This document shows positions 1 through 9,456 of a stretch of DNA of 9,456 bases, piece by piece. The DNA lies in the IMG/VR virus record IMGVR_UViG_2534681624_000015; one strand, written 5' to 3'. Source of the stretch: a virus. Its lineage: Duplodnaviria; Heunggongvirae; Uroviricota; Caudoviricetes. The notes under the pieces are model-generated. The model saw only the letters and a list, made by a program, of their open reading frames with translations. It did not search any database and was not told where the DNA came from. Each line of letters starts with the position of its first letter. The first letter of the stretch is position 1. A program made the translations under genes and the position numbers.

Positions 1-525
1 TTATACAGCTTTTTTTACATCGTCTTCTCTTGCCGGGAGGTTGTGTTCCTTATTTTCATACTGAGATAAAATCTCTCTCGCTTTTTCCGGCGGTAATGCT
101 TGAAGTGTCTGTAGGGTTCTTTGTTGTTCTACAGTAACCCCCAATGCTTCTAACGCTTTATCTTTGCTAACAATTGTCGGCATAAGACCTTTAATTCCTG
201 CCACACGAATGATCTCAATAGCCGCAGCTTGCTCATCAGGCGTTAAGAAACTCATTGCATAAACTAGCCGCTCATCAACTGTATGATGGCTTGGTACATG
301 TACTGGAGGGGTATCAGAAAATGATGCTCCCTTAATAGCCCTTTGGGTTTCTTCTGGTAAGCTGTTGATGTGATATTCATAAGCCACACCTTTTCCACCA
401 TGACGTTGACGTTTTACCCAATCTTCTGCCACAGCCTTTCTGGTAATGTTAGTCGCCAACTTTGGCACACCAGGCATCCCCTCCAGCTCTTTCGCATTAA
501 ACCATTCTTTGATTTCAAAAGACAT
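1..525 (-). CDS. c: Mu/D108-family immunity repressor (Repc), 174 aa
   Basis: Complete minus-strand ORF with stop at 1-3 and ATG at 523-525. C-terminus ...DDVKKAV resembles the Mu repressor C-terminal tail. N-terminal ~60 aa are paralogous to the N-terminus of the downstream transposase ([19 protein letters not shown]...WV.RQ...KGV), the known repressor/transposase DNA-binding domain relationship. Divergent from ner-A-B as in Mu. The 174-aa size fits a D108-type repressor (recalled, not searched). Confidence 0.85.
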   Translation of the reverse strand: MSFEIKEWFNAKELEGMPGVPKLATNITRKAVAEDWVKRQRHGGKGVAYEYHINSLPEETQRAIKGASFSDTPPVHVPSHHTVDERLVYAMSFLTPDEQAAAIEIIRVAGIKGLMPTIVSKDKALEALGVTVEQQRTLQTLQALPPEKAREILSQYENKEHNLPAREDDVKKAV

Positions 526-619
526 TGTTTAAAATCCCAATGATTTCATTAAAGTTGAAAAAATCACTTTAAATTTCAAATAATTAATCAAGATGCTGTA
601 AAATCTTTTCAAATCATCA

Positions 620-648
620 TTGATTCCAAAAAGATTTCACTGTACATT
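620..648 (+). promoter_or_regulatory. Candidate early promoter Pe (-35 TTGATT 620-625, 17-bp spacer, -10 TACATT 643-648)
   Basis: Sigma70-like hexamers with 17-bp spacing reading toward ner; the predicted start (~655) sits just before the Ner operator palindrome. Pattern match by eye only. Confidence 0.4.
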
Positions 649-658
649 GCTCGATATG

Positions 659-688
659 CCGTGAGCTACTTTGCAGAGTAGCTCACGG
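659..688. promoter_or_regulatory. Ner operator: perfect inverted repeat CCGTGAGCTAC(T)-spacer-(A)GTAGCTCACGG
   Basis: Directly seen: 11-bp arms at 659-669 and 678-688 are exact reverse complements with an 8-bp spacer (12-bp arms with 6-bp spacer if the flanking T/A pair is included). It lies about 25 bp upstream of the ner start. It matches my recollection of the D108 Ner binding site (two 11-bp inverted repeats separated by 8 bp). Confidence 0.6.
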
Positions 689-712
689 GTGAATCTGAAA
701 GGATTACATGAA

Positions 713-934
713 ATGCATATGAATAAAAGAGCTAACCGCCAAGACTGGCATCGGGCTGACATCGTTGCTGAGTTACGAAAACGCAATATGTCACTGGCCG
801 AATTGGGAAGATCGAATCATCTTTCGTCTTCAACATTAAAAAATGCTTTAGATAAGAGATACCCAAAAGCGGAAAAAATCATTGCAGATGCATTGGGAAT
901 GACACCGCAGGATATCTGGCCATCTCGATACTAG
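713..934 (+). CDS. ner: Ner, small DNA-binding negative regulator of early/repressor transcription (73 aa)
   Basis: ORF frame 671..934. I prefer ATG at 713 (RBS AAAGGA at 698-703, 9-nt spacing; second ATG at 719) over the TTG at 671, which lies inside the operator palindrome. Product [33 protein letters not shown]...IWPSRY shows the Ner-family pattern (DWHRAD..., ...IWPSRY C-terminus). Sits immediately upstream of A as in Mu/D108. Confidence 0.85.
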
Positions 935-941
935 GTGCGCT

Positions 942-2930
942 ATGAAAGAGTGGTATACAGCGAAGGAATTGCTTGGTTTTGCTGGTTTGCCAAAGCAAGC
1001 AACTAACATTACACGTAAGGCACAAAGAGAAGGCTGGGTGTTTAGGCAAGTTACAGGTACTAAAGGTGTATCATTTGAATTCAATATCAAATCATTTCCT
1101 GTTGCATTACGTGCTGAAATTTTATTGCAACAAGGAGGTATTGAAACAAGCCAGGGCCGTTTTGAAATCGCCCGCCCCACGCTGGAAGCCCATGATTATG
1201 ATCGTGAGGCACTGTGGAGCAAATGGGATAATGCCAGCGATTCCCAGCGCAGACTTGCTGAAAAATGGTTGCCTGCGGTTCAGGCTGCAGACGAAATGCT
1301 GAACCAGGGGATTTCAACGAAAACGGCATTTGCGACCGTTGCAGGACATTACCAGGTCAGCGCATCCACTTTGCGAGACAAATATTACCAGGTACAGAAG
1401 TTTGCGAAGCCTGACTGGGCGGCTGCGCTTGTTGATGGACGTGGTGCATCCCGTCGCAACGTTCACAAAAGTGAATTTGACGAGGATGCCTGGCAGTTTC
1501 TGATTGCAGATTATCTGCGACCAGAAAAACCCGCCTTCCGCAAATGTTATGAGCGTCTGGAACTGGCAGCCCGCGAGCATGGCTGGAGTATTCCCTCCCG
1601 TGCCACGGCCTTTCGCCGGATTCAGCAACTGGACGAGGCAATGGTTGTTGCCTGCCGTGAAGGTGAACATGCACTGATGCATCTGATACCGGCACAACAG
1701 CGAACTGTGGAACACCTGGACGCCATGCAGTGGATCAACGGCGACGGTTATCTGCATAACGTCTTTGTACGCTGGTTTAACGGTGATGTGATCCGCCCGA
1801 AAACATGGTTCTGGCAGGATGTGAAAACCCGAAAAATTCTGGGCTGGCGCTGCGATGTGAGCGAGAACATTGATTCAATTCGCCTCTCGTTCATGGATGT
1901 TGTGACTCGCTACGGTATCCCGGAGGATTTTCACATCACCATTGATAACACCCGTGGTGCTGCGAATAAATGGCTGACGGGAGGCGCGCCCAATCGCTAC
2001 CGCTTTAAGGTAAAAGAGGACGATCCAAAGGGACTGTTTTTACTGATGGGCGCGAAAATGCACTGGACAAGCGTTGTTGCCGGTAAAGGCTGGGGCCAGG
2101 CAAAACCTGTTGAACGTGCTTTCGGTGTTGGTGGGCTTGAGGAATACGTTGATAAGCATCCGGCACTGGCTGGCGCATATACGGGGCCAAATCCTCAGGC
2201 AAAACCTGATAACTATGGCGACCGCGCTGTTGATGCAGAGCTGTTTCTGAAAACCCTTGCCGAAGGTGTGGCGATGTTCAATGCCAGAACAGGCCGTGAA
2301 ACAGAAATGTGCGGGGGCAAACTCTCGTTTGATGATGTTTTCGAGCGTGAATACGCCAGAACGATTGTGCGTAAGCCAACCGAAGAACAAAAACGGATGC
2401 TGTTACTGCCTGCCGAGGCGGTGAACGTTTCACGCAAAGGCGAGTTTACGCTTAAAGTTGGCGGCTCCCTTAAAGGCGCGAAAAACGTTTATTACAACAT
2501 GGCATTAATGAATGCCGGCGTGAAAAAAGTTGTGGTCAGGTTTGATCCGCAGCAGCTACACAGCACGGTTTATTGTTACACCCTGGACGGTCGGTTTATC
2601 TGTGAAGCGGAATGTCTGGCACCTGTTGCGTTTAATGATGCTGCGGCAGGCCGTGAATATCGCCGCCGCCAGAAACAACTGAAATCTGCGACGAAAGCAG
2701 CGATTAAGGCACAGAAACAAATGGATGCACTGGAAGTGGCAGAGCTGCTGCCGCAGATAGCCGAACCTGAAGCACCAGAATCACGAATTGTCGGCATTTT
2801 CCGGCCTTCCGGTAATACGGAACGGGTGAAGAATCAGGAGCGTGATGATGAATACGAAACTGAGCGTGATGAATATCTGAATCATTCGCTGGATATTCTG
2901 GAACAGAACAGACGTAAAAAAGCCATTTAA
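942..2930 (+). CDS. A: Mu-type DDE transposase MuA (662 aa)
   Basis: Long ORF starting 7 bp after the ner stop. Catalytic DDE triad at D268 (WINGDGY), D335 (HITIDNT) and E391 (KPVERAF), matching Mu D269/D336/E392 with a one-residue offset. C-terminus ...[10 protein letters not shown] is the MuA tail recognised by ClpX. The N-terminal domain is paralogous to the repressor N-terminus. Confidence 0.95.
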
Positions 2931-2968
2931 TTAACGTTTTAACAAAATTTAATTACGAGGTTATTCAG

Positions 2969-3907
2969 ATGAATATTTCCGATATTCGCGCAGGACTGCG
3001 CACGCTTGTAGAAAATGAAGAAACCACCTTTAAACAAATTGCTCTTGAGAGCGGACTTTCTACCGGAACTATCAGTAGTTTTATCAATGATAAGTACAAC
3101 GGGGATAACGAGCGTGTTTCACAAATGCTGCAACGCTGGCTGGAAAAATATCATGCAGTTGCAGAACTACCTGAACCGCCCCGCTTTGTGGAAACGCAGA
3201 CGGTAAAACAAATCTGGACAAGTATGCGTTTTGCCAGCCTGACTGAAAGTATTGCTGTTGTATGTGGCAATCCTGGTGTGGGCAAAACCGAAGCGGCCCG
3301 TGAATATCGCCGCACCAATAACAATGTCTGGATGATCACCATTACGCCATCCTGTGCCAGCGTTCTGGAATGCCTGACTGAACTGGCGTTTGAGCTGGGA
3401 ATGAATGACGCACCACGCCGTAAAGGGCCACTCTCCCGTGCCCTGCGACGTCGCCTTGAAGGTACACAGGGGCTGGTTATCATCGACGAAGCTGATCATC
3501 TTGGTGCCGAAGTTCTGGAAGAACTCCGCCTGTTACAGGAATCAACCCGCACTGGCCTTGTGCTGATGGGAAATCACCGGGTTTATTCAAATATGACGGG
3601 AGGTAACAGAACGGTTGAATTTGCCCGTCTGTTTTCCCGTATTGCAAAGCGTACTGCAATTAATAAAACCAAAAAAGCCGATGTAAAAGCTATTGCGGAT
3701 GCCTGGCAGATTAACGGCGAAAAAGAACTGGAGTTATTACAGCAGATTGCGCAGAAACCAGGTGCGCTTCGCATTCTGAATCATTCACTTCGCCTTGCCG
3801 CCATGACGGCTCACGGTAAAGGTGAGCGTGTTAACGAAGATTATCTGCGTCAGGCTTTCCGTGAATTAGACCTGGACGTTGATATTTCAACGCTGCTGCG
3901 TAATTAA
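2969..3907 (+). CDS. B: MuB, AAA+ ATPase target-DNA activator of transposition (312 aa)
   Basis: 312-aa ORF directly after A with RBS ACGAGG 8 nt upstream. Walker A GNPGVGKT and Walker B LVIIDEADHL are present. Length and position match Mu B. Confidence 0.95.
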   Translation: MNISDIRAGLRTLVENEETTFKQIALESGLSTGTISSFINDKYNGDNERVSQMLQRWLEKYHAVAELPEPPRFVETQTVKQIWTSMRFASLTESIAVVCGNPGVGKTEAAREYRRTNNNVWMITITPSCASVLECLTELAFELGMNDAPRRKGPLSRALRRRLEGTQGLVIIDEADHLGAEVLEELRLLQESTRTGLVLMGNHRVYSNMTGGNRTVEFARLFSRIAKRTAINKTKKADVKAIADAWQINGEKELELLQQIAQKPGALRILNHSLRLAAMTAHGKGERVNEDYLRQAFRELDLDVDISTLLRN

Positions 3908-3922
3908 GAAGGAGAAGAAATT

Positions 3923-4150
3923 ATGATGGCCCGAAATATAAAAATGGCAACGGATGCGCAGAACTGGTTACAGGCGCGCGGGAGTCATGTAAATGAATCA
4001 TATCTCGGCGTGGCGCGTCCGATTCTTGAAATCACTTACCCACCGGTGGAACTGGTAAAAAACGCGGTCAGAATTATGGAGCATAAGTCCGGGGTGGCCC
4101 GTTCTGTATGGACGGCCCGTCTTAATGGTTGTCAGATAATCTGGAGGTAG
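3923..4150 (+). CDS. kil: Small early protein, kil-like by position and size (75 aa; 74 aa if second ATG)
   Basis: ORF immediately after B with strong RBS AAGGAG and ATGATG start. Mu kil is a ~74-aa gene in this exact position (established). Assignment is positional; sequence identity was not verified. Confidence 0.6.
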
Positions 4151-4157
4151 CATTTTA

Positions 4158-4328
4158 ATGATGGTGATAAACATTCACGATAATCTGGGAATCAGTAAGT
4201 TAATCAACCTTGATAATGTCAGTGTAATGGAAACGACTGTTGAGGGTGGTGTTGCTTTTGAATTTATGAAGTATGGGACTCCTTTGCATGTTGTCCGTGG
4301 TGCAGCGTGGTTTTCTTTAAGCAGGTAA
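4158..4328 (+). CDS. Hypothetical small protein (56 aa), not in the supplied ORF track
   Basis: ATGATG start at 4158 preceded by GGAGG (4144-4148) at 9-nt spacing, 7 nt after the kil-like stop; open to TAA at 4326-4328. Translation MMVINIHDNLGISKLINLDNVSVMETTVEGGVAFEFMKYGTPLHVVRGAAWFSLSR. Fills an otherwise uncoded 230-bp gap in a tightly packed operon. Confidence 0.45.
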   Translation: MMVINIHDNLGISKLINLDNVSVMETTVEGGVAFEFMKYGTPLHVVRGAAWFSLSR

Positions 4329-4383
4329 AAGGCGCAAAGGTAAAAGCCAGCGCAGTTATTCAGAATCAATAAGGAGAAACAAA

Positions 4384-4647
4384 ATGGCAAAGGTAATTAT
4401 TGAAATTAAAAATACAGTATCTGGAACTAAAGGACGGCATTTGCGCACCAGTATTGCGGTAGGTGGTAGTGTGGAAATGGAAGGGGATGAGGCTACACTT
4501 GCAGGTCTGGTGGCGTTATTGGTGCTTAACAAAAGCCAGAAAATAATTAATGAGTCAGCTCATGAAGCCATTGAGATTTTGAAAAACGATGGTGTCATCA
4601 CAGGTGGCAGTGTCACTGAAATGGCTGTTGAAAAAACATGTCACTAA
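4384..4647 (+). CDS. Hypothetical early protein (87 aa)
   Basis: Strong RBS AAGGAG 8 nt upstream of ATG; same strand and tight packing as the early operon. No motif recognised. Confidence 0.7.
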   Translation: MAKVIIEIKNTVSGTKGRHLRTSIAVGGSVEMEGDEATLAGLVALLVLNKSQKIINESAHEAIEILKNDGVITGGSVTEMAVEKTCH

Positions 4648-4661
4648 AAGGAACGCTGACA

Positions 4662-5081
4662 ATGAATGTCAAAATCCGAAATGAAATTCAGGCATTAATC
4701 CGAATTCAGAAACGCAATAACAACGGCGGTGAATTACGCGAGTTTATTTGCGCCCGGAAAGTTGATGATTGTGGTGAAAAGACTTACCTGATTACTTTCG
4801 ACCATTACAGCATCTGTGCGCGTTATTGCGGCGAAAGCATATCCCGTGCCATTGCATCTGGCGGTGCGTTCAACGTGGATTTATGGGAGTACGTCATGGA
4901 CCGGGAATACATCTGCGCATCAGACCAGAAAGTCCGTGAAATGTGGCAGCGTATCTGGCGCGATTACCGGTTAATGGCAAAAGGCTGGGCGCGCTGCTGT
5001 TATTCCTCGCTTGCCCTGAAAGCGGTTCAGTTATCGCTGCGGCATATTCCGGCATCACTGCGCGAGCCTCTGCTGTACTGA
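4662..5081 (+). CDS. Hypothetical early protein with Cys pairs (139 aa from ATG 4662; alternative start 4638)
   Basis: ORF frame 4638..5081. ATG at 4662 has RBS AAAGGA at 9-nt spacing; the upstream ATG at 4638 has no obvious RBS. Contains C-x6-C (CARKVDDC) and C-x3-C (CARYC) 16 residues apart, a possible small metal-binding site. Confidence 0.65.
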   Translation: MNVKIRNEIQALIRIQKRNNNGGELREFICARKVDDCGEKTYLITFDHYSICARYCGESISRAIASGGAFNVDLWEYVMDREYICASDQKVREMWQRIWRDYRLMAKGWARCCYSSLALKAVQLSLRHIPASLREPLLY

Positions 5082-5381
5082 ATGGTGACTGACATGAAGT
5101 GTAATCGTAAGCGCTGGTCACGCGAAGACCGGGAATTTATCGAAGCCAACGTCGGGAAAATGACCATTGAAGAAATGGCGGAAAAACTGAAAGTCGCCAC
5201 AACCGCCCTCCGGGCACATGCCAGAAGGCACGGAATATCATTGTGTGTATACCGAATCAGTGAACACGACAAATATTTGTGTCGTGAACTTTATAAAGAA
5301 GGGCTGGATATTCATGTCATTGCCCGAAAGATGGAATTAAGCAATCGGGCTGTATCCAGCATTGTATACAGCGGATATTAA
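5082..5381 (+). CDS. Hypothetical early protein with two HTH-like segments (99 aa)
   Basis: Starts directly after the previous stop (TGAATG). Segments KRWSREDREFIEANVGKMTIEEMAEKLKVATTALRAHARRHGIS and LYKEGLDIHVIARKMELSNRAVSSIV look like helix-turn-helix DNA-binding units (pattern recognition only). Confidence 0.65.
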   Translation: MVTDMKCNRKRWSREDREFIEANVGKMTIEEMAEKLKVATTALRAHARRHGISLCVYRISEHDKYLCRELYKEGLDIHVIARKMELSNRAVSSIVYSGY

Positions 5382-5400
5382 TTAACAGGAGCTTTAATTT

Positions 5401-5925
5401 ATGGCTAAACCAGCAAAACGCATCAAAAGTGCCGCAGCGGCTTATGTGCCACAAAACCGCGATGCGGTGATTACCGATATTAAACGCATCGGGGATTTAC
5501 AGCGCGAAGCATCACGTCTGGAAACGGAAATGAATGATGCCATCGCGGAAATTACGGAGAAATTTGCGGCCCGGATTACACCGATTAAAACCGATATTGA
5601 AACCCTTTCAAAAGGCGTTCAGGGATGGTGTGAAGCGAACCGCGACGAACTGACGAACGGCGGCAAAGTGAAGACGGCGAATCTTGTCACCGGTGATGTA
5701 TCGTGGCGGGTCCGTCCACCATCAGTAAGTATTCGTGGTATGGATGCAGTGATGGAAACGCTGGAGCGTCTTGGCCTGCAACGCTTTATTCGCACGAAGC
5801 AGGAAATCAACAAGGAAGCGATTTTACTGGAACCGAAAGCGGTCGCAGGCGTTGCCGGAATTACAGTTAAATCGGGAATTGAAGATTTTTCCATTATTCC
5901 GTTTGAACAGGAAGCCGGTATTTAA
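5401..5925 (+). CDS. gam: Gam, host-nuclease inhibitor / DNA-end-binding protein (Ku-like), 174 aa
   Basis: 174-aa ORF with RBS AGGAG at 9-nt spacing. Sequence MAKPAKRIKSAAAAYVPQNRDAVITDIKRIGDLQREASRLE... matches my memory of Mu Gam, and the length is the same as Mu Gam. Confidence 0.9.
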   Translation: MAKPAKRIKSAAAAYVPQNRDAVITDIKRIGDLQREASRLETEMNDAIAEITEKFAARITPIKTDIETLSKGVQGWCEANRDELTNGGKVKTANLVTGDVSWRVRPPSVSIRGMDAVMETLERLGLQRFIRTKQEINKEAILLEPKAVAGVAGITVKSGIEDFSIIPFEQEAGI

Positions 5926-6023
5926 TACCACCATTAATATTTAATTAATTCACATTCTTTTAATTATGGCGCGATGCGTCAGGGGATTGCTCGCGCCTGA
6001 AACAGATTACTGAGGAATAAAAC

Positions 6024-6563
6024 ATGGTTGATGCAAAAATTCTGAATGGTGTCAGCATATTATTACGGGCTTACGGGCGCCTGACCTGCGGAGTTCTGGC
6101 TGAAAAAATGAATATGCTGCCCTCGTCAATGGTGTATTTCCTGCGTGATGCGGTTGATGCCGGAGTGCTCACCGAATGCAACGGATTTTATGACGTACCG
6201 CGTCCCCGTACAGAGCCGCCTGTAAGACGAAACGCAACTGAGCAGCCTGCTGTTGATGATGCGGTGTGGTGCAACTGGCGTCGCTCATTACCCTGGGTGG
6301 AAGGTAATACCATCCCTGCGCTGGCAAAAGAGTTTGCGACAGGCGTACTGACCTGTGAGTCAGTTCACATCGTTGCAGAAGTGGATGACGAGATGTGCAA
6401 ACAGGGAATGCCCCGTTTTGTGATGGCTTATATCGATATCTGGCTGGGGCGGTTTATTTGCAGTTCAGGCGCCTGGAATATCACCGACCATGTACTGCGT
6501 TATCTCATCATTGATTTTTCATCAGCACCGGGTGTGGTGCAGGAGGCTGGTTGTGAAATTTGA
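6024..6563 (+). CDS. Hypothetical early protein, N-terminal winged-helix-like segment (179 aa)
   Basis: RBS GAGGA 7 nt upstream of ATG. N-terminal LLRAYGRLTCGVLAEKMNMLPSSMVYFLRDAVDAGVLT resembles a wHTH recognition unit. Its stop overlaps the start of the next gene. Confidence 0.7.
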   Translation: MVDAKILNGVSILLRAYGRLTCGVLAEKMNMLPSSMVYFLRDAVDAGVLTECNGFYDVPRPRTEPPVRRNATEQPAVDDAVWCNWRRSLPWVEGNTIPALAKEFATGVLTCESVHIVAEVDDEMCKQGMPRFVMAYIDIWLGRFICSSGAWNITDHVLRYLIIDFSSAPGVVQEAGCEI

Positions 6564-7248
6564 AGACTGGGGTATTGATAAAAGTTGTGGCCGGGACGTC
6601 CTGGTGTACAAAAACTGTAGCGTGATTGAAGGAGAAGATGCCTGGCAGGTTCTGGATATACTTCGTTCTGCTTTATGCAGAGCTGGCTATGTTACGCCAG
6701 CGTCAGTTAATGGCGGAACTGCCACTACCTGTATCAGAAAGCAACTTTATAGTTTTTATACAGCCTACAACCAATGGTTAAAGAATGGGGCAATGGAGAC
6801 GGGCGATGATGTATTTATCCGGGCTGCCGGATTATGTGCCAATGCTTACGATTATTTTGAATCAACCGGTGCAGACAGTGAAGCCGCATTAGAACAATTA
6901 CATGCGGACTTTATCTCAGCAGGGCTGAATGCGATATTGCCATTTAACCGGGAGAGCGAACATTACATAAACGAAAGCAAATTAGCCAGATGCCACCTTA
7001 ATTCAGCACGTGTGGCATGGGTTGAAAAACACTGTATTAGTTCTGATTCAGAAATAACGGGGAAAAAGACAGTCGGTGAAACATCGTATTCGTGGCCGGG
7101 GACATTTACCACGGTGAAACAGGAATGCCCGACCTGCGGGAATGAATCCCCTGAATATCTGAAAGAGTGCCCTCATTGTGGCGGGCAGAAATGCAACCAC
7201 TGCGATATGGGCGATGACACGGCGTGCATGAATTGTGAAGGTGAGTGA
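6553..7248 (+). CDS. Hypothetical early protein with C-terminal 8-Cys double zinc-ribbon-like motif (231 aa from GTG 6553)
   Basis: ORF frame 6490..7248. I prefer GTG at 6553 because a canonical AGGAGG (6541-6546) sits 6 nt upstream and it overlaps the upstream stop by 11 nt (translational coupling); the ATG at 6490 has no RBS and would overlap 74 nt. C-terminus CPTCG-x11-CPHCG-x4-CNHC-x7-CMNC. Confidence 0.7.
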   Translation: MKFEDWGIDKSCGRDVLVYKNCSVIEGEDAWQVLDILRSALCRAGYVTPASVNGGTATTCIRKQLYSFYTAYNQWLKNGAMETGDDVFIRAAGLCANAYDYFESTGADSEAALEQLHADFISAGLNAILPFNRESEHYINESKLARCHLNSARVAWVEKHCISSDSEITGKKTVGETSYSWPGTFTTVKQECPTCGNESPEYLKECPHCGGQKCNHCDMGDDTACMNCEGE

Positions 7249-7249
7249 T

Positions 7250-7561
7250 ATGAATAATGGTGTATTTTCAAAATCAGAAGAGCTTGCCGCCCTGCTGATT
7301 GCCGGTGGTTTGCCGAAAAAAGAAGTGCATGACTTTGTGAGTTTTGTATATGAGTCGTCTCATGAAAAAGCTATTGATGAAGTCATGGCGTACCGGTTTG
7401 GCATTATTGCTGAGTCACTGAGTCCTCACTGGATTATTGAAAATCTCCGCACTATTGCTGATGGTAACAATAAAGTGGCGGCTGTCGCCGCCCTTGATGC
7501 GCTGCAACGTATGAACAGGGAACTATTCAATCCCGAGTTTCTTTTTAAGAAACGAGGTTAA
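7250..7561 (+). CDS. Hypothetical early protein (103 aa from ATG 7250; GTG 7235 alternative)
   Basis: ATG at 7250 follows the upstream stop (TGAtATG) with GGTGA 6 nt upstream. No motif recognised. Its 3' end overlaps the 3' end of a convergent minus-strand ORF by 39 bp. Confidence 0.65.
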   Translation: MNNGVFSKSEELAALLIAGGLPKKEVHDFVSFVYESSHEKAIDEVMAYRFGIIAESLSPHWIIENLRTIADGNNKVAAVAALDALQRMNRELFNPEFLFKKRG

Positions 7562-7939
7562 CCACTGTTTGCCGACGTCTGTTACGAGCGTCATCGGGGC
7601 GTCGGCAAGGTCCTGTTTTATGCGCTCAAGAATGGGTTTTTGATGTAGTGCTTTCGCAAAATCATGACCATCTTGTGTAAGTCTGACACTGGTGCCTGAA
7701 TATGAATATCCGAGGCTTGTTGGGGTGAGACCAATGCTTTTTGCGGTGCCTGTTTCCAGATATCTGTTGCTGATAAAACCATTTTCAACCAGCAACAGAA
7801 GATGGAAAACCAGCTTCTGATGGCTGTCGCTGTGCCGCTGAGAACAATCCCAGCCGACATCTTCCAGTCGAATGAATGCGGTGTCGGCCTCCAGAAAAAC
7901 ATCAAATATTCTGGCTATCTCGTCATAATCAATTTTCAT
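7523..7939 (-). CDS. Reverse-oriented hypothetical protein (138 aa), possible small winged-helix-like phage accessory protein
   Basis: Only ORF of 60 aa or more covering 7562-7801 on either strand apart from a shorter minus-strand ORF in another frame. Minus-strand ATG at 7937-7939 preceded by AAGGA at ~7-nt spacing; non-repetitive, balanced composition. Segments KLVFHLLLLVENGFI and RLTQDGHDF and the C-terminal KKKLG recall a small phage-associated domain family of unknown function (DUF2513-like, from memory, unverified). Confidence 0.55.
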   Translation of the reverse strand: MKIDYDEIARIFDVFLEADTAFIRLEDVGWDCSQRHSDSHQKLVFHLLLLVENGFISNRYLETGTAKSIGLTPTSLGYSYSGTSVRLTQDGHDFAKALHQKPILERIKQDLADAPMTLVTDVGKQWLTSFLKKKLGIE

Positions 7940-7969
7940 ATCTCATTCCTTAATATGAGAGGTGAGCAA

Positions 7970-8521
7970 ATGAATCGCACATCCCTGATTAAATTAATCC
8001 ATGTCGCCCGTCGGGAGCTACAACTCGACGACGACACTTACCGCGCTTTTCTGATGCAGAAAACGGGCAAAACCAGTTGCCGCGAGCTGACGGTCACGCA
8101 ACTGGAACAGGTGCTCGATGCCATGAAAGAACGCGGCTTTAAGAAGCTGAATAAACATCCACGTCGCCGCTTTAAGGGGTATGCCACTCCCCGCGAGAAG
8201 GTATACAAAGTCTGGCAGCAGATGGCAGAAGACGGTTTTATTACCGATGGCGGTGATGTGGCGCTGGATAAATATGTTCAGCGCCTGACAGCGAAACGCA
8301 ACGGCGGACAGGGTGTTTCCACACTGGCGTGGTGCCACGGAGAATCGTTGCAGGTTGTGCTTGAAACCCTGAAACAGTGGCACATCCGCTGTATTCGTGA
8401 AGCCTTTTCCCGTCACGGGCTTCCATTGCCGGTCAGTCCGTCCGGGCGTGAACTGCGCGGCTATGATGCCATGACGGCGGCTTATGCCCATGCCAGAAAG
8501 ACGCGGAGGATGGCACAATGA
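7970..8521 (+). CDS. gemA: GemA, early gene-expression modulation protein (183 aa)
   Basis: ATG at 7970 with GAGGTGA 7 nt upstream gives 183 aa, the size I recall for Mu GemA. N-terminus MNRTSLIKLIHVARRELQLDDDTYRAF... The stop overlaps the mor start (ATGA), as expected for the gemA-mor pair. Confidence 0.8.
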   Translation: MNRTSLIKLIHVARRELQLDDDTYRAFLMQKTGKTSCRELTVTQLEQVLDAMKERGFKKLNKHPRRRFKGYATPREKVYKVWQQMAEDGFITDGGDVALDKYVQRLTAKRNGGQGVSTLAWCHGESLQVVLETLKQWHIRCIREAFSRHGLPLPVSPSGRELRGYDAMTAAYAHARKTRRMAQ

Positions 8522-8907
8522 CGGAAGATTTATTTGGTGATTTGCAGGATGACACCATTCTGGCACATCTTGACAATCCCGCAGAGGATACGTCACGCTT
8601 TCCGGCACTGCTGGCGGAGCTGAACGATTTACTGCGCGGGGAATTGTCCCGGCTGGGTGTTGATCCTGCCCATTCACTGGAGATTGTTGTGGCTATCTGT
8701 AAGCATCTGGGCGGCGGCCAGGTCTACATTCCACGCGGTCAGGTTCTGGACTCGCTGATTCGGGATTTGCGTATCTGGAATGATTTTAACGGTCGCAACG
8801 TCAGCGAACTGACCACCCGTTATGGTGTCACTTTCAATACGGTTTACAAGGCCATTCGCCGGATGCGACGGCTGAAATACCGCCAGTACCAGCCCTCACT
8901 TCTGTAA
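8518..8907 (+). CDS. mor: Mor, activator of the middle promoter (129 aa)
   Basis: 129-aa ORF, the known length of Mu Mor, coupled to gemA via ATGA overlap. C-terminal HTH-like segment VSELTTRYGVTFNTVYKAIRR. Last gene before a strong intrinsic terminator, as in the Mu early operon. Confidence 0.9.
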   Translation: MTEDLFGDLQDDTILAHLDNPAEDTSRFPALLAELNDLLRGELSRLGVDPAHSLEIVVAICKHLGGGQVYIPRGQVLDSLIRDLRIWNDFNGRNVSELTTRYGVTFNTVYKAIRRMRRLKYRQYQPSLL

Positions 8908-8912
8908 ACAGT

Positions 8913-8937
8913 AAAGCCGGTTAATCCGGCTTTTTTT
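8913..8937 (+). terminator. Rho-independent terminator ending the early operon
   Basis: AAAGCCGG (8913-8920), loop TTAAT, CCGGCTTT (8926-8933), running into a 7-T tract (8931-8937), 6 nt after the mor stop. Corresponds in position to the Mu early terminator. Confidence 0.8.
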
Positions 8938-8984
8938 ACGTCCTCAATATCCTGTGATGAATAACCGTACCGGGGGAAATCATC

Positions 8985-9203
8985 ATGGGTAAAGGCTGGA
9001 ATGCATCCTTTCATCTTGGCAGACGTGAGCGGCTGCATCAGGAGGTTTTGCACCGTGTCGCCGGTGGGCCACGGCCTGCGCCCCGCGACTATACCGGTCA
9101 TGATGGCACCCACGGCAGTTATTACATGAAAGGCTGGCAGTCAGTTGATATGCCGGAAATTCTTCATCATTGCCTGCTTTACAGGGAGAAACATTATGTC
9201 TGA
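8985..9203 (+). CDS. Hypothetical protein (72 aa), first ORF after the early terminator
   Basis: ATG at 8985 with GGGGGA 7 nt upstream; stop overlaps the start of the next ORF (ATGTCTGA). His/Arg-rich; no motif recognised. Confidence 0.45.
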   Translation: MGKGWNASFHLGRRERLHQEVLHRVAGGPRPAPRDYTGHDGTHGSYYMKGWQSVDMPEILHHCLLYREKHYV

Positions 9204-9456
9204 GCGTTCTGCTCGTCAGTGGCCTGATTTTTTATCGGTGGTGTTACTGGCGCTGTTATTGTGGATAAGTCTGTTTTGTGGCTGGCGCGCACTGATGTTT
9301 TGCTGTGCCTCGGTTTTCAGTGTTGCTTTAAGTGTTGCCGCTGATTGTCTGGATGCGCTGATAATGAGCTGCCGGGTGCCTGAACATTTTGCCCGGTTCG
9401 TCTGGCCTCTGACCTGGCTGGGGGGTCTGTCCGGGCTGGGATTAGCCGTGATGGCA
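9196..9456 (+). CDS. Hypothetical hydrophobic/membrane protein, 5' partial (runs off the window end)
   Basis: ATG at 9196 with AGGGAG upstream; open through the window end (87 codons, no stop). Translation MSERSARQWPDFLSVVLLALLLWISLFCGWRALMFCCASVFSVALSVAADCLD... has long hydrophobic stretches consistent with transmembrane helices. Not in the ORF track, presumably because it lacks a stop. Confidence 0.5.
   Translation, partial: MSERSARQWPDFLSVVLLALLLWISLFCGWRALMFCCASVFSVALSVAADCLDALIMSCRVPEHFARFVWPLTWLGGLSGLGLAVMA

Follow-up and report, generated by a model that had tools for sequence, protein, structure and literature searches.

Do the repressor and the transposase of a Mu-like element begin with one and the same DNA-binding domain, and would the two proteins then read the same sites? 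For Mu and D108 the shared domain and the two-level repression that goes with it have been textbook matter since 1985-89. The question arises again with the stretch of DNA analysed here, a window of 9,456 nt, for which an initial annotation had proposed that the N-termini of c and A are paralogous, that repressor and transposase compete through them for operator and enhancer DNA, and that the domain is distinct from that of Mu, consistent with a joint exchange of c, the operators and the A N-terminus. Such a domain explains how a repressor can silence at two levels, the transcription of the transposition genes and the direct use of the enhancer by the transposase, and why the immunity specificity of Mu-like elements has to swap in one piece that includes part of the transposase gene.

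The early region and its genes

To judge from its sequence, the window belongs to a Mu-like phage or prophage carrying D108/SfMu-type immunity, of which it forms the early end. The ORF map, Pfam assignments and megablast place the 9,456 nt at the left, early, end of a transposable phage of this type and of the Mu family: c, ner, A and B are recognizable as ORFs, and the nucleotide and protein matches are to SfMu, Mu_3F6 and D108, with 95-96% nucleotide identity from position 1 in megablast against phage records, whereas the nucleotide match to Mu begins only at 1122-1130 of the window (blastn and megablast). The gene order, with c leftward, a control region, and ner, A and B rightward, is that annotated in the D108 record (c, ner, A, B), and the c domain, Ner and the A N-terminus are of the D108 type rather than the Mu type, so that in order and in proteins the region corresponds to a D108-type immunity module. 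The features on which the argument relies are the following.

1-525, minus strand: c, the lysogenic repressor (174 aa; PF02316, E = 1.2e-44); the window begins at the c stop codon
355-513, minus strand: c residues 5-57, DNA-binding domain of the winged helix-turn-helix type with the start of A as its paralogue (BLASTP)
526-712, no strand assigned: c-ner control region (187 bp, 69% A+T), with candidate operators, a candidate transpositional enhancer and candidate divergent promoters, proposed from motifs and hexamers
659-688, no strand assigned: inverted repeat, candidate Ner binding site (perfect 11-bp arms, 8-bp spacer)
713-934, plus strand: ner, negative regulator of early transcription (73 aa; PF13693 HTH_35, E = 1.2e-28)
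942-2930, plus strand: A, DDE transposase (662 aa; Pfam DDE_2, HTH_Tnp_Mu_2, HTH_Tnp_Mu_1, Mu-transpos_C)
942-1100, plus strand: A residues 1-53, paralogous part of the I-alpha (enhancer-binding) domain (BLASTP, PDB 1TNS)
1110-1135, no strand assigned: mosaic junction at A codons ~57-65, where the blastn matches start (Mu at 1130, the L007 type at 1110)
2969-3907, plus strand: B (312 aa; Pfam MuB)

Downstream of its N-terminus, A has an end-binding subdomain (PF09039, 3.9e-48), a DDE catalytic core (PF02914, 2e-136) and a C-terminal domain (PF09299, 7e-16). The interval 1-1150 runs from c through the control region and ner to codon 70 of A; these first 1150 bp were found in 45 of 5426 complete E. 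coli genomes, in a single copy in each and always on the chromosome. Accessory ORFs that are absent from both Mu and D108 yielded no function in PADLOC and Pfam scans.

The domain shared by c and A

The two N-terminal peptides on which the annotation had based its claim are both encoded in the window, at 355-513 on the minus strand and at 942-1100 on the plus strand, and the many identities attributed to them are borne out. When c was compared with the whole of A by BLASTP, a single significant segment was obtained, which joins c 5-57 to A 1-53 without gaps, with 32 of 53 residues identical (60%), 39 of 53 positive and E = 1e-18; for the isolated domains the E value is 8e-23, and the identity run ATNITRKA occurs in both proteins. 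The annotation had named a lack of statistical significance as the outcome that would speak against it; the Smith-Waterman score of the pair is 165, against 21.7 +/- 4.4 for 1000 shuffles (z = 32.7), and no shuffle reached it. Outside this segment c residues 58-174 have no similarity to A residues 54-260 (z = 0.6), nor to the remainder of A up to its end (z = 0.0). Given the E value, the z score and the lack of similarity beyond the domain, the paralogy of c and A is therefore real, strong and limited to the first ~55 residues.

Both N-termini belong to a known domain family. PF02316 (Mu DNA-binding domain, HTH_Tnp_Mu_1), with a gathering threshold of 23.3 bits, is matched by c at 152.4 bits and by A at 137.5 bits. 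Among PDB entries the c N-terminus matches 1TNS/1TNT (MuA) with E = 2.4e-8 and 1G4D/1QPM (Mu repressor) with E = 2.8e-4, and the A N-terminus matches the same entries with E = 7.7e-14 (1TNS comprising MuA residues 1-76) and E = 9.2e-5, respectively. The possibility that the resemblance arose by chance or from composition, in favor of which no point was found, can be set aside altogether: besides the BLASTP statistics and the 1000 shuffles, c and A were each, independently, matched to PF02316 and to the PDB entries named above, and the same relationship between c and A recurs in 34 loci from other genomes. The PF02316 match spans ~134 positions in both proteins and thus extends beyond the 53-residue similarity; since c and A have no similarity past the N-terminal domain despite this long match, the explanation must be that the profile takes in proteins of both classes. 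The fold of 1TNS and 1G4D is a winged helix-turn-helix in which the second helix and the wing contact DNA, and helix 2 of the c and A domains is presumably the recognition helix. An AlphaFold2 model of c made from the single sequence had a mean pLDDT of 42.8 and a pTM of 0.31, with values below 50 at the N-terminus, too low for the fold to be read from it.

An exchangeable specificity block and its variation

Pairwise alignment of the c and A domains with each other and with those of Mu and D108 upheld the paralogy as well as the difference from Mu. Over the 53-residue domain core, identity to the Mu counterpart is 28% for c and 36% for A, compared with 60% between c and A of the window; in Mu the two cores are 46% identical, and between the window and Mu types the values are 28% for c-c and 36-40% for A-A. 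In each of the two phages c and A are therefore more alike than either is to its counterpart in the other phage. Over the whole proteins, identity to Mu amounts to 30% for c, 52% for Ner and 93.4% for A. The C-terminal part of c is homologous to that of Mu c (z = 19.5), and VKKAV ends both proteins.

The joint exchange that had been proposed for c, the operators and the A N-terminus agrees with the nucleotide comparison, in which nothing to the left of 1130 matches Mu and identity to the right of it is 98.3% (blastn); in a three-way alignment near-identity begins at the codons for QQGGIETS, at about A codon 63. A third immunity type, represented by S. flexneri SFBU1023 and E. coli ECMA0423 (L007 and L008), is 96.9% identical to the window from 1110 onward. 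The right-hand boundary is thus shared by three E. coli/Shigella types, namely D108/SfMu, Mu and L007. With the Mu match starting at ~1130 and the L007 match at 1110, the exchangeable block ends within A, at a boundary that recurs in the three types; by these alignments it runs from c across the control region and ner into A, where it takes in the recognition part of the first domain.

The relationship was followed further in a survey of Mu-like elements, for which one genome per species was searched with A residues 64-453, the N-terminus being left out of the query. This returned 80 loci; with the window, D108 and Mu added to them, 75 loci had enough upstream sequence. A divergent upstream ORF with an N-terminus paralogous to that of the local A (z = 23-38) was present in 34 of the 75; in 41 of the 75 no such ORF was found within the ~2.2 kb examined. 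After removal of near-duplicates 28 non-redundant elements were retained. Own pairs, with c and A from one element, have a mean identity of 55% (range 46-63%), cross pairs one of 39%, and none of 20000 random re-pairings reached the mean of the own pairs. The excess is largest in the turn and helix 2 (61% for own pairs vs 33% for cross pairs) and smaller in helix 1 (47% vs 38%) and in the wing (62% vs 48%). The distances among c domains and among A domains are correlated (r = 0.78), a value that, linked genes being co-inherited, is not by itself proof of co-evolution. Mu-like A genes number at least six in one Avibacterium genome, and their N-termini are of different types.

How c and A came to resemble each other can be read in two ways. 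A recent duplication, or gene conversion within the element, would make the similarity a historical accident rather than a result of selection for a shared target, and some observations are in keeping with it: the similarity of the two domains can be made out, faintly, in the DNA, with 100 of 159 nucleotides identical in register (63%), the c gene of the window finds the A gene of D108 in blastn (72.5% over 80 nt), and in the types for which no close relatives were sampled (the window, Mu, L007 and L063) no orthologue is closer than the partner domain. We nevertheless consider this origin improbable. An excess of identical codons, sought as a mark of recent gene conversion, was not significant, 18 of the 32 identical residues sharing their codon where 14.4 were expected (P = 0.11); agreement at the third position is limited to 25 of 53 codons, and synonymous sites are saturated. 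Moreover, no more than 3 of 28 c domains, and 5 of the 28 A domains, have their own partner as the nearest domain, and wherever close relatives were sampled c lies nearer to other c's and A nearer to other A's, while the excess identity sits in the predicted recognition helix, as selection on specificity predicts. Because of this concentration in helix 2, the grouping of c with c and of A with A, and the saturated synonymous sites, the sequence comparison favors a duplication of old date, after which selection would have acted for a DNA specificity common to both domains; occasional gene conversion between the c and A domains may have taken place.

The survey suggests that the rule relating c to A is general among Mu-like prophages that use this repressor type. 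Whether, in the Mu-like elements found in many Gammaproteobacteria, the immunity type is set by a co-varying block of three parts, the recognition helix of c, that of the A I-alpha domain and the operator/enhancer sites, with exchange at a recurrent breakpoint where I-alpha ends, is a proposal for which we see the chances as evenly balanced; if true, immunity groups would be predictable from sequence and orthogonal sets of repressor, enhancer and transposase could be designed.

The control region, the proposed competition and the known systems

In Mu an IHF site lies between operator clusters. The IHF consensus WATCAANNNNTTR has no match in the window, and such a site between operator clusters could therefore not be located by consensus. 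What stands out in and next to the control region is a repeated motif, GATTYC / WTTTCAW, which is our own reading of repeats in A+T-rich DNA. It occurs in one orientation at 511, 542, 573, 606, 622 and 633, with four of the five spacings between neighbors at 27-33 nt and one, from 606 to 622, of 16 nt, and it is 10-18 times denser in the control region than in the rest of the window. The islands conserved against D108 coincide with these motifs, with diverged blocks between them, and a search of the corresponding regions of Mu and L007 found no GATTYC. The GATTYC-type repeats are candidates for the sites that both the c and the A domains would read. Promoter-like hexamers are found at 555-584 and 575-604. 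The inverted repeat at 659-688, CCGTGAGCTAC-n8-GTAGCTCACGG, is unchanged in D108, in SfMu and in a prophage of E. coli; it would fit the Ner site, for which it stands as a candidate.

The mechanism attributed to the shared domain, by which repressor and transposase would compete for operator and enhancer DNA, has been shown for Mu. The Mu transpositional enhancer (IAS) partly overlaps the repressor-bound operators O1-O3, and the MuA N-terminal domain contacts the enhancer by way of one region, the Mu ends being read by a different one (reviewed in PMC3145075, which cites Mizuuchi & Mizuuchi 1989, Leung et al. 1989 and Surette et al. 1989 for the overlap and for the contact). The homology of the repressor (Rep) to the transposase has likewise been noted (PMC3820752, references 51 and 52). 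The annotated mechanism thus holds for Mu, whereas for the D108 type operator/enhancer competition is something we infer by analogy. It can be added that IAS-bound repressor reportedly inhibited the in vitro reaction directly, a result said to come from Mizuuchi & Mizuuchi in 1989.

For the present element the following scheme would account for the data. The repressor and the transposase each begin with a winged helix-turn-helix domain of ~55 residues, descended from one ancestral domain, and, because their predicted recognition helices are nearly the same, both should read the same short sites between c and ner. The region would then play a dual role in the manner of Mu: as operators it would let the repressor shut off the early promoter, and as the enhancer (IAS), which in Mu is the same region, it would help A to assemble the transpososome. 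Since the region would be operators and enhancer at once, bound repressor would not only block transcription of A and B but also keep any A protein already present from using the enhancer. Specificity would be divided over three parts matched to one another, namely the c domain, the binding sites and the first ~60 residues of A, and these travel together as one exchangeable block ending near A codon 63.

A common set of sites for c and A in this element is suggested by the segment formed by the turn and helix 2, in which the two proteins of the window agree at 10 of 12 positions (83%), whereas any pairing with Mu c or Mu A gives 17-33%. In another reading the shared domain would let the repressor act mainly at the phage ends, or would be a common fold with different specificities, and the D108 type would do without operator/enhancer competition; the values just given are hard to reconcile with divergent specificities. 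The Mu repressor has been reported to bind the Mu ends as well (PMC3820752), and the enhancer role of 526-712 in this element is putative, both of which would suit that reading; in Mu, however, it is the N-terminal subdomain of A that reads the enhancer, and reading the ends falls to its other subdomains (PMC3145075). We regard action at the ends, or a shared fold with divergent specificities, as most improbable. Competition for common sites is the preferred reading, and we consider it very probable that the window carries a D108/SfMu-type module for the control of immunity and transposition, in which c and A start with one ancestral domain, share sites and are exchanged as a block.

Mu resembles the window in having PF02316 at the same place in both proteins, in the divergent layout of c and ner-A-B, and in an A gene that is 98% identical in nucleotides from codon ~63 onward; it differs in its heterologous specificity block, in the motifs of its control region and in a c protein of 196 aa rather than 174 aa. 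D108 (GenBank GQ357916) is far closer, with the same gene order, immunity type and N-terminal paralogy of c and A; identity to the window is 98% for the c core, 94% for the A core, 98.6% for Ner and 99.1% for the whole of A, and the candidate Ner palindrome and most of the motif islands of the control region are kept. Differences from D108 are seen in c, which is 90% identical as a whole, with changes mostly in the linker after the domain (residues ~60-85), and in the control region, in blocks between the conserved islands. The best overall match is SfMu (KP010268), with 95.9% identity over 85% of the window, the remaining 15% being uncovered; its proteins are identical to those of the window as far as they were compared (the first 80 residues of c, Ner, and the first 84 residues of A) and its control region matches almost exactly. 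The published identities of SfMu c and Ner are 89% and 98% to D108, and 24% and 47% to Mu (PLoS One 2015;10:e0124053).

For D108 the paralogy of c and A, together with the point that the two are more alike than either is to its counterpart in the other phage, was announced in the title of a paper by Mizuuchi, Weisberg & Mizuuchi (Nucleic Acids Res 1986;14:3813; reference 52 of PMC3820752), and the corresponding finding for Mu is that of Harshey et al. (PNAS 1985;82:7676). The domain shared by c and A is accordingly already known, from D108 (1986) and from Mu (1985), and has its own Pfam family and two solved structures. Set beside these systems, the window is another, SfMu-like, allele of a known module, and the co-variation of the recognition helix found in the survey is a modest extension of the published result.

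Repeated and inverted motifs around the c–ner control region

Two kinds of short sequence elements are found from the start of c, the leftward lysogenic repressor gene, to ner, which codes for a negative regulator.

511-640, one orientation: GATTYC / WTTTCAW motif, candidate sites read by the c and A domains, six copies starting at 511, 542, 573, 606, 622 and 633
659-688: perfect 11-bp inverted repeat CCGTGAGCTAC-n8-GTAGCTCACGG, 25 nt before the start codon of ner

The majority of the spacings between the motif copies are about 31 nt, corresponding to about three helical turns, and the copy at 511 lies within the c coding sequence. The inverted repeat is unchanged in the alignment across D108, SfMu and one E. 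coli prophage; it is probably the operator of Ner.

Accessory reading frames of the early operon

Two ORFs were matched to families without an assigned function, one of them lying on the opposite strand within an otherwise rightward early operon.

6490-7248, + strand: 252-aa ORF, with a Cys-rich C-terminus containing several CxxC pairs
7523-7939, - strand: 138-aa ORF

The gp11 homologue overlaps at its end with the 252-aa ORF, which matches phrog_6418 and presents a weak match to the DnaJ zinc finger; sequence comparison with Mu and D108 gave no match in either phage for positions 6547-7076. The same comparison gave no match for segment 7260-7969, which holds the 138-aa ORF. This second ORF matches phrog_585, no match was obtained for it in Pfam and PADLOC scans, and it may constitute an accessory "moron" gene.

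Immunity types among Mu-like transposase loci

In the survey of Mu-like A genes, a third immunity type was found in two loci, L007 and L008.

About 1423-2500 (locus coordinates): third immunity type, S. flexneri SFBU1023 (L007) and E. coli ECMA0423 (L008)

In both, c and the A N-terminus (MREWISAIECMGLSGLPGSLMGVHKRAQREGW...) are unlike those of Mu and unlike those of D108, and from window position 1110 onward their A shares 97% identity with that of the window. In the genome of Avibacterium paragallinarum NCTC11296, N-terminal domain types differ among the Mu-like transposase genes, of which there are at least six (L074-L078, L084); three of these have a matching c paralogue upstream, and this strain looks like a host of several heteroimmune Mu-like prophages. 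Two short contigs of 1.5-1.6 kb assigned to Streptomyces sp. E11-3 (L014 and L042) code for MuA at 98-100% identity, the Mu-type N-terminus included; most likely they are phage Mu or E. coli DNA contaminating the assembly, and not a Streptomyces element.

Alleles and domains of the repressor

Residue 49 of c (window numbering) is Tyr in the window, SfMu and one E. coli prophage (GVAYEYH), and Asn in the deposited D108 repressor (L001, GQ357916; GVANEYH), where it could be a laboratory allele. Compared with Mu c, the DNA-binding core of the window repressor (gene at 1-525) presents only 28% identity; residues 86-174 are clearly homologous to the C-terminal part of Mu c (z = 19.5), and VKKAV forms the C-terminus of each protein. 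The window-type and Mu-type repressors therefore have their non-DNA-binding part in common.

Follow-up and report, generated by a model that had tools for sequence, protein, structure and literature searches.

The predicted operator–enhancer region between c and ner of an SfMu-type Muvirus is built like those of phages Mu and D108

The window, the whole 9,456-nucleotide stretch of a Caudoviricetes virus that was analysed (IMG/VR record IMGVR_UViG_2534681624_000015), shared 99.5% identity over positions 1–1000 with Shigella phage SfMu (KP010268) and 85.6% with phage D108 (GQ357916). Window position 1 corresponded to position 326 of SfMu. By these identities, the window comes from an SfMu-like Muvirus and covers its left end. 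SfMu has the same type of control region, and its c protein was 100% identical to that of the window. The two sequences differed in a run of A at 558–563 (8 A in SfMu, 6 A in the window) and at position 565 (T in SfMu, C in the window), and they diverged beyond about position 6000. The published description of SfMu contains no operator or promoter analysis; neither word occurs in the paper.

The c repressor (174 aa) was encoded on the minus strand at 1–525 and ner (73 aa) on the plus strand at 713–934, followed on the plus strand by the genes for transposase A (942–2930) and transposase B (2969–3907). The repressor matched the Pfam family HTH_Tnp_Mu_1 (E = 1e-44) and Ner matched HTH_35 (E = 1e-28), in agreement with the first-pass annotation of this DNA, which had read the region as a c–ner control region. 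Positions 526–712 were exactly the c–ner intergenic region (187 bp), with a G+C content of 24.6% in the AT-rich part at 526–655. The gene order of the Mu/D108-type switch was present, with c divergent from ner across a short AT-rich gap and A and B beyond. The shared domain of that switch was present as well: the N-termini of c and transposase A were homologous (60% identical over 53 aa, E = 2e-21), and the stretch ATNITRKA was common to both. The DNA-binding domain of c was encoded at the gene end adjoining the control region. HTH_Tnp_Mu_1 and DDE_2 were among the Pfam domains of the transposase A gene region, and the N-terminal DNA-binding domain of transposase A was assigned to 942–1150 (plus strand) by the Pfam match and homology with c; we infer its enhancer-binding function from this homology.

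Control regions of this type were found in 45 of 5,426 complete E. coli genomes, five of the SfMu type (at least 99% identity) and 40 of the D108 type (84–85%). A scan of viral contigs for c returned solely relatives with 90–100% identity, and there were no relatives of c in the genome contig collection scanned. Conservation was assessed in an alignment of 17 distinct variants from SfMu, D108, Mu_3F6, eleven IMG/VR contigs and nine E. coli prophages. Three more distant comparators were used beside it: Mannheimia phage vB_MhM_3927AP2 (KP137440) and Escherichia phage PhiR68_1, both found by tblastn with c, and phage Mu (AF083977).

Identity to D108 differed between segments, with 83% at 526–548, 51% at 549–600, 79% at 601–642, 93% at 643–712 and 92–93.5% in ner and A. 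Invariant across the 17 variants were AAAATCC (531–537), TGATTTCA (541–548), AAA (601–603) with the following T (604), CAAATC (610–615), ATTGATT (619–625), GATT (633–636), TACATTGC (643–650), the left arm of the palindrome assigned to Ner below, and positions 690–708. C 605 differed in one variant. Variation was seen in the outer parts of the 9-bp repeat described below (606–609, 626–632), between the arms of both the inner and the Ner palindrome, and across almost all of 549–600.

The word GATTT, or AAATC on the opposite strand, occurred seven times in 500–655, compared with 1.9 times in shuffles (P < 0.001, which is post hoc since the word was picked after looking at the sequence). This corresponded to 45 copies per kb, compared with 4 per kb in the whole window. 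GATTT was found at 511, 542 and 633 and AAATC at 532, 561, 601 and 611; GATTC at 622 is a related variant outside the count of seven. The word columns were invariant at 26 of 30 positions, compared with 39 of 87 other columns in 526–642 (Fisher P = 8e-5, likewise post hoc). There are other reasons for which some of the words may be conserved: 511–515 is coding, 532–536 overlaps the ribosome-binding site of c and 622–625 is part of a −35 hexamer. The word at 561–565 was no longer present in SfMu, where position 565 is T instead of C, and it was therefore left out of the operator model.

By enrichment and invariance, two word blocks were delimited. The O1-like block (511–548) consisted of GATTT at 511–515, inside the first codons of c, AAATC at 532–536 and GATTT at 542–546. 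The latter two formed a dyad, AAATC-N5-GATTT, whose words were invariant in the 17 variants and whose spacer varied. Positions 535–538 are also the likely ribosome-binding site of c (GGGA, minus strand). The O2-like block (601–637) consisted of two leftward words, AAATC at 601–605 and 611–615, and two rightward words, GATTC at 622–626 and GATTT at 633–637, spaced 10–11 bp apart. It enclosed an outer 9-bp inverted repeat and an inner palindrome (AATCA 612–616, TCAT 617–620, TGATT 621–625). The inner palindrome formed the core dyad AAATCA-TCAT-TGATT (611–625), with 9 of 10 arm positions invariant around a variable loop. The pattern AAATCA-N4-TGATT had a P-value of 0.0024 in shuffles of 496–712 and occurred only here in the 9.4-kb window, and the looser pattern AAATC-N5/6-GATTY occurred in the whole window at 532 and 611 only. 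An overlap of the inner palindrome with the −35 hexamer of the candidate early promoter Pe had been proposed; it was confirmed, with TTGATT at 620–625 as the best −35 hexamer and the dyad conserved. By its conservation, the inner palindrome is the real core of the predicted operator.

All four motifs claimed in the first-pass annotation were recovered by sequence read-out and a repeat scan, but two of the three inverted repeats did not behave as conserved dyads. The outer 9-bp inverted repeat was perfect (AAATCTTTT at 601–609, AAAAGATTT at 629–637) and could be extended to 21 nt at 76%. In 2000 dinucleotide-preserving shuffles (loop at most 40), a perfect repeat of at least 9 bp appeared in 8% of the shuffles of 526–712 and 12% of those of 526–655, so the repeat alone is within chance. 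Inverted repeats of 6 bp numbered seven, with 3.2 expected (P = 0.04). In the arms of the 9-bp repeat, no more than 8 of 18 positions were invariant, and the D108-type changes break pairs, none of them being compensatory. The repeat was present but neither significant (P about 0.1) nor conserved outside its AAATC and GATT cores. All that is real in it is the two GATTT words at its flanks, and by the alignment the GATTT/AAATC words and the AAATCA-N4-TGATT dyad, rather than the 9-bp repeat, are the conserved units. The third repeat, TTGAAA (555–560) and TTTCAA (574–579) separated by 13 nt, was likewise present in the window, but the D108 type lacks it. In relatives with at least 99% identity, the spacer of this repeat measured 13, 14 or 15 nt because the A-run at 558–563 varies in length (6, 7 or 8 A), and its right arm, TTTCAA, coincides with the core of an IHF-like site.

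The word blocks were separated by a variable AT-rich spacer (549–600), 51% identical to D108 compared with 79–93% in the flanks. The spacer contained the IHF-like core TTTCAAATAATTA at 574–586 (plus strand), which deviated from WATCAANNNNTTR by a single base (T instead of A at position 2) and was conserved in position. In all SfMu-type variants, TTTCAAATAATTA lay at −81 to −69 relative to the predicted early start. All 12 D108-type variants carried AATCATnnnnTTA at −81 to −69, with variation confined to N positions; in L017, a 1-nt insertion shifted the D108-type core by 1 nt. The perfect IHF site of Mu (947–959, start at 1028) occupied the same position, −81 to −69, on the same strand. Matches with one mismatch are frequent in AT-rich DNA (4 in 220 bp), and a second such core, AATCAAGATGCTG, was found at 586–598; the weight for an IHF site thus lies in the positional coincidence. 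The word clusters at 511–546 and 601–637 flank the IHF-like core upstream of Pe. A Fur box at AAATCATCATTGATT was also considered and rejected, with about 9 of 19 matches in a by-eye alignment to the 19-bp consensus.

With a simple −35/−10 matrix, Pe was predicted at 620–648 on the plus strand (−35 TTGATT 620–625, 17 nt, −10 TACATT 643–648), with a start at about 655. Its score of 9.1 was the best on either strand in 470–790. Applied to Mu, this matrix gave a Pe start of 1028, where the annotated promoter feature ends. Both hexamers were invariant in the 17 variants, and the predicted start preceded the ner ATG by 58 nt in the window, by 58–60 nt when D108, PhiR68_1 and the Mannheimia phage were included, and by 71 nt in Mu. 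The predicted sigma-70 promoter is overlapped by the O2-like dyad and reads into ner. A stricter consensus scan missed Pe and reported two sites, TTGAAA/18/AATAAT (555–584) and TTCAAA/18/TAAAAT (575–604). Both were rejected as promoters, since they lay in the non-conserved spacer and occurred at chance frequency (2 found, 1.6 expected).

The strongest palindrome in 526–712 was located at 659–688, with CCGTGAGCTAC (659–669) and GTAGCTCACGG (678–688) as 11-bp arms and TTTGCAGA as an 8-bp spacer (670–677). It was perfect over 12 bp (659–670/677–688), and a palindrome of at least 11 bp had a P-value of 0.0055 in shuffles. The arms were the same in D108, whereas the spacer differed; 21 of 22 arm positions were invariant in the alignment, the exception being one base of the right arm in one variant. 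The Ner proteins of the window and D108 differed in 1 of 73 residues. PhiR68_1, with a diverged Ner, had TCAGCTAC-N8-GTAGCTGA at the equivalent place (AGCTAC-N8-GTAGCT). The D108 ner operator, a pair of perfect 11-bp inverted repeats 8 bp apart directly after the Pe start, fits 659–688, and its two repeats correspond to 659–669 and 678–688. By palindrome and conservation, 659–688 is the predicted Ner operator, at about +4 to +33 of the predicted early transcript. A Ner operator had been invoked earlier without coordinates. A possible third Ner half-site, GAGCTA at 729–734, is GAACTA in D108 and, not being conserved, was treated as chance. A terminator at 659–688 was rejected, as no T-run follows the palindrome and a terminator scan reported no such site.

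The window and D108 had the same gene order and gene lengths, and the DNA-binding stretch of c was nearly identical, with about 90% identity over the whole c protein. The Ner-operator arms, the Pe hexamers, the AAATCA-N4-TGATT dyad and the other word cores were identical. The IHF-like core was equally far from Pe in D108, but its sequence was AATCATGCTGTTA rather than TTTCAAATAATTA, and the spacer at 549–600 (51% identical) was effectively replaced. Unlike D108, the window had a second IHF-like core 12 bp to the right; D108 had an extra AAATC word left of O2 that the window did not. The word blocks and the IHF-like core presumably match the published D108 operators and IHF footprint. Window positions convert to D108 coordinates by adding 336 on the left side of the variable spacer at 549–600 and 337 on its right side.

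In Mu, the logic was the same, although there was no detectable DNA similarity to the window in this region and the c proteins were only 28% identical. In Mu, too, one kind of N-terminal DNA-binding domain is common to repressor and transposase. The IHF site at −81 to −69 of Pe lies between two word blocks, as in the window, and the O2 block at the promoter carries two words in each direction, with CTTTT in place of GATTT. A Ner dyad follows just after the Pe start in both phages (CTAAGT-N6-ACTTAG in Mu, the 11-bp repeat with an 8-bp spacer in the window).

The Mannheimia phage was absent among the blastn matches to window 430–800. The N-terminus of its repressor was 57% identical to that of the window, and it shared a 12-residue stretch with the window transposase. 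The C-terminal part of the repressor was longer, unrelated to that of c and LexA/S24-like by eye. Eight GATTT words (P < 0.0005) were counted in the control region of this phage, along with two AAATCA-N4-TGATT dyads (P = 0.0002, shuffles). One dyad lay over its own TTGATT −35 hexamer, where the 17-mer AAATCACTATTGATTTA was identical to D108. Its Pe was predicted to start 60 nt before ner, with a perfect IHF core upstream and a different palindrome, TACGCT-AA-AGCGTA, downstream. PhiR68_1 had a c protein 41% identical to that of the window. The phages with an ATNITRKA-type recognition stretch (window, D108 and Mannheimia phage) had seven to eight GATTT words. PhiR68_1 (ASSISRKA) had one GATTT and four TATTC words, of which two formed an inverted pair around the −35 hexamer of this phage, and Mu (AGVHYRA) had no GATTT and seven CTTTT words. 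The DNA word thus switched with the recognition stretch of repressor and transposase, which is the best evidence that GATTT is the word read by the N-terminal domain of c and A.

We consider it likely that 526–712 serves an SfMu/D108-type transposable phage as its lysis–lysogeny switch and transposition enhancer, with the same construction as the corresponding regions of Mu and D108. The features of the sequence, the way in which they are conserved and the homologies between the proteins lead us to propose the following pairing of proteins with elements, transcript starts and enhancer role. The GATTT words would be read by the c repressor and, judging by homology, also by the N-terminal domain of transposase A. 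The words form two helically phased blocks, O1-like (511–546) and O2-like (601–637), with the IHF-like core (574–586) between them. Since the O2-like block covers the −35 hexamer of Pe, bound repressor would shut off transcription of ner, A and B. Ner made from the early transcript would bind 659–688 just past the start and damp early transcription; it would also damp repressor transcription, depending on the location of the leftward promoter. Roles for the operator/enhancer, the IHF site, Pe and PcM have been described in Mu (PMC3820752). The classical basis in Mu and D108 for an operator that doubles as a transposition enhancer is the shared N-terminal domain (PMC3820752, citing Mizuuchi 1986). 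With the same domain shared by c and A here, operator and enhancer would coincide, and an operator–enhancer role common to repressor and transposase would follow by homology with Mu and D108. The region is a known kind of system, an ordinary repressor/Ner control region of the SfMu type.

A convincing leftward promoter for the repressor (Pc) was not found: the best minus-strand candidate able to serve c scored 4.7 in the matrix, lower than the best scores of random coding pieces, which averaged 6.7. The first-pass annotation had named TGTAAT (minus strand, 703–708; ATTACA on the plus strand) as a good −10 hexamer that could serve Pc. TGTAAT was invariant in the 17 variants. It proved a poor −10 hexamer, with G at the near-invariant A position (−11), no −35 hexamer at any spacing and scores of −2.9 to −7.0. 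Its score at the best spacer, −2.9, compares with 9.1 for Pe and 4.2 for the leftward promoter-like site in the second promoter feature of Mu (1063–1101). TGTAAT sits between the ner ribosome-binding site (AAGGA, 699–703) and the ATG at 713, and its invariance is explained by this location in the ner translation-start region and by the high identity of 643–934 (92–93%). Since TGTAAT is not a good −10 hexamer, a face-to-face arrangement of Pe and Pc draws on the Mu analogy only, where we take the second annotated promoter feature (1063–1101) to be Pc, leftward and face to face with Pe. Read literally, the annotation makes the nested palindromes and TTGAAA-N13-TTTCAA binding dyads and has Pc start near 696 from TGTAAT, converging on Pe across the Ner operator. 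All its motifs exist and ATTACA is invariant; in addition, the second promoter feature of Mu lies just before ner and contains ATTACA (1073–1078), and PhiR68_1 has ATTGCA at the homologous place. We nevertheless regard this arrangement as unlikely, given a 9-bp repeat with P of 0.08–0.12, 8 of 18 positions invariant and no compensatory change, a TTGAAA/TTTCAA repeat absent from the D108 type and spaced 13–15 nt in the SfMu type, and a −10 hexamer with G at −11 and no −35 partner whose conservation is otherwise explained. In another arrangement, which we find somewhat more plausible though still doubtful, Pc would stand back to back with Pe. A weak leftward candidate at 639–668 (minus strand; −35 TAGCTC 668–663, 18 nt, −10 TACAGT 644–639, start at about 632; score 3.8) has its −35 hexamer in the left Ner-operator arm and its −10 hexamer overlapping that of Pe. 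With overlapping −10 hexamers, RNA polymerase could occupy only one promoter at a time, and Ner would block Pc at its −35 hexamer and Pe just past its start. A leftward candidate of the same geometry ranked first in PhiR68_1 (CTGACA/16/TAGTGT preceded by a TG, 8.9), in the Mannheimia phage (TTGATT/15/TATAAT, 8.9), where it is annotated as a promoter in the record, and in Mu (5.9). The promoters at the D108 ner operator are described as divergent and overlapping, which also favours it. Against it, the candidate is weak in the window, ranks below the listed candidates in D108 and would start inside the O2-like block, and both the textbook model and the record of Mu put the second promoter further right. 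A wider version, in which Pc of the D108/SfMu type is back to back with Pe as in PhiR68_1 and the Pasteurellaceae phage, and the SfMu type has in addition been retuned by its replaced O1–O2 spacer, by a degenerate IHF core with a second one 12 bp off and by an A-run that shifts phasing, is conceivable but improbable.

The region downstream of the Pe start may also be read at the RNA level. A small inverted repeat, GAATC (691–695) and GATTA (702–706), lies within 689–709 on the plus strand and is invariant in all variants; it could fold in RNA as a hairpin that covers the ner ribosome-binding site, or else serve as a third, weak pair of words. The RNA fold of 655–730 had −27.1 kcal/mol (z = −5.8) and two hairpins, the second covering AAGGA at 699–703, which is consistent with the palindrome at 659–688 and the repeat at 689–709 acting additionally or mainly as 5′ RNA hairpins that stabilise the transcript or mask the ner ribosome-binding site. 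However, every DNA palindrome folds once transcribed, the arms never vary and so offer no covariation evidence, and Rfam gave no match in the whole window. Sequence-conserved arms with a varying spacer fit a protein site, and we think a main or additional RNA role quite unlikely. Even less credible, to the point of being very improbable, is that all palindromes other than the Ner operator are products of chance in a spacer of 25% G+C, and that the promoter hexamers and the Ner site alone matter. Short inverted repeats are indeed expected in such DNA (3.2–3.8 of at least 6 bp per shuffle, one of 9 bp in about 10%), and the promoter-like sites of the consensus scan were at chance level (2 found, 1.6 expected). 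Chance accounts poorly for a GATTT enrichment (P < 0.001) that recurs in D108 and the Mannheimia phage and for a word that switches with the recognition stretch, or for the retention of AAATCA-N4-TGATT across phages that have no other detectable similarity in the region.

The importance of reading 526–712 as a predicted switch and transposition enhancer of the Mu/D108 kind lies mostly in annotation, since the region can now be labelled with confidence as the one for immunity and early control in an SfMu-type Muvirus. Coordinates are given here for Pe and the Ner operator, for the words that repressor and transposase probably read and for the IHF-like site; the published SfMu description lacks them. 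The correspondence between recognition stretch and DNA word (ATNITRKA with GATTT, ASSISRKA with TATTC, AGVHYRA with CTTTT) could help to predict the immunity groups of Mu-like prophages from sequence.

In the c-ner control region, a homopolymeric A-run of variable length (window 558–563) separates the O1-like block from the IHF-like core. In the alignment, it comprised six residues in the window and in L004, seven in L005 (both close relatives in the alignment) and eight in SfMu, these relatives being at least 99% identical. The distance between the two blocks of operator words therefore changes by at most 2 bp. An inverted repeat further downstream, GAATC (691–695) and GATTA (702–706), lying within window 689–709, showed no variation in any aligned variant. 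In the early transcript, this repeat would fold into an RNA hairpin that covers the ner ribosome-binding site; alternatively, it could act as a weak third pair of repressor words.

In the D108 record (L002, 861–864), the annotated start of c is an ATG that precedes by one codon the counterpart of the window's start codon, giving the N-terminus MMSFEIKE versus MSFEIKE in the window. For ner, the NCBI annotation of some E. coli prophages begins at the second in-frame ATG (216 instead of 222 nt).

The semi-essential early region (window 6000–8520) was mosaic, with only about 60% of it matched in any phage record. The best phage match was Yersinia phage vB_YpM_5/6 (95%), and SfMu covered 59% at 94% identity. 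The mor-like gene (window 8518–8907) was located approximately 730 bp earlier in the window than in SfMu. The end of a Gp11-like ORF (6024–6563) was shared, in a different frame, with a 252-aa ORF (6490–7248; phrog_6418, unknown function), which encoded CxxC pairs in a Cys-rich C-terminus and had a weak, below-cutoff match to the DnaJ zinc-finger domain. A 138-aa ORF on the minus strand (7523–7939; phrog_585, unknown function) was oriented against the rightward early operon and had no match in a Pfam search; it may be a moron-type insertion.

Two more distant phages differed in their repressors. Escherichia phage PhiR68_1 (L025, PV340575) exemplifies a third immunity type of Muvirus: its c protein was 41% identical, its words were TATTC/GAATA and its Ner site was TCAGCTAC-N8-GTAGCTGA. 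The repressor of Mannheimia phage vB_MhM_3927AP2 (L026, KP137440) combined the ATNITRKA-type DNA-binding domain that the window also encodes with a longer, unrelated C-terminal part, which by eye looked LexA/S24-like. Despite this unrelated C-terminal part, the Mannheimia phage retained the GATTT operator words.

Follow-up and report, generated by a model that had tools for sequence, protein, structure and literature searches.

Introduction

In the phage DNA analysed here, the repressor gene c and the early gene ner diverge from a short intergenic region, and this region contains a perfect inverted repeat. What reads this repeat, whether the small DNA-binding protein Ner, some other protein, the early mRNA in its own fold, or nothing at all, is the question that the locus raises. 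A first-pass annotation had taken the repeat for a Ner operator matching that of phage D108 and differing from that of Mu, and had linked it to a D108-type immunity region joined to an early region shared with Mu. We follow up these claims below. The window, as we call the whole stretch of DNA that was analysed, is 9456 bp long, and positions refer to it unless another record is named.

The palindrome and its surroundings

The argument concerns the following features.

1–525, minus strand: gene for the c repressor, 174 aa, D108/SfMu type (Pfam PF02316, Mu DNA-binding domain, E = 1.2e-44)
620–648, plus strand: candidate early promoter Pe, with -35 TTGATT, a 17-bp spacer and -10 TACATT (8/12 consensus match)
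659–688: the whole palindrome, a 30-mer read directly as CCGTGAGCTACTTTGCAGAGTAGCTCACGG
659–669: left (Pe-proximal) arm CCGTGAGCTAC, exact reverse complement of 678–688
670–677: 8-bp spacer TTTGCAGA, the SfMu-type allele (the D108-type allele is TTTATAGC)
678–688: right (ner-proximal) arm GTAGCTCACGG, exact reverse complement of 659–669
713–934, plus strand: ner, 73 aa, HTH_35 DNA-binding family (Pfam PF13693, E = 1.2e-28)
942–2930, plus strand: transposase A gene, with residues 1–62 of D108 type and the remainder common to Mu, D108 and SfMu

Direct reading and a repeat search both confirm the perfect inverted repeat with 8-bp separation that the first-pass annotation had described, and its placement just upstream of ner also holds, since the palindrome ends 24 bp before the ATG at 713. 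On its other side it begins 10 bp after the -10 hexamer of the candidate promoter. The same 30 bp can alternatively be read as perfect 12-bp arms, CCGTGAGCTACT and AGTAGCTCACGG, around a 6-bp spacer, because the arms gain one further base pair at the spacer side; this explains the wording '11/12-bp' that had been used for it. Overall the 30-mer is a 14/15 palindrome.

No other perfect inverted repeat in the 9456-bp window has arms of at least 11 bp and a spacer of at most 20 bp. Among dinucleotide-preserving shuffles of the window, 12 of 300 held any such repeat (mean 0.053 per window); combining this rate with the 187-bp size of the c–ner intergenic region, our own arithmetic gives a chance of ∼0.001 for a placement there. 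The window contains no second copy of either arm, the next-best arm match having two mismatches, which is the level expected by chance.

The promoter candidate TTGATT-17-TACATT is the only rightward one conserved in D108 (957–985). Its predicted start falls near 654–656, so that the palindrome would span roughly +4 to +33 of the early mRNA. Mu has the same geometry: its Pe (TTTACA-17-TATCTT) lies at 993–1021, with the promoter annotated to 1028 and the Ner site from 1029. In Mu, the D108-type phages and two further Mu-like loci, L011 and L012, a -10-like hexamer ends 6–12 bp ahead of each palindrome. A leftward promoter Pc was sought by consensus on the minus strand, to the palindrome's right, but no -35/-10 pair of acceptable quality turned up, whether in D108, Mu or the window. 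By analogy with Mu biology, the palindrome would lie where the transcripts from Pe and Pc overlap.

Two further observations concern this region. A perfect 9-bp inverted repeat, AAATCTTTT and AAAAGATTT, at 601–637 brackets the -35 hexamer (620–625) of candidate Pe, and could be a c-repressor operator. Next to ner, an out-of-frame ATG at 708 opens a mini-ORF of four codons (MKCI*, 708–722) that overlaps the ner start at 713. In L011 the equivalent of this ATG is the in-frame start of ner (MKCEKR...), which suggests that the ner start in D108-type phages has been shifted by a small indel.

Phage identity and the mosaic boundary

In its left end (1–1300) the window shares 99.4% identity with Shigella phage SfMu (KP010268) and 87.6% with E. 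coli phage D108 (GQ357916), and DNA homology to Mu begins only at 1122–1130. By nucleotide identity, then, the closest relative of the left end is SfMu, not D108. Across the full window SfMu matches with 85% coverage at 95.9% identity, leaving two stretches unmatched, D108 with 82% at 95.6%, and Mu with 74% at 97.0%, all of it from 1122–1130 on; the best complete E. coli genome matches 91% of the window at 96.2%. On this pattern of coverage and identity, the window belongs to one more mosaic phage of the Mu/D108/SfMu group.

The proteins give the same picture. The c repressor is identical to that of SfMu, 90% identical to that of D108 and 26% identical to that of Mu. Ner is likewise identical to SfMu Ner and agrees with D108 Ner at 72 of 73 residues, the sole difference being A7 in the window for T7 in D108, and with Mu Ner at 49%; its relatives in the PDB are Mu Ner (1ner/1neq) and EnrR (7f9h). 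According to the SfMu paper, c shares 89% and Ner 98% identity with the D108 counterparts (PMC4406740). Transposase A changes its affinity along its length: residues 1–62 are 100% identical to SfMu, 95% to D108 and 37% to Mu, and residues 63–662 are 99–99.5% identical to all three alike. In the DNA, homology to Mu is absent up to about codon 60 of A, and identity is high beyond it.

The first-pass annotation had asked for a comparison of the left end with D108 and Mu, and had predicted from the 174-aa repressor and the divergent transposase N-terminus that D108-type immunity would be found joined to the shared Mu-like early region at the known mosaic boundary. The comparison supports it on each point: the left end is D108-like with Mu matches from 1122–1130 only, the repressor is far nearer to that of D108 than to that of Mu, the transposase N-terminus is similarly divided (95% versus 37%), and protein and DNA identities agree on the boundary. 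That the left ends of Mu and D108 are not homologous has long been known, judging also by the title of Mizuuchi et al. (1986) as cited in PMC3820752.

The N-terminal DNA-binding region of c is 95% identical to that of D108, despite 64.6% identity in the c-proximal intergenic DNA. The 5′ part of c (434–513, minus strand) has 72.5% DNA identity to the 5′ part of A in inverse orientation (D108 1279–1358, SfMu 1269–1348), which corresponds to the known homology between the N-terminal DNA-binding domains of repressor and transposase.

Elsewhere in the window, blastn aligned two stretches, 6546–7077 and 7260–7970, to none of the early regions of Mu, D108 and SfMu. Three ORFs lie here:

6490–7248, plus strand: ORF of 252 aa, phrog_6418, no Pfam hit
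7235–7561, plus strand: ORF of 108 aa, phrog_1988, no Pfam hit; marginal PADLOC match to PDC-M42B (E = 0.0094)
7523–7939, minus strand: ORF of 138 aa, phrog_585, no Pfam hit

The PADLOC comparison gave no match for the first and third of these. The third is a leftward gene within the rightward early operon, ending just before gemA, and has within it a perfect inverted repeat of 9–10 bp with a 17–19 bp spacer, at 7763–7799.

Conservation of the palindrome among relatives

A three-way alignment places identical arms with the same 8-bp spacing at collinear positions in D108 (GQ357916, 996–1025) and SfMu (KP010268, 986–1015), at an equal distance from ner. The exact D108-type pattern has no match in the Mu left end.

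We compared 17 loci of the D108/SfMu type, namely the window, D108, SfMu, seven E. coli prophages and seven viral contigs. The left arm is unchanged in all 17 and the right arm in 15; both arms are intact in D108, SfMu, the seven prophages and five of the seven contigs. In the remaining two contigs, L115 (473–502) and L166 (6277–6306), the right arm reads GTAGCTCGCGG instead of GTAGCTCACGG, a single A-to-G change, and is combined with the D108-type spacer; this natural variant could be used to test how much that position matters. Among the 17 loci the spacer takes just two forms, TTTGCAGA (SfMu type) and TTTATAGC (D108 type). None of the examined records for SfMu, D108 and the E. coli prophages marks the site.

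Between the window and D108 the arms are identical at 22 of 22 positions and the spacer at 5 of 8 (Fisher one-sided p = 0.014). All the substitutions here lie within the spacer, which is consistent with constraint specific to the arms. The conservation of the arms is nevertheless only modestly above the local background, because identity to D108 reaches 95.8% in the ner leader and 91.9% in the ner coding sequence; it is 82% in the promoter segment and 64.6% in the c-proximal intergenic DNA (526–619).

A more distant relative is informative about which bases are kept. L012, from an Enterobacteriaceae genome and with a Ner 79% identical to that of the window, has cGAcGAGCTAC-gcgtaaag-GTAGCTtAtGG at the same position. 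The inner hexamers (GAGCTAC-N8-GTAGCT) and the 8-bp spacing are retained, and the outer arm bases and the spacer are changed, a pattern that fits half-site recognition by a protein. In this locus c, ner and the N-terminus of A have all diverged together.

When viral contigs were scanned for the degenerate inner site GAGCTAC-N8-GTAGCTC, 120 loci came back, seven of them informative; the other 113 were set aside as chance matches with no Ner gene nearby. In a crude survey of 54 non-redundant loci for Ner homologues (58 genome contigs), the strongest upstream palindrome was not concentrated at the distance seen in the window, but clustered near -60 to -80, -100 to -140 and -200 to -260 from the HRAD codon. 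As this gives no family-wide distance rule, our argument draws on the close Mu-like relatives only.

The Mu Ner site and ner-linked palindromes of other Mu-like phages

The Mu Ner site, which we take to be two inverted 12-mers ANPyTAPuCTAAGT placed 6 bp apart, can be located in the Mu genome (AF083977), where the motif ANYTARCTAAGT occurs at 1029–1040 on the plus strand and at 1047–1058 on the minus strand. The interval 1029–1058 falls exactly between two stretches that the Mu record annotates as Ner binding region. In the window this motif has no match even when one mismatch is allowed; the Mu-type site is absent there.

Palindromes also stand upstream of ner in other Mu-like loci (L011 at 789–818, L012 at 1148–1177 and L013 at 1143–1176), and in these as in Mu each arm has a core of AGCT or TAGCTA. 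The spacing of the arms differs between the lineages, at 6, 8 or 12–14 bp. L011 shares the run TACTTTGCAG with the window, in another register relative to the centre of the palindrome.

Probable assignment of the palindrome to Ner

The window holds the arms and spacing of the D108-type operator, located between c and ner and adjacent to a gene for a D108-type Ner. The palindrome footprinted with D108 Ner, reportedly two perfect 11-bp inverted repeats 8 bp apart in the work of Tolias and DuBow of 1985 and of Kukolj and colleagues in EMBO J of 1989, is presumably exactly the sequence at 659–688. With identical arms, identical spacing and a Ner that differs by one N-terminal residue, the case that the D108 footprint carries over to the window is a strong one, by inference rather than demonstration. 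The site thus agrees with the D108 Ner site in arms, spacing and position, as the first-pass annotation had stated, and it is equally right that it differs from the Mu site, whose motif is present in Mu and absent here. PMC10434027 also cites work of 1994 on the Ner repressor of D108 and an operator of 61 bp.

Judging from these comparisons, 659–688 is very probably the operator at which this phage's own Ner acts, with specificity of the D108/SfMu type. We infer from this Ner binding, the positions of the transcription starts and the repression of Pe and Pc, along the following lines. Ner would be the first product of the early transcript and would bind the two 11-bp arms, which follow closely on Pe at about +4 to +33. 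Once bound, it would hinder RNA polymerase at Pe, so that expression of ner, A and B would be self-limited; by analogy with Mu it would also block leftward transcription of c. Such a shut-off of c would keep an infection or an induction on the lytic path, a role like that of Cro.

The repeat would also fold in RNA, and it is conceivable that a stem-loop at the 5′ end of the Pe transcript, or its complement in any leftward c leader, controls mRNA stability or ner translation, with binding of Ner secondary or absent. The RNA from 654 to 730 does reach a folding energy of -27.4 kcal/mol (z = -5.16, none of 200 shuffles being as good), the palindrome forming a long stem close to its 5′ end, and the SfMu-type spacer extends that stem to 14/15 pairs. 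Any palindromic operator within a leader would fold in this way, however, and the Mu leader, whose Ner site has an equivalent function, shows no unusual stability (z = -0.50). The D108-type and SfMu-type spacers differ without compensatory logic, there is no T-run, the ribosome-binding site is free of the main stem, and in L012 what is kept is only the inner 6–7 bp of each arm and the spacing, which suits half-site recognition better than a stem. Covariation in the arms that would separate constraint on DNA from constraint on RNA was not found among the relatives. We consider a purely RNA-level role very improbable; an effect in RNA may instead exist in addition to the operator role, and the SfMu-type spacer might make the 5′ hairpin of the early mRNA more stable than that of D108.

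It is extremely improbable, in our estimate, that the palindrome serves some other protein, be it the c repressor, the N-terminal domain of transposase acting at an operator or enhancer, or IHF, CRP or LexA of the host. The position would suit such a site, for the c–ner control region of Mu and D108 is known to contain c operators and an IHF site. SfMu lysogens are, moreover, UV-inducible (PMC4406740). Yet the motif is present in a single copy, whereas repressor and enhancer sites come in several copies, placed in Mu on the side of Pe that faces c; the IHF-like matches are at 538–598, outside the palindrome; and the arms match D108 in full, against 64.6% identity in the c-proximal DNA. For these reasons a site for c, transposase or IHF is unlikely. 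On inspection, the motifs of LexA (CTGT-N8-ACAG) and CRP (TGTGA-N6-TCACA) did not fit 659–688. As for a repeat that arose by chance, hitch-hikes with its neighbourhood or terminates transcription, and has no operator function, 4% of shuffled windows do hold some perfect 11-bp inverted repeat and the adjacent DNA is also well conserved. Against this stand the ∼0.001 chance of a placement within the 187-bp control region, the persistence of the repeat across 17 loci (with the right arm in 15 of the 17) and the confinement of the window/D108 substitutions to the spacer. No intrinsic (Rho-independent) terminator was found on either strand of 480–760: the palindrome is flanked by GTGAATCTG and, on the minus strand, by CATATCGAG, and the lack of a T-run leaves it unlike a terminator. 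The probability of all this taken as one explanation is close to negligible.

With 659–688 read as a Ner operator, there is the further matter of how many Ner molecules it would hold. The arms of the window contain the mini-palindromes GAGCTA and TAGCTC, and those of Mu and L011 contain TAGCTA. EnrR, a Ner homologue of Edwardsiella, binds the short palindrome CTATAG as two closely packed molecules (PMC9023278). Taken with the AGCT or TAGCTA cores of the arms, this makes two Ner molecules per arm a speculative possibility. By that analogy the AGCT mini-palindrome of each arm would seat a close-packed pair, giving four Ner per operator, with the spacing of the arms setting specificity; we think this rather unlikely. 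The SfMu-type spacer, through which the palindrome reaches 14/15, might additionally tune the cooperativity of Ner.

For the phage or prophage in the window, the assignment means D108/SfMu-type Ner specificity together with D108-type immunity, not those of Mu. The immunity type predicts which Mu-like phages are heteroimmune with it, and Ner and its operator form a ready-made pair that should be orthogonal to that of Mu. Beyond correct annotation, where the coordinates are useful, the importance of the site is small.

Comparison with known systems

The c–ner region of SfMu is the nearest known counterpart: the 30-bp site, Ner and c are all 100% identical to those of the window. The SfMu paper leaves the operator undescribed, and the word 'operator' does not occur in it (PMC4406740). 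Given this identity to published DNA, the element is already known in kind and in sequence. This analysis contributes its coordinates, the two alleles of the spacer, a natural variant of one arm, and the core that persists in a relative whose Ner is 79% identical.

The D108 operator shares both arms (CCGTGAGCTAC and GTAGCTCACGG), the 8-bp spacing, the distance to ner and the upstream promoter candidate, but has the spacer TTTATAGC, which departs from TTTGCAGA at 3 of 8 bases; the allele of the window extends the perfect arms to 12 bp. The Mu operator resembles the site in being an inverted repeat that lies directly beyond the Pe start and ahead of ner, in serving a homologous HTH protein, of 75 aa, and in the AGCT-centred cores of its arms. 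It differs in its 12-bp arms ANYTARCTAAGT, its 6-bp spacer and its other flanking bases, and Mu Ner is 49% identical to that of the window.

EnrR (PDB 7f9h/7f9i), as an HTH homologue of Ner, is the best PDB match to the Ner of the window (E = 1.1e-22). Unlike a dedicated phage switch, it binds AT-rich DNA genome-wide and antagonizes H-NS, and its consensus AATAAATNATTTATT bears no relation to arms of the D108 type (PMC9023278). Over-expression of EnrR in E. coli BL21 led to cell lysis and to release of 'phage Mu D108-like' particles (PMC9023278). This hints that a foreign protein of the Ner family is able to induce a D108-like prophage.

A functional parallel is offered by Cro of phage lambda, whose action at OR is established. 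Like Ner as proposed here, Cro is a small early HTH repressor that acts between divergent genes, where it lowers transcription from the repressor promoter as well as from the promoter for early lytic expression. It belongs to another protein family, and lambda employs three operators of graded affinity, in contrast to the single bipartite site downstream of the promoter in this phage.

What the first reader, a model, noticed from the sequence alone, without database searches (positions are those of the whole stretch)
3908..7969. Semi-essential early region as a block of uncharacterised small genes
Between B and gemA there are about ten small ORFs, and only gam has a function I can name with confidence. 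Several carry DNA-binding-like or metal-binding-like motifs. In Mu-family phages this region is dispensable for growth and is linked to host-interaction phenotypes (kil, gam and others), so it is a plausible place for host takeover or anti-defence functions. I cannot show a coherent new system from sequence alone.
Basis: partly seen in the sequence, partly recalled or inferred. Interest (0 to 1): 0.5.

Follow-up and report, generated by a model that had tools for sequence, protein, structure and literature searches.

The report
Mu-family semi-essential early region, mosaic variant
This is the well-known "semi-essential" accessory block of a Mu-type transposable phage, here as a shuffled variant: most of its genes are still of unknown function, and it includes a backwards-facing DNA-binding gene that travels with a small partner gene.

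Summary
Window 3908-7969 lies exactly between transposition gene B and gemA and holds ten real ORFs, nine on the + strand and one on the - strand. It is the classical semi-essential (SE) early region of a Muvirus.

- **Mu orthologues in Mu order:** kil, gp7, gp8, gp9, gam, gp11 and the gp13 zinc-ribbon part are 88-100% identical to Mu at protein level.
- **Slot 6:** an out-of-frame recombination scar that leaves a 56-aa chimeric ORF.
- **Slot 12:** Mu gp12 is replaced by an unrelated phage helical domain without a Pfam family, fused in frame to gp13 to give a 231-aa protein.
- **Slots 14/15:** an SfMu-type gene 14 plus an antisense 138-aa winged-helix protein (DUF2513) replace Mu gp14/gp15.

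All these alleles already exist, unnamed, in public E. coli prophages. Nine ORFs have full-length orthologues: eight give dN/dS clearly below 1, DUF2513 too few differences to estimate. No known defence or anti-defence family is hit.

So this is a known kind of region in a new mosaic, and functions remain largely unknown. The most interesting by-product is that gene 14 and DUF2513 form a tail-to-tail cassette that also occurs outside Mu early regions. Across 79 related loci, gam and DUF3164 are strictly mutually exclusive.

The parts
3923..4150 (+). kil (Mu gp5 orthologue, 75 aa)
   Evidence: 100% identical to Mu Kil over 74 aa. phrog_2743 'Kil protein' 2.8e-43. dN/dS about 0.05. Present in 36 of 37 Escherichia-type loci.
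4158..4328 (+). Gene-6 remnant: a 56-aa chimeric ORF. The first 38 aa come from a 70-73-aa family (phrog_3375); the ORF then reads out of frame into the 3' end of Mu-type gene 6. Probable pseudogene or recombination scar.
   Evidence: phrog_3375 matches only residues 1-38 of a 73-position profile. The three-way DNA alignment shows the crossover at about 4266-4268. The window is 99.5% identical to L026 over 1-4267 and 99.3% to L074 over 4268-9456. Only 2-3 nt of microhomology lie at the joint. No full-length orthologue was found, and no complete E. coli genome holds the junction.
4384..4647 (+). gp7 orthologue (87 aa), function unknown
   Evidence: 88.5% identical to Mu gp7. phrog_10252 8.7e-55. 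dN/dS about 0.2. Present in 37 of 37 Escherichia-type loci. No Pfam hit.
4662..5081 (+). gp8 orthologue (139 aa), function unknown; conserved Cys/His motif
   Evidence: 94% identical to Mu gp8. phrog_3690 3.4e-94. Conserved FDHYSICARYCGE motif: the H and two C at 0.95 conservation, an upstream C at 0.9. No Pfam or PDB sequence match. dN/dS 0.2-0.5.
5082..5381 (+). gp9 orthologue (99 aa), predicted tandem-HTH DNA-binding protein
   Evidence: 99% identical to Mu gp9. phrog_323 'transcriptional regulator, D5-like' 6.1e-29. Several Pfam/NCBIfam HTH and sigma-70 region 4 hits, all below cut-off. Present in 60 of 79 loci, the second most widespread SE family after kil.
5401..5925 (+). gam (host-nuclease inhibitor, Ku-like DNA-end binding protein, 174 aa)
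   Evidence: 99.4% identical to Mu Gam. PF07352 Phage_Mu_Gam 9.9e-42, 142.8 bits against a cut-off of 28.3. dN/dS 0.03-0.14.
6024..6563 (+). gp11 orthologue (179 aa): weak N-terminal HTH plus Gp11_C domain, function unknown
   Evidence: 92% identical to Mu gp11. PF25754 Gp11_C 1.8e-37. HTH_10 hit at E 0.062, below cut-off. No PDB sequence match. dN/dS about 0.22.
6553..7248 (+). 231-aa three-module protein in the gp12/gp13 slots (GTG start, SD CAGGAGG at 6540-6546). Modules: an N module (aa 1-55), a helical core domain with no Pfam family (aa about 60-168), and the Mu gp13 4xCxxC zinc-ribbon part (aa 176-231) fused in frame.
7250..7561 (+). Gene 14, SfMu type ('14w', 103 aa), function unknown; its 3' end overlaps the 3' end of the antisense DUF2513 gene by 39 nt
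   Evidence: phrog_1988 8.3e-51. Not homologous to Mu gp14 by BLASTP. DNA 7077-7499 is 95% identical to SfMu. The C-terminal tail differs from SfMu gp14 after about residue 83. dN/dS about 0.24 against 45-49% identical orthologues.
7523..7939 (-). DUF2513-type winged-helix protein (138 aa), encoded antisense to the early operon; its start codon lies 30 nt from the gemA start codon
7477..7492 (-). GC-rich hairpin on the minus strand 31 nt after the DUF2513 stop codon; possible weak terminator of the antisense transcript
   Evidence: Terminator-like site in the scan. Fold -22.1 kcal/mol, z -2.55. The U tract is poor, so this is inference only.
7936..7965 (.). Imperfect palindrome (TCTCAT-8 nt-ATGAGA core) in the 30-nt spacer between the divergent DUF2513 and gemA start codons
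   Evidence: Inverted repeats I1/I2. Function not tested.

Best explanation
The block is the semi-essential (SE) accessory part of the early operon of an Escherichia/Shigella-type Muvirus.

**Transcription (inferred from Mu biology).** It is read rightwards from the early promoter, as one transcript with ner, A and B. That transcript ends at the hairpin after mor (8913-8933).

**Role.** The block encodes small proteins that act on the host, not on phage assembly.
- Kil changes cell shape and kills the host when over-expressed.
- Gam binds DNA ends and blocks RecBCD-type exonucleases.
- gp9 and gp11 are probably small DNA-binding proteins.
- gp7 and gp8 are conserved proteins of unknown activity.

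**How this copy differs from Mu.** It is a mosaic made by recombination at gene boundaries.
- It has a D108/SfMu-type immunity end.
- Gene 6 was destroyed by an illegitimate crossover.
- gp12 is replaced by an unrelated, widespread phage helical domain, which here is fused in frame to the gp13 zinc ribbon.
- Mu gp14/gp15 are replaced by a two-gene cassette: a sense gene 14 plus an antisense winged-helix gene (DUF2513).

**DUF2513 (inferred).** It faces against the strong lytic transcript. In other phages it sits beside Arc/Mnt-like repressor genes. I therefore infer that DUF2513 is made in the lysogen and shut off during lytic growth, while its partner gene 14 is made with the lytic genes.

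**Shown versus inferred.** Shown: gene identities, mosaic joints, purifying selection, the winged-helix fold and the recurrent synteny. Inferred: all transcription timing and all biochemical activities other than those of Kil and Gam. The activities of Kil and Gam come from published work on Mu.
For: **Identity and colinearity.**
- The window is 95-98% identical to Mu, D108 and SfMu over 1130-4149, 4275-6546, 7079-7259 and 7970-9456.
- The protein table is 88-100% identical to Mu for kil, gp7, gp8, gp9, gam, gp11, gp13, gemA and mor.
- Family hits: PF07352 Gam, PF25754 Gp11_C, and the PHROG Kil family.
- A terminator after mor matches the one annotated in D108.

**Coding status.** dN/dS is below 1 for every ORF where it could be estimated.

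**Mosaic joints and slot turnover.**
- Joints are shown.
- Across 37 Escherichia-type loci there are 22 gene orders. The core is kil, gp7, gp9 and gam at 97-100%, gp11 at 89% and gp8 at 86%. All variation falls in slots 6, 12-13, 14 and 15.
- The same right arm (11, 12x13 fusion, 14w, antisense DUF2513) is in IMG/VR contigs L021, L024, L028 and L074.

**Published background.** The SE region is largely uncharacterised and carries lethal functions (PMC3325207). Low-level early transcription occurs in lysogens, and gam and gem have known roles (PMC3820752). Mu kil gives spherical cells (PMC3961180).

**DUF2513.**
- Winged-helix fold.
- Relatives at 47-62% identity occupy the same antisense position next to gemA in Salmonella and E. 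coli prophages.
- 46 of 59 full-length relatives have a tail-to-tail gene-14-like partner. This includes copies inside a baseplate operon and an immI-like region without gemA.
Against: - No transcript, promoter or protein data exist for this sequence.
- The simple promoter scan finds no sigma-70-like promoter for the antisense gene, and finds fewer promoter-like sites than in shuffled sequence.
- Host-directed roles for gp7, gp8, gp9, gp11, the fusion protein and gene 14 are assumed from position only. None hits a family with a known function above threshold.
- The gene-14/DUF2513 pairing statistics come from loci fetched through Mu B or through DUF2513 itself. They are redundant and biased towards Mu-like phages.
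- The co-variation of the two proteins (r 0.92) is not clearly above that of neighbouring gemA (0.82-0.89), so linkage alone could explain it.
- Gene 14 is often present without DUF2513: 27 versus 8 of 37 loci.
Confidence: 0.85

Rival explanations
1. The gene-14/DUF2513 pair is a prophage-borne exclusion or defence module with its own antidote. In this reading the winged-helix protein is made by the lysogen and blocks incoming related phages. Gene 14, made early in the lytic cycle, neutralises it so that the resident phage can grow. Phages that carry gene 14 alone would be escapers.
For: - The pair is a conserved tail-to-tail unit in 46 of 59 cases, with a fixed 38- or 29-nt overlap in 39 of them.
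- The pair moves as a unit into unrelated operons: a baseplate operon in L141/L146 and an immI-like region with two Arc-like genes and an antirepressor in L144.
- DUF2513 is antisense to the lytic operon and gene 14 sense in the window and in the Mu-like, baseplate-operon (L141/L142/L146/L147) and L144 copies where orientation was inspected.
- The dependence is asymmetric: DUF2513 usually comes with gene 14, while gene 14 is often alone.
- Solo gene 14 copies keep the C-terminal tail that is otherwise co-encoded with DUF2513, which suggests that DUF2513 was deleted from them.
- A 40%-identical relative sits beside a Cap15 CBASS effector and a SymE toxin gene in marine contigs.
Against: - No PADLOC hit for the window protein or for 26 family members.
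- The fold is a generic winged helix with no effector domain.
- The co-variation is not above that expected from linkage.
- The sample is biased.
- There are no expression data and no promoter prediction.
- The pairing may simply reflect that one insertion event has been inherited.
Confidence: 0.15
2. DUF2513 is a local transcription regulator of gemA-mor. It would bind the palindrome between the divergent start codons and tune middle-gene activation or gem expression in lysogens.
For: - 36 of 59 relatives have gemA divergently placed, with start codons 31-72 nt apart where this was measured by tblastn.
- An imperfect palindrome lies in the 30-nt spacer.
- The protein has a winged-helix fold with PadR/MarR-like neighbours.
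- gem is reported to act even in lysogens (PMC3820752).
Against: - The pair with gene 14 persists in at least five contexts that have no gemA. Eleven more distant relatives have neither partner.
- Mu, D108 and SfMu express gemA-mor without DUF2513.
- The palindrome is short and was not tested for conservation.
Confidence: 0.2
3. The departures from Mu are assembly artefacts: a chimeric join of two co-resident Mu-like prophages. They would then not be real biology.
For: - The window equals L026 (99.5%) to the left of 4267 and L074 (99.3%) to the right. Both contigs come from one IMG genome, 2534681628.
- The exact gene-6 junction is absent from 5,426 complete E. coli genomes.
Against: - The two parents share only 2-3 nt at the joint, too little for a k-mer assembler to bridge. 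This is typical of illegitimate recombination.
- The other two replacements are seen independently in closed RefSeq chromosomes and several IMG/VR contigs.
Confidence: 0.1
4. The ten genes form one coherent new anti-defence operon.
For: They are small, co-transcribed early genes in a region known to be dispensable and toxic (PMC3325207). Turnover of the small genes is high.
Against: - The genes are gained and lost one slot at a time, not as a set.
- The core genes are strongly conserved while the variable ones are unrelated to each other.
- No known anti-defence or defence family is hit.
- Kil and Gam have separate, known activities.
Confidence: 0.03

Closest known systems
Semi-essential early region of phage Mu (NC_000929, Mup05-Mup15: kil, gp6-gp9, gam, gp11-gp15)
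   Same: Same position between B and gemA, same strand, same order. kil, gp7, gp8, gp9, gam, gp11 and gp13 are 88-100% identical at protein level.
   Different: Gene 6 is broken. gp12 is replaced by an unrelated domain fused to gp13. Mu gp14 and the antisense gp15 are replaced by SfMu-type gene 14 and antisense DUF2513. The immunity end is D108/SfMu type.
Unnamed Mu-like prophages: IMG/VR contigs L021/L024/L028/L074; E. coli MIN10 and 22KM0354 (L004, L005); E. coli JCKP02 and OZ040490 (L006, L007)
   Same: L074 is 99.3% identical over window 4268-9456 and has the same order: 7, 8, 9, gam, 11, 12x13 fusion, 14w, antisense DUF2513. L004/L005 share 14w plus DUF2513. L006/L007 share the 231-aa fusion, annotated as WP_244588664.1.
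   Different: None of them has the chimeric gene 6. No complete E. coli genome combines the fusion with DUF2513.
Shigella phage SfMu (NC_027382)
   Same: Same repressor/ner type. The same gene 14 is 95% identical over 7077-7499. Published as a Mu/D108 mosaic with differing early ORFs (PMC4406740).
   Different: SfMu has an extra DUF5420 gene between gam and gp11, separate gp12 and gp13, both gene-14 types, and gp15 in place of DUF2513.
PadR/MarR/TubR-type winged-helix DNA-binding proteins
   Different: Sequence identity is 11-21%, and no Pfam membership in these families was found. No ligand or operator is known.
Prophage 'moron' and exclusion genes with self-immunity, such as P22 sieA in the immI region and BstA with its aba element (recalled from memory, not tested here)
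   Same: The logic resembles the novel reading: a lysogen-expressed gene set against or beside lytic operons, with a linked element that spares the resident phage. One DUF2513 copy sits in an immI-like region with Arc-like genes and an antirepressor.
   Different: No sequence or fold relationship was shown. Here the partner is a protein-coding gene in convergent overlap. No exclusion phenotype is known.
Small early-operon host-takeover proteins of Pseudomonas Mu-like phages, such as Aqs1 of DMS3 and Tip of D3112 (recalled from memory)
   Same: Small accessory genes downstream of the transposition genes that act on host processes.
   Different: No homology was detected, and the hosts and targets differ.

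Membership tests
Mu-family semi-essential early region | Lies between transposition gene B and gemA/mor, on the early-operon strand | tested here: met
   B 2969-3907, gemA 7970-8521 and mor 8518-8907 are all on the + strand. The same layout is seen in Mu, D108 and SfMu.
Mu-family semi-essential early region | Contains kil directly after B, and gam | tested here: met
   kil is 100% and gam 99.4% identical to Mu. PF07352 scores above its cut-off.
Mu-family semi-essential early region | Orthologues of the Mu SE genes in Mu order | tested here: met
   kil, gp7, gp8, gp9, gam, gp11 and gp13 are colinear with Mu. Slots 6, 12 and 14/15 hold other alleles, which is also the case in D108 and SfMu.
Mu-family semi-essential early region | Dispensable for lytic growth; carries host-lethal functions | not testable with these tools
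   Known for Mu itself (PMC3325207). Testing it here needs a deletion mutant of this phage.
Mu-family semi-essential early region | Part of one early transcript that ends at the terminator after mor | tested here: inconclusive
   A hairpin with a T run at 8913-8933 matches the terminator annotated in D108. The transcript itself cannot be tested.
Gam (PF07352, Mu Gam-like host-nuclease inhibitor) | Pfam score above the gathering threshold over the whole domain | tested here: met
   142.8 bits against 28.3; profile positions 2-148 of 149.
DUF2513 (PF10711) | Pfam score above the gathering threshold | tested here: not met
   15.8 bits against 29.6 for the window protein. However, relatives at 54% identity carry precomputed PF10711, and RefSeq names the 99%-identical protein DUF2513. 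It is therefore a divergent member by transitivity.
Winged-helix DNA-binding proteins (PadR/MarR/TubR-like) | Helix-turn-helix followed by a beta-hairpin wing, superposable on solved members | tested here: met
Mu gp12 family (PF26885 Phage_Mu_Gp12) | Sequence or profile homology of the slot-12 protein to Mu gp12 | tested here: not met
   No BLASTP hit. hhalign probability 0.1%.
DnaJ-type CxxCxGxG zinc finger | Pfam PF00684 above threshold, with the CxxCxGxG spacing | tested here: not met
   17.3-19.8 bits against 32.7. Four CxxC pairs are present, but only one (CPHCGG) is followed by glycine. It is a zinc-ribbon-like motif only.
Known anti-phage defence systems (PADLOC-DB 2.0) | Any component HMM hit at E <= 0.001 | tested here: not met
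   None for the ten proteins. The best hits are mad1 at 0.0036 on gp9 and PDC-M42B at 0.0091 on gene 14, each with no passing stretch. None of the 26 DUF2513 members matched beyond one chance hit.
Type II toxin-antitoxin pair | Two small co-directional genes in one operon, one with a toxin fold | tested here: not met
   Gene 14 and DUF2513 are convergent with overlapping 3' ends. No toxin family hit.

The most novel reading that the evidence does not exclude
Gene 14 (SfMu type) and the antisense DUF2513 winged-helix gene form a mobile two-gene cassette. One partner would be made in the lysogen and the other in the lytic cycle. The DUF2513 protein would act as a prophage-encoded exclusion factor, or as a second immunity repressor. 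Gene 14 would be its lytic-phase antagonist, so phages carrying gene 14 alone would be escapers. The cassette is found in Mu early operons, in a baseplate operon and in an immI-like region. A second, separate lead: DUF3164 may be a non-homologous functional replacement of Gam, since across 79 loci one or the other is present, never both and never neither.
Probability: 0.15. Interest if true: 0.6.

Novelty: new member of a known kind. Interest (0 to 1): 0.3.

Why it matters
By itself the block adds little, because the Mu semi-essential region has been known for decades as a set of dispensable, partly toxic early genes.

The comparison does give a usable map for function hunting.
- **Fixed core:** kil, gp7, gp8, gp9, gam or DUF3164, and gp11.
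- **Swappable slots:** 6, 12-13, 14 and the antisense slot before gemA.

It also yields three concrete, cheap-to-test leads:
- A very common helical phage domain with no Pfam family and no solved relative. It occupies 'slot 12' and is here fused to the gp13 zinc ribbon.
- A convergent gene-14/DUF2513 cassette that moves between operons of unrelated phages.
- The strict either/or of Gam and DUF3164.

If either of the last two leads held up, it would assign a role to protein families that are present in thousands of enterobacterial prophages.

Tried and rejected
**Family scans**
- Pfam, NCBIfam and PADLOC scans of all ten proteins gave only Gam and Gp11_C above threshold.

**Sequence searches of the Protein Data Bank**
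- Nothing below E 0.04 for gp8, gp11, gp9, the slot-12 domain profile or the DUF2513 profile.

**Fold searches**
- BFVD gave only uncharacterised phage proteins.
- The afdb50 library was not available.

**RNA, repeats and promoters**
- The Rfam scan of the window gave no match.
- The repeat search of the region gave only short chance pairs.
- The promoter scan found no candidate for the antisense gene.

**Homology and co-evolution tests**
- Homology of the slot-12 module to Mu gp12: rejected (hhalign 0.1%).
- Homology of Gam to DUF3164: rejected at this depth (0.6%).
- A mirror-tree test for specific co-evolution of gene 14 with DUF2513 was not discriminating.

**Searches that gave little**
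- The word-index search with gene 14 found only close relatives.
- Literature searches for Mup locus tags, DUF2513, DUF3164 and Mu anti-defence gave nothing functional.

**Ideas considered and rejected**
- A toxin-antitoxin reading of the pair, because the genes are convergent.
- An assembly chimera at gene 6, because the parents share only 2-3 nt at the joint.

Full report
**What the window is.** The 9,456-base window is the left end of a Mu-family transposable phage or prophage.
- It encodes the repressor c (1-525, minus strand), ner, A (942-2930), B (2969-3907), the block in question, gemA (true start 7970), mor (8518-8907) and a terminator-like hairpin at 8913-8933.
- Megablast finds Mu, D108, SfMu, Mu_3F6 and Yersinia Mu-like phages at 95-98% identity over 50-85% of the window.
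- It also finds 97 of 5,426 complete E. coli genomes with related prophages.
- The immunity end (1-1129) is of the D108/SfMu type, not the Mu type.

**The observation.** The finding's coordinates are exactly the B-to-gemA interval. I count ten genes, listed under 'parts'.
- All ten hit PHROG families, with E from 2.5e-16 to 2e-165.
- Eight of the nine that have full-length orthologues give dN/dS clearly below 1. For DUF2513 the close orthologues are too similar to estimate a ratio; its coding status rests on 29 homologues down to 30% identity, of which 25 were aligned with it.
These are the HTH-like segments in gp9 and the N-terminus of gp11, the four CxxC pairs in the gp13 part, and a conserved Cys/His motif in gp8.

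**Comparison with Mu.**
- kil, gp7, gp8, gp9, gam, gp11 and the gp13 part are 88-100% identical to Mu and in Mu order.
- Three segments have no counterpart in Mu: 4150-4274, 6547-7076 and 7260-7969.
- The papers I could read describe the Mu SE region as 14 ORFs of largely unknown function. They report lethal functions that disappear when the region is deleted (PMC3325207), low-level early transcription in lysogens, and known roles only for gam and gem (PMC3820752).
- Mu kil expression gives spherical cells (PMC3961180, citing Waggoner 1989).
- The block is therefore a known kind of region.

**Slot map.** I fetched 11 genome loci and 80 IMG/VR loci anchored on B. I then called and clustered the ORFs between B and gemA in 79 loci.
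- Among 37 Escherichia-type loci there are 22 different gene orders.
- gp7, gp9 and gam are in all 37, kil in 36, gp11 in 33 and gp8 in 32.
- All variation falls in five places:
  - slot 6, which has three alleles or none;
  - the gam-gp11 gap, where DUF5420 is inserted as in SfMu;
  - slots 12-13;
  - slot 14, with two unrelated alleles, either or both present;
  - an antisense slot just before gemA.
- The window's order is kil, 6-remnant, 7, 8, 9, gam, 11, fusion, 14, antisense DUF2513. It equals that of four IMG/VR contigs (L021, L024, L028, L074) except at slot 6.

**Slot 6.**
- The window is 99.5% identical to contig L026 over 1-4267 and 99.3% identical to contig L074 over 4268-9456. Both contigs come from one IMG genome.
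- The crossover lies inside gene 6. It joins the first 38 codons of one allele (phrog_3375, intact as a 70-aa gene in L006) to the 3' end of the Mu-type allele in another frame. The result is a 56-aa ORF with no full-length relative.
- The parents share only 2-3 bases at the joint, and no complete E. coli genome has the joint.
- I read this as a scar of illegitimate recombination. An assembly artefact is less likely but not excluded.

**Slots 12-13.**
- A GTG at 6553, behind a CAGGAGG, opens a 231-aa reading frame that runs straight into the gp13 sequence.
- PGAP annotates the same 231-aa protein in two closed E. coli genomes, and phrog_6418 covers it end to end.
- It has three modules:
  - a small N module that also exists alone;
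  - a core of about 105 residues;
  - the gp13 zinc-ribbon-like tail.
- The core domain:
  - It is modelled with pLDDT 95-98 as an all-helical bundle.
  - It has 526 relatives at E <= 1e-3 among 1.84 billion representatives, mostly stand-alone proteins of 100-110 aa.
  - It is not related to Mu gp12 (hhalign 0.1%).
- The same domain occurs alone as the only gene between gp11 and gemA in a common E. coli Mu-like lineage (P0004, 213 contigs), and in L045, L052 and L075.
- The fused form is rare, on a handful of contigs. Free gp13 is seen on at least 1000 contigs.
- Its function is unknown. The relaxed dN/dS (0.37-0.55) fits an accessory role.

**Slots 14-15.**
- Gene 14 here is the SfMu type (phrog_1988) and is unrelated to Mu gp14.
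- Its last 39 bases overlap the 3' end of a 138-aa gene on the other strand.
- The Pfam DUF2513 hit is below threshold for this protein. However, relatives at 54% identity carry the domain and RefSeq uses the name. The protein cluster is seen on more than 1000 contigs.
- Relatives at 47-62% identity sit at the same antisense position. Their start codons lie 31-72 nt from the gemA start, in Salmonella and E. coli Mu-like prophages.
- Mu gp15 and its relatives occupy the same antisense slot in other lineages.

**A by-product: the gene-14/DUF2513 cassette.**
- In all loci held, 46 of 59 full-length DUF2513 ORFs have a gene-14-like ORF tail to tail. The overlap is 38 nt in 32 cases and 29 nt in 7.
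- 36 of these pairs also have gemA next door. The pair is kept without gemA in at least five other contexts:
  - inside a baseplate operon, between the hub/spike genes and the sheath-initiator/Baseplate_J genes (L141, L146);
  - in an immI-like region, after an antirepressor gene and two Arc-like genes (L144).
- Wherever orientation was inspected (the window, the Mu-like, baseplate-operon and L144 copies), gene 14 runs with the surrounding lytic operon and DUF2513 runs against it.
- Gene 14 alone is common: 27 versus 8 of 37 loci. Some solo copies keep the C-terminal tail that is otherwise co-encoded with DUF2513.
- A 40%-identical relative lies beside a Cap15 CBASS effector gene in marine contigs.
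- This fits a model of a lysogen-expressed DNA-binding protein with a lytic-phase partner. But it is inference:
  - no defence family is hit;
  - no promoter is predicted;
  - co-variation is no stronger than with gemA;
  - the sample is biased.

**Second by-product: gam versus DUF3164.**
- Of 79 loci, 40 have gam, 39 have DUF3164, none has both and none has neither.
- The two occupy the same slot, with the same flanking families in three lineages.
- They show no profile homology.
- The papers that mention DUF3164 give it no function.

**Verdict.**
It is unproven on anti-defence.
- The block is a new mosaic of known, unnamed alleles, not a new system.
- Interest is modest. The cassette and the gam/DUF3164 alternation are the parts worth a bench test.

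Noticed in passing
window 7250-7939; loci L099-L103, L110-L149, especially L141, L144, L146: SfMu-type gene 14 and the antisense DUF2513 gene form a conserved tail-to-tail cassette: 46 of 59 DUF2513 genes have such a partner, usually with a 38- or 29-nt 3' overlap. The cassette also occurs inside a baseplate operon and in an immI-like region with Arc-like and antirepressor genes, so it moves as a unit.
   Followed up: partly
loci L001-L098 (slot after gp9); L099 versus L100-L102: gam and DUF3164 are strictly alternative in 79 Mu-like loci (40 versus 39, never both, never neither). They sit at the same slot with the same flanking families in three lineages. hhalign shows no homology (0.6%), which suggests a non-orthologous replacement of Gam.
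   Followed up: partly
window 4140-4400 (joint at about 4266-4268): The window is L026-like to the left and L074-like to the right. These are two contigs of one IMG genome. The crossover lies inside gene 6 at 2-3 nt of microhomology and leaves an out-of-frame 56-aa ORF. The joint is absent from 5,426 complete E. coli genomes.
   Followed up: yes
window 1-1129: The repressor c, ner and the first part of A are of the D108/SfMu type (95% identity). They do not match Mu, so the immunity specificity should be that of D108/SfMu.
   Followed up: partly
window 6730-7056; loci L045, L052, L075, L107-L109: The helical core of the 231-aa protein is a very widespread stand-alone phage domain: 526 representative clusters, no Pfam family, no solved relative. 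In a common E. coli Mu-like lineage it is the only gene between gp11 and gemA. Elsewhere it is fused to DUF551 or to a dATP/dGTP pyrophosphohydrolase domain.
   Followed up: partly
window 7477-7492 (minus strand) and 7936-7965: A GC-rich hairpin lies 31 nt after the DUF2513 stop, inside gene 14 (z -2.55). A short palindrome, TCTCAT-8-ATGAGA, lies between the divergent DUF2513 and gemA start codons. These could be a terminator and an operator, but neither was tested.
   Followed up: no
locus L102 3982-4386: One Salmonella Mu-like prophage carries a second antisense gene (134 aa, no Pfam hit) between mor and gemA. This is another sign that antisense insertions are tolerated around gemA.
   Followed up: no
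loci L053-L073 (Klebsiella/Raoultella-type Mu-likes): These relatives have a much shorter SE region: kil, gp9, DUF3164, a 165-aa protein whose sequence looks MazG-like by eye (no Pfam hit), then variable genes. They lack gp7, gp8 (bar one locus) and gp11.
   Followed up: no
window 5926-6023: The 98-nt gap between gam and gp11 holds an AT-rich stretch and a GC-rich hairpin (z -1.8). This is the point where SfMu-type phages carry the extra DUF5420 gene.
   Followed up: no

Follow-up and report, generated by a model that had tools for sequence, protein, structure and literature searches.

Between malE and malF lie REP sequences, which are reportedly mRNA-stabilising intercistronic hairpins, and the intercistronic region of papB and papA is said to contain an RNase E processing site. 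In phage lambda, the nutR/tR1 region comprises boxA, a spacer and the boxB hairpin, with rutA and rutB flanking boxB. 'Boundary sequences' have reportedly been found at the module junctions of lambdoid phages, and in Mu-like phages the Mu-gpT-DE motif, a candidate structured RNA, is located downstream of gpT.

Here we describe an element, apparently not described before, in the gap that follows gam in the early operon of Mu-type phages. The interval carries no annotation in the curated record of Mu, the reference transposable phage, in which the space between gam and gp11 is bare, though ribosome-binding sites, promoters and TransTermHP terminators are listed elsewhere; the gap and its hairpin are likewise unannotated in the records of D108, SfMu and Yersinia Mu-like phages. 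A literature search covering the gam-gp11 element, Mu early mRNA processing and transcript-end, half-life or mutational data found nothing. Our analyses show that the gap is a real, conserved cis-acting element of Mu-type early operons.

Results

Layout of the gap between gam and gp11

The window, by which we mean the whole stretch of 9,456 nucleotides that was analysed, is the left end of an E. coli Mu-type prophage. Positions 5300-6550 are approximately 96% identical to Mu, and D108, SfMu and Yersinia Mu-like phages are among the related matches. Several complete E. coli chromosomes contain the 138 bases around the gap with 100% identity. The features of the region are collected in Table 1. 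At the DNA level gam is 96% identical to Mu gam, as annotated in AF083977, and its stop codon is the TAA at 5923-5925. Mu has a gap of identical size, 98 bp (gam at 5801-6325, gp11 from 6424), and its record annotates a ribosome-binding site at the equivalent place before gp11.

Table 1. Positions in the window of the element and of the genes on either side.
Feature	Position	Strand	Basis or remark
gam (host-nuclease inhibitor)	5401..5925	+	174-aa ORF; gene upstream of the element
AT-rich, G-free spacer	5926..5967	+	Contains ATTAAT and AATTAATT
Covariance-model match, full extent	5954..6009	+	Model R1, 73.6 bits, E = 6e-16
GC-rich imperfect hairpin	5968..5997	+	Fold and arm conservation
Conserved 3' tail TGAAACAG, consensus GAAWNCAG	5998..6005	+	Alignments
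Next gene: Shine-Dalgarno GAGGA (6012-6016) and ATG (6024-6026)	6012..6026	+	
Mu gp11 homologue, first gene of the variable accessory block	6024..6563	+	Pfam Gp11_C, E = 1.8e-37

The original prediction had counted 98 bp between gam and the next ORF, described this as unusually long, and put all other gaps of the early operon at 40 bp or less. The length is borne out, with the stop codon ending at 5925 and the ATG beginning at 6024, and the gap is indeed the longest non-coding interval among the packed plus-strand genes, from ner to the ORF that ends at 7561. The limit of 40 bp does not hold, given 55 nt at 4329-4383 and a plus strand that is free of ORFs from 7562 to approximately 7966, where an ORF lies on the minus strand.

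The ORF at the position of Mu E5 (window 4158-4384) has 56 aa as against 76 aa in Mu, an arrangement that differs from that of Mu, and it leaves the 55 nt (4329-4383) before the next ORF. The minus-strand ORF, of 138 aa, is located at 7523-7939, and past its end comes a hairpin that resembles a terminator, with a T-rich tail (7492-7477). The segment 7477-7939 matched none of the known Mu-like phage records and gave no Pfam or PADLOC hit; it has the look of a moron, a gene inserted in reverse orientation into the semi-essential region, at the place occupied in Mu by gp13, gp14 and Mu_54. According to the Mu record, the 105-bp gap ahead of gemA contains a known promoter. A classical terminator, with an 8-bp stem followed by TTTTT, stands directly after mor at 8913-8933 in the window, and corresponds to the annotated terminator at 9179-9200 in Mu, at the end of the early operon.

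Spacer and hairpin

Within the gap, the prediction had placed AT-rich palindromes ahead of a hairpin of the form GGCGCGA-N16-TCGCGCC with no T-tract downstream, and each of these can be read in the sequence. ATTAAT is found at 5933-5938 and AATTAATT at 5943-5950; the arms of the hairpin, at 5968-5974 and 5991-5997, form an outer stem of 7 bp with 16 nt between them; and the 10 nt that follow (TGAAACAGAT) contain two T, which, as the prediction had held, is not the form of a classical terminator. The spacer also has TAA stops in all three frames (5935, 5942 and 5946) and a pyrimidine tract, TTCTTTT, at 5955-5961. The 16-nt 'loop' is itself partly base-paired and conserved in sequence, 5976-5978 pairing with 5988-5990 and 5979-5980 with 5985-5986 beneath an apical loop of AGGG.

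Both a folding-energy calculation and a comparison of the hairpin across Mu-like phages, proposed with the original prediction, were carried out. Folding of the hairpin core yields -17.4 kcal/mol (z = -2.64), a value equalled by one of 200 dinucleotide shuffles, and the fold of the whole gap has z = -1.94; the antisense strand of the hairpin folds nearly as well, at -15.4 kcal/mol. Conservation across Mu-like phages was clearly positive: all variant types give an imperfect hairpin of 9-13 bp with an energy of -13 to -20 kcal/mol, capped on its long stem by an apical loop of AGGG, GGG or GUGG, and the apical motif GCGYCRKGG, together with GGCG/CGCC, is near-invariant across very divergent phages.

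Base changes within the stem are few. U-A takes the place of the pair C5972-G5993 both in types C and D and, as an independent change, in a Pantoea prophage with a Mu-like stem background, and one locus (L060) has a U.G intermediate at this pair. In shuffle tests, covariation across the long hairpin was not significant with 19 sequences and mixed with 32; covariation support is weak, and the stem is conserved mostly as sequence. The sense strand has 14 G.U pairs and the antisense strand 3; of the two folds, that of the sense strand is the stabler in 14 of the 22 variant types. This strand bias may be taken to favour, mildly, a structure in sense RNA over a palindrome in DNA. GGCGC (5968-5972) pairs with GCGTC (5976-5980) as readily as with GCGCC (5993-5997), 98.8% of cells being compatible, and a small 5' hairpin of 5968-5972 with 5976-5980 was considered on that pattern; it is not supported, having no covariation and an energy of -6.8 versus -17.4 kcal/mol for the long hairpin.

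An ORF of 15 codons, MARCVRGLLAPETDY, runs from the ATG at 5966 to the TGA at 6011-6013, crossing the hairpin and ending inside the Shine-Dalgarno sequence of gp11. It lacks a Shine-Dalgarno sequence of its own, types B, C and D do not have its ATG, and the substitutions in Mu are non-synonymous; it is probably not coding. In the 3' coding end of gam, TTATTCC (5894-5900) is complementary to GGAATAA (6014-6020) in the Shine-Dalgarno region of gp11, and ATTTTTCCAT (5885-5894) is complementary to ATGCAAAAAT (6031-6040) in the early codons of gp11. This pairing of the gam 3' end with the start of gp11 appears in the MFE and centroid folds, yet is neither significant nor general across the variants.

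Distribution and interchangeable neighbours

In Mu, D108, SfMu and the Yersinia phage the gap is near-invariant up to approximately 8 nt past the 3' arm; beyond the hairpin tail, homology ends where the downstream gene differs. For an unbiased sample, 165 loci were collected by Gam protein similarity, and the element is present in every complete locus in which Gam is at least 70% identical; below this level it is found in single lineages, with Gam 63% and 66% identical. When viral contigs were scanned by pattern, the element was located also after Gam proteins that are only 54-57% identical, and, in the same AT-rich context, in Mu-like phages that have a DUF3164 gene at the position of gam. 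Such a DUF3164 protein is encoded upstream of the element in the enterobacterial Mu-like phages L168 (3550-4167), L239 (6601-7211) and L208 (5149-5826), and its placement suggests that DUF3164 is a positional counterpart of Gam. In one Pantoea prophage, two small ORFs intervene between gam and the element.

Across 150-odd loci, three gene families precede the element and at least eight unrelated families stand behind it, among them gp11-like genes, a small zinc-ribbon-like protein, an acidic 90-aa protein, a MazG-like protein (by sequence appearance) and a family that apparently includes the DUF5420-type gene of SfMu. A gene of the DUF5420 family is located exactly between the element and the gp11 homologue in SfMu (L003, 1017-1571) and in Yersinia phage vB_YpM_3 (L004, 1024-1572), and leaves only 3 nt before the next gene. 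To judge from these arrangements, the site just 3' of the hairpin tail behaves as an insertion point for promoter-less genes. The distance from the hairpin to the ATG is 12-26 nt in the 22 variant types, most commonly 23.

Covariance model R1 has its sole significant match in the window at the element, and a single match, at 6354-6409, in the 36.7-kb Mu genome; a dispersed repeat or a second phage copy was rejected on the strength of this one copy per phage genome. The element occurs in 90 of 5426 complete E. coli genomes, those of strains KO11FL (NC_017660) and 2014C-3075 among them, at one to three places in each, and adjoins gam in all of the records listed. It is a linker retained between interchangeable upstream and downstream genes.

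Purifying selection

Diversity was measured per site across 41 distinct sequences whose Gam is identical at 89% or more. It reaches 0.197 at gam third codon positions, as against 0.062 in the AT-rich spacer, 0.072 in the hairpin loop, 0.000 in the 5' arm and 0.007 in the 3' arm. Since these values are far below that of gam third codon positions, the whole gap, and the arms above all, is under purifying selection. The AT-rich spacer is itself constrained; in the 22 variant types its sequence varies and its character stays, with 82% A+T and 1.4 G per 32 nt before the hairpin, and in 20 of the 22 each of the three frames contains a stop.

Analogous hairpins in other lineages

Among 90 representative loci, the 100-nt bin after gam was in the top three for local folding in 21, where approximately 7.7 would be expected. 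A second hairpin family, unrelated to the first, is located 11 nt after gam, at 1892-1915 in L062 and at 2037-2060 in L065 and L066, and occurs in phages with Gam approximately 63% identical. Its stems, GATGGCG/CGCCATC or CAGCCCG/CGGGCTG, represent four compensatory pairs, and its conserved loop, TTAAAYMTAG, is not followed by a U-tract. Non-homologous hairpins at the same place in other lineages, the second family and the ranking above included, point to a U-tract-less hairpin right after gam as a recurrent Mu-like design.

Terminators and known RNA families

A partial terminator was among the roles first suggested for the hairpin. As an intrinsic one this is unlikely, because at most three U occur in the 10 nt after the hairpin in 22 of 22 variant types, with a mean of 1.8. 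A full intrinsic terminator was rejected on either strand, for a stable GC stem-loop is present but the U-tract is missing; the minus strand is A-rich after its hairpin. A terminator and promoter scan of the window flagged nothing in the gap at 5926-6023, and the curated Mu record has no TransTermHP terminator at the hairpin.

In a search of Rfam 15, no family overlapped the hairpin even to an E-value of 10 and nothing in the window attained a gathering score, so that a known RNA family was rejected for the element. Variants of the Mu, B and E types have GGA both in the loop and in the Shine-Dalgarno sequence, with 30 nt separating the two in the window; the loops of the C and D types (GUGGGGUU and GUGGGCUU) are without it, and these two types tell against a CsrA site. 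A lambda-type nut site was rejected, as boxA, a GNRA-like boxB loop and an N-like protein are all missing. The best approximation to the boxA consensus (CGCUCUUA) is TTCTTTTAA, and a search for a small arginine-rich (N-like) protein common to the element-bearing phages found none.

Discussion

The element exists as a single copy under purifying selection, holds a fixed place between variable genes, and is neither a classical terminator nor a promoter. Its retention as a unique cis element, regardless of the flanking genes, argues for a role at the level of the operon. Our leading interpretation, which we hold tentatively, is that it may be an intercistronic RNA boundary, in which an RNase E-type entry site is combined with a protective hairpin, between the transposition/Gam block on one side and a swappable accessory block on the other. 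According to this proposal, Mu and the enterobacterial phages related to it would have in their early (Pe) operon an element made of a G-poor, AU-rich spacer of approximately 40 nt, a GC hairpin and an 8-nt tail, placed directly 5' of the ribosome-binding site of the next gene, whichever gene that may be. The unstructured AU-rich spacer would allow entry and cleavage by an RNase E-type endonuclease, and the hairpin would form a barrier that either caps the downstream fragment at its 5' end or stops 3' exonucleases. The lifetime and translation of the transposition/Gam message could in this way be uncoupled from those of the accessory block, from gp11 onward to gemA and mor.

RNase E prefers single-stranded AU-rich RNA beside a stem-loop, and the composition of the spacer fits this preference. 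A boundary in RNA is favoured by the sense bias of G.U pairs, the composition of the spacer, the want of a terminator tail and the comparable hairpins that other lineages have at this place; read-through of the element would be expected, since mor lies downstream in the same early operon. Action of the element in RNA, the involvement of RNase E and an effect on message stability are our inferences. Against this reading stand the weak covariation of the stem and the nearly equal fold of the antisense strand. The invariance of stem and apex exceeds the needs of a simple stability hairpin and points to sequence-specific recognition. The spacing of 12-26 nt to the start codon, which a pure decay barrier does not need, hints at a role in translation.

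The strict conservation of stem and apex sequence makes a sequence-specific site for a host or phage factor, whether recognised as an RNA hairpin or as duplex DNA, a serious rival to the RNA boundary, although we judge it somewhat unlikely. A protein binding site and an RNA processing or stability element were both among the roles first suggested for the gap. The factor would regulate the accessory block or a DNA transaction, through the pentamers GGCGC, GCGTC and GCGCC. Since the first segment pairs equally with the second, it follows that three similar pentamers are conserved, and the stem and GCGYCRKGG are almost invariant among phages with Gam 54-100% identical or with DUF3164 in its stead; compensated variation is confined to a single stem position, and the diversity of the arms is about zero. 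Against such a site, none of the phage proteins tested co-occurs with the element as a partner and the genes just upstream vary, while the loops of types C and D lack GGA; were the site duplex DNA, the G.T 'pairs' of the inner helix would be purposeless. One candidate, a gp9-like HTH protein, was rejected as a dedicated partner as it is missing from 46 element-bearing loci. To our knowledge, the motif is not a recognised MuA, repressor, Ner, IHF or CsrA site.

A variation on this theme, which we regard as unlikely, is that the element is a docking site for a host or phage factor, consisting of nut-like or operator-like RNA or of the three GCGYC pentamers, and that in the early operon of Mu-like phages it would define a fixed 'slot', with promoter-less accessory genes being exchanged and jointly regulated behind it.

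We consider it improbable that the element is a transcription signal, that is, an RNA polymerase pause, a Rho-dependent attenuator or a nut-like antitermination site, that would set the level of early transcription into the accessory genes and mor. The succession of U-rich box, spacer and GC hairpin loosely resembles lambda boxA-boxB, the spacer is untranslated, has stops in all frames and contains 13% C versus 4% G ahead of the hairpin, and terminator-like sites are present downstream in Mu, at 7839-7873 and 9179-9200. However, the hairpin has no U-tract and no TransTermHP terminator in the Mu record, the G-poor stretch of 30-45 nt is short for a rut site, and a boxA consensus, a GNRA-like boxB loop and a shared N-like protein are missing.

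Just as little likelihood attaches to a translational operator, whereby the hairpin would hold pyrimidine-rich RNA from upstream, or else the 3' end of gam, against the Shine-Dalgarno sequence, or the G-rich loop would serve as a standby or decoy site. The hairpin stands 12-26 nt before the start codon whichever gene follows, TTCTT (5956-5960) as well as the TTATTCC of gam can pair with the Shine-Dalgarno region, and loops that resemble a Shine-Dalgarno sequence are kept (GGGG, GGAG in Mu and GAGG in L006). Yet the pairing of flanks to the Shine-Dalgarno sequence is no better than that of shuffled flanks (mean z = -0.47), the probability of pairing between the Shine-Dalgarno sequence and upstream RNA is 0.48 versus 0.39 in shuffles and exceeds the control in 12 of 22 types, and the fold of 176 nt has z = -0.99. 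Sequestration by the upstream flanks or the gam 3' end was rejected in that shuffles do as well.

Homology between phages with different neighbours begins and ends at the edges of the element, as it would if the latter were a functionless linker, either a relic of the recombination that shuffles modules between Mu-like phages or a site at which it takes place. Such a linker would decay, whereas the arms are at least 25-fold, and the spacer approximately 3-fold, less diverse than synonymous sites and the element persists in lineages with Gam only about 55% identical; this signal of selection makes a neutral recombination scar highly improbable. Scarcely credible, lastly, is the internal promoter that had also been proposed, in which the AT-rich spacer would drive the accessory genes with the palindrome as operator: AT-rich DNA does lie upstream of the palindrome and offers the weak hexamers TTTAAT (5940-5945) and, 16 nt on, AATTAT (5962-5967), but the scan found no sigma-70-like site in 5926-6023, inspection of the 22 types found no legally spaced -35/-10 pair in the gap of the window or shared among them, and a start 7 nt past AATTAT as the -10 would fall within the 5' arm.

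If the element does determine how stable, or how well translated, one half of the early message is relative to the other, this would explain how a single promoter can yield widely differing quantities of transposition/Gam and accessory proteins, and also why accessory genes are swapped precisely here. For practical purposes, the element is a recognisable marker of the border between the conserved and variable parts of the early region in Mu-like prophages, as well as a compact, testable target.

Comparison with known systems

With lambda nutR the element shares its setting in the early operon of a phage and its order of parts, in which a pyrimidine-rich box precedes a short GC hairpin whose loop is rich in purines; it differs in having no boxA consensus, boxB loop type or N-like protein, and in its distance of approximately 5 kb from the promoter. 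Like Mu-gpT-DE, it is a conserved non-coding motif of hairpin type that is specific to Mu-like phages, but Mu-gpT-DE belongs to the late region, whereas our element is found elsewhere, has another sequence and receives no hit from Rfam.

The papB-papA region resembles the element in having an AU-rich, single-stranded intercistronic segment, and its message reportedly yields segments of differing stability. In the Mu element, by contrast, a conserved hairpin comes directly after the AU-rich segment. The REP sequences of malE-malF offer a GC-rich imperfect palindrome of approximately 30 nt, without a U-tract, in a polycistronic operon, where a block to 3' exonucleases, as would be expected of our element, sets the relative expression of neighbouring genes. 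Set against the definition of REP/BIME repeats, the element has the imperfect GC-rich palindrome (~35 nt) and a place in an intergenic region that is presumably transcribed, given the known Mu early operon, and does not have the many chromosomal copies. REP is a dispersed host repeat, whereas the Mu element is single-copy and phage-specific; its sequence is conserved far beyond structural need, an AU-rich spacer under constraint precedes it, and the next start codon follows at a fixed distance.

Finally, like the boundary sequences of lambdoid phages, the element is a short conserved intergenic sequence between non-homologous genes in related phages; unlike them, it has a structured core and is under measurable purifying selection.

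What the first reader, a model, noticed from the sequence alone, without database searches (positions are those of the whole stretch)
6024..7248. Translationally coupled pair: wHTH-like protein plus 8-cysteine zinc-ribbon protein
The 179-aa ORF has a winged-helix-like N-terminus. The downstream gene most likely starts at GTG 6553, with a canonical AGGAGG 6 nt upstream and an 11-nt overlap with the upstream stop. It ends in CPTC-x13-CPHC-x5-CNHC-x8-CMNC, eight Cys in four CxxC pairs, typical of a double zinc ribbon or treble clef. A coupled DNA-binder plus zinc-ribbon pair could be a nucleic-acid-targeting or regulatory module.
Basis: seen in the sequence. Interest (0 to 1): 0.45.

Follow-up and report, generated by a model that had tools for sequence, protein, structure and literature searches.

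The report
Mu gp11 plus gp13 zinc-domain fusion
These are two neighbouring early genes of a phage Mu-like prophage, the counterpart of Mu gp11 and a rare version of Mu's small 8-cysteine protein gp13 fused to an unrelated swapped-in front part; both belong to known families of unknown function, so the finding is real but fairly ordinary.

Summary
ORF1 (6024-6563) and ORF2 are real genes. ORF2 starts at GTG 6553, 6 nt after AGGAGG, and overlaps ORF1's stop by 11 nt. It ends in four CxxC pairs, but the true spacing is x10/x4/x7, not x13/x5/x8.

The window is the left end of a Mu-like prophage. ORF1 is the Mu gp11 orthologue (92% identical, Pfam Gp11_C). ORF2 is a mosaic. The Mu gp12 ORF has been replaced by an unrelated two-module cassette with no stop codon. 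That cassette reads in frame into codon 5 of Mu gp13, the 60-aa 8-Cys protein. This allele is rare but recurrent: 2 of 5426 complete E. coli genomes, PHROG 6418, and the exact protein in 99 blocks of the assembly index.

The "dedicated pair" idea is not supported. gp11 occurs without the zinc module, and the zinc module occurs without gp11. Tight or overlapping junctions are normal in this operon.

Function remains unknown. My best guess is an early accessory host-interaction protein.

The parts
6024..6563 (+). ORF1, 179 aa: orthologue of phage Mu gp11. N-terminal three-helix, winged-helix-like domain (res 1-58), basic Pro-rich linker (59-89), C-terminal Gp11_C domain (90-166).
6541..6546 (+). 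Shine-Dalgarno AGGAGG, 6 nt upstream of GTG 6553. It is the last stretch homologous to Mu, where the same SD serves gp12.
   Evidence: The Mu record annotates an RBS at the equivalent position.
6553..7248 (+). ORF2, 231 aa from GTG: a three-module mosaic protein (A + B + gp13 zinc module). It overlaps the ORF1 stop by 11 nt.
   Evidence: phrog_6418 matches full length 1-231. Identical gene calls in two E. coli RefSeq records. The exact protein is in 99 blocks of the assembly index. dN/dS 0.40 overall.
6553..6717 (+). Module A (res 1-55): predicted beta-beta-beta-alpha unit. Few relatives (P0178 112 aa, P0188 64 aa).
6718..7047 (+). Module B (res 56-165): helical domain from a family that mostly occurs as standalone proteins of about 105 aa. 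Invariant residues are Y69, W75, G93-L94-C95, P130-F131 and N150. No Pfam or PDB relative.
   Evidence: 536 cluster representatives at E<=1e-3 for the whole-protein query, most of the 150 listed matching this module. pLDDT about 90. Invariant columns. No Pfam or PDB hit. BFVD hits are uncharacterised proteins, mainly of Achromobacter, Burkholderia and Delftia phages.
7048..7116 (+). Linker (res 166-188), low-confidence and probably disordered. It contains the right-hand mosaic junction at 7076/7077, which corresponds to codon 5 of Mu gp13.
   Evidence: pLDDT below 50 for residues 160-187. blastn junctions.
7117..7245 (+). Zinc module (res 189-231), equivalent to Mu gp13 residues 18-60: CPTC-x10-CPHC-x4-CNHC-x7-CMNC with an invariant K-C-x2-C-D-x-G-D motif. 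Net charge -6.
   Evidence: 93-96% identical to gp13 of Mu, SfMu and vB_YpM_5. phrog_5584 E 3e-39. Cys conservation. The first two knuckles match the RadA N-terminal C4 finger with the same spacing, E 0.0014. pLDDT 81-87. Charge. dN/dS 0.15-0.22.
6547..7076 (+). Replaced cassette. This 530 nt has no DNA homology to Mu, D108, SfMu or the Yersinia Mu-like phages, and occupies exactly the place of the 531-nt gp12 ORF.
   Evidence: blastn piece boundaries. No phage record covers 80% or more of the query. No similarity to Mu gp12 by blastp at E<=1 and no PF26885 hit.
7250..7561 (+). Downstream neighbour, a gp14-position gene (103 aa, phrog_1988). It starts 1 nt after the ORF2 stop. A gene of 96-103 aa follows the zinc module in every enterobacterial locus examined.

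Best explanation
SHOWN. The finding covers two consecutive genes of the long early (semi-essential) operon of a Mu-like transposable prophage. ORF1 is the orthologue of Mu gp11. ORF2 is a mosaic allele of the gp12-gp13 slot. The whole gp12 ORF, from just after its Shine-Dalgarno sequence to its stop, has been exchanged for an unrelated cassette. That cassette encodes two phage accessory modules (A and B) and has no stop codon, so translation runs in frame into codon 5 of gp13. gp13 is the conserved 8-Cys mini-protein that is free-standing (60 aa) in Mu. ORF2 starts at GTG 6553 using the SD that serves gp12 in Mu.

INFERRED. The 11-nt overlap with gp11 gives ordinary operon-style coupled or re-initiated translation. 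It is not a sign of a dedicated two-protein machine. The zinc module probably binds two Zn ions: Cys 1-4 as a RadA-like C4 ribbon and Cys 5-8 as a short knuckle pair. It would then be a small, rigid, very acidic protein-binding domain. The module recurs as a small protein that overlaps the end of the upstream gene. It also occurs fused to unrelated N-terminal modules in several proteins, two of which I checked in their genomic context. I therefore think it works together with whatever variable cassette lies upstream. The likely role is as part of an early, non-essential host-interaction function (host takeover or counter-defence), not as a DNA- or RNA-binding regulator. gp11 may use its winged-helix-like domain for DNA or protein contacts, but that is untested.
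For: Identity and synteny. The window shows c, ner, A, B, Kil, Gam, GemA and Mor in Mu order. ORF1 is 92% identical to Mu gp11, and the ORF2 tail is 93-96% identical to gp13.

Mosaic junctions. Homology to Mu ends at 6546 and resumes at 7077.

Start codon.

The allele is real and selected. The exact protein is in 99 index blocks. Copies about 6% diverged keep the frame, with dN/dS 0.15-0.40.

Not an obligate pair. gp11 occurs without the zinc module in L006-L008. The zinc module occurs without gp11 in L012.

Operon packing. The Mu junctions are gp11/gp12 -1 nt, gp12/gp13 -14, gp13/gp14 +1 and GemA/Mor -4. There is no + strand promoter or terminator in 5800-8000. The junction has no special RNA structure (z 0.03).

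Zinc module. The eight Cys and the CDxGD motif are conserved. The RadA-finger match has E 0.0014. The module is acidic in all 16 relatives. It is fused to other N-terminal modules in P0010 (271 aa, Salmonella Mu-like prophage), P0198, P0183 and P0216. It is free-standing in most distant beta- and gammaproteobacterial loci, and genes of Mu-like prophages lie near some of them.
Against: There are no functional data for gp11, gp12, gp13 or modules A and B. PADLOC, NCBIfam, PHROGs and Pfam give no functional label, and no paper was found. Metal binding is inferred from sequence only. Some of the 'fusions' in distant taxa may be gene-calling extensions. Acidity does not exclude nucleic-acid binding through a local basic patch, or binding by a partner. 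The protein-binding and host-interaction role is an argument from context, not a test.
Confidence: 0.7

Rival explanations
1. gp11 (a winged-helix DNA binder) and the zinc-ribbon protein form a dedicated, translationally coupled two-component nucleic-acid-targeting or regulatory module.
For: An 11-nt overlap with a strong SD. A WH-like fold is predicted for the gp11 N-terminus. gp11 and a gp13-type module co-occur in Mu, D108, SfMu, the Yersinia Mu-like phages and Salmonella prophages.
Confidence: 0.1
2. The zinc module is a small nucleic-acid-binding zinc finger that acts as a regulator, like the Mu Com translational activator or the Ogr/Delta-type activators. The N-terminal modules would only modulate it.
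For: Mu already uses a small (about 60 aa) C4 zinc protein, Com, as an RNA-binding translational activator (established knowledge). The first knuckle pair resembles the RadA zinc finger.
Against: The Pfam scan at E<=1 gave only sub-threshold DnaJ_CXXCXGXG, HypA and DZR hits. No hit to a Com-type or any other regulator zinc-finger family appeared. Net charge is -1 to -11 with pI about 4 across the family. The invariant non-Cys residues are acidic or glycine (CDMGDD), not basic or aromatic.
Confidence: 0.1
3. The fusion is a recombination accident with no function of its own. Only the gp13 part, or none of it, matters, and modules A and B are passenger sequence on the way to decay.
For: It is rare: 2 of 5426 complete E. 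coli genomes and 0 of 50,697 phage records. The linker is predicted to be disordered.
Against: The frame is intact in copies about 6% diverged, with dN/dS of 0.40 in module B and 0.15-0.22 in the zinc module. The exact protein is in 99 index blocks. Module B is confidently folded (pLDDT about 90) and keeps all family-invariant residues. Module B shows signs of exchange with the standalone 129-aa genes.
Confidence: 0.1

Closest known systems
Phage Mu gp11 (formerly E10-E12; Pfam PF25754 Gp11_C; phrog_1949)
   Same: 92% identity over 174 aa. Same position after gam. Same SD for the next gene embedded in its 3' end.
   Different: Three extra C-terminal residues, because the swapped cassette moves the stop codon. 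Function is unknown in Mu as well.
Phage Mu gp13 (formerly E14; phrog_5584), a 60-aa 8-Cys protein
   Same: Residues 176-231 of ORF2 are 93-96% identical to gp13 residues 5-60. All eight Cys and the CDMGDD motif are kept. The same downstream neighbour position is kept.
   Different: In Mu it is a free-standing gene whose start overlaps the end of gp12 by 14 nt. Here its start codon and SD are gone, so it is the C-terminal domain of a 231-aa protein.
Phage Mu gp12 (formerly E13; Pfam PF26885 Phage_Mu_Gp12)
   Same: Same slot and the same SD. The replaced DNA is nearly the same length (530 nt against the 531-nt gp12 ORF).
   Different: No detectable sequence similarity. ORF2 modules A and B are unrelated to gp12.
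PHROG 6418 / RefSeq WP_244588664.1 (hypothetical protein, 231 aa)
   Same: Same three-module architecture, full-length match, same gene context.
   Different: WP_244588664.1 is about 86% identical in protein (about 94% at DNA level), and the differences are concentrated in module B. Function is unknown.
RadA/Sms N-terminal C4 zinc finger (PDB 5lkm, 8rxc)
   Same: The first two knuckles share the C-x2-C-G-x-x-x-P-x-Y-L-x-x-C-P-x-C-G pattern and the x10 spacing (E 0.0014).
   Different: The match covers only 26 residues. There is no RadA ATPase or Lon-like domain. The second four-Cys site has no counterpart.

Membership tests
Mu gp11 family (PF25754 Gp11_C) | Pfam HMM match above the gathering score | tested here: met
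   128 bits against a cutoff of 27, residues 90-166.
Mu gp11 family (PF25754 Gp11_C) | Location in a Mu-like early operon downstream of gam | tested here: met
   Gam is at 5401-5925 and ORF1 at 6024-6563. The order is the same in Mu, vB_YpM_5 and E. coli prophages.
Mu gp13 family (phrog_5584) | Eight conserved Cys in four CxxC pairs plus the K-C-x2-C-D-M-G-D motif | tested here: met
   All are present. phrog_5584 E 3.4e-39. Alignment.
Mu gp13 family (phrog_5584) | Free-standing small protein of about 45-70 aa | tested here: not met
   Here it is the C-terminal domain of a 231-aa protein. The gp13 start codon and SD are absent.
PHROG 6418 (231-aa fused form) | Full-length match to the 231-position profile | tested here: met
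   E 1.3e-165. Residues 22-252 of the long ORF align to profile positions 1-231.
Mu gp12 (PF26885) | Sequence match to gp12 in the slot after gp11 | tested here: not met
   No blastp hit at E<=1 and no PF26885 hit at E<=1.
Winged-helix DNA-binding domain (MarR/ArsR-like) | Three-helix bundle plus beta-hairpin wing fold | tested here: inconclusive
Winged-helix DNA-binding domain (MarR/ArsR-like) | Sequence-specific DNA binding | not testable with these tools
   Needs EMSA or ChIP. The domain has net charge -1.
Double zinc ribbon (Pfam DZR PF12773) | HMM match above the gathering score | tested here: not met
   13.4 bits against 27.3, E 0.09.
DnaJ central CXXCXGXG zinc domain (PF00684) | Four CxxCxGxG repeats and an HMM match above the gathering score | tested here: not met
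   17.3 bits against 32.7. The Gly signature is not conserved in the family, and the x10/x4/x7 spacing differs from DnaJ.
Lar restriction-alleviation family (TIGR03655) | HMM match above the cutoff | tested here: not met
   Mu gp13 scores 12.6 bits against 39.6, E 0.13.
Known anti-phage defence proteins (PADLOC) | Any HMM match | tested here: not met
   No hit for gp11, ORF2 or Mu gp12 at E<=1.
Zinc-binding protein in general | Bound metal, expected at 2 Zn per module | not testable with these tools
   Inferred only from the eight invariant Cys and the RadA-finger similarity.

The most novel reading that the evidence does not exclude
The gp13 zinc module is a common 'handle' subunit of a polymorphic early system in Mu-like phages. 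It would bind one fixed host or phage target, while the variable cassette upstream supplies interchangeable effector or decoy functions. That cassette is gp12 in Mu, modules A+B here, and other unrelated modules in Salmonella prophages. The fusions seen here would then be Rosetta-stone evidence for that partnership. The slot would be a hotspot for counter-defence or host-takeover genes, and it would include two uncharacterised domain families: module B and the acidic 8-Cys module.
Probability: 0.2. Interest if true: 0.55.

Novelty: new member of a known kind. Interest (0 to 1): 0.25.

Why it matters
It does not change the understanding of Mu. It does tidy up a poorly annotated stretch of a model phage. 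It shows that gp13 is a conserved, acidic, probably two-zinc mini-domain found well beyond enterobacteria, often in Mu-like prophages. It shows that this domain is sometimes fused to the gene upstream. It also shows that the gp12 slot is a cassette-exchange site. If the module turns out to be an adaptor for variable early effectors, this slot would be a useful place to look for new host-takeover or anti-defence functions. Module B would also deserve a family definition: whole-protein HMMER hits number 536 cluster representatives, most of them to this module, and it has no Pfam or PDB relative.

Tried and rejected
- Sequence and profile searches of PDB with gp11, ORF2, the zinc-module profile and the module B profile gave nothing significant. 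The one exception is the RadA finger at E 0.0014.
- The BFVD Foldseek search gave only uncharacterised phage proteins. The afdb50 library was not available.
- PADLOC, NCBIfam and Pfam gave no functional family for ORF2 or for modules A and B.
- The idea that an RNA hairpin sequesters the SD and enforces coupling is rejected, because the junction folds no better than shuffles (z 0.03).
- The idea of an internal promoter or terminator that separates the two genes is rejected.
- DnaJ-like, HypA-like, Lar-like and DZR membership are all below cutoff.
- Six literature searches found no experimental work on Mu gp11, gp12 or gp13.
- Cys-to-zinc site assignment from the AF2 model could not be done, because coordinates are not exposed.

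Full report
CONTEXT

The window is the left end of a Mu-like transposable prophage (Muvirus type). The ORF list shows the repressor gene on the minus strand (1-525), then ner (671-934), transposase A (942-2930) and B (2969-3907). A run of small early genes follows, then Gam (5401-5925), the two genes of the finding, GemA (7970-8521) and Mor (8518-8907). Megablast of 5900-7400 hits Mu, D108, SfMu and the Yersinia Mu-like phages at 92-96% identity. No phage record covers more than 65% of the query, because a central block is missing in all of them.

CHECK OF THE OBSERVATION

- ORF1 is 6024-6563 (179 aa).
- AGGAGG lies at 6541-6546 and GTG at 6553.
- The alternative ATG at 6490 has no SD upstream. 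It lies in DNA that is gp11 coding sequence in Mu.
- Three independent lines favour GTG 6553:
  - The 231-position PHROG 6418 profile aligns from residue 22 of the long ORF.
  - Relatives of module A start 'MRCEDWKID' and 'MRLEDWKID' at the equivalent residue.
  - The two E. coli RefSeq records give a 696-nt gene with the same 11-nt overlap. The gene calls on contigs that carry the identical protein do the same.
- The Cys cluster is real but its spacing was misread. It is CPTC-x10-CPHC-x4-CNHC-x7-CMNC.

WHAT THE TWO GENES ARE

ORF1 is the orthologue of Mu gp11. It is 92% identical, matches Pfam Gp11_C at 128 bits and matches phrog_1949.

ORF2 has three modules:

- **Module A (residues 1-55)** has only a few relatives.
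- **Module B (residues 56-165)** belongs to a family that mostly occurs as standalone proteins of about 105 aa. The whole-protein search found 536 cluster representatives at E<=1e-3, and most of the 150 listed match this module. The family has invariant Y, W, G-L-C, P-F and N positions and no Pfam or PDB relative.
- **The tail (residues 176-231)** is 93-96% identical to residues 5-60 of Mu gp13, a free-standing 60-aa protein.

At the DNA level, homology to Mu stops at 6546, the last base of the SD. It resumes at 7077-7079, which is gp13 codon 5. So exactly the gp12 ORF has been replaced by an unrelated cassette that carries no stop codon, and gp13 has become a C-terminal domain. The SD used by ORF2 is the one Mu annotates for gp12.

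IS THE FUSION REAL?

Yes. The evidence:

- The identical 231-aa protein is indexed in 99 blocks of the assembly collection, with the same gene calls.
- Two complete E. coli genomes carry a copy about 6% diverged at the DNA level with an intact frame.
- dN/dS is 0.40 for module B, 0.15-0.22 for the zinc module and 0.21-0.30 for gp11.
- Module A is identical between these copies, while module B has 27% synonymous divergence. The divergent stretch of the E. coli copies resembles the standalone 129-aa module B proteins. This points to continuing exchange inside the cassette.

The allele is rare. It is in 2 of 5426 complete E. coli genomes and 0 of 50,697 phage records. Standalone gp13 is seen on at least 1000 contigs.

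IS IT A FUNCTIONAL PAIR?

The comparative data say no.

- In L006-L008, gp11 is followed after a 30-nt gap by a module-B-only protein and then GemA. There is no zinc module.
- In the E. coli SE11 prophage (L012), the zinc module is present but gp11 is absent.
- In Mu, gp12 lies between gp11 and the zinc gene. In the Salmonella prophages two or three genes lie between them.
- Overlapping or abutting junctions are the rule in this operon. In Mu they are gp11/gp12 -1, gp12/gp13 -14, gp13/gp14 +1 and GemA/Mor -4. In the window ORF2 and the next gene are 1 nt apart, and GemA and Mor overlap by 4 nt.
- There is no + strand promoter or terminator between 5800 and 8000.
- The junction RNA folds no better than shuffled sequence (z 0.03).

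Coupling is therefore plausible, but it is generic operon economy.

STRUCTURE

THE ZINC MODULE

- All eight Cys, plus K-C-x2-C-D-x-G-D, a Tyr and a Pro, are conserved in relatives down to 56% identity.
- A profile of the module matches the N-terminal C4 zinc finger of RadA with the same C-x2-C-x10-C-x2-C spacing (E 0.0014). This suggests that Cys 1-4 form one ribbon and Cys 5-8 a second, short site.
- Matches to DnaJ, HypA, DZR and Lar are all below their cutoffs.
- The module is strikingly acidic in all 16 relatives tested: net -1 to -11 on about 40 residues, -4 or lower in 15 of them, with pI about 4. Whole ORF2 and gp11 have pI about 4.9. This argues against direct nucleic-acid binding. It favours a protein-binding role, possibly against a basic, DNA-binding surface.
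- The module also sits at the C-terminus of unrelated N-terminal modules. Examples are P0010 (271 aa, in a Salmonella Mu-like prophage), P0198, P0183 and P0216.
- Where it is free-standing, its start overlaps the end of the upstream gene.
- Distant relatives occur in beta- and gammaproteobacteria, mostly as small ORFs. Genes typical of Mu-like prophages (Portal_Mu, Mor, Gam, GemA, Mu F) lie near some of them.

MECHANISM, AS FAR AS IT CAN BE CARRIED

Shown: identity, mosaic origin, start site, conservation, and the lack of obligate linkage between the two genes.

Inferred:

- Two structural zinc sites.
- A protein-binding function for the acidic module.
- Cooperation with the variable upstream cassette. 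The fusions are the argument for this.
- A non-essential early host-interaction role. This rests on the position in the semi-essential early region of Mu (established knowledge of Mu genetics) and on the cassette-like variability of the slot.

No experimental literature on gp11, gp12 or gp13 was found.

VERDICT

These are known, uncharacterised Mu-family genes in a rare fused arrangement that is already present in PHROGs and RefSeq. Interest is modest. The most useful leads are that gp13 is a widespread acidic 8-Cys module prone to fusion, and that the gp12 slot is a cassette-exchange site.

Noticed in passing
window 7523-7939 (- strand); replaced block 7500-7969: A 138-aa gene on the opposite strand (phrog_585, unknown function, no Pfam hit) sits in a second block with no homology to Mu. 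Its 3' end overlaps the gp14-position gene convergently by 39 nt. A GC-rich terminator-like hairpin lies just downstream on the minus strand (7492-7477). The same gene (98.6% identical) is in the E. coli SE11 Mu-like prophage. It looks like a moron-type insertion with its own transcription unit.
   Followed up: partly
window 5926-6023 (gam-gp11 spacer), hairpin about 5968-5997: This 98-nt AT-rich intergenic gap is unusually long. It holds a GC-rich stem-loop (GGCGCGA...TCGCGCC; fold z -1.6) without a T tail. SfMu-type prophages carry an extra DUF5420 gene at this point (homology breaks at 6006-6009). It may be another cassette insertion site.
   Followed up: partly
window 6718-7047 (module B of ORF2): Module B belongs to a large uncharacterised family, mostly standalone proteins of about 105 aa. 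Some members are fused to other modules, and one (P0007) carries DUF551. The structure search also picked up uncharacterised proteins of Achromobacter, Burkholderia and Delftia phages. The family has invariant G-L-C, P-F and N residues and no Pfam or PDB relative, so it is a candidate for a new domain family.
   Followed up: partly
window 5082-5381: The 99-aa early protein (Mu gp9 position) gives weak helix-turn-helix matches (RWP-RK E 2.4e-4, HTH_Tnp_1, sigma-70 region 4), all below their cutoffs. The SfMu homologue is annotated as a transcriptional regulator.
   Followed up: no
window 4150-4274 and 4404-4646: There are further mosaic breaks relative to Mu and the Yersinia Mu-like phages in the small genes after kil. 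For example, a 56-aa ORF at 4158-4328 stands where Mu has the 76-aa gp6. The whole B-to-GemA interval is a patchwork of exchangeable small cassettes.
   Followed up: no
window 6024-6563 (gp11): Cys22, Cys83 and Cys111 are invariant and His156 nearly invariant across 34 gp11 homologues. This could mark a metal or redox site spanning the two domains. It was not examined further.
   Followed up: no
L012 (E. coli SE11 prophage) 3365-4062: In this Mu-like prophage gp11 and gp12 are absent. Three small ORFs (102, 78 and 60 aa) fill the space between gam and the zinc-module gene. This is another allele of the variable slot.
   Followed up: no

What the first reader, a model, noticed from the sequence alone, without database searches (positions are those of the whole stretch)
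7523..7939. Opposite-strand gene embedded in the unidirectional early operon
From ner to mor every supported gene is on the + strand and tightly packed or translationally coupled. Between the last semi-essential ORF and gemA, the + strand has about 400 bp with no credible ORF, while the minus strand carries a 138-aa ORF with a reasonable RBS and a wHTH-like small-domain appearance. It converges on the upstream gene with a 39-bp overlap of 3' ends and lies only 30 bp from the gemA start. Early transcription toward gemA/mor must read antisense through it. This looks like an inserted accessory gene (moron), which in phages often encodes superinfection-exclusion, defence or anti-defence functions. 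I find no convincing sigma70 promoter for it within the gemA 5' region, so its expression is an open question.
Basis: partly seen in the sequence, partly recalled or inferred. Interest (0 to 1): 0.6.

Follow-up and report, generated by a model that had tools for sequence, protein, structure and literature searches.

The report
Antisense DUF2513 gene beside Mu gemA
The opposite-strand ORF is a real, conserved gene for a small winged-helix protein of unknown function (DUF2513 family) in a variable slot next to gemA, where phage Mu itself already carries an annotated opposite-strand gene, so it is an ordinary accessory gene.

Summary
A 138-aa ORF lies at 7523-7939 on the minus strand. It overlaps the upstream gene by 39 nt and starts 30 bp from gemA. 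It is a real gene: dN/dS is 0.09-0.2, full-length homologs reach 26-63% identity, and the AlphaFold model has pLDDT 92. The fold is a PadR/MarR-like winged helix plus three C-terminal helices. It belongs to PHROG 585 and the fringe of Pfam DUF2513, and RefSeq already annotates it under that name in E. coli prophages. No function is published.

It is not an anomaly. RefSeq Mu (gp15), SfMu and D108 (unannotated there) carry unrelated minus-strand ORFs in the same slot, and other relatives have none. The DUF2513 gene occupies this slot in prophages whose GemA is only 44-45% identical to the window's, so it is an old resident.

In 61 of 94 loci it converges on a homolog of the window's 108-aa upstream gene. 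That pair also occurs between gemA and mor and inside a baseplate operon, which suggests a mobile two-gene module. Relatives without the partner flank CBASS and PARIS-like defence genes.

No promoter was found, so expression and function remain inferred. Verdict: accessory gene of a known kind, modest interest.

The parts
7523..7939 (-). Protein-coding gene, 138 aa. DUF2513-family / PHROG 585 winged-helix protein: wHTH at residues ~1-88, three C-terminal helices at 89-135.
7235..7561 (+). Convergent partner gene, 108 aa, PHROG 1988, function unknown. Its last 39 nt overlap the 3' end of the DUF2513 gene. It reads in the same direction as the early operon.
   Evidence: ORF. PHROG 1988 E 1e-50. 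Homologs lie convergent to DUF2513 genes in 61/94 loci with offsets of -39 to +3 nt. Alignment A4. Identities of the two genes co-vary, r 0.89.
7940..7969 (.). 30-bp divergent intergenic spacer. It holds both Shine-Dalgarno sequences (AAGGA for the minus gene at 7947-7951; GAGAGG for gemA at 7957-7962). An imperfect inverted repeat (7936-7946 / 7955-7965) spans it.
   Evidence: Sequence. Inverted repeat. The 28-nt string CACCTCTCATATTAAGGAATGAGATATG is invariant in all nine distinct E. coli-type upstream sequences listed, although the flanking genes diverge to 62% and 82%. The + strand RNA hairpin has dG -11.4, z -2.1, and includes the gemA SD.
7477..7492 (-). GC-rich hairpin (GGCGGC-GACA-GCCGCC) followed by ACTTTATTGT, 31 nt downstream of the DUF2513 stop codon. 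Candidate terminator with a weak T tract. It lies in the partner's conserved AAVAAL codons, so it may be a by-product of coding.
   Evidence: Terminator-like site. The same hairpin at the same distance in the L011 and L007 alleles. Fold centroid. AAVAAL motif conserved in the partner family.
7970..8521 (+). gemA (gp16 family), the divergent neighbour that marks the right edge of the variable slot.
   Evidence: PF06252 GemA E 1.4e-31. The alignment shows that homology with Mu, SfMu and D108 resumes only at the gemA RBS and start codon.

Best explanation
Shown: 7523-7939(-) is a real accessory gene. Its product is a stand-alone acidic protein (pI about 5.9) of the DUF2513 / PHROG 585 family. The protein has a PadR/MarR-like winged-helix domain with an enlarged wing and the R-L-T-x-x-G-H motif, followed by three C-terminal helices. 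The gene sits in a hot spot immediately 5' of gemA. In Mu-like phages that hot spot is empty or filled by a minus-strand gene: either this family or the unrelated gp15-like family of Mu and D108. In phages the gene typically comes as a convergent pair with a PHROG 1988 gene (here 7235-7561). The partner reads with the host operon and the DUF2513 gene reads against it, with overlapping or abutting 3' ends. The pair is found at several genomic positions.

Inferred (most likely mechanism): the gene is transcribed on its own, independently of the early promoter Pe, from an unrecognised weak or activated promoter that must lie inside the gemA 5' coding region. It is therefore made when the surrounding lytic operon is silent, that is, in the lysogen. 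Once Pe (or a late promoter, in the baseplate placement) fires through it, convergent transcription damps its expression, and at that time the partner protein is made. The protein probably acts as a dimer through its winged-helix surface. It would bind nucleic acid or a protein target as a small regulator or exclusion-type factor that is dispensable for Mu growth.
For: Coding and family.
Fold. The R86-L87-T88-x-x-G91-H92 motif and H46 in the putative recognition helix are conserved in 76-99% of 156 family members.
Variable slot: Mu gp15, SfMu gp16, the D108 ORF and the empty slot in JCKP02. In the survey of 63 GemA-anchored loci, 19 carry DUF2513, 17 gp15-type, 4 D108-type, 2 a fourth type and 21 no minus-strand gene. 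Every gene found in the slot is on the minus strand.
Old residency: same slot in Salmonella, Citrobacter and other prophages with GemA at 44-82% identity.
Pair and mobility: 61/94 loci have the partner. Placements include between gemA and mor and between baseplate spike/hub and sheath-initiator/Baseplate_J genes. The two genes co-diverge.
Dispensability: present in only 5 of the 72 E. coli complete genomes that matched the query across this slot.
Independent transcription-unit logic: opposite orientation, its own SD, a hairpin 31 nt after the stop in three diverged alleles, and a reported promoter region abutting the slot in Mu (gem operon constitutive in lysogens, cited in PMC3820752).
Against: No sigma70-like promoter is detectable in any allele, so independent or lysogenic expression is pure inference.
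The family is overwhelmingly acidic (139/156 members with pI < 6.5). The putative recognition helix is hydrophobic with net charge -1. This is atypical for a sequence-specific DNA binder.
The hairpin after the stop coincides with the partner's conserved AAVAAL codons and has a weak T tract, so it may not be a terminator.
The partner also occurs without DUF2513 (SfMu, L046), and 33 DUF2513 loci lack the partner. The pair is therefore not obligate.
No experimental datum on any family member was found.
Confidence: 0.45

Rival explanations
1. Conflict protein acting by protein-protein contact. The acidic winged-helix protein is a prophage-encoded defence, superinfection-exclusion or anti-defence factor. 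It would bind a host or phage protein rather than DNA, and the partner might be its lytic-phase antidote or co-factor.
For: The family is acidic, like many small phage inhibitors (own knowledge). Partner-less relatives lie directly upstream of a type I CBASS operon (2TM effector E 4.5e-67, cyclase E 3e-129). Others lie divergent from an AriA-like ATPase (E 2.4e-29) in a satellite-like element, and next to a PDC-S02-like nuclease. It occupies a variable accessory slot. Opposite-strand exclusion genes are documented in a Mu-like Pseudomonas phage (PMC9936078).
Against: No PADLOC or NCBIfam model matches the protein. Only about 5 non-phage contexts were inspected and no enrichment statistics were made. 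A location beside defence operons fits a regulator equally well. No phenotype is known.
Confidence: 0.25
2. Local transcription factor of the gem operon. The protein would be a divergently encoded repressor or activator binding the invariant 28-bp spacer and inverted repeat between its own start and gemA, so controlling gemA-mor and itself.
For: The arrangement is the classical one of a regulator divergent from its target. The spacer is invariant across alleles whose coding flanks diverge and contains an inverted repeat. The fold is PadR/MarR-like. The conserved H46 and R86 are positioned like DNA-contact residues. A promoter is reported just 5' of gemA in Mu.
Against: The same gene pair works in placements with no gemA nearby, such as the baseplate operon or after Arc-like genes, and in non-phage loci. 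Salmonella alleles have a quite different 70-bp spacer. The spacer's invariance is also explained by the two ribosome-binding sites. The protein is acidic.
Confidence: 0.15
3. The act of antisense transcription is the function. Convergent transcription, or the 39-nt RNA overlap, would tune read-through of the early transcript into gemA-mor and so time the early-to-middle switch. The protein would be secondary.
For: The 3' overlap classes are conserved (-39, -30, -15 nt). All slot occupants are antisense whatever their family. The E. coli alleles lack the Mu-type hairpin upstream of gemA.
Against: Strong purifying selection on the protein and a conserved full-length fold show that the protein matters. 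No promoter has been identified. Many Mu-like phages do without any antisense gene here.
Confidence: 0.08
4. Spurious or decaying ORF: a shadow of + strand information, with no function.
For: No promoter was found. The window protein scores below the Pfam gathering threshold.
Against: dN/dS is 0.09-0.2. Homologs are full-length across genera and in non-phage loci. The structure model is confident. There is no + strand ORF in the interval.
Confidence: 0.02

Closest known systems
Pfam PF10711 (DUF2513) / PHROG 585, as annotated in RefSeq (e.g. WP_000687313.1 of E. coli SE11)
   Same: Same protein family. PHROG 585 matches full length at E 5.5e-31. 22/24 close relatives hit PF10711. The family signature residues are present. 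PGAP uses this name for the 97-99% identical gene in five complete E. coli genomes.
   Different: The window protein itself scores only 15.8 bits against PF10711, below GA 29.6, so it is a divergent fringe subfamily. The Pfam model (100 positions) does not cover the conserved C-terminal helices. No function is attached to the family.
Phage Mu gp15 (Mup15, NP_050619; PHROG 8747), with its relatives SfMu gp16 and the unannotated D108 119-aa ORF
   Same: Same slot, same minus-strand orientation, divergent from gemA, 3' end overlapping the preceding + strand gene. Also small, acidic and of unknown function.
   Different: No detectable homology: BLASTP E 0.24 and 0.06, hhalign probability 5.7%. The preceding gene is of a different family (gp14, PHROG 6075). 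A 70-bp spacer with a GC hairpin separates gp15 from gemA, against 30 bp without the hairpin here. The curated GenBank Mu record does not accept gp15 at all.
PadR / MarR-type winged-helix transcription factors (also STIV F93, TubR)
   Same: Winged-helix fold, with helices followed by a beta-hairpin wing ending in R-L-T-x-x-G. Extra C-terminal helices of the kind that mediate dimerisation in PadR and MarR proteins.
Phage morons (lambda/HK97-type accessory genes with their own promoter and terminator, expressed from the prophage; e.g. HK97 gp15, cited in PMC9936078)
   Same: Non-core gene present or absent between close relatives, inserted between conserved genes at a transcription-unit boundary, and oriented so as to be independent of the flanking operon.
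   Different: No recognisable promoter. The terminator is doubtful. It is an old syntenic resident rather than a sporadic insertion. It usually comes as a two-gene convergent pair.
Transcription factors that flank defence operons (CapW/BrxR-type wHTH-WYL regulators, CapH)
   Same: A small winged-helix gene directly upstream of a CBASS operon in marine relatives, and divergent from an AriA-like ATPase in another relative.
   Different: No WYL or other sensor domain. The family is different. This context is seen only for partner-less distant relatives (34-44% identity), not for the Mu-like allele.

Membership tests
DUF2513 (PF10711) | Score at or above Pfam's gathering threshold (29.6 bits) | tested here: not met
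   Window protein scores 15.8 bits, E 0.018.
DUF2513 (PF10711) | Transitive homology: close full-length relatives match the model, and more distant ones pass it | tested here: met
   22/24 members of alignment A1 hit PF10711 at E <= 0.1, best 3e-6. P0114, found with the A1 profile, scores 48.4 bits. Precomputed PF10711 hits exist for P0006, P0009-13 and P0021.
DUF2513 subfamily defined by the A1 profile | Family signature residues F15, F45, H46, G70, R86-L87-T88, G91-H92, F94, L98, K108, and full-length 130-145 aa stand-alone architecture | tested here: met
   All are present in the window protein. Only L12 is replaced, by F. The profile matches residues 1-136.
PHROG 585 | Significant full-length match to the PHROG profile | tested here: met
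   E 5.5e-31, residues 1-137 on profile positions 1-127 of 128.
PadR/MarR-type wHTH regulators | Winged-helix fold | tested here: met
PadR/MarR-type wHTH regulators | Sequence membership in a PadR or MarR family model | tested here: not met
   No Pfam or NCBIfam hit other than the weak DUF2513 match. No PDB sequence hit with E < 0.1.
PadR/MarR-type wHTH regulators | Dimeric, sequence-specific DNA binding | not testable with these tools
   Indirect evidence only: conserved H46 and R86 speak for it; acidic pI and a hydrophobic helix speak against it.
Mu gp15-like family (PHROG 8747 / 38610 / 32893) | Sequence homology to gp15 or to the D108 ORF | tested here: not met
   BLASTP E 0.24 and 0.062. 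hhalign probability 5.7%.
Mu gp15-like family (PHROG 8747 / 38610 / 32893) | Position and orientation: minus strand, between the last semi-essential gene and gemA | tested here: met
Moron (independent accessory transcription unit) | Presence/absence polymorphism among otherwise collinear relatives | tested here: met
   Slot empty in JCKP02 and L037. Alternative occupants in Mu, D108 and L035.
Moron (independent accessory transcription unit) | Own promoter | tested here: inconclusive
   No sigma70-like site in the window or in two diverged alleles. The scan covers only consensus-like sigma70 promoters.
Moron (independent accessory transcription unit) | Own terminator | tested here: inconclusive
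   Hairpin conserved about 30 nt after the stop, but the T tract is weak and the hairpin is encoded by the partner's conserved AAVAAL motif.
Moron (independent accessory transcription unit) | Expression from the repressed prophage | not testable with these tools
   No transcript data were found.
Known anti-phage defence systems (PADLOC-DB 2.0) | Match to any defence-protein model | tested here: not met
   0 families at E <= 1. Only the neighbours of distant relatives match.

The most novel reading that the evidence does not exclude
The DUF2513 gene and its PHROG 1988 partner form a previously undescribed mobile convergent two-gene cassette. It inserts into lytic operons of Mu-like and other myoviruses, both early and late. 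The geometry would make it a lysogeny/lysis toggle: the antisense winged-helix protein is made only while the host operon is silent and acts in phage-host or phage-phage conflict, and the sense-strand partner, made during lytic growth, neutralises it. The stretch 5' of gemA would then be a dedicated antisense accessory-gene hot spot of Mu-like phages.
Probability: 0.15. Interest if true: 0.6.

Novelty: new member of a known kind. Interest (0 to 1): 0.3.

Why it matters
As it stands, the finding mainly corrects a picture. The Mu early region is not strictly unidirectional, and the stretch just 5' of gemA is a variable slot that takes minus-strand accessory genes.

Practical points:
1. D108's occupant is unannotated, and the RefSeq and GenBank records of Mu disagree on which strand codes here. 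Annotation of this slot needs care.
2. A family of about 450 clusters of small winged-helix proteins (DUF2513) with no known function has a clear, experimentally tractable representative in E. coli prophages such as the one in strain SE11.
3. The recurrent convergent pairing with a second unknown gene, and the presence of relatives beside CBASS and PARIS-like operons, give concrete hypotheses. These could be tested with simple deletion, expression and plaque assays.

If the pair proved to be a lysogeny-specific exclusion module, it would add a new kind of prophage-encoded accessory function.

Tried and rejected
- Promoter search. Consensus scans of 7100-8400 and 7900-9456 in the window, and of the L011 and L007 alleles, found nothing upstream of the gene. 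By eye, a shared CATATTA motif before the start in the E. coli and Salmonella alleles has no acceptable -35, so I do not count it.
- Known RNA elements. Rfam at E <= 1 over 7000-8600 gave only sub-threshold eukaryotic or viral chance hits.
- PADLOC and NCBIfam for the protein and for Mu gp15 and the D108 ORF: no hits.
- PDB by sequence profile: nothing below E 0.1.
- Foldseek against PDB and BFVD: no hit with E < 0.001, only generic wHTH proteins.
- The AFDB50 library was unavailable.
- Idea that all slot occupants are remote relatives (wHTH 'L..L.ENG.I' motif): rejected for DUF2513 against gp15-like (hhalign 5.7%). However, gp15, the D108 ORF, L051 and L035 do share a core motif and a weak common PHROG.
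- Homolog searches for gp15 and the D108 ORF returned only near-identical sequences.
- Second antisense gene of L010 (134 aa) as a DUF2513 paralogue: no similarity.
- Fusion proteins in the family (P0140, P0120, P0114): no informative extra domain.
- Partner gene: no Pfam family. Only a weak, non-significant RuvA domain III-like match, E 0.05.
- The hairpin after the stop as a clean terminator: downgraded, because it coincides with the partner's conserved AAVAAL codons.
- Literature: no functional paper on DUF2513, nothing on Mup15, nothing in the SfMu paper. PMID 9454718, cited for the semi-early promoter, is not held.

Full report
**1. The observation**

The window is the left (early) end of a Mu-like prophage. 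It runs repressor c (minus strand), ner, A, B, kil-region genes, gam, gp11- and gp12-like genes, then gemA and mor.

- The ORF at 7523..7939 on the minus strand is exactly as described: ATG start, 138 aa, a 39-nt 3' overlap with the + strand gene 7235..7561, and 30 bp between its start codon and the gemA ATG at 7970.
- An AAGGA Shine-Dalgarno sequence lies 7 nt upstream of its ATG.
- The + strand has no credible ORF between 7562 and 7969.

**2. It is a real gene**

- Among 13 distinct alleles the minus-strand frame has dN/dS of 0.09-0.20.
- A word-indexed search found 29 homolog clusters, nearly all full-length, down to 30% identity, in Escherichia, Salmonella, Enterobacter, Serratia, Pantoea, Cedecea and Oceanisphaera.
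- An exhaustive profile search found 450 clusters (50% identity level) at E <= 1e-3. Almost all are stand-alone proteins of 130-145 aa that cover the whole profile.
- AlphaFold2 gives a confident model, with pLDDT 92.2 and pTM 0.83.

**3. What the protein is**

- PHROG 585 (unknown function) matches full length at E 5.5e-31.
- Pfam DUF2513 matches only weakly: 15.8 bits, below the 29.6-bit cut-off. However, 22 of 24 close relatives hit it.
- PGAP names the 97-99% identical gene 'DUF2513 domain-containing protein' in five complete E. coli genomes, including SE11.
- Three C-terminal helices (89-135) are conserved across the family. They are the likely dimerisation element by analogy with PadR and MarR; this is an inference.
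- Across 156 members the signature is F15, F45, H46, G70, R86-L87-T88, G91-H92, F94, L98 and K108. The window protein has all of these.
- The family is acidic: 139/156 members have pI < 6.5, and the window protein has pI 5.9. The putative recognition helix is hydrophobic. DNA binding is therefore plausible but not assured.
- No paper in the library ascribes a function to DUF2513.

**4. The slot**

Canonical Mu is not unidirectional here.

- RefSeq Mu annotates minus-strand gp15 (88 aa) between gp14 and gemA, and SfMu annotates the same gene as gp16. D108 has an unannotated 119-aa minus-strand ORF. E. coli JCKP02 has nothing, just 51 bp between the gp14-like gene and gemA.
- DNA alignment shows sharp replacement boundaries. 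The right-hand one is immediately 5' of the gemA ribosome-binding site.
- I surveyed 63 GemA-anchored loci:

| Occupant of the slot | Loci |
|---|---|
| DUF2513 gene | 19 |
| gp15 type | 17 |
| D108 type | 4 |
| A fourth type | 2 |
| No minus-strand gene | 21 |

- Every gene found in the slot is on the minus strand.
- gp15, the D108 ORF and two further types share a core motif and a weak common PHROG. They are unrelated to DUF2513: BLAST E 0.06-0.24, hhalign probability 5.7%.
- The DUF2513 allele occupies the same slot in prophages whose GemA is only 44-45% identical to the window's (Salmonella, Citrobacter) and in a further <50%-identity cluster. It is therefore an old resident, not a recent insertion.

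**5. A two-gene module**

- The gene that the ORF converges on (7235-7561, PHROG 1988, unknown function) is not a bystander. A locally built HMM finds its homologs convergent to the DUF2513 gene in 61 of 94 assessable loci. These comprise 25 distinct partner sequences, with discrete stop-to-stop offsets of -39, -30, -26, -15 and +2/+3 nt.
- The pair occurs at several placements:
  - 5' of gemA, in most loci.
  - Between gemA and mor, in Kluyvera and other loci.
  - Between baseplate spike/hub genes and sheath-initiator/Baseplate_J genes.
  - After Arc-like genes.
- In the early-region and baseplate placements the partner reads with the flanking operon and DUF2513 reads against it.
- Pairwise identities of the two genes co-vary, with Pearson r 0.89 overall and 0.59 among diverged pairs.
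- The association is not obligate. The partner exists without DUF2513 (SfMu, L046), and 33 DUF2513 loci lack it.

**6. Other contexts**

Partner-less relatives at 34-44% identity lie in the following places:

- Directly upstream of a type I CBASS operon (2TM effector plus cyclase), near a PDC-S19 gene and toxin-antitoxin genes.
- Divergent from an AriA-like ATPase in an AlpA/Bro-N satellite-like element.
- Beside PD-(D/E)XK and NucS/PDC-S02-like nucleases.
- In front of the packaging genes of another phage.

This is suggestive of conflict islands. It rests on a handful of loci without statistics.

**7. Expression**

- No sigma70-like promoter is found in the window or in two diverged alleles.
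- With only 30 bp to gemA, any promoter must lie inside the gemA coding sequence.
- The E. coli alleles share an invariant 28-nt spacer that holds both ribosome-binding sites and an imperfect inverted repeat.
- The Salmonella and Citrobacter alleles instead keep a 70-bp spacer with the Mu-type GC hairpin. That hairpin is terminator-like in both directions and is followed by TCTTTTTTT in the gemA direction.
- The curated Mu record places a 'semi-early promoter' at 8151-8217, just 5' of gemA. The gem operon is reported as constitutively expressed in lysogens (cited in PMC3820752). I could not read the primary paper.
- A GC hairpin about 30 nt after the DUF2513 stop is conserved in three diverged alleles. 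It is encoded by the partner's conserved AAVAAL motif and has a weak T tract, so I rate it only as a candidate terminator.

**8. Interpretation**

The identity, the fold, the accessory status, the hot spot and the pairing are shown.

The mechanism is inferred. The gene is probably a separate antisense transcription unit, made when the surrounding lytic operon is silent and damped by convergent transcription when that operon fires, at which time the partner is made. The protein probably acts as a winged-helix dimer on nucleic acid or on a protein target.

Rivals:

- A protein-binding defence, exclusion or anti-defence factor.
- A local regulator of the gem promoter.
- A purely transcriptional (antisense) role.
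- A spurious ORF, which is effectively excluded.

**9. Verdict**

The gene is a member of a known but uncharacterised family, already annotated in RefSeq, in a slot where Mu itself has an annotated opposite-strand gene. The convergent two-gene cassette and its multiple placements are the only part that seems undescribed, and its function is unknown. Interest is modest.

Noticed in passing
L002 1913-2179 (Mu NC_000929 7896-8162) versus L090 661-828 (Mu AF083977 7960-8127): The two public Mu records disagree about the slot. RefSeq annotates minus-strand gp15 (88 aa). The curated GenBank record annotates a + strand 55-aa ORF (Mu_54) and no gp15. Both frames stay open in a diverged allele (L040). 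The minus frame is more constrained (dN/dS 0.39 against 0.61) and has divergent minus-strand relatives, which favours gp15.
   Followed up: partly
L003 1912-2271 (-) (D108 NC_013594, about 7853-8212): D108 has an unannotated 119-aa minus-strand ORF in the 376-bp 'empty' gap before gemA. It matches PHROG 38610 full length. It shares a core motif, and a weak PHROG 32893 hit, with Mu gp15 and with the slot ORFs of L051 and L035.
   Followed up: partly
L002 about 2210-2229 (Mu); L007 5952-5971; absent from window 7940-7969: A GC hairpin (GGCGGTG-N6-CACCGCC) lies directly 5' of the gemA ribosome-binding site in Mu, SfMu, D108, JCKP02 and the Salmonella and Citrobacter prophages. In Salmonella it is followed by TCTTTTTTT in the gemA direction, so it looks like an intrinsic terminator for early transcripts just before gemA. 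The window's allele lacks it entirely.
   Followed up: partly
window 7936-7965: On the + strand RNA the gemA Shine-Dalgarno sequence (GAGAGG) is paired in a small hairpin with sequence complementary to the DUF2513 start region (dG -11.4, z -2.1). This could couple gemA translation to events at the divergent start.
   Followed up: no
L010 4982-5386 (+) (Salmonella Mu-like prophage): A second opposite-strand gene (134 aa; no Pfam, PHROG or BLAST similarity to DUF2513) sits between gemA and mor. The gemA neighbourhood therefore takes antisense genes on both sides.
   Followed up: partly
L012 2899-5106, L013, L014 (marine metagenome contigs): A 40%-identical DUF2513 relative lies 147 bp upstream, on the same strand, of a type I CBASS operon (2TM/Cap15 effector plus CD-NTase). 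PDC-S19, SymE toxin and an antitoxin gene are nearby.
   Followed up: partly
L091 2419-5447, L092, L093: Another relative (P0036) is divergent from an AriA-like (PARIS-type) AAA_15/AAA_21 ATPase plus a 187-aa gene. The element carries AlpA, Bro-N and HTH_36 genes, and a PAAR/DUF3289 toxin gene lies downstream.
   Followed up: partly
window 6490-7248 (+): A single 252-aa ORF joins a PHROG 6418 body to the 60-aa cysteine-rich gp13 sequence of Mu (PHROG 5584, weak DnaJ zinc-finger-like hit). In Mu, SfMu and D108, gp13 is annotated as a separate 60-aa gene.
   Followed up: no
window 7235-7561 and alignment A4: The partner family has a conserved N-terminal L-I-A-[SG]-G-[YMW] motif that weakly resembles RuvA domain III / UBA-like helices (E 0.05, not significant). 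It also has a conserved AAVAAL helix near the C-terminus. No Pfam family matches it.
   Followed up: partly
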